DNA from: Opitutales bacterium
Lineage (GTDB): Bacteria > Verrucomicrobiota > Verrucomicrobiia > Opitutales > UBA9783
NCBI GenBank assembly: GCA_024407725.1
Contig: JAKSVZ010000021.1
Location: 1 to 11,433 of the forward strand
DNA length: 11,433 nucleotides
Direction of reading: 5' to 3'
The notes under the pieces were generated by a model. It worked only from the letters and a program-made list of their open reading frames with translations, did no database searches and was not told where the DNA came from. Made by a program: the position numbers and the translations under genes. Every line of letters starts with the position of its first letter. The stretch's first letter is position 1. This document shows positions 1-11,433 of the stretch, one piece after another.

Positions 1-221
1 TCAAAGGTATCACGATGGGGATACGCATCTAGGATCTTAAACGCACGTAGGTTTTCTACACAACGTGCTTCATATGCATCGTAATTTTCTTTGGTCAACC
101 GATGCTTATCATGTTCAATGCACCACGCCATATAACGGTTAATATCCGGATGATAATGGGCATGATCGCAGTAATTCGCTAGATTACTAACAAAAGCACA
201 ATCATGCCAACCGTAGATTTT
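1..221 (-). CDS. 3' continuation of the DltD-like gene in the -1 frame. It is partial and runs off the window start.
   Basis: I hand-translated the minus strand from 221 downward. It is open to the window edge: KIYGWHDCAFVSNLANYCDHAHYHPDINRYMAWCIEHDKHRLTKENYDAYEARCVENLRAFKILDAYPHRDTF. The frame opens immediately after a stop at 222..224. It joins the 179..1120 frame if one extra A is read in the A6 run (T6 on the plus strand, 218..223). It contains a D-x-x-H motif (Asp 165..167, His 156..158), as expected near the C-terminus of SGNH/DltD-like enzymes. Confidence 0.5.
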
Positions 222-1120
222 TTAACATTTGGGAGATCAGCACAGGCAGTTACCAAGTGGCGCCAATCAAAGAAGAAAGCATGATACATCTGATAAGGAG
301 TATAGGTGATAAGATTTTGACGAGGTGCACGTTTATAGGATATCCAGCTGTTAGGAGGCATCATTAGATAAAATTTGACCTCTGGATTATATCGAAAAAT
401 TTTCAATAAATCGTTGAATCGTTGAATTGAACATTGAACATCAATACGAGTATATTGACTAAAATCCGGTATGGATCGCCTTAGTTTTGATAAGTTTTGA
501 GGACTTACCCAAGAAATAAAACCATTTTCTTTACGCCAATACCAATTACGGATATTGTCTAAAGTGCACCATGTATGGAATATGGGATTATCCAAGCTAA
601 ATCCTCGCGAAACCCTATAACATGGGAAAATGCTGCGTAAACATTCTGATGAAGTAACGCACAACCATGGACGCTTCATGATTGGGATCGTTCTCATTAA
701 TTGTGTTTTATCATTAACACTTGACCAATAAAAACAAGCATCTATGACGAAAAAAACATATCTAAGTTTACCAGTGGTAATACATTGACGTGCATATTCG
801 CATCCTAAAGGCAATCCTTGATCGCTACTGCTCAACTTCAGTACCCCTTTAGCCCCTACCGCTTTAGCTAGGTCAGTACCTTTGAAGTTCATCGTGTGCG
901 AAGAACCTACCAGAATACTATCGTAATCATTACTTCTTTTGAGGTAGGTTTCGATTTGACCTAAGTTGATTAAAGTTTGACTACCAAACCATAGGTTTTT
1001 GTTCCACCGCGTCTCATGAAAAATATGGTACGGATCTACCATATAGACCATCAACGGCCCTATCGTCCAAAATAGGAATGTACAAAGAAGAAAATACAGG
1101 ATGTTGCGGCGTGAGGGCAT
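179..1120 (-). CDS. Membrane-anchored DltD-like / SGNH-like putative O-acyltransferase partner of the MBOAT. As encoded it appears truncated by a frameshift.
   Basis: This is the track ORF 179..1132. I prefer the ATG at 1120 (MPSRRNILYFLL...) over the TTG at 1132. The N-terminus is hydrophobic (ILYFLLCTFLFWTIGPLMVYMV), consistent with a single TM anchor. A G-S-S-H motif (nt 896..907) sits about 75 aa in, comparable to the GSSE serine motif of DltD. The gene lies 26 nt downstream of the MBOAT stop. The encoded C-terminus (STVGMIVLLLVI*) follows a homopolymer and looks out of frame. The family assignment comes from architecture and motifs only. Confidence 0.55.
   Translation of the reverse strand: MPSRRNILYFLLCTFLFWTIGPLMVYMVDPYHIFHETRWNKNLWFGSQTLINLGQIETYLKRSNDYDSILVGSSHTMNFKGTDLAKAVGAKGVLKLSSSDQGLPLGCEYARQCITTGKLRYVFFVIDACFYWSSVNDKTQLMRTIPIMKRPWLCVTSSECLRSIFPCYRVSRGFSLDNPIFHTWCTLDNIRNWYWRKENGFISWVSPQNLSKLRRSIPDFSQYTRIDVQCSIQRFNDLLKIFRYNPEVKFYLMMPPNSWISYKRAPRQNLITYTPYQMYHAFFFDWRHLVTACADLPNVKKSTVGMIVLLLVI
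1080..1111. repeat. Left arm of a 32-nt perfect inverted match, within the coding N-terminus of the DltD-like gene
   Basis: gtacaaagaagaaaatacaggatgttgcggcg (1080..1111) is the exact reverse complement of 11387..11418. Confidence 0.9.
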
Positions 1121-1146
1121 GATGAAATGCAATCCCTACACAGGCA

Positions 1147-2598
1147 TTAAAACTGCCAATACAGAAATTCTGCTTGGCTTGCTTTATTTACAATGTGCAT
1201 CCACAAAAACATAAAGGTTCCCCAGAGGAGGATAGTTTTGTACCAAAAAGGACGTAAAAAACGGTCGCATAGTTGTTTTGAGCTGTTAAACAAAACACAC
1301 AAGGCCAAGAGAATTCCTACGGTTATTACAAACCTACCAGCTAGTATGTTATCCATTAAAGCTCCCCATACCTCACTTTTTACAACGCGTATCGTTTTAT
1401 CCGACAAATCGACATTAATGAGCGATTTAATATAAAAGACGTTAAACATCTTCTTTAAAATCGCACAGGCATCTTGAACGGAGTTGGCTCGAAAGAACAC
1501 CCAAGCGATGTTGACGAAATTGAATGTAATCAACCAACTTAAAAAGGTGTTTAATTGATAACCTGTCTTAGTCCACAAACGATGAATAACGCTTGCTATT
1601 CCGTGTAACCCTCCCCAAATAACAAAGGTCCATCCTGCCCCGTGCCAAATACCTCCAATTAAAAAGGTTAGGAATAAATTAACGCACGTACGTGATAAGG
1701 CGCAATGGCTCCCGCCTAAGGGGATATAAACATAGTTTTTCAACCAAGTGGATAGGGTCATATGCCAACGACGCCAAAAATCTTGTATACTTAACGCTTG
1801 ATAAGGAGAATTGAAGTTTTCAGGCAGGCGAATACCGAACAACAATCCGCTTCCAATAGCCATATCAGCATAGCCGCTAAAATCAAAATAGAGTTGTAGC
1901 GTATAACCTATACTGGCTGTCCAAGCACCCAAAAACTGGAGTTGATCAATGGCTCCGTAACATTCATTTACATAGCCTGCTAGGGTATCGGCCAACATTA
2001 CTTTTTTGAACAAACCAAAAATAAATAGGCTTAATCCTTGGTACATGGCGTCCCAATTGACCGTTTTTTGAGCCTTAAATTGGGGAACCATTTCTTGATA
2101 ATGCACAATCGGTCCAGCGATCAATTGAGGGAAAAAGATTACAAACAGTACATATTCCAAAAAGCTGCAAGGTGCTGCCAAATGTTTATAGGCATCAACC
2201 AAATAAGCTATTTGTTGAAAGGTATAAAAGCTAATACCCAAGGGCAGAATGATTTTTGCTAACGCCCAGTGAGTACCCAACAAAGCATTACAGTTTTCGA
2301 TAAAAAAATTGTAGTATTTAAAATATCCCAATAACGCAACATTAGCCCCTACACCGAGCATCAATAATACGGTTCGACGATTCTTTTTCAGTAACGAATT
2401 ACCAATACAAAAGTTAACGCTTGCGGACGCGAGCAATAAAAAGAAAAACTTCCAATTCCACGTGATGTAAAAGACCGCTGATGCAACCAACAAAACGGGA
2501 ACAGACCATCCTGTTTTATGCTTTGCAATAGCTAACCAATACACAATTGCCGTAAGGGGCAATAGGCACACGAAATACCAAGGATCACAAAATAGCAT
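1147..2598 (-). CDS. MBOAT-family membrane-bound O-acyltransferase (AlgI/DltB/PatA-like)
   Basis: The 483-aa ORF is polytopic and hydrophobic. It has the hallmark MBOAT block FWRRWHMTLSTWLKNYVYIPLGGS, followed by GGIWHGAGW containing the conserved His. The N-terminus is AlgI-like (MLFCDPWYFVCLLPL). Confidence 0.9.
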   Translation of the reverse strand: MLFCDPWYFVCLLPLTAIVYWLAIAKHKTGWSVPVLLVASAVFYITWNWKFFFLLLASASVNFCIGNSLLKKNRRTVLLMLGVGANVALLGYFKYYNFFIENCNALLGTHWALAKIILPLGISFYTFQQIAYLVDAYKHLAAPCSFLEYVLFVIFFPQLIAGPIVHYQEMVPQFKAQKTVNWDAMYQGLSLFIFGLFKKVMLADTLAGYVNECYGAIDQLQFLGAWTASIGYTLQLYFDFSGYADMAIGSGLLFGIRLPENFNSPYQALSIQDFWRRWHMTLSTWLKNYVYIPLGGSHCALSRTCVNLFLTFLIGGIWHGAGWTFVIWGGLHGIASVIHRLWTKTGYQLNTFLSWLITFNFVNIAWVFFRANSVQDACAILKKMFNVFYIKSLINVDLSDKTIRVVKSEVWGALMDNILAGRFVITVGILLALCVLFNSSKQLCDRFLRPFWYKTILLWGTFMFLWMHIVNKASQAEFLYWQF

Positions 2599-2611
2599 AA
2601 TACTTTATGTT

Positions 2612-2743
2612 TTATCCTCTTTTAAAAATTGCTTTAAAAGCTCGAACAATAGTGTTTCTAAACACAAAACCTAGGGTTACGAAACCGGCAACAATAGCTC
2701 GGATAATGATAGTGGTTAAACCTGCATCCAAATAAGCAATCAT
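2612..2743 (-). CDS. Microprotein P1 (43 aa), single-TM, MIAYxD family
   Basis: Hand translation gives ATG (2741..2743) to TAA (2612..2614): MIAYLDAGLTTIIIRAIVAGFVTLGFVFRNTIVRAFKAIFKRG. It ends 13 nt upstream of the MBOAT ATG. It aligns without gaps to P2 and P3. It is not in the ORF track because it is under 60 aa. Confidence 0.6.
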   Translation of the reverse strand: MIAYLDAGLTTIIIRAIVAGFVTLGFVFRNTIVRAFKAIFKRG

Positions 2744-2747
2744 AAAT

Positions 2748-2891
2748 TTATTTTTTTGATGTAAATACTGACCGTAGCCCCTTAAAACATGAACTGATTG
2801 TATTACGCAGGAAATATACTGCTGTCAAAACACAACCAACAACCGCTTGGATAATAAATCCACCTAAAGAAAAATCAAAATAGGCTATCAT
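2748..2891 (-). CDS. Microprotein P2 (47 aa), single-TM, MIAYxD family
   Basis: Hand translation gives ATG (2889..2891) to TAA (2748..2750): MIAYFDFSLGGFIIQAVVGCVLTAVYFLRNTISSCFKGLRSVFTSKK. Its stop is 4 nt from the P1 ATG. The first codons differ from P1/P3 only synonymously (ata/att, gcc/gct). Confidence 0.6.
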   Translation of the reverse strand: MIAYFDFSLGGFIIQAVVGCVLTAVYFLRNTISSCFKGLRSVFTSKK

Positions 2892-2899
2892 ATTAATTA

Positions 2900-3043
2900 C
2901 TATCCTTTCTTAGTAAATAATTGTTTAAAAAACAGAAACGCTTTTTTTACAGAACTCCTACAAAAAACCAATGCAGTAGTGGCGGTAACAACGACTGTTT
3001 GAGTAATAAGAGAAGCTACCCCTCCATCGATATAAGCAATCAT
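2900..3043 (-). CDS. Microprotein P3 (47 aa), single-TM, MIAYxD family
   Basis: Hand translation gives ATG (3041..3043) to TAG (2900..2902): MIAYIDGGVASLITQTVVVTATTALVFCRSSVKKAFLFFKQLFTKKG. Its stop is 8 nt from the P2 ATG. Its start is 45 nt downstream of the CofE-like stop. Confidence 0.6.
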   Translation of the reverse strand: MIAYIDGGVASLITQTVVVTATTALVFCRSSVKKAFLFFKQLFTKKG

Positions 3044-3088
3044 AATTAAAACTCAAAGGGCAGAATAGGCTAAAATCAAGCCAAAAAT

Positions 3089-3802
3089 TTACTGTAAAAG
3101 TTCCAATAAGGGTTGATATAAATCCTCGTGCGGATCGATACACAAATCTTCCGCTGAGTGCGTTTGTTGGTCAAAGACAATGTGAGGAATATCGGTTACA
3201 ACAGCTAATGGGGTGCATTCCGAACTTTCTCCCATAGTTAATACGGCACTAACAGCCAACGCATCCCCTAGGTTAATACTGGTCACCTTTAACGGACGGC
3301 CGAACAAATCTGGGTGTCCAATATAGCTAACAACTGGATTAAATCCCCACCATGCAAGTGCAATACCGGTTACCCCTCGTCTAAGGGGGGTTGTGTGGCT
3401 ATCGGTGATCAATACCCCACATTCTTTAAGATGATGGTGCTGCACTAAGTGAGTATAAATCCTGCAAGCGGATTGAAAGGGGTCTTGGGGATAGAGGATA
3501 TAATATCCATTGCCATTCGATTCATCAATACCGGCTGATGGAATCAACAGGTGATGCTTATAGGTCAACACAATGTCGTGTTCTTTCGTGGGAGTCGCCA
3601 ATACACGATCAGCCTCGCGTTCAATGAGTTCAGTTTTTGAAATGGAATTTTGGGGAACCACCCGTCCTTCGCATACACTAACGACTTTGGAGGTAATAGC
3701 CACAACCGAGCGTTCAGGAAGCGTTGGTAAAAAGCGATCGATAAATGCTTCAATCGATTGGCATTCGCTCACACGCTCTGTTTTAATAGCCTCAATACGC
3801 AT
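3089..3802 (-). CDS. folC2: CofE-family (F420-0:gamma-glutamyl ligase-like) protein, likely the alternative folylpolyglutamate/dihydrofolate synthase of chlamydial type (FolC2)
   Basis: CofE-family blocks are present: SKVVSVCEGR, PSAGIDESNG, ITDSHTTPLRRGVTGIALAWWGF, DALAVSAVLTMGE. It sits directly after folKP and overlaps it, as with C. trachomatis CT611 next to its folate genes. The start is either ATG 3802 (11-nt overlap) or GTG 3808 (17-nt overlap, the track start). Confidence 0.75.
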   Translation of the reverse strand: MRIEAIKTERVSECQSIEAFIDRFLPTLPERSVVAITSKVVSVCEGRVVPQNSISKTELIEREADRVLATPTKEHDIVLTYKHHLLIPSAGIDESNGNGYYILYPQDPFQSACRIYTHLVQHHHLKECGVLITDSHTTPLRRGVTGIALAWWGFNPVVSYIGHPDLFGRPLKVTSINLGDALAVSAVLTMGESSECTPLAVVTDIPHIVFDQQTHSAEDLCIDPHEDLYQPLLELLQ

Positions 3803-5096
3803 ACCCACCTGCTAACCATTGTTGCGCAACCAACGCACGTTGATGTAATGCAACATTATGAATGCGAATGTAGTCTACTTGATGGCGTAAGGCAAGCGAA
3901 ATGGCAACCGTTTCCGCATCCCGCTGCGATGCTTCCTGAGGACTAAAAGCATTTAGGTAGCTCTTTCGGGAATGGCCTAAAAGCGTTGGACATCCTGTTT
4001 TAGCAGCCCATTCCCCATATCGTTGCAACAACTCCTTTGTTTGGTAAGCGCTTTTCCCGAAACCAATCCCAAAATCTAAAATAATCTTATCGGTTGAAAA
4101 CCCTAGGTGGATTAGCCGCTCCACCTGCTGAGTACTCCAATCGATTAACGTTGGATTCAAGTTACGTAGGCATTCATTGTTTTTTACAGGAACCGACAAA
4201 GCATGCATGATGCAAACGGAGCACCCTTGGTTGGCAATAATGTGCAAAATTTCGTCTGATAATAGGTGTGGGAAGGTATTAATCCAAGCGATAGGATACT
4301 GTTCTACGAGTTGCTTAATAACGGGTGCTTGGAAGGTATCGATACTCACCGTAACTTCATCAAAATTCAGCCTATCCAAAACCGGTTTTAGGCGCTTCCA
4401 TTCTTCTTCGGGGGCAATTTGAACCCCATCGGGTCTCGTGGATTGCGCCCCTATGTCTACTATAGTAGCGCCTTCTTGTATCAATTGATGGCAACGCGCA
4501 ACCGCGGCATCAGGAGTAAACGATAATTCTCCGTCCGAAAACGAATCGGGGGTAACGTTGACAATGCCCACACAGCGCGGTTCAAGGACGAACGAACGGA
4601 TAAAGGGAACCTCAGGGCGTAGTATTTGGGTGGCTAGTTCCGCAAACGAGCCCTGTGTTTTGGGGTCTGTGCCGTCTGGGTTCATCAAGGCCATTAAATG
4701 CGCTAAAAACCAACGGTTATAAAGGCCAGAATGAGGAATGCTCAGCTGTTCGCTTTGGATACACTCGTTATCATACAACACGATATCTAGATCTAAGGTT
4801 CTGGGGCTCCAACGCTCATGGTTTGGATCGCGCCCCGCTTGCTGTTCAATGGCCTTTAACCGTGCTAGCAGGGCATAAGGATCCAAATCCGTTTCTCCGC
4901 GAACAAGGGCGTTTAGGTAGGGTCGATCCCAATCGGCTGGGGAATTGGGCAATACCAAGGCTGGGGTTTCTAGTACAATGGAAGCAACTACGTTTTGTAA
5001 AACACCTGCCTTCAAGCAATCAATTCCCTGATGCAGATAAGCTAAGCGGTTCCCAAGGTTAGAACCTAAGGCAATATAAACGGTATGCATCGGCAT
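3792..5096 (-). CDS. folKP: Bifunctional 6-hydroxymethyl-7,8-dihydropterin pyrophosphokinase / dihydropteroate synthase (HPPK-DHPS fusion)
   Basis: The N-terminal half has HPPK motifs (VYIALGSNLGNR, RWSPRTLDLDIVLY). The C-terminal half has DHPS motifs (GIVNVTPDSFSDG, DIGAQSTRPDG, LLGHSRKS). The ATG overlaps the upstream stop in TAATG (5094..5098). Confidence 0.92.
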   Translation of the reverse strand: MPMHTVYIALGSNLGNRLAYLHQGIDCLKAGVLQNVVASIVLETPALVLPNSPADWDRPYLNALVRGETDLDPYALLARLKAIEQQAGRDPNHERWSPRTLDLDIVLYDNECIQSEQLSIPHSGLYNRWFLAHLMALMNPDGTDPKTQGSFAELATQILRPEVPFIRSFVLEPRCVGIVNVTPDSFSDGELSFTPDAAVARCHQLIQEGATIVDIGAQSTRPDGVQIAPEEEWKRLKPVLDRLNFDEVTVSIDTFQAPVIKQLVEQYPIAWINTFPHLLSDEILHIIANQGCSVCIMHALSVPVKNNECLRNLNPTLIDWSTQQVERLIHLGFSTDKIILDFGIGFGKSAYQTKELLQRYGEWAAKTGCPTLLGHSRKSYLNAFSPQEASQRDAETVAISLALRHQVDYIRIHNVALHQRALVAQQWLAGGYAY

Positions 5097-6577
5097 TAAA
5101 AGTTTACGTTACGCATATCACCGGTTGTTTGATACGCCTGATATAAAGCAAAAACATTGGATAGATTGTGGCCGATATGCCCCTGTTGAGCTTGCTTTAA
5201 ATACGCTTGCAAGATGGGTCGATAATCAGGATGAGCACAAGCAATCATAGCCTTGGCGCGTTGCTCGGGTGATTTTCCGCGTAAATCTGCGCAGCCGTAC
5301 TCAGTGACAATGATTTGGGTATCGTGTTCGGTATGGTCGATATGCGAACAGAAAGGAACGATATTAGAAATAGCGCCTGATTTAGCGGTTGACGGGAGGG
5401 TAAATACCGATAAGAAGCTGTTGCGTGCAAAATCTCCAGATCCCCCAATACCATTGACCGCCTGAGTACCCTGTACATGCGTACTATTTACGTTTCCAAA
5501 CAAATCTACCTCCAAGGCCGAATTAAAGGATAATAACCCAAGGCGTCGAATCACTTCAGGATGATTGCTAATTTCCTGAGGACGTAAAACTAATCGATTT
5601 TGATAACAACTCCAGTTGGAATACAGTTCCTTTTGATAGCTATCGGTTACATAAATTCCACAGGTACTGATAAAGCTAATCTTCCCTTGTTTCATCAATT
5701 CAAACACAGCATCTTGAGCGATTTCGGTATATACTTGGAAGGTTGGTATGGCAGGATTCGCACCCATAACTTTTAAAATAGCGTTCGCTATGTTGCCAAT
5801 ACCCGATTGCACAGGCAAAAATGATTGCGGAATACGCCCCACTTGCATTTCTTGCTGTAAAAATTCAACAACCCGTTCCCCAATGCGTTGATAAACGGTA
5901 TCAATGGGTTTAAACTCTGGGTTTTGCTCGCCCTGATAGGTCTCCACCACCCCTAGGATTTTTTTGGGATCTACCGTTAGCTGCGTTGTTCCAATCCGGT
6001 CGCTGGGTTTAGTAACAGGGATGATGTCATACGGCGGATAACGATTAGGTTCGTAAATATCATGAATCCCCTTTAGCGGAGCATGATAGGGATTGTGCTC
6101 TAAGATAATATGCTTTGCACACTGACAAAAGGTAGGGGTTGCTCCAACCGACGCTGTTAATGTCAGCTGTCCATCGGGGGTATAATCTGCTACTTCGACC
6201 AACGCATAATCAAGAGGTCCCATAATGCCGCTGCGTATACTTTGCGGGAAGTGCGACAAATGCTCCTCGCGATACGCAACGTTTCCTTGATTGATGGCGG
6301 TACGCATCGCAGGATGCGATTGATAAGGGGCTCGGTAAGTAACCGCTTGGGCTTGAGTCAGAGCCCCATCTACCGCTTCATGGGAAGAAGCACCGGTTAA
6401 TAGATGAATACTGAAAGCTTGGCCTTTCTGATGCAATTCAGTTGCACGCTTTGCCAAAGCTAACGGAATACTTTTGACGCTACCGGCACTTGTGAATCCG
6501 CTACATGCAACCCAAGCCCCATTGGGGATGAAGGCAGCCGCTTCGTCGGCCGAAAGAATAGGAAACACAGAAGCCAT
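5096..6577 (-). CDS. Acetyl-CoA hydrolase/transferase family enzyme, succinate/acetate CoA-transferase type (ScpC/YgfH/AarC-like)
   Basis: The 493-aa ORF is colinear with my recollection of E. coli YgfH. Shared blocks include SGFTSAGSVK, LLTGAS, YRAPYQ, DPKKILGVVET, LPVQSGIGNIANA, LRPQEISNHPEVIRRLG, NGIGGSGDFARN and IVTEYGCADLRG. Confidence 0.88.
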   Translation of the reverse strand: MASVFPILSADEAAAFIPNGAWVACSGFTSAGSVKSIPLALAKRATELHQKGQAFSIHLLTGASSHEAVDGALTQAQAVTYRAPYQSHPAMRTAINQGNVAYREEHLSHFPQSIRSGIMGPLDYALVEVADYTPDGQLTLTASVGATPTFCQCAKHIILEHNPYHAPLKGIHDIYEPNRYPPYDIIPVTKPSDRIGTTQLTVDPKKILGVVETYQGEQNPEFKPIDTVYQRIGERVVEFLQQEMQVGRIPQSFLPVQSGIGNIANAILKVMGANPAIPTFQVYTEIAQDAVFELMKQGKISFISTCGIYVTDSYQKELYSNWSCYQNRLVLRPQEISNHPEVIRRLGLLSFNSALEVDLFGNVNSTHVQGTQAVNGIGGSGDFARNSFLSVFTLPSTAKSGAISNIVPFCSHIDHTEHDTQIIVTEYGCADLRGKSPEQRAKAMIACAHPDYRPILQAYLKQAQQGHIGHNLSNVFALYQAYQTTGDMRNVNF

Positions 6578-6686
6578 AAATACTTAAGAATTTAATGCTA
6601 TCGCTAGGCGTTGGCAATTTGTTTTATGCATCCTAGGAGTCCTATGGTACATTTTATGCTTTTTCAAACATACAGTAACTCATTTT

Positions 6687-7763
6687 ATGGCTCACATCGA
6701 TTACAACAACTTTCAGCTCAACAATGCATTTAATGTTAACGACATTAATGGGGTCAACGACCAGAATCAGCAGCTTCAACCCCTCGAAGAAACCTATCAG
6801 GAATTAAAAAACCTATGGGATAATTTGCCTCAAGGGGATAAGGCTGTGTTAAACAACAACGTTCAGGAACGGTTTGATGGCGTCTTACGGAATTTGAGGA
6901 ATGCAATTGATACCCTTCAAAGGGCTATCCAAGACGGTCAACCGCAAGCAATTATTGATCAGAAACAACGAGAAGCAGAGGCTGCGAAGCAAGCTGCTAT
7001 AACTGTGTTTAATGGAAACGCTCAAACGATTGGGTTAAACAAGTGCATTGAGGTGGGACATTTCTTGGCTGAAGTACCCTATGATGAGTTAAAAGACCTA
7101 TGGGATCATGCCCCTCAGGACGTTAAAGATGCGTTAGGAGGCAAGTTCCAGGAGTTCGTAAATGAAAAGTTGAACGACCTAAAGGACGCAATGCAAAGGT
7201 TGGAAGCGGCTCTAGAAAGAGGAGCGTCTCCAGATGAAATAGCCATATTGCAGGGAGAAATTGAAAACCTACAGAAACAATTAGAAGGGGCTTTAATCGA
7301 GGGCGACCATTCGATCGATTTAATTGCGCGATACCAATTACTGGAAGAGATTATCAATAATCCCGGTGATTATGAGGTAGAAGATTACAATTCCCTGATC
7401 AATCAGTTGAAAGACCCAAATAATACAGCAAATATAGTCACGTGGGAACAAAGAATAGAGGATGCAAAAAATAGGCATTCAGCTGTTGTACATCAAAACG
7501 TTGAGAAAGCTCTGAATGAAAACCTGAAACAAGCGCAACACAGTGTTATCATCAACAAAAACAGTAAGAATGCTAAGAAGATTAGAGATTTAATGGCGAA
7601 TGCGTCGGATGCCTTGCTTAAGGCAGAAATGGAAAAGGATAAATATCAAGAGGAGCTATCTAAACTTAACGATACTGTGAAAAAAGTATATGAAGAAGGC
7701 TCTTGGCGCCCCAAAACAGCACAAGAGATGGCAGAAGCAGAGGCAAAGAAAAGATTGTTGTAA
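6687..7763 (+). CDS. Acidic coiled-coil protein with an internal duplication, a candidate type III secretion substrate
   Basis: The 358-aa ORF has no signal peptide or TM segment. Its N-terminus is polar and N/Q-rich (MAHIDYNNFQLNNAFNVNDINGVNDQNQQ). The body is heptad-like and rich in E/K/Q/L. It ends 13 nt before a T3S class I chaperone gene. I recognise no family. Confidence 0.6.
   Translation: MAHIDYNNFQLNNAFNVNDINGVNDQNQQLQPLEETYQELKNLWDNLPQGDKAVLNNNVQERFDGVLRNLRNAIDTLQRAIQDGQPQAIIDQKQREAEAAKQAAITVFNGNAQTIGLNKCIEVGHFLAEVPYDELKDLWDHAPQDVKDALGGKFQEFVNEKLNDLKDAMQRLEAALERGASPDEIAILQGEIENLQKQLEGALIEGDHSIDLIARYQLLEEIINNPGDYEVEDYNSLINQLKDPNNTANIVTWEQRIEDAKNRHSAVVHQNVEKALNENLKQAQHSVIINKNSKNAKKIRDLMANASDALLKAEMEKDKYQEELSKLNDTVKKVYEEGSWRPKTAQEMAEAEAKKRLL
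6795..6947 (+). repeat. Internal protein repeat unit 1 (aa 37-87) of the 358-aa protein
   Basis: YQELKNLWDNLPQGDKAVLNNNVQERFDGVLRNLRNAIDTLQRAIQDGQPQ aligns without gaps to aa 132-182. By hand, 19 of 51 positions are identical. Confidence 0.7.
7080..7232 (+). repeat. Internal protein repeat unit 2 (aa 132-182) of the 358-aa protein
   Basis: YDELKDLWDHAPQDVKDALGGKFQEFVNEKLNDLKDAMQRLEAALERGASP. The shared core is Y-x-ELK-x-LWD-x-x-PQ-x-x-K-x-x-L...QE.....L..L..A...L..A...G. Confidence 0.7.
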
Positions 7764-7776
7764 AAAGTAGAAAACT

Positions 7777-8238
7777 ATGGCTGATTTTGCATCTTATATT
7801 ACCCAGTATGGCAAAAGTGTTGGGTTGCCCGAACTAAAGTTCAATGAAGCGGGCATGTGCTCCCTAACGTTTGATGGTAAAATTGCAGTTGATATTGTCT
7901 ACCATAAGGATGTGGATCAGTGCGCGTTTGTATCGGTTGTAGGAACCCTGCCCAGCGAAAACCAAGAGGAATGCTTTAAACAACTGTTGATTTCCAATGC
8001 CTACGGGACGGAAAACAAGGGGGCAAGCATCGGTATTGAAGAATCCGAAAATCGGATTATTTTAAGTTACGTTTTTATCCCCAGCATTGTTTCGTTTGAC
8101 CTATTTAAAACCCTATTGGGCAATTTTGTTACGTTAACCGAAAAATGGCAGGGTCAGTATGAAAGCCTTTTAGGCTCCTTGGGTTCCTCTGAATCAACGG
8201 AAAGTGTCCCGAATCCGTTTGAATTTACACGCATTTAG
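7777..8238 (+). CDS. Type III secretion class I chaperone (CesT/SycE/Slc1-like)
   Basis: The protein is 153 aa and acidic. It follows the canonical pattern: N-terminal 'LPELKFNEAGMCSLTFDGKIAVDIVY', then 'CAFVSVVGTLP', 'LLISNAYG...GASIGIEESENRIILSY', then 'FDLFKTLLGNFVTLTEKW'. Overall it resembles my recollection of chlamydial Slc1 (CT043), including a flexible S/G-rich tail. Confidence 0.72.
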   Translation: MADFASYITQYGKSVGLPELKFNEAGMCSLTFDGKIAVDIVYHKDVDQCAFVSVVGTLPSENQEECFKQLLISNAYGTENKGASIGIEESENRIILSYVFIPSIVSFDLFKTLLGNFVTLTEKWQGQYESLLGSLGSSESTESVPNPFEFTRI

Positions 8239-8324
8239 GGGCAAAACCGAGCGTAATTGACGTCCATAGGCGCTTGCACGTTTTACGCTTGAAATTCCTT
8301 TAAAAAATCCTGTACTGTAAGGTG

Positions 8325-9437
8325 ATGTGTGCCTATACAGTAATCGCGCGCCGCTGGCGTCCCAAACGGTTTAGCGACCTAGTTGGGCAAAGTACCATTG
8401 TCAAATCCCTTTCTAATGCGATTGAAACCAAACGCATTGCGCATGCCTATCTGTTTGTTGGCCCACGAGGAACTGGGAAAACCAGTATGGCTCGCCTATT
8501 CGCAATGGCTCTCAATTGCGAAAATGGCCCGCGGATAGATTTCGACCCTGACAGCGAACGGTGCCAAGCGATTTTCCAAGGACGTTCTTTGGATGTCATT
8601 GAAATCGATGGAGCTTCCAACAATTCGGTAGAACAAATCCGTACGCTGCGCGAAGAATGCCAGTATGCTCCTGCAGAGGGTCAATACAAGGTGTACATTT
8701 TGGATGAAGTGCACATGCTAACGACGGCAGCCTTTAATGCACTCCTAAAAACGCTGGAAGAACCGCCAGCACACGTTAAGTTTATCTTTGCAACCACCGA
8801 AGTTCATAAGGTACCCACAACCATTGTTTCGCGTTGCCAGCATTTTGAATTTTTCCCCTTGGACCCTGAGCTCATTGAGCAACGGTTACAGTTGATTGTA
8901 GAAACAGAAAAGCTGCAGGCAGAACCGCAAGCGCTTCACATGATTGCGTTGTTGTCGGATGGGGGGATGCGCGACGCCCAATCCATGTTGGATCAACTGC
9001 TAACCTTTTCAGAAGGTAAGTTAACGGCACAGGCGGTTCAAAGTATGTATGGGTTGCTTCCTCAAGAAGCCTTAACCGCCTTAGGTCAATCCATCGAGCA
9101 AGGCGATTATACCCATGTGCTACAGATAGCAGAACAAATTGCGCAAAAAGGGTGCGATGTGTACCGTGCGTTGGTCGATTTGGAACGTTACTTCCATGAG
9201 CAATTCCTGAAGGCCATTAAAGACCCTCAAACAACCCCCTATGTGCCCTTTGTTTATGCAAAGATTTTAGAAATTCTAAAGTCGGGAGAAACGCAAGTAC
9301 AACAAGGCTTGTCCGTCCGTAGCAATTTAGAAGCAATCTTATTTCGAGCAATCGAATGTACTAAAATGGCGGCCTTAGAAACTTTATTAAAAGCCTTTAA
9401 TGCTGCTCCGGCAGATGTAAAAAAAAACGATTGTTAG
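8325..9437 (+). CDS. dnaX: DNA polymerase III subunit gamma/tau, zero-frame product. It ends 3 codons after an A9 run.
   Basis: RRWRPKRFSDLVGQ, the Walker A motif GPRGTGKTS, ILDEVHML and TRILPTI-like VPTTIVSRCQ blocks are present. I prefer ATG 8325 over the track GTG 8322. The zero frame reads ...ADVKKNDC* with its stop at 9435..9437. Confidence 0.93.
   Translation: MCAYTVIARRWRPKRFSDLVGQSTIVKSLSNAIETKRIAHAYLFVGPRGTGKTSMARLFAMALNCENGPRIDFDPDSERCQAIFQGRSLDVIEIDGASNNSVEQIRTLREECQYAPAEGQYKVYILDEVHMLTTAAFNALLKTLEEPPAHVKFIFATTEVHKVPTTIVSRCQHFEFFPLDPELIEQRLQLIVETEKLQAEPQALHMIALLSDGGMRDAQSMLDQLLTFSEGKLTAQAVQSMYGLLPQEALTALGQSIEQGDYTHVLQIAEQIAQKGCDVYRALVDLERYFHEQFLKAIKDPQTTPYVPFVYAKILEILKSGETQVQQGLSVRSNLEAILFRAIECTKMAALETLLKAFNAAPADVKKNDC
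9419..9427 (+). other. A9 homopolymer (A AAA AAA AAc) at the dnaX frame junction. It is a candidate slippery site or a homopolymer indel.
   Basis: Nine consecutive A residues were counted directly at 9419..9427. The zero frame reads gtA AAA AAA AAc. The -1 frame is open from 9401 and continues to 9754. Confidence 0.8.
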
Positions 9438-9754
9438 CGCTCATCCAGCAGGTTCAGGAATTGATTAACGAGCACTCCGTTCGCAAAACCTTAATACCTT
9501 CGATCCCTGTACCCGTTGTTGAAACGCCCACGCAACCGATGAACGATCAATCAACAGAATCGCTTGAACCTATGCCGACGGTTTCGCCTATGAGCACAAT
9601 ACCCTCGAGTACCGAAACGATAACTCAGTCAACGGTTCCGGACTTCCAAGGTTCGGTTGCAGCTATTCCTAATAGCGTTAAAGAGGCGTTTAAAACCCTA
9701 CTTCGGGGCGAAATCAATGGGATTTGGCCGATTAACCCTAAAGGCTTACGTTAA
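9425..9754 (+). CDS. dnaX: -1-frame continuation of dnaX (tau-like C-terminal extension)
   Basis: The track ORF 9431..9754 starts at a TTG with no plausible independent start context. After a -1 shift in the A9 run it would read ...VKKKRLLALIQQVQELINEH... It then has a P/S/T-rich linker (IPSIPVPVVETPTQP...TVSPMSTIPSSTETITQSTVP) and a short tail (VKEAFKTLLRGEINGI). That tail resembles the conserved DnaX C-terminal tail as I recall it. The fused product would be 476 aa from ATG 8325. Confidence 0.7.
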   Translation, partial: KRLLALIQQVQELINEHSVRKTLIPSIPVPVVETPTQPMNDQSTESLEPMPTVSPMSTIPSSTETITQSTVPDFQGSVAAIPNSVKEAFKTLLRGEINGIWPINPKGLR

Positions 9755-9812
9755 CTCGATCCGTTAAAAAAACTTTACAAGCCCCTGCGCTTGATGTTCT
9801 ATAAAATTTAAT

Positions 9813-10064
9813 ATGGAAAATATTGAGCAAAGAGTAAAACGTGTTGTTTGCGATAAGCTTCGTGTAAATATGGAGCAAGTTACCTATGAGGCTTCTTTTA
9901 AAGATGACCTAGGAGCTGACTCACTGGATCAAGTAGAACTTGTAATGGGTTTGGAAGACGAATTCAAGGACGAGCTTAAAGGCGATATCGCGGCTGAAGA
10001 TGCTGAAAAAATCGATACAGTCGGTAAGGCAATCGAATATATTTCCAGCAAGGCTGGCAAATAA
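9813..10064 (+). CDS. acpP: Acyl carrier protein
   Basis: The protein is 83 aa and acidic. It has the phosphopantetheine attachment motif [19 protein letters not shown] (Ser codon 9921..9923). It lies directly upstream of fabF. Confidence 0.95.
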
Positions 10065-10088
10065 GCCTTCATTATCATTGTTTCGGCA

Positions 10089-11345
10089 ATGAAACCCAAC
10101 CAAGAGGTGCGAGTCGTTGTCACGGGATTAGGAACCATTAATCCATTGGGGCATACGATCAACGATTTTTGGAACGCGTTACTCACAGGACGTTCCGGAA
10201 TTCGCAAGGTGTCGCACTTCGACGTATCTGAATTACCTACTCAAATTGCAGGAGAGGTTGTTGGCTTTGATGCGTCTCGTTATATGGACGCTAAAGAAGT
10301 AGGACATACGGATCCCTGCACTCAATTTGCTTTGGCAGCATCGCAATTAGCTTTCGAAGATGCTCAATTGCACATTTCAGATGCTGAATCCGATCGCTGC
10401 GGCGTCATCATCGGCACGGGCATCGGCGGAATGCGAAGCATCCAAGAGCATTCCTTTACCTTATTTTCTAAAGGTGGCAAGCGCCTATCCCCTTTTACTA
10501 TTCCTTCGGTTATCTGCAATATTGCTTCTGGAAAGGTAGCTATTGCCTTAAATTTACGCGGTCCCAATTTCGGTGCCGTTAGCGCCTGTGCTTCCGGAAC
10601 CCATGCTATTGGTGAAGCATTTCATTGGTTAAAAACCGGAGCAGTCGATGTTATGTTGGCGGGAGGCAGCGAAGCCCCCATTGAACCGTTAGGATTTTGC
10701 GGCTTTTGCTCCATGAAAGCCATGAGTACCCATTTTAACGATTGCCCAGAAAAGGCCAGTCGTCCCTTCGATGCCAAACGCGACGGCTTTGTTATGGGGG
10801 AAGGAGCCGGCGTTCTGGTTTTAGAAACCTTAGAACATGCCCAAAAACGAGGCGCTAAAATTTATGGTGAACTTTGCGCCTATTCAGCTTCTTGTGACGC
10901 ATTCCACATTACCCGCCCAGAACCTTCAGGACGAGCTCTGATCCACTGCTTCCGTTCGGTATTAGATACTTCGAATACACAGCCAGAAGCGGTAGATTAC
11001 ATCAACACGCATGGTACCTCTACCTATTACAACGATTTGCTAGAAACAACCGCCATTAAAGCTGTTTTTGGAACCCACGCTCAAAAGCTCAATATCAGTT
11101 CGACCAAATCCATGACCGGTCACTTATTGGGAGCAGCAGGCGGTGTAGAAGCGATTGTTACCGTAAAAACGATTGAAACCGGTATTATTCCTCCAACCAT
11201 TAACTACGAAAACGCCGATCCACAGTGCGACTTGAATTATACTCCTAACAAAGCTGTTAAACGCCCTGTTCAAGTGGCTATATCGGATAATTTAGGCTTT
11301 GGCGGACAAAATGGTGCGTTGCTGTTTAAAGCTTTTTCAGACTAA
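10089..11345 (+). CDS. fabF: 3-oxoacyl-ACP synthase II (KAS II)
   Basis: The protein is 418 aa. It has VVVTGLGTINPLG, the active-site Cys in AVSACASGTHAIGEA, and the His residues in INTHGTST and TGHLLGAAG. The C-terminus is GFGGQNGALLF. Confidence 0.95.
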   Translation: MKPNQEVRVVVTGLGTINPLGHTINDFWNALLTGRSGIRKVSHFDVSELPTQIAGEVVGFDASRYMDAKEVGHTDPCTQFALAASQLAFEDAQLHISDAESDRCGVIIGTGIGGMRSIQEHSFTLFSKGGKRLSPFTIPSVICNIASGKVAIALNLRGPNFGAVSACASGTHAIGEAFHWLKTGAVDVMLAGGSEAPIEPLGFCGFCSMKAMSTHFNDCPEKASRPFDAKRDGFVMGEGAGVLVLETLEHAQKRGAKIYGELCAYSASCDAFHITRPEPSGRALIHCFRSVLDTSNTQPEAVDYINTHGTSTYYNDLLETTAIKAVFGTHAQKLNISSTKSMTGHLLGAAGGVEAIVTVKTIETGIIPPTINYENADPQCDLNYTPNKAVKRPVQVAISDNLGFGGQNGALLFKAFSD

Positions 11346-11365
11346 TACCTTGTGGGGATTGGCTT

Positions 11366-11433
11366 ATGAACACTTCCCTGTTCTCTCGCCGCAACATCCT
11401 GTATTTTCTTCTTTGTACGTTTTTGTTTTGGAT
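11366..11433 (+). CDS. 5' end (22 codons, partial) of a second DltD-like paralog
   Basis: The ATG at 11366 lies 20 nt after the fabF stop. It reads MNTSLFSRRNILYFLLCTFLFW. Sixteen residues (SRRNILYFLLCTFLFW) are identical to residues 3-18 of the 179..1120 product counted from its ATG. Confidence 0.65.
   Translation, partial: MNTSLFSRRNILYFLLCTFLFW
11387..11418. repeat. Right arm of the 32-nt perfect inverted match, within the coding N-terminus of the paralog
   Basis: cgccgcaacatcctgtattttcttctttgtac (11387..11418). Beyond it the two copies still encode the same residues with different codons (aca ttc cta ttt tgg versus acg ttt ttg ttt tgg). Confidence 0.9.

Follow-up and report, generated by a model that had tools for sequence, protein, structure and literature searches.

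The window (the whole 11,433-nt stretch of DNA that was analysed) comes from a contig deposited as "MAG: Opitutales bacterium", and ORF calls near its beginning identified three small, paralogous peptide genes followed by an MBOAT acyltransferase gene and a gene for an N-terminally anchored partner protein, all on the minus strand. The sequence-only reading of this DNA had described the same order, with small peptides preceding an MBOAT and an anchored protein carrying GSSH and DxxH motifs, and every element was present. The genes are closely packed, with gaps of 4-45 nt across the peptide array, the MBOAT, and the partner; 13 nt separate the array from the MBOAT that follows it, and a further 14 nt separate the MBOAT from the partner gene. 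No terminator or promoter signal above chance level was found at the locus, and a search of the locus against Rfam returned no matches. That reading had also spoken of a chlamydia-like genome, which agrees with neither the deposited label nor the related loci that we found, all of which belong to Verrucomicrobia, Opitutales or Puniceicoccales.

The central gene (1147-2598, minus strand) encodes a 483-aa MBOAT acyltransferase of the PatA/AlgI type, with a core and a C-terminal extension, which matched Pfam PF03062 with E=3e-36 (125.8 bits against a curated cut-off of 27). Its best NCBIfam and PDB sequence match is DltB; however, it scored 168 bits with the DltB equivalog model TIGR04091, under the cut-off of 375, and the alignment of DltB structures was limited to residues 117-349. 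Two histidines are conserved in 10 of 10 homologues: His279 (RWH; codon 1762-1764) and His319 (GGIWHG; codon 1642-1644), the latter aligning with the DltB WHG motif. After the DltB-like core the MBOAT sequence shows two extra hydropathy maxima, at about residues 413-437 and 449-473, and the protein ends in FLYWQF (residues 478-483; 1150-1167), an FxYxxF acyl-shuttle motif by sequence and conservation, in the middle of which lies Tyr480 (codon 1159-1161), the predicted acyl-Tyr site. Every orthologous MBOAT with an intact C-terminus (L001, L003, L004, L009, L011, L013, and L014) keeps F[LI]YW[QN]F, and the MBOAT of the distant locus L036 ends in FIYFQF. Non-Dlt MBOATs, which lack DltX, carry FxYxxF on two additional C-terminal TM helices, and PatA auto-acetylates the Tyr of this motif from acetyl-CoA, the acetyl-Tyr peptide being the donor for PatB (PMC12148441). 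Because the MBOAT carries its own FxYxxF shuttle tail, as in PatA/AlgI-type proteins, no DltX, DltA, or DltC is expected beside it.

The partner ORF (179-1132, minus strand) is 317 aa long and comprises an N-terminal TM anchor, the sequence GSSHT (residues 76-80), a helical insert, and about 12 out-of-frame residues. Three-frame translation restored a C-terminal block of 73 aa (1-221, minus strand) that is cut short by the window's edge at base 1 and holds CDHAH, i.e., D323-x-x-H326 (Asp codon 165-167, His codon 156-158). An exhaustive profile search showed that the family comprises 2,497 clusters, for which there is no Pfam model; among 99 diverse members His326 is invariant, and Ser78 (codon 899-901), Asp323, and Gly76 are each at least 90% conserved. 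In the AF2 model (pLDDT 89.9, pTM 0.90), GSSHT directly follows the strand at residues 72-76 and fits the nucleophile Ser of SGNH Block I. Block V of SGNH proteins places an Asp three residues from a His close to the C-terminus (PMC9487903), which CDHAH resembles, and the order Ser…DxxH is that of canonical SGNH blocks I and V. For the oxyanion hole (Blocks II and III), the family alignment offered no clearly conserved Asn after strand 3.

When the AF2 model was compared with solved structures using Foldseek, the top five hits were all to DltD (3bma and 6pfx; best probability 0.93, E=0.019), and GDSL/SGNH hydrolases came next. DltD is thus the closest solved structure, but all matches were weak (E about 0.02, TM about 0.38). 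Profile methods showed no tie to DltD: no Pfam match to DltD (PF04914) was obtained for the window protein, 16 close members, or the 99 diverse members; the window protein and the 16 close members matched no SGNH family in Pfam; and the only matches among the 99 were weak ones, one to DUF1574 (E=0.0014) and one to ALGX. PDB profile searches with the partner did not retrieve DltD, and hhalign against four DltD structures gave a probability of 4.7%, with only the Ser (GSS) block aligned.

These similarities bear on whether the locus performs true Dlt-type D-alanyl transfer, with a DltA-like ligase and a DltC-like carrier encoded elsewhere in the genome. DltB is the best sequence match of the MBOAT, DltD structures are nearest to the partner, and there is an ACP gene within the window (9813-10064). 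However, that gene, the only PP-binding gene in the window, adjoins FabF and has an ordinary AcpP DSLD motif; neither the window nor any related locus yielded a DltA ligase, DltC carrier, or adenylation enzyme; and with a DltB score so far short of threshold, and with DltB having neither the C-terminal extension nor the fused shuttle motif of this MBOAT, we regard D-alanyl transfer as very improbable. The absence of ligase and carrier, which had earlier been taken to leave the donor unexplained, is normal for PatA/AlgI-type systems, which use acyl-CoA.

The pairing of MBOAT and partner is recurrent. The partner gene directly follows the MBOAT in 11 loci (the window, L001, L003, L004, L009, L011, L013, L014, L015, L036, and L037), and the pairs of L004 and L036 sit within clusters of sugar-nucleotide and glycosyltransferase genes. 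There are also several partner paralogues: this MAG encodes four proteins of the family, and UBA3869 has five such loci. The paralogues have near-identical ends and hypervariable cores. One MBOAT probably serves several of them.

In the window, the partner gene is interrupted. DNA alignment to the intact orthologues L001 and L002 located a +2 insertion in an A-run at 218-223 (minus strand; GTTAAAAAATC, compared with GTCAAAATC in the orthologues), which cuts Asp323 and His326 off from the rest of the ORF; the view that the C-terminal DxxH requires frame restoration was therefore correct. Because the frameshift removes the Asp and His, the adjacent partner copy may be inactive here. By extension, the module could be decaying or inactive in this genome, the adjacent partner being a real pseudogene and the locus either a relic or reliant on unlinked paralogues. 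In addition to the loss of Asp323/His326 relative to two orthologues, broken genes occur in related MAG loci: a split MBOAT in L009 and L013, a partner gene divided into three in L010, and a peptide C with a frameshift in L001. However, the insertion is seen in one MAG assembly only, where a homopolymer error is possible, the MBOAT and all three peptide genes are intact, and the C-terminal block past the frameshift is still perfectly conserved, so we consider decay possible but unlikely.

Upstream of the MBOAT lie microprotein A (2900-3043; 47 aa; MIAYIDGGVASLITQ…KKG, starting MIAYIDGG; profile E=1.3e-21), microprotein B (2748-2891; 47 aa; MIAYFDFSLGGFIIQ…SKK, starting MIAYFDFS; E=4e-22), and microprotein C (2612-2743; 43 aa; MIAYLDAGLTTIIIR…KRG, starting MIAYLDAG; E=2e-19), all on the minus strand. 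Orthologues were found for A (P0022/P0023, L001 6071-6214, and L037 5537-5677), for B (P0035 and L037 5854-5997), and for C (P0048, P0052-P0056, L037 6001-6132, and the frameshifted copy L001 6382-6517). Copy B, which is preceded by a Shine-Dalgarno-like AAGGA, is nearest to the family consensus YIDPGLGGLxVQ…YFFRN. A 57-nt direct repeat, recurring about every 150 nt, makes up the 5' ends of the three genes, the family profile matches the peptides with E=1e-19 to 1e-22, and arrays of three to four copies occupy the same position in two further genomes (L001 and L037); the peptides are more than chance ORFs. Each combines a single hydrophobic segment with an N-terminus that is acidic (net -1) and a C-terminus that is basic (+5/+6), a charge bias that supports the single-pass, N-out topology we assign to them. 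In three genomes an array of three to four copies immediately precedes the MBOAT, and the invariant Tyr of the peptides is predicted to lie at the outer face; this could reflect a functional link.

The peptides belong to a family whose consensus reads AYIDPGxG…Q…FFRN and which counts 391 relatives, some of which have a signal peptide ending in AxA directly before YIDPG, also supporting an N-out orientation. Tyr4 and Asp6 are invariant in 28 aligned homologues and in the L037 copies; P0039, which alone has Ala at the Asp position, was left out of that alignment. The invariance of Tyr4 claimed from sequence thus extends to all peptide homologues. The MIAYxD microproteins had been proposed as inverted-topology analogues of DltX, such that the MBOAT would acylate Tyr4 at the outer face and one or more DltD-like proteins would unload it. 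On such a model, each of the three to four diverged peptide copies could be matched to one of four to five partner paralogues. Invariant Tyr4 and Asp6, the N-out orientation indicated by both charge and AxA ends, an array that ends 13 nt before the MBOAT here and is kept in three genomes, and a peptide copy number near that of the partner paralogues are all consistent with such a role. However, the MBOAT itself ends in the complete FxYxxF motif, conserved in its orthologues, and this motif is sufficient in PatAB (PMC12148441), whereas the peptides have no FxYxxF, their C-termini being basic tails and residue 4 their sole invariant Tyr.

The distribution of the family argues in the same direction. 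Peptides flank the MBOAT in one genus-level clade only, none being found next to the MBOAT and partner pair in seven loci (L003, L009, L011, L013, L014, L015, and L036), and most members of the YIDPG family have neither an MBOAT nor a partner gene within 5 kb (no MBOAT in the peptide loci L017-L035). Their neighbours elsewhere are sulfatase-superfamily proteins, polytopic membrane proteins, and, most commonly, a methyltransferase-like protein of about 465 aa. The peptides are therefore not a conserved part of the module, and a DltX-like function for them is improbable; we conclude that they are a separate, previously undescribed microprotein family and are most probably not the acyl shuttle. 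Several diverged tandem copies with a conserved N-terminus, and a methyltransferase-like gene as commonest neighbour, might also suggest RiPP-type precursors or small hydrophobic toxins that merely precede the MBOAT and are not subunits of an envelope enzyme. This we find scarcely credible: conservation is centred on the TM-like core and basic tail with no leader/core layout, the peptide gene overlaps a co-directional downstream methyltransferase-like gene (about 475 aa) by 4 nt with a sulfatase-family gene next, and searches gave no RiPP maturase and no antitoxin-RNA signal. Most likely, the microproteins are small accessory subunits of membrane envelope-modifying enzymes, and this clade alone has recruited them to a place in front of the MBOAT and multiplied them there.

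Taken together, the locus is best explained, with a probability that we put at roughly 0.7, as an extracytoplasmic O-acyltransferase of the MBOAT–SGNH type, made up of two components and most likely an O-acetyltransferase, that by analogy would resemble PatA/PatB or AlgI/AlgJ and not Dlt. The target is probably a cell-surface sugar polymer, and the acyl group acetyl, again by comparison with those systems. In such a scheme, the MBOAT would take an acyl group from cytoplasmic acyl-CoA, and the conserved His319, together with His279, would esterify Tyr480 in the MBOAT's own FLYWQF tail on the outward side of the membrane. The partner, through Ser78, Asp323, and His326, and with a predicted DltD-like SGNH-type fold, would then accept the acyl group onto Ser78 and hand it on to an envelope-glycan hydroxyl. 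Because relatives of the locus lie in polysaccharide-synthesis clusters, a surface polysaccharide or LPS-type glycan is favoured as the most likely acceptor.

Among known systems, the one originally invoked, DltX/DltB/DltD of teichoic acid D-alanylation, resembles the locus in its order of small membrane peptide, MBOAT, and N-anchored Ser…DxxH protein, and DltB and DltD are the closest solved MBOAT and partner fold, respectively; by analogy, an acyl-Tyr to acyl-Ser logic would be expected here too. What survives of the Dlt comparison is accordingly a predicted extracytoplasmic acyl-transfer pair, formed by an MBOAT and an N-anchored Ser-Asp-His protein with DltD as its nearest solved structure; the equation of the peptides with DltX does not. 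Here it is the MBOAT, not a microprotein, that carries the shuttle motif, the peptides contain no FxYxxF and are oriented oppositely to DltX, DltA and DltC are absent, the DltB equivalog score is far under its cut-off, and the partner has no Pfam DltD match, hhalign covering only the Ser block. The organism is a diderm verrucomicrobium, in which teichoic acid would not be expected. DUF1574 (PF07611), listed as an SGNH family of uncharacterised function (PMC9487903), was matched by 1 of 99 partner-family members at a level below any meaningful threshold (E=0.0014), and no match was obtained with the window protein or its close relatives.

The O-acetylation systems for alginate (AlgI/AlgJ/AlgX), cellulose (WssH/WssI), and SCWP (PatA1/PatB1) likewise pair an MBOAT with at least one periplasmic SGNH-like transferase and are set within polysaccharide loci, and in alginate acetylation two SGNH-like proteins, AlgJ and AlgX, can share one MBOAT. 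In the AlgX and DHHW families the blocks are circularly permuted to the order H-S-G-N, with a DxH or DHHW motif (PMC9487903), unlike in our partner, which differs from AlgJ, AlgX, WssI, and PatB1 in its canonical order of an early Ser78 and a late DxxH; nor is there an AlgF-like gene here. [quoted passage not shown] In other respects the resemblance is close: both have an MBOAT of about 460-480 aa with a conserved His and a terminal FxYxxF, hydropathy maxima here suggest the two extra C-terminal helices of PatA, both systems lack DltX, ligase, and carrier, and both encode directly downstream a partner with a single N-terminal TM helix and a Ser/His/Asp triad (predicted here).

By its sequences and by analogy, the core of this locus is a predicted MBOAT–SGNH acyltransferase that would work like PatAB or AlgIJ. 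The Dlt pathway proposed by the sequence-only reading survives in part: an MBOAT with an SGNH-type partner is there, but the parts specific to Dlt did not hold up against the defining features of the Dlt families. The gene string on which that proposal was built (peptides, an MBOAT, and a protein with GSS(H) and D-x-x-H motifs) is present on the minus strand at bases 1-3043, as five co-directional genes spaced 4-14 nt apart and lying 45 nt from an upstream cofE-like gene. Peptides A (2900-3043, 47 aa, beginning MIAYID), B (2748-2891, 47 aa, beginning MIAYFD) and C (2612-2743, 43 aa, beginning MIAYLD) are followed by the MBOAT (1147-2598, 483 aa) and by the open reading frame of the partner protein (179-1132, 317 aa), whose N-terminus forms a TM helix and whose residues 76-80 read GSSHT. 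Promoter-like and terminator-like sites at the peptide-MBOAT locus showed no excess over shuffled expectation, and the peptide region had no match in Rfam and is not a known RNA element.

The MBOAT matches the Pfam MBOAT family (E=3e-36) and its closest named relatives are DltB proteins, yet it scores 168 bits against a DltB equivalog cut-off of 375. Solved DltB structures cover only its residues 117-349, after which two further hydrophobic segments follow. His319 (WHG) and His279 (RWH) are kept in all MBOAT homologues compared. Its C-terminus reads …QAEFLYWQF, in which FLYWQF (residues 478-483) is an exact fit to FxYxxF; F[LI]YW[QN]F is kept in the orthologues of related loci L001, L003, L004, L009, L011, L013, and L014, and FIYFQF takes its place at the distant locus L036. 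According to Anderson et al. (PMC12148441), DltX has an invariant Tyr within a C-terminal FXYXXF “acyl shuttle” motif. [quoted passage not shown] The missing ligase and carrier, first presented as a puzzle, thus cease to be a mystery: the locus has no ligase, carrier, or DltX because its MBOAT carries its own fused FLYWQF tail as the predicted shuttle, and a supposed “orphan Dlt half-pathway” becomes a recognisable PatA/AlgI-type acyltransferase. The donor would be an acyl-CoA, most simply acetyl-CoA.

The partner protein had no match in Pfam or NCBIfam. Its CDHAH (D-x-x-H) motif lies in a different frame from the 317-aa open reading frame; alignment with two orthologues places a +2 insertion in an A-run at 218-223, and the frame-restored C-terminus extends beyond the end of the window. 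A word-indexed search found just 21 relatives, and an exhaustive profile search yielded 2,497 clusters (defined at 50% identity) at E≤1e-3, 1,691 of them at E≤1e-10. In a 99-sequence alignment of the family His326 is invariant, and conservation is 90% or higher at Gly76, Ser78, Asp323, Tyr321, Asn302, and Pro260. This order, with Ser early and Asp-x-x-His late, is that of canonical SGNH Blocks I and V, unlike the permuted AlgX/DHHW layout (PMC9487903). An AlphaFold model built from the same alignment (pLDDT 89.9, pTM 0.90; an earlier 16-sequence AF2 model was mediocre, with pLDDT 66 and weak Foldseek matches) has five β-strands, with a large helical insert separating strand 3 from strand 4. 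The top five Foldseek matches in the PDB were DltD structures (3bma, 6pfx; probabilities 0.66-0.93, best E=0.019), followed by GDSL/SGNH hydrolases; this makes DltD the nearest fold, at scores that are all weak (TM about 0.38). Searches of PDB sequences and profiles returned chance-level matches only. Comparison by hhalign with an alignment of four DltD sequences from the PDB gave no significant profile match (4.7% probability, at the GSS block only), and weak Pfam matches within the family were limited to DUF1574 and ALGX, in 1 of 99 members each. By its architecture and the nearest fold of its model, the partner is therefore a putative DltD-like SGNH-type protein outside Pfam DltD, so that the earlier likeness to DltD may hold for the fold and does not extend to Pfam membership. 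Its role as MBOAT partner is supported by direct adjacency in eleven loci, including L036 (about 26% identity). L004 and L036 are surrounded by sugar-nucleotide and glycosyltransferase genes, a setting that suggests a surface glycan as acceptor.

Broken genes also occur at several related MAG loci. The MBOAT is split in two pieces in L009 (4520-5990) and L013 (4526-5990), and its 3' end in L015 encodes an altered C-terminus. L010 has the partner gene in three pieces (5995-7087), and peptide C is frameshifted in L001 (6382-6517). Either assembly error or ongoing decay in reduced genomes would produce this.

The supposed chlamydia-like character of the genome is not borne out: the deposited record of the contig reads “MAG: Opitutales bacterium” (locus tags MJ218_), and in a scan of GTDB species representatives relatives of the partner were confined to Verrucomicrobia, Opitutales, and Puniceicoccales MAGs. 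The impression probably stems from three genes nearby, namely the folKP fusion, the TIGR04132-type folate glutamate ligase, and the CesT chaperone, and such neighbours do not assign a taxon. On the minus strand, a TIGR04132-type folate glutamate ligase (3089-3808; 296 bits, under the cut-off of 350), an HPPK-DHPS (folKP) fusion (3792-5096), and an acetyl-CoA hydrolase/transferase (5096-6577) overlap one another by 1-17 nt and run into the peptide-MBOAT string. It may be chance that the string has an acetyl-CoA enzyme at its head and ends in an MBOAT that probably uses acetyl-CoA. On the plus strand, a 358-aa Gln/Asn-rich, coiled-coil-like protein without a family match (6687-7763) is followed after 14 nt by a CesT-family type III secretion chaperone (7777-8238; Pfam E=1e-13), and the two resemble an effector with its chaperone, here in an Opitutales MAG. 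Their synteny is retained in L001 and L037, and L018 has an IpgD-family gene.

Each of the three peptides has a single hydrophobic stretch, an N-terminus of net charge -1, and a C-terminal tail of +5/+6, and by the positive-inside rule they would be oriented N-out, C-in. The 5' ends of the three genes make up a 57-nt direct repeat (65-70% identity, period about 150 nt). The array also stands immediately upstream of the MBOAT at two other loci, L001 (A, A′, and the frameshifted C) and L037 (four copies: A, A′, B, and C). None of the three peptides had a match in Pfam or NCBIfam, and the YIDPG/YLDPG motif has no family model and returned nothing relevant in a literature search. Searching with an alignment brought up 391 relatives, whose consensus is (A)YIDPGxG(G/S/A)L…Q…F(F/Y)(F/L)(R/K). 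In distant homologues such as P0072, P0076, P0103, P0123, and P0140, YIDPG follows straight after a signal peptide that ends in AxA, so that the mature protein would begin with the invariant Tyr or beside it; this is independent support for an extracytoplasmic N-terminus.

A tyrosine shuttle in the manner of DltX was the function first proposed for these peptides, and the conservation of Tyr4 on which it leaned is borne out: Tyr4 and Asp6 are invariant in all 28 aligned homologues, and a homologue outside that alignment, P0039, is the sole exception, with Ala at the Asp position. The peptides are nevertheless not a standing part of the MBOAT module, as had been assumed. No member of the YIDPG family lies beside the MBOAT and partner pair in seven loci (L003, L009, L011, L013, L014, L015, and L036; a 33-aa ORF before the L036 MBOAT is unrelated), one copy in Puniceicoccales is 5.7 kb away within the same polysaccharide cluster, and in L017-L035 neither an MBOAT nor a partner homologue occurs within 5 kb of the peptide. 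Recurrent neighbours of YIDPG genes are instead a ~465-aa protein whose C-terminus has a weak SAM-methyltransferase domain (in L025 immediately downstream, with a 4-nt overlap), membrane proteins in or close to the sulfatase superfamily, some of them polytopic, and sometimes a formyltransferase-like protein. This conserved but uncharacterised set of genes accompanies the peptide, outside the clade of the window, in L019 (5001-8265), L025 (5001-8127), L017/L028, L030, L034, and L018. We conclude that the peptides form an undescribed microprotein family of their own, which belongs to envelope-modification loci and which, in one genus-level clade, was amplified and came to stand before the MBOAT. 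An accessory-subunit role is most likely; the tyrosine shuttle is improbable, and RiPP precursors or toxins rank low.

The partner family is itself repeated within genomes, with four members in the window's MAG and five loci in UBA3869, the majority being “orphans” without an MBOAT nearby. The L005 orphan has ftsQ on one side and a GT2 gene on the other; in L005 (7189-10244) and L002 (1261-3456) this ftsQ closes a murC/B-ddl-ftsQ cluster, the GT2 gene is that of a glycosyltransferase, and ~3.4 kb downstream is a second KAS-ACP gene pair, distinct from acpP-fabF at 9813-11345. Between the paralogues of L001 (8001-9191) and L002 (1261-2373), which come from one sample and probably one genome, nucleotide identity is 97-100% over roughly 30 codons at the start and 90 at the end, but protein identity is no more than 5-45% across the ~270 codons in the middle. 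The pattern was also noted for L006, L007, and L008 of UBA3869. Orthologues across genomes keep the C-terminal protein block and differ at synonymous sites (84% nucleotide identity). Near-identical ends within a genome with synonymous differences between genomes are a signature of gene conversion, and these sequences suggest that the gene ends are homogenised around a diversifying, hypervariable core. On the simplest reading, one MBOAT would serve several acceptor-specific transferases that dock via identical anchors, and the pattern hints at recombination-driven diversification of surface-glycan modification.

A still bolder proposal makes the YIDPG microproteins widespread N-out, Tyr-bearing adaptors or group-transfer shuttles, serving an MBOAT–SGNH system here and sulfatase-superfamily/methyltransferase-like sets elsewhere, with 3-4 copies coupling one MBOAT to 4-5 cassette-like DltD-type transferases whose ends are gene-converted and whose cores diversify. 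We consider this a long shot; if true, it would mean a programmable surface-glycan acylation repertoire in host-associated Verrucomicrobia. The lasting interest of the locus lies in the concerted evolution of the paralogues, in microproteins that place an invariant Tyr/Asp pair at the predicted outer membrane face in envelope-modification loci, and in a large partner family (about 2,500 clusters) that has no Pfam or NCBIfam model, combines a canonical Ser…DxxH order with a predicted DltD-like fold, and is paired with fused-shuttle MBOATs. With this family, the MBOAT–SGNH scheme would gain one more class of SGNH-type partner. In L014, from one Puniceicoccales MAG, two tandem partner-family genes (3013-4224 and 4228-5202) stand right after the MBOAT, an arrangement that parallels AlgI with AlgJ and AlgX.

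Follow-up and report, generated by a model that had tools for sequence, protein, structure and literature searches.

Organization of the dnaX locus

The window, by which we mean the whole analysed stretch of 11,433 nucleotides from an Opitutales bacterium, carries a dnaX gene whose reading frame is broken at a run of nine adenines. The features of the locus are as follows.

8325..9437, + strand: dnaX zero-frame ORF, gamma-like DnaX of 370 aa with AAA+ module, lid and domain III
9419..9427, + strand: A9 homopolymer, the proposed slippage site, kept as A9 or A10 with unchanged codon phase in every close relative and across Opitutia
9425..9754, + strand: -1-frame tau-like extension (KRLLALIQQ...PKGLR), 109 codons plus TAA at 9752..9754
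9427..9468, + strand: +1-frame reading after the run (TIVSAHPAGSGID, then stop), 13 codons
9617..9751, + strand: conserved C-terminal segment of the tail (TITQSTVPDFQGSVAAIPNSVKEAFKTLLRGEINGIWPINPKGLR), with invariant P, F, F, L, G, W, P, I

The split gene is dnaX, encoding the gamma/tau subunit of DNA polymerase III, a clamp-loader AAA+ protein. Its product scores 411.9 bits against TIGR02397 (cut-off 250) and 419.4 bits against NF004046 (cut-off 400); the Pfam families PF13177 (148 bits, 3e-43), PF22608 (48.5 bits) and PF12169 (30.3 bits) all exceed their cut-offs, and the translation contains a Walker A motif (GPRGTGKTS) and an SRC motif (VSRCQ). We took ATG 8325 as the start codon, while the list of open reading frames begins the gene at GTG 8322; one orthologue (P0001) has likewise been called at 370 aa. 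From ATG 8325 the zero frame continues through the run as GTA AAA AAA AAC GAT TGT TAG, ending in VKKNDC at the TAG codon 9435..9437, 3 codons past the A9. The short, 370-aa form is thus the product of standard decoding, as the first-pass annotation, made from the letters of the window, had proposed; all its sequence statements, on the run, the frames, the lengths and the composition of the tail, were reproduced here.

The run (AAAAAAAAA) is the only A9 or T9 anywhere in the window. Its first A is the third base of a Val codon, GTA, and the zero frame reads it as (GT)A AAA AAA AA(C), the -1 frame as exactly three Lys codons. Two heptamers lie in phase for a -1 slip: A_AAA_AAA (9419..9425), the slippery pattern recognized in the first pass, and A_AAA_AAC (9422..9428); the heptamer of E. 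coli, A_AAA_AAG, is not in phase at this run. Dinucleotide-preserving shuffles of the AA-rich window contain on average 1.41 runs of the A9 type, so that an A9 alone is not improbable, and we do not use the run by itself as the basis of the case. What is above chance is its position at the border of domains III and IV, the switch of frame at that point and the conservation of both in relatives.

After a stop codon at 9398..9400 the -1 frame runs open from 9401, and from 9425 it reads AAA CGA TTG and onwards. Fused to the gamma part, this tail would give a protein of 476 aa reading ...DVKKKRLLALIQQ...GIWPINPKGLR; the junction sequence of the predicted fusion is DVKKKRLLALIQ, and the junction peptide expected of tau is DVKKKRLLALIQQVQE. 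Proline, serine and threonine are abundant in the middle of the tail, in keeping with its earlier description as linker-like. The +1 frame, which closes after 13 codons in the window, is closed after 2-20 codons in relatives.

Homology of the tail and selection on its reading frame

Comparison by hhalign of 11 split tails with 14 C-termini of uninterrupted tau proteins of Verrucomicrobiota aligned 44 columns (probability 91.8%, E 7e-7). By this profile comparison, the last 44 residues of the tail are homologous to the tau C-terminus of the uninterrupted proteins of the phylum. The invariant columns listed above were read from the same number of tails, 11. We infer that the conserved segment 9617..9751 is the putative partner-binding end of tau, which presumably binds the polymerase and/or the helicase.

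A Pfam search of the tail returned no family, including neither tau_4 nor tau_5 (canonical tau domains IV and V), and a PDB sequence search with the tail gave no match. The absence of recognizable tau domains IV/V seems characteristic of the lineage, since the uninterrupted tau proteins of the phylum likewise list N-terminal families only. A single-sequence HMMER search with the tail against 1.84 billion representatives found one protein; with a profile, nine were recovered from a word-indexed collection, every one an orphan tail ORF.

The substitutions in the tail follow the -1 frame. In this frame dN/dS is 0.38 between the window and its relative L161 and 0.15 between the split loci L081 and L167, against 0.8-1.7 in the remaining two frames of the region. 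In L170 the run is followed by the Arg codon AGA in place of CGA, a change that is synonymous in the -1 frame only. Judging from these two lines of evidence, the tail is under purifying selection in the -1 frame only, and hence translated. Amino-acid conservation of the tail begins at the run itself (KR-L/F/Y..., as in KRLL.. and KRFEQL..).

Conservation of the split among relatives

The first-pass annotation had left as a check whether the split is conserved in related genomes, and with which run length. With the window counted among them, 24 loci from independent assemblies, assigned to class Opitutia by their record titles and 48-97% identical to the window in protein sequence, combine an A9 or A10 run with an early zero-frame stop and a -1-frame tail of 106-169 aa; in the tabulated close relatives the stop falls 2-8 codons past the run. 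The split set takes in the cultured Cephaloticoccus primus as well as many MAGs. The window itself is from an uncultured lineage, and the sequences nearest to it are metagenomic and at most 97% identical. One of the independent assemblies, L161, shares about 91% nucleotide identity with the window over 6 kb and has the same A9 split, which is also found in at least 11 further species-level relatives. Protein collections give the same picture: nearly all of the closest protein clusters (26 of 27) have short calls of 365-386 aa that stop directly past KK[N/K], and 59 of the 120 best clusters likewise end directly past KK[K/N]; one short form (P0021) is present in 80 blocks of the assembly collection, from many independent assemblies. 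In the metagenome scan, L081 and L082 were the only close relatives, the 78 other loci being distant dnaX genes that do not have the run.

Uninterrupted genes occur alongside the split ones. The locus L162 (about 75% protein identity to the window) has an A10 run and reads straight through the same sequence as a single ORF of 511 aa, while L081, at about 94% nucleotide identity to it, has A9 and is split. The BLAST alignment of these two contains 20 gaps. We considered a noisy assembly as their source and rejected it, because on inspection the gaps are confined to divergent intergenic and linker stretches; the sole clean 1-nt indel within conserved sequence is the A-run. An A10 run forming a single ORF had been named in the first pass as a result that would refute its reading. 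Such a run does exist in L162, but it is not decisive, since slippage is expected to give both products from either genomic state. Overall, 17 uninterrupted orthologues carry runs of A8-A10, and in 16 of them one or both of the alternative frames reach a stop within 7 codons; in L004, L005, L019, L060, L062, L065, L077 and L162 tau is templated and both alternative frames are closed near the run. A further orthologue, L072, has A11 and a +1 tail, so that both directions of slip are represented among orthologues, -1 in the tails that follow A9/A10 and +1 in this single case.

Selection on the homopolymer

Members of Opitutaceae with 64-71% GC retain pure A9/A10 runs, although in their dnaX genes AAA makes up 0-38% of the Lys codons and A occupies 2-7% of third positions. 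Their zero frame reads GAA AAA AAA AAG GGC TGA, with the canonical A_AAA_AAG in phase. Selection reaches past any single heptamer as well, to an A in the wobble position of the codon that precedes, GAA, CAA or TCA. By this comparison the homopolymer itself is under selection, and its persistence in pure form against strong GC pressure constitutes good comparative evidence for selected slippage at dnaX.

Search for ribosomal stimulators

We folded 60 and 100 nt downstream of the run, 60 nt upstream of it and the whole cassette in the window, and, in each of 28 loci, the 60 nt after the run and the 50 nt before it. The 60 nt downstream of the run in the window fold at -9.6 kcal/mol with z = +0.55, no better than shuffles, and the downstream 60-nt folds of the 28 loci range from z of about -1.9 to +1.0. 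The 100-nt downstream fold of the window (z = -2.06) was the sole one at that level; we rejected its long-range pairing, which starts 10 nt past the run, as a conserved stimulator because it is absent from the 60-nt folds of relatives. No conserved downstream stem-loop was found in the folds of the window and the 28 loci. The sequence upstream of the run (...gctgctccggcagatgt) has no AGGAGG-like motif, and no Shine-Dalgarno (SD)-like element is conserved in the 28 loci; the Rfam search gave no match at the gathering threshold nor at E up to 10. The failure of the first pass to find a convincing hairpin or SD-like stimulator thus holds under folding, the 28-locus comparison and the Rfam search.

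Discussion

What could be the mechanism by which this gene yields tau? We consider it probable that the dnaX of the window is intact and functional and has a recoding site that is conserved, and that tau is produced from it by transcriptional slippage. What the data show directly is the anatomy of the locus, its conservation, the selection on the tail and on the homopolymer, the homology between the tail and tau C-termini and the lack of ribosomal stimulators. We infer the level of the slippage, the ratio of the products and the partner of the tail; the slippage is most likely transcriptional, because there is no hairpin or SD stimulator and no in-frame A_AAA_AAG, and because the A9 of Thermus thermophilus offers a precedent. 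The first-pass annotation had also leaned towards this mechanism. RNA polymerase would slip on the nine T's of the template, generating mRNAs that differ in the length of the A-run. Transcripts with the templated A9 (or A9 +/- 3n) would encode the 370-aa gamma-like protein ending in VKKNDC, whereas one extra A (or a change of +4 or -2) would bring the downstream ORF into frame and give the 476-aa tau-like protein; transcripts with +2 or -1 A would yield a gamma-sized protein with an alternative tail of 13 residues (...KKTIVSAHPAGSGI). Slips in both directions among orthologues, as seen here, have served as a criterion for transcriptional realignment (Antonov et al. 2013, PMC3711429). The efficiency of slippage at A9 varies with the organism (Baranov 2005, PMC1088944).

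Both products could instead arise from a uniform mRNA through programmed -1 ribosomal frameshifting on A_AAA_AAA or A_AAA_AAC, and we regard this as unlikely, though not negligibly so. Both heptamers are in the correct phase, and a ribosomal -1 slip would give the identical protein with the same VKKKRLL junction. An IS-element cluster with A_AAA_AAC has proven frameshifting and no established stimulator (Sharma 2014, PMC4066793). Among two-ORF candidates, Chlorobium phaeobacteroides has stimulators resembling those of E. coli (Atkins 2016, PMC5009743). However, in E. coli A_AAA_AAA and A_AAA_AAC are far less shift-prone than A_AAA_AAG (Atkins 2016, PMC5009743), and neither a downstream structure nor an upstream SD-like element is present in the window or conserved among the loci compared. 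The 9-10 adenines kept even at 70% GC are more than any one heptamer requires, and a -1 slip of the ribosome would not serve L072 with its A11 and +1 tail. In the high-GC Opitutaceae branch the canonical A_AAA_AAG stands in phase directly before the zero-frame stop, and there ribosomal frameshifting may contribute.

Two other explanations dispense with recoding altogether. The gene could have been divided in two, leaving a gamma-only DnaX and a separate small protein, perhaps non-covalently associated with it, that starts at TTG 9431 or further downstream and carries the C-terminal motif of tau. In several assemblies the tail is indeed called as an ORF of its own, 96-132 aa long, that of the window itself has been called at 97 aa (P0127), and TTG 9431 overlaps the zero-frame stop, which would permit translational coupling. 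We nevertheless find this reading very unlikely: there is no conserved start, L164 lacks any ATG, GTG or TTG in the 45 nt shown past the run, the tail is uncalled in L163 and L170, and the starts called elsewhere differ by tens of codons. Amino-acid conservation sets in at the run, ahead of the starts that were called; an independent gene would not require A9/A10, yet the run is kept even at 70% GC; and the uninterrupted L162 reads straight through the tail sequence. The remaining explanation is a defect, either a miscounted homopolymer in sequencing or assembly or the recent loss of one A that inactivated a single-ORF dnaX. Homopolymers are error-prone in both sequencing and replication, and L162, so close to L081 in nucleotide sequence, does have A10 and a single ORF. 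Tau, however, is the essential polymerase-binding form of Pol III, and a true tau knockout should not become fixed across a class. The same A9 split recurs in the independent L161 and in the further species-level relatives, the P0021 form comes from many independent assemblies, and purifying selection persists on the tail. With 24 loci of independent assemblies sharing the split, we rejected a pseudogene or sequencing error, and with it the plain indel that the first pass had offered beside slippage, as hardly credible at all.

An arrangement of this type is already known. Antonov, Coakley, Atkins, Baranov and Borodovsky (2013, NAR 41:6514; PMC3711429) reported dnaX genes made of two ORFs, whose tau form depends on recoding, and inferred transcriptional realignment for those with A9/A10. 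Their GeneTack cluster COF_239165634 comprises 17 genes from 12 genera, including Chlorobium, Flavobacterium, Cytophaga, Capnocytophaga, Chloroherpeton (A9) and Coraliomargarita akajimensis (A10) (PMC3711429). The dnaX of the window belongs to this type: of its two ORFs the second is shifted by -1 relative to the first in the DNA itself, a zero-frame stop comes straight after the junction, and a poly-A run within the 7-10 range lies at the junction; gamma comes from standard decoding and tau would come from slippage, and both arrangement and motif are conserved among orthologues (the 24 split loci). The 'reverse of the E. coli logic' to which the first-pass annotation drew attention was thus described in 2013, and in the same class, Opitutia, to which Coraliomargarita belongs. 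The window differs in that its run is A9 with a C after it rather than A10 with a G. How widely the trait occurs in Opitutia, and that genes there flip from split to unsplit or back, goes beyond what that paper covered.

A mechanistic parallel is the dnaX of Thermus thermophilus, which has an A9 at the gamma/tau border, as in the window without ribosomal stimulators, and gives about 50% slipped product (Baranov 2005, PMC1088944; Atkins 2016, PMC5009743). According to the summaries of Larsen et al. (2000, PNAS) in those two papers, transcriptional slippage there creates an mRNA population in all three frames from which both products are made, as we propose for the window. In Thermus, following the same summaries, tau is read in the zero frame, and the two alternative frames terminate immediately, yielding gamma; in the window, by contrast, the templated frame is that of gamma and tau requires one extra A. 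The 17 uninterrupted relatives with A8-A10 share the Thermus layout. The dnaX of E. coli has in common with the window the gene and the position in the protein, an A-rich slippery site and the N-terminal clamp-loader core, but its -1 frameshift (RF00382) employs A_AAA_AAG, an upstream SD-like element and a downstream stem-loop. None of these, and no Rfam match, was found at the window's run, where the product of the slip is moreover the long form.

Outside dnaX, two overlapping ORFs are fused by a non-templated nucleotide at a homopolymer in mxiE of Shigella flexneri (PMC1088944) and tssM of Citrobacter rodentium (PMC4256274), whose longer products require transcriptional slippage. These are unrelated genes of single species or strains, whereas the present case is conserved across a bacterial class. 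In Buchnera and Blochmannia, frameshifts in poly(A) tracts are rescued by polymerase infidelity (PMC5009743), so that a gene frameshifted at an A-run is restored at the mRNA level, as we propose here. Those are sporadic lesions in AT-rich, decaying genomes; the site in the window is conserved, lies at a domain border and is kept at 70% GC.

The homopolymer may conceivably double as a heritable toggle, in which gain or loss of an A during replication switches the form of DnaX that is templated. It would show itself in the pair of L081 (A9) and L162 (A10) and in the patchwork that split, +1-split and unsplit genes form across Opitutia; we consider it improbable. If true, the toggle could let lineages or subpopulations reset the tau:gamma ratio of the replisome, amounting to phase variation of the replication machinery; toggling within a population with an accompanying phenotype would, in that case, be new.

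None of these data on the split dnaX changes current understanding. They do widen what was seen in a few genomes in 2013 to an entire class, and the split -1, split +1 and unsplit genes form a natural series for the study of how the tau:gamma ratio is set. In gene calls and public records such a gene appears as a 'DNA polymerase III subunit gamma/tau' cut short at about 370-390 aa, and its tail is either given as a nameless ORF of some 100-130 aa or left uncalled; the essential tau subunit is consequently missing from the proteomes of most Opitutia MAGs, and a naive pipeline could flag such a dnaX as a pseudogene.

The dnaX junction

The dnaX gene of the window is split at a run of adenines, and the sequence agrees throughout with the first-pass annotation as to the run, both reading frames and the lengths of their products.

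Features of the dnaX junction
9419..9427 (+), A9 homopolymer, the sole A9 or T9 in the window
ATG 8325 to stop 9435..9437 (+), dnaX zero frame, 370 aa, ends VKKNDC (...GAT GTA AAA AAA AAC GAT TGT TAG)
9401 to TAA 9752..9754 (+), dnaX tail frame (-1), open from 9401 after the preceding stop at 9398..9400

The run in the -1 frame makes up exactly three lysine codons, followed by CGA TTG TTA..., and reads KKK RLLALIQQ...GIWPINPKGLR; the tail has 109 codons counted from 9425, and the fused product 476 aa. Dinucleotide-preserving shuffles give 1.41 A9 runs per window, so the run alone is not improbable, and its weight lies in its place and conservation.

Judged by its domains, the fused protein is DnaX: it exceeds the Pfam cut-offs for PF13177 (3e-43), for the DnaX ATPase lid and for gamma domain III, and scores 412 bits with TIGR02397 (cut-off 250) and 419 with NF004046 (cut-off 400). 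Because all three clamp-loader domains are inside the zero-frame product, the latter is a complete gamma-like subunit. By NCBI name, the best database matches belong to Puniceicoccales, Opitutae and Opitutales, which places the organism in Verrucomicrobiota, class Opitutia. The nearest sequence, the metagenomic contig L161, has ~91% nucleotide identity over 6 kb and the same gene order (358-aa ORF, CesT-like ORF, dnaX, tail ORF, acpP, fabF).

What is the nature of the tail? Between the window and L161, dN/dS is 0.38 in the tail frame, 0.81 and 1.35 in the other two frames and 0.05 in the dnaX body; between two related loci, L081 and L167, the respective values are 0.15, 1.44 and 1.66, and 0.04. 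Amino-acid conservation starts at the run itself (KRLL.., KRFEQL.., KRYRQI..) and is highest in the C-terminal segment PPPDF..AL..IP..L...F...L.G.IVGIWPI, which is homologous to the C-termini of the uninterrupted tau proteins of the phylum (hhalign 91.8%, E 7e-7, 44 columns). Selection in the tail frame, conservation from the run onward and homology to tau C-termini thus argue that translation runs on from the DnaX body into the tail and that the tail is the tau-specific end.

Conservation of the split

Whether relatives carry A9 or A10 and keep the split had been posed as a check; 174 related loci were fetched and every dnaX junction was classified by frame state and run length, which yielded a split with A9 or A10 in 24 loci, including the window and the cultured Cephaloticoccus primus. 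In these a zero-frame stop follows within a few codons of the run (2-8 in the subset tabulated).

Classes of dnaX junction among the related loci
Split, tail in -1: 24 loci, A9 or A10, tail 106-169 aa
Split, tail in +1: 1 locus (L072), A11, tail 161 aa
Uninterrupted with run: 17 loci, A8-A10, at least one alternative frame closing within 7 codons in 16 of 17, as in Thermus
Long without run: 108 loci, mostly more distant dnaX genes

Of the best 120 protein clusters, 59 belong to the short kind (about 365-430 aa), ending a few residues past KK[K/N], and 49 to the long kind, which has KKK at this place; the short form occurs in 26 of the 27 closest clusters. The assembly collection has one short-form cluster, P0021, in 80 of its blocks, which excludes an assembly artefact. 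Every junction in the close clade of the window reads gt-A9-cg, the first A being the third base of its codon. In L170 the arginine codon after the run is AGA, not CGA, which makes the run A10; this change is synonymous only in the -1 frame.

The split locus L081 and the in-frame locus L162, which encodes the 511-aa P0002, share ~94% nucleotide identity, and the run (A9 in L081, A10 in L162) is the sole clean 1-nt indel inside conserved sequence. L162 is a single contig whose A10 could be an assembly miscount; if it is real, split and unsplit states interconvert between close relatives, as expected if slippage makes both proteins from either genotype. A more speculative reading of this pair is a toggle, in which gain or loss of an A would switch the templated form of DnaX.

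Several junctions are of interest in their own right. The P0020 relative (named Puniceicoccales) has a second A9 ~70 nt downstream of the first, within the tau-specific tail (L171 3159..3167, L172 3053..3061), where slippage would truncate tau a second time. The zero-frame stop of L013 (Opitutaceae MAG, about 3120..3140) is 4 nt before its A10 and the open tail frame begins upstream of the run, so the frame change is not at the run; the junction reflects either a second indel or an assembly error. In three Opitutia loci (L012, L001, L007) tau is uninterrupted (397-475 aa) and has the conserved C-terminal motif, and the border has no A-run of at least 8; their gamma is either absent or made another way.

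Mechanism and relation to known dnaX genes

The dnaX junction is a genuine, conserved recoding site of an already known class. The arrangement that the first-pass annotation described as the reverse of the E. coli logic is present, but it is not new: Antonov et al. 2013 (PMC3711429) reported 17 two-ORF dnaX genes in 12 genera, with A10 in nine genes and A9, A8 or A7 in the others, and argued for transcriptional realignment. The reverse arrangement is taken up again by Atkins et al. 2016 (PMC5009743) and Sharma et al. 2014 (PMC4066793). Figure S3 of Antonov et al. includes Coraliomargarita akajimensis, a member of Opitutia, order Puniceicoccales. The window shows every sequence-level hallmark of this class, and differs from both the Thermus and the E. 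coli types of dnaX recoding. New here are the breadth of the split state, which prevails in the window's clade and is frequent throughout Opitutia, the argument from GC pressure and the finding that the short tail is homologous to tau C-termini. The practical importance is for annotation, as public records hold a truncated gamma/tau of about 370-390 aa and either leave the tail uncalled or give it as an unnamed ORF (96-132 aa).

Could the long form arise on the ribosome? The failure to find a convincing hairpin or Shine-Dalgarno-like stimulator is borne out: folding of the 60 nt that follow the run gives -9.6 kcal/mol (z = +0.55), no Shine-Dalgarno-like motif is present upstream of the run in the window, z is scattered from about -1.9 to +1.0 across 28 loci, and an Rfam search, including the E. 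coli DnaX frameshifting element, gave no match. A_AAA_AAG is far more prone to shifting in E. coli than either A_AAA_AAA or A_AAA_AAC (Atkins 2016, PMC5009743). Ribosomal -1 frameshifting, the protein product of which would be identical, may nonetheless contribute to tau. In the high-GC Opitutaceae (L002, L006, L008, L009, L011, L014) the zero frame has A_AAA_AAG in phase directly before the stop, with tau in the -1 frame; the split junction is GAA AAA AAA AAG GGC TGA in at least four loci (L006, L008, L009, L011) and CAA AAA AAA AAG CCT TGA in L002. Frameshifting may thus contribute in the Opitutaceae branch.

To judge from codon usage, the homopolymer itself is selected, over more than a heptamer. 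Opitutaceae genes of 64-71% GC keep a pure A9 or A10, with AAA at 0-38% of lysine codons and third-position A at 2-7%, and the codon that precedes the lysine codons ends in a conserved wobble A in 7/7 genes. In the window's clade, the third lysine codon of the tail frame is AAA in 12/12 sequences and the wobble base of the preceding valine or leucine codon is A in 11/11. The slips needed by orthologues are in both directions, or none; slips in both directions are the criterion for transcriptional realignment (Antonov et al. 2013, PMC3711429). The A9 of Thermus thermophilus dnaX gives ~50% slipped product by RNA polymerase slippage (Baranov 2005, PMC1088944; Atkins 2016, PMC5009743). We infer that RNA polymerase slippage produces mixed dnaX transcripts. 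Those with A9 (plus or minus 3n) would encode gamma, those with A10 (also +4 or -2) tau, and those with A11 or A8 a gamma-sized product with a 13-residue +1 tail. The earlier interpretation, a short form by standard decoding and a long one by slippage, is supported; its plain-indel option is the sole part without support, a conserved recoding site being found instead.

Other genes of the window

Directly before a CesT/SicP-like type III secretion chaperone ORF (7777..8238 (+), 153 aa; PF05932 at 1e-13; NF011857 SicP at 4e-8, below cut-off) is a 358-aa ORF (6687..7763 (+)) of no family, its sole match being a weak one to alpha-xenorhabdolysin subunit A (E 3e-4). The two have the look of an effector and its chaperone, here in a Verrucomicrobiota genome, and are conserved upstream of dnaX in L161.

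A CofE-like gamma-glutamyl ligase (3089..3808 (-)) overlaps by 17 nt the end of a fused folK-folP gene (3792..5096 (-); HPPK and pterin-binding domains). The ligase is matched best by TIGR04132, 'putative folate metabolism gamma-glutamate ligase' (2e-88; 296 bits, cut-off 350), and resembles the non-canonical FolC2 of Chlamydia. Between it and an MBOAT-family O-acyltransferase gene (1147..2598 (-)) lie ~490 bp of about 35% GC (2599..3088), with no tRNA or Rfam match and no ORF of at least 50 aa except a 61-aa one reaching into its end. In AlgI/DltB-type systems a partner protein is usually encoded directly downstream of the MBOAT gene; the 317-aa ORF at this place (179..1132 (-)) has no Pfam or NCBIfam family.

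An acetyl-CoA hydrolase/transferase family member (5096..6577 (-)) scores near the cut-offs for butyryl-CoA:acetate and succinyl-CoA:acetate CoA-transferases (NF053853 550 bits, cut-off 500). This fits a fermentative, gut-type lifestyle, and among the nearest relatives in dnaX is a contig of a human gut (Hadza) metagenome.
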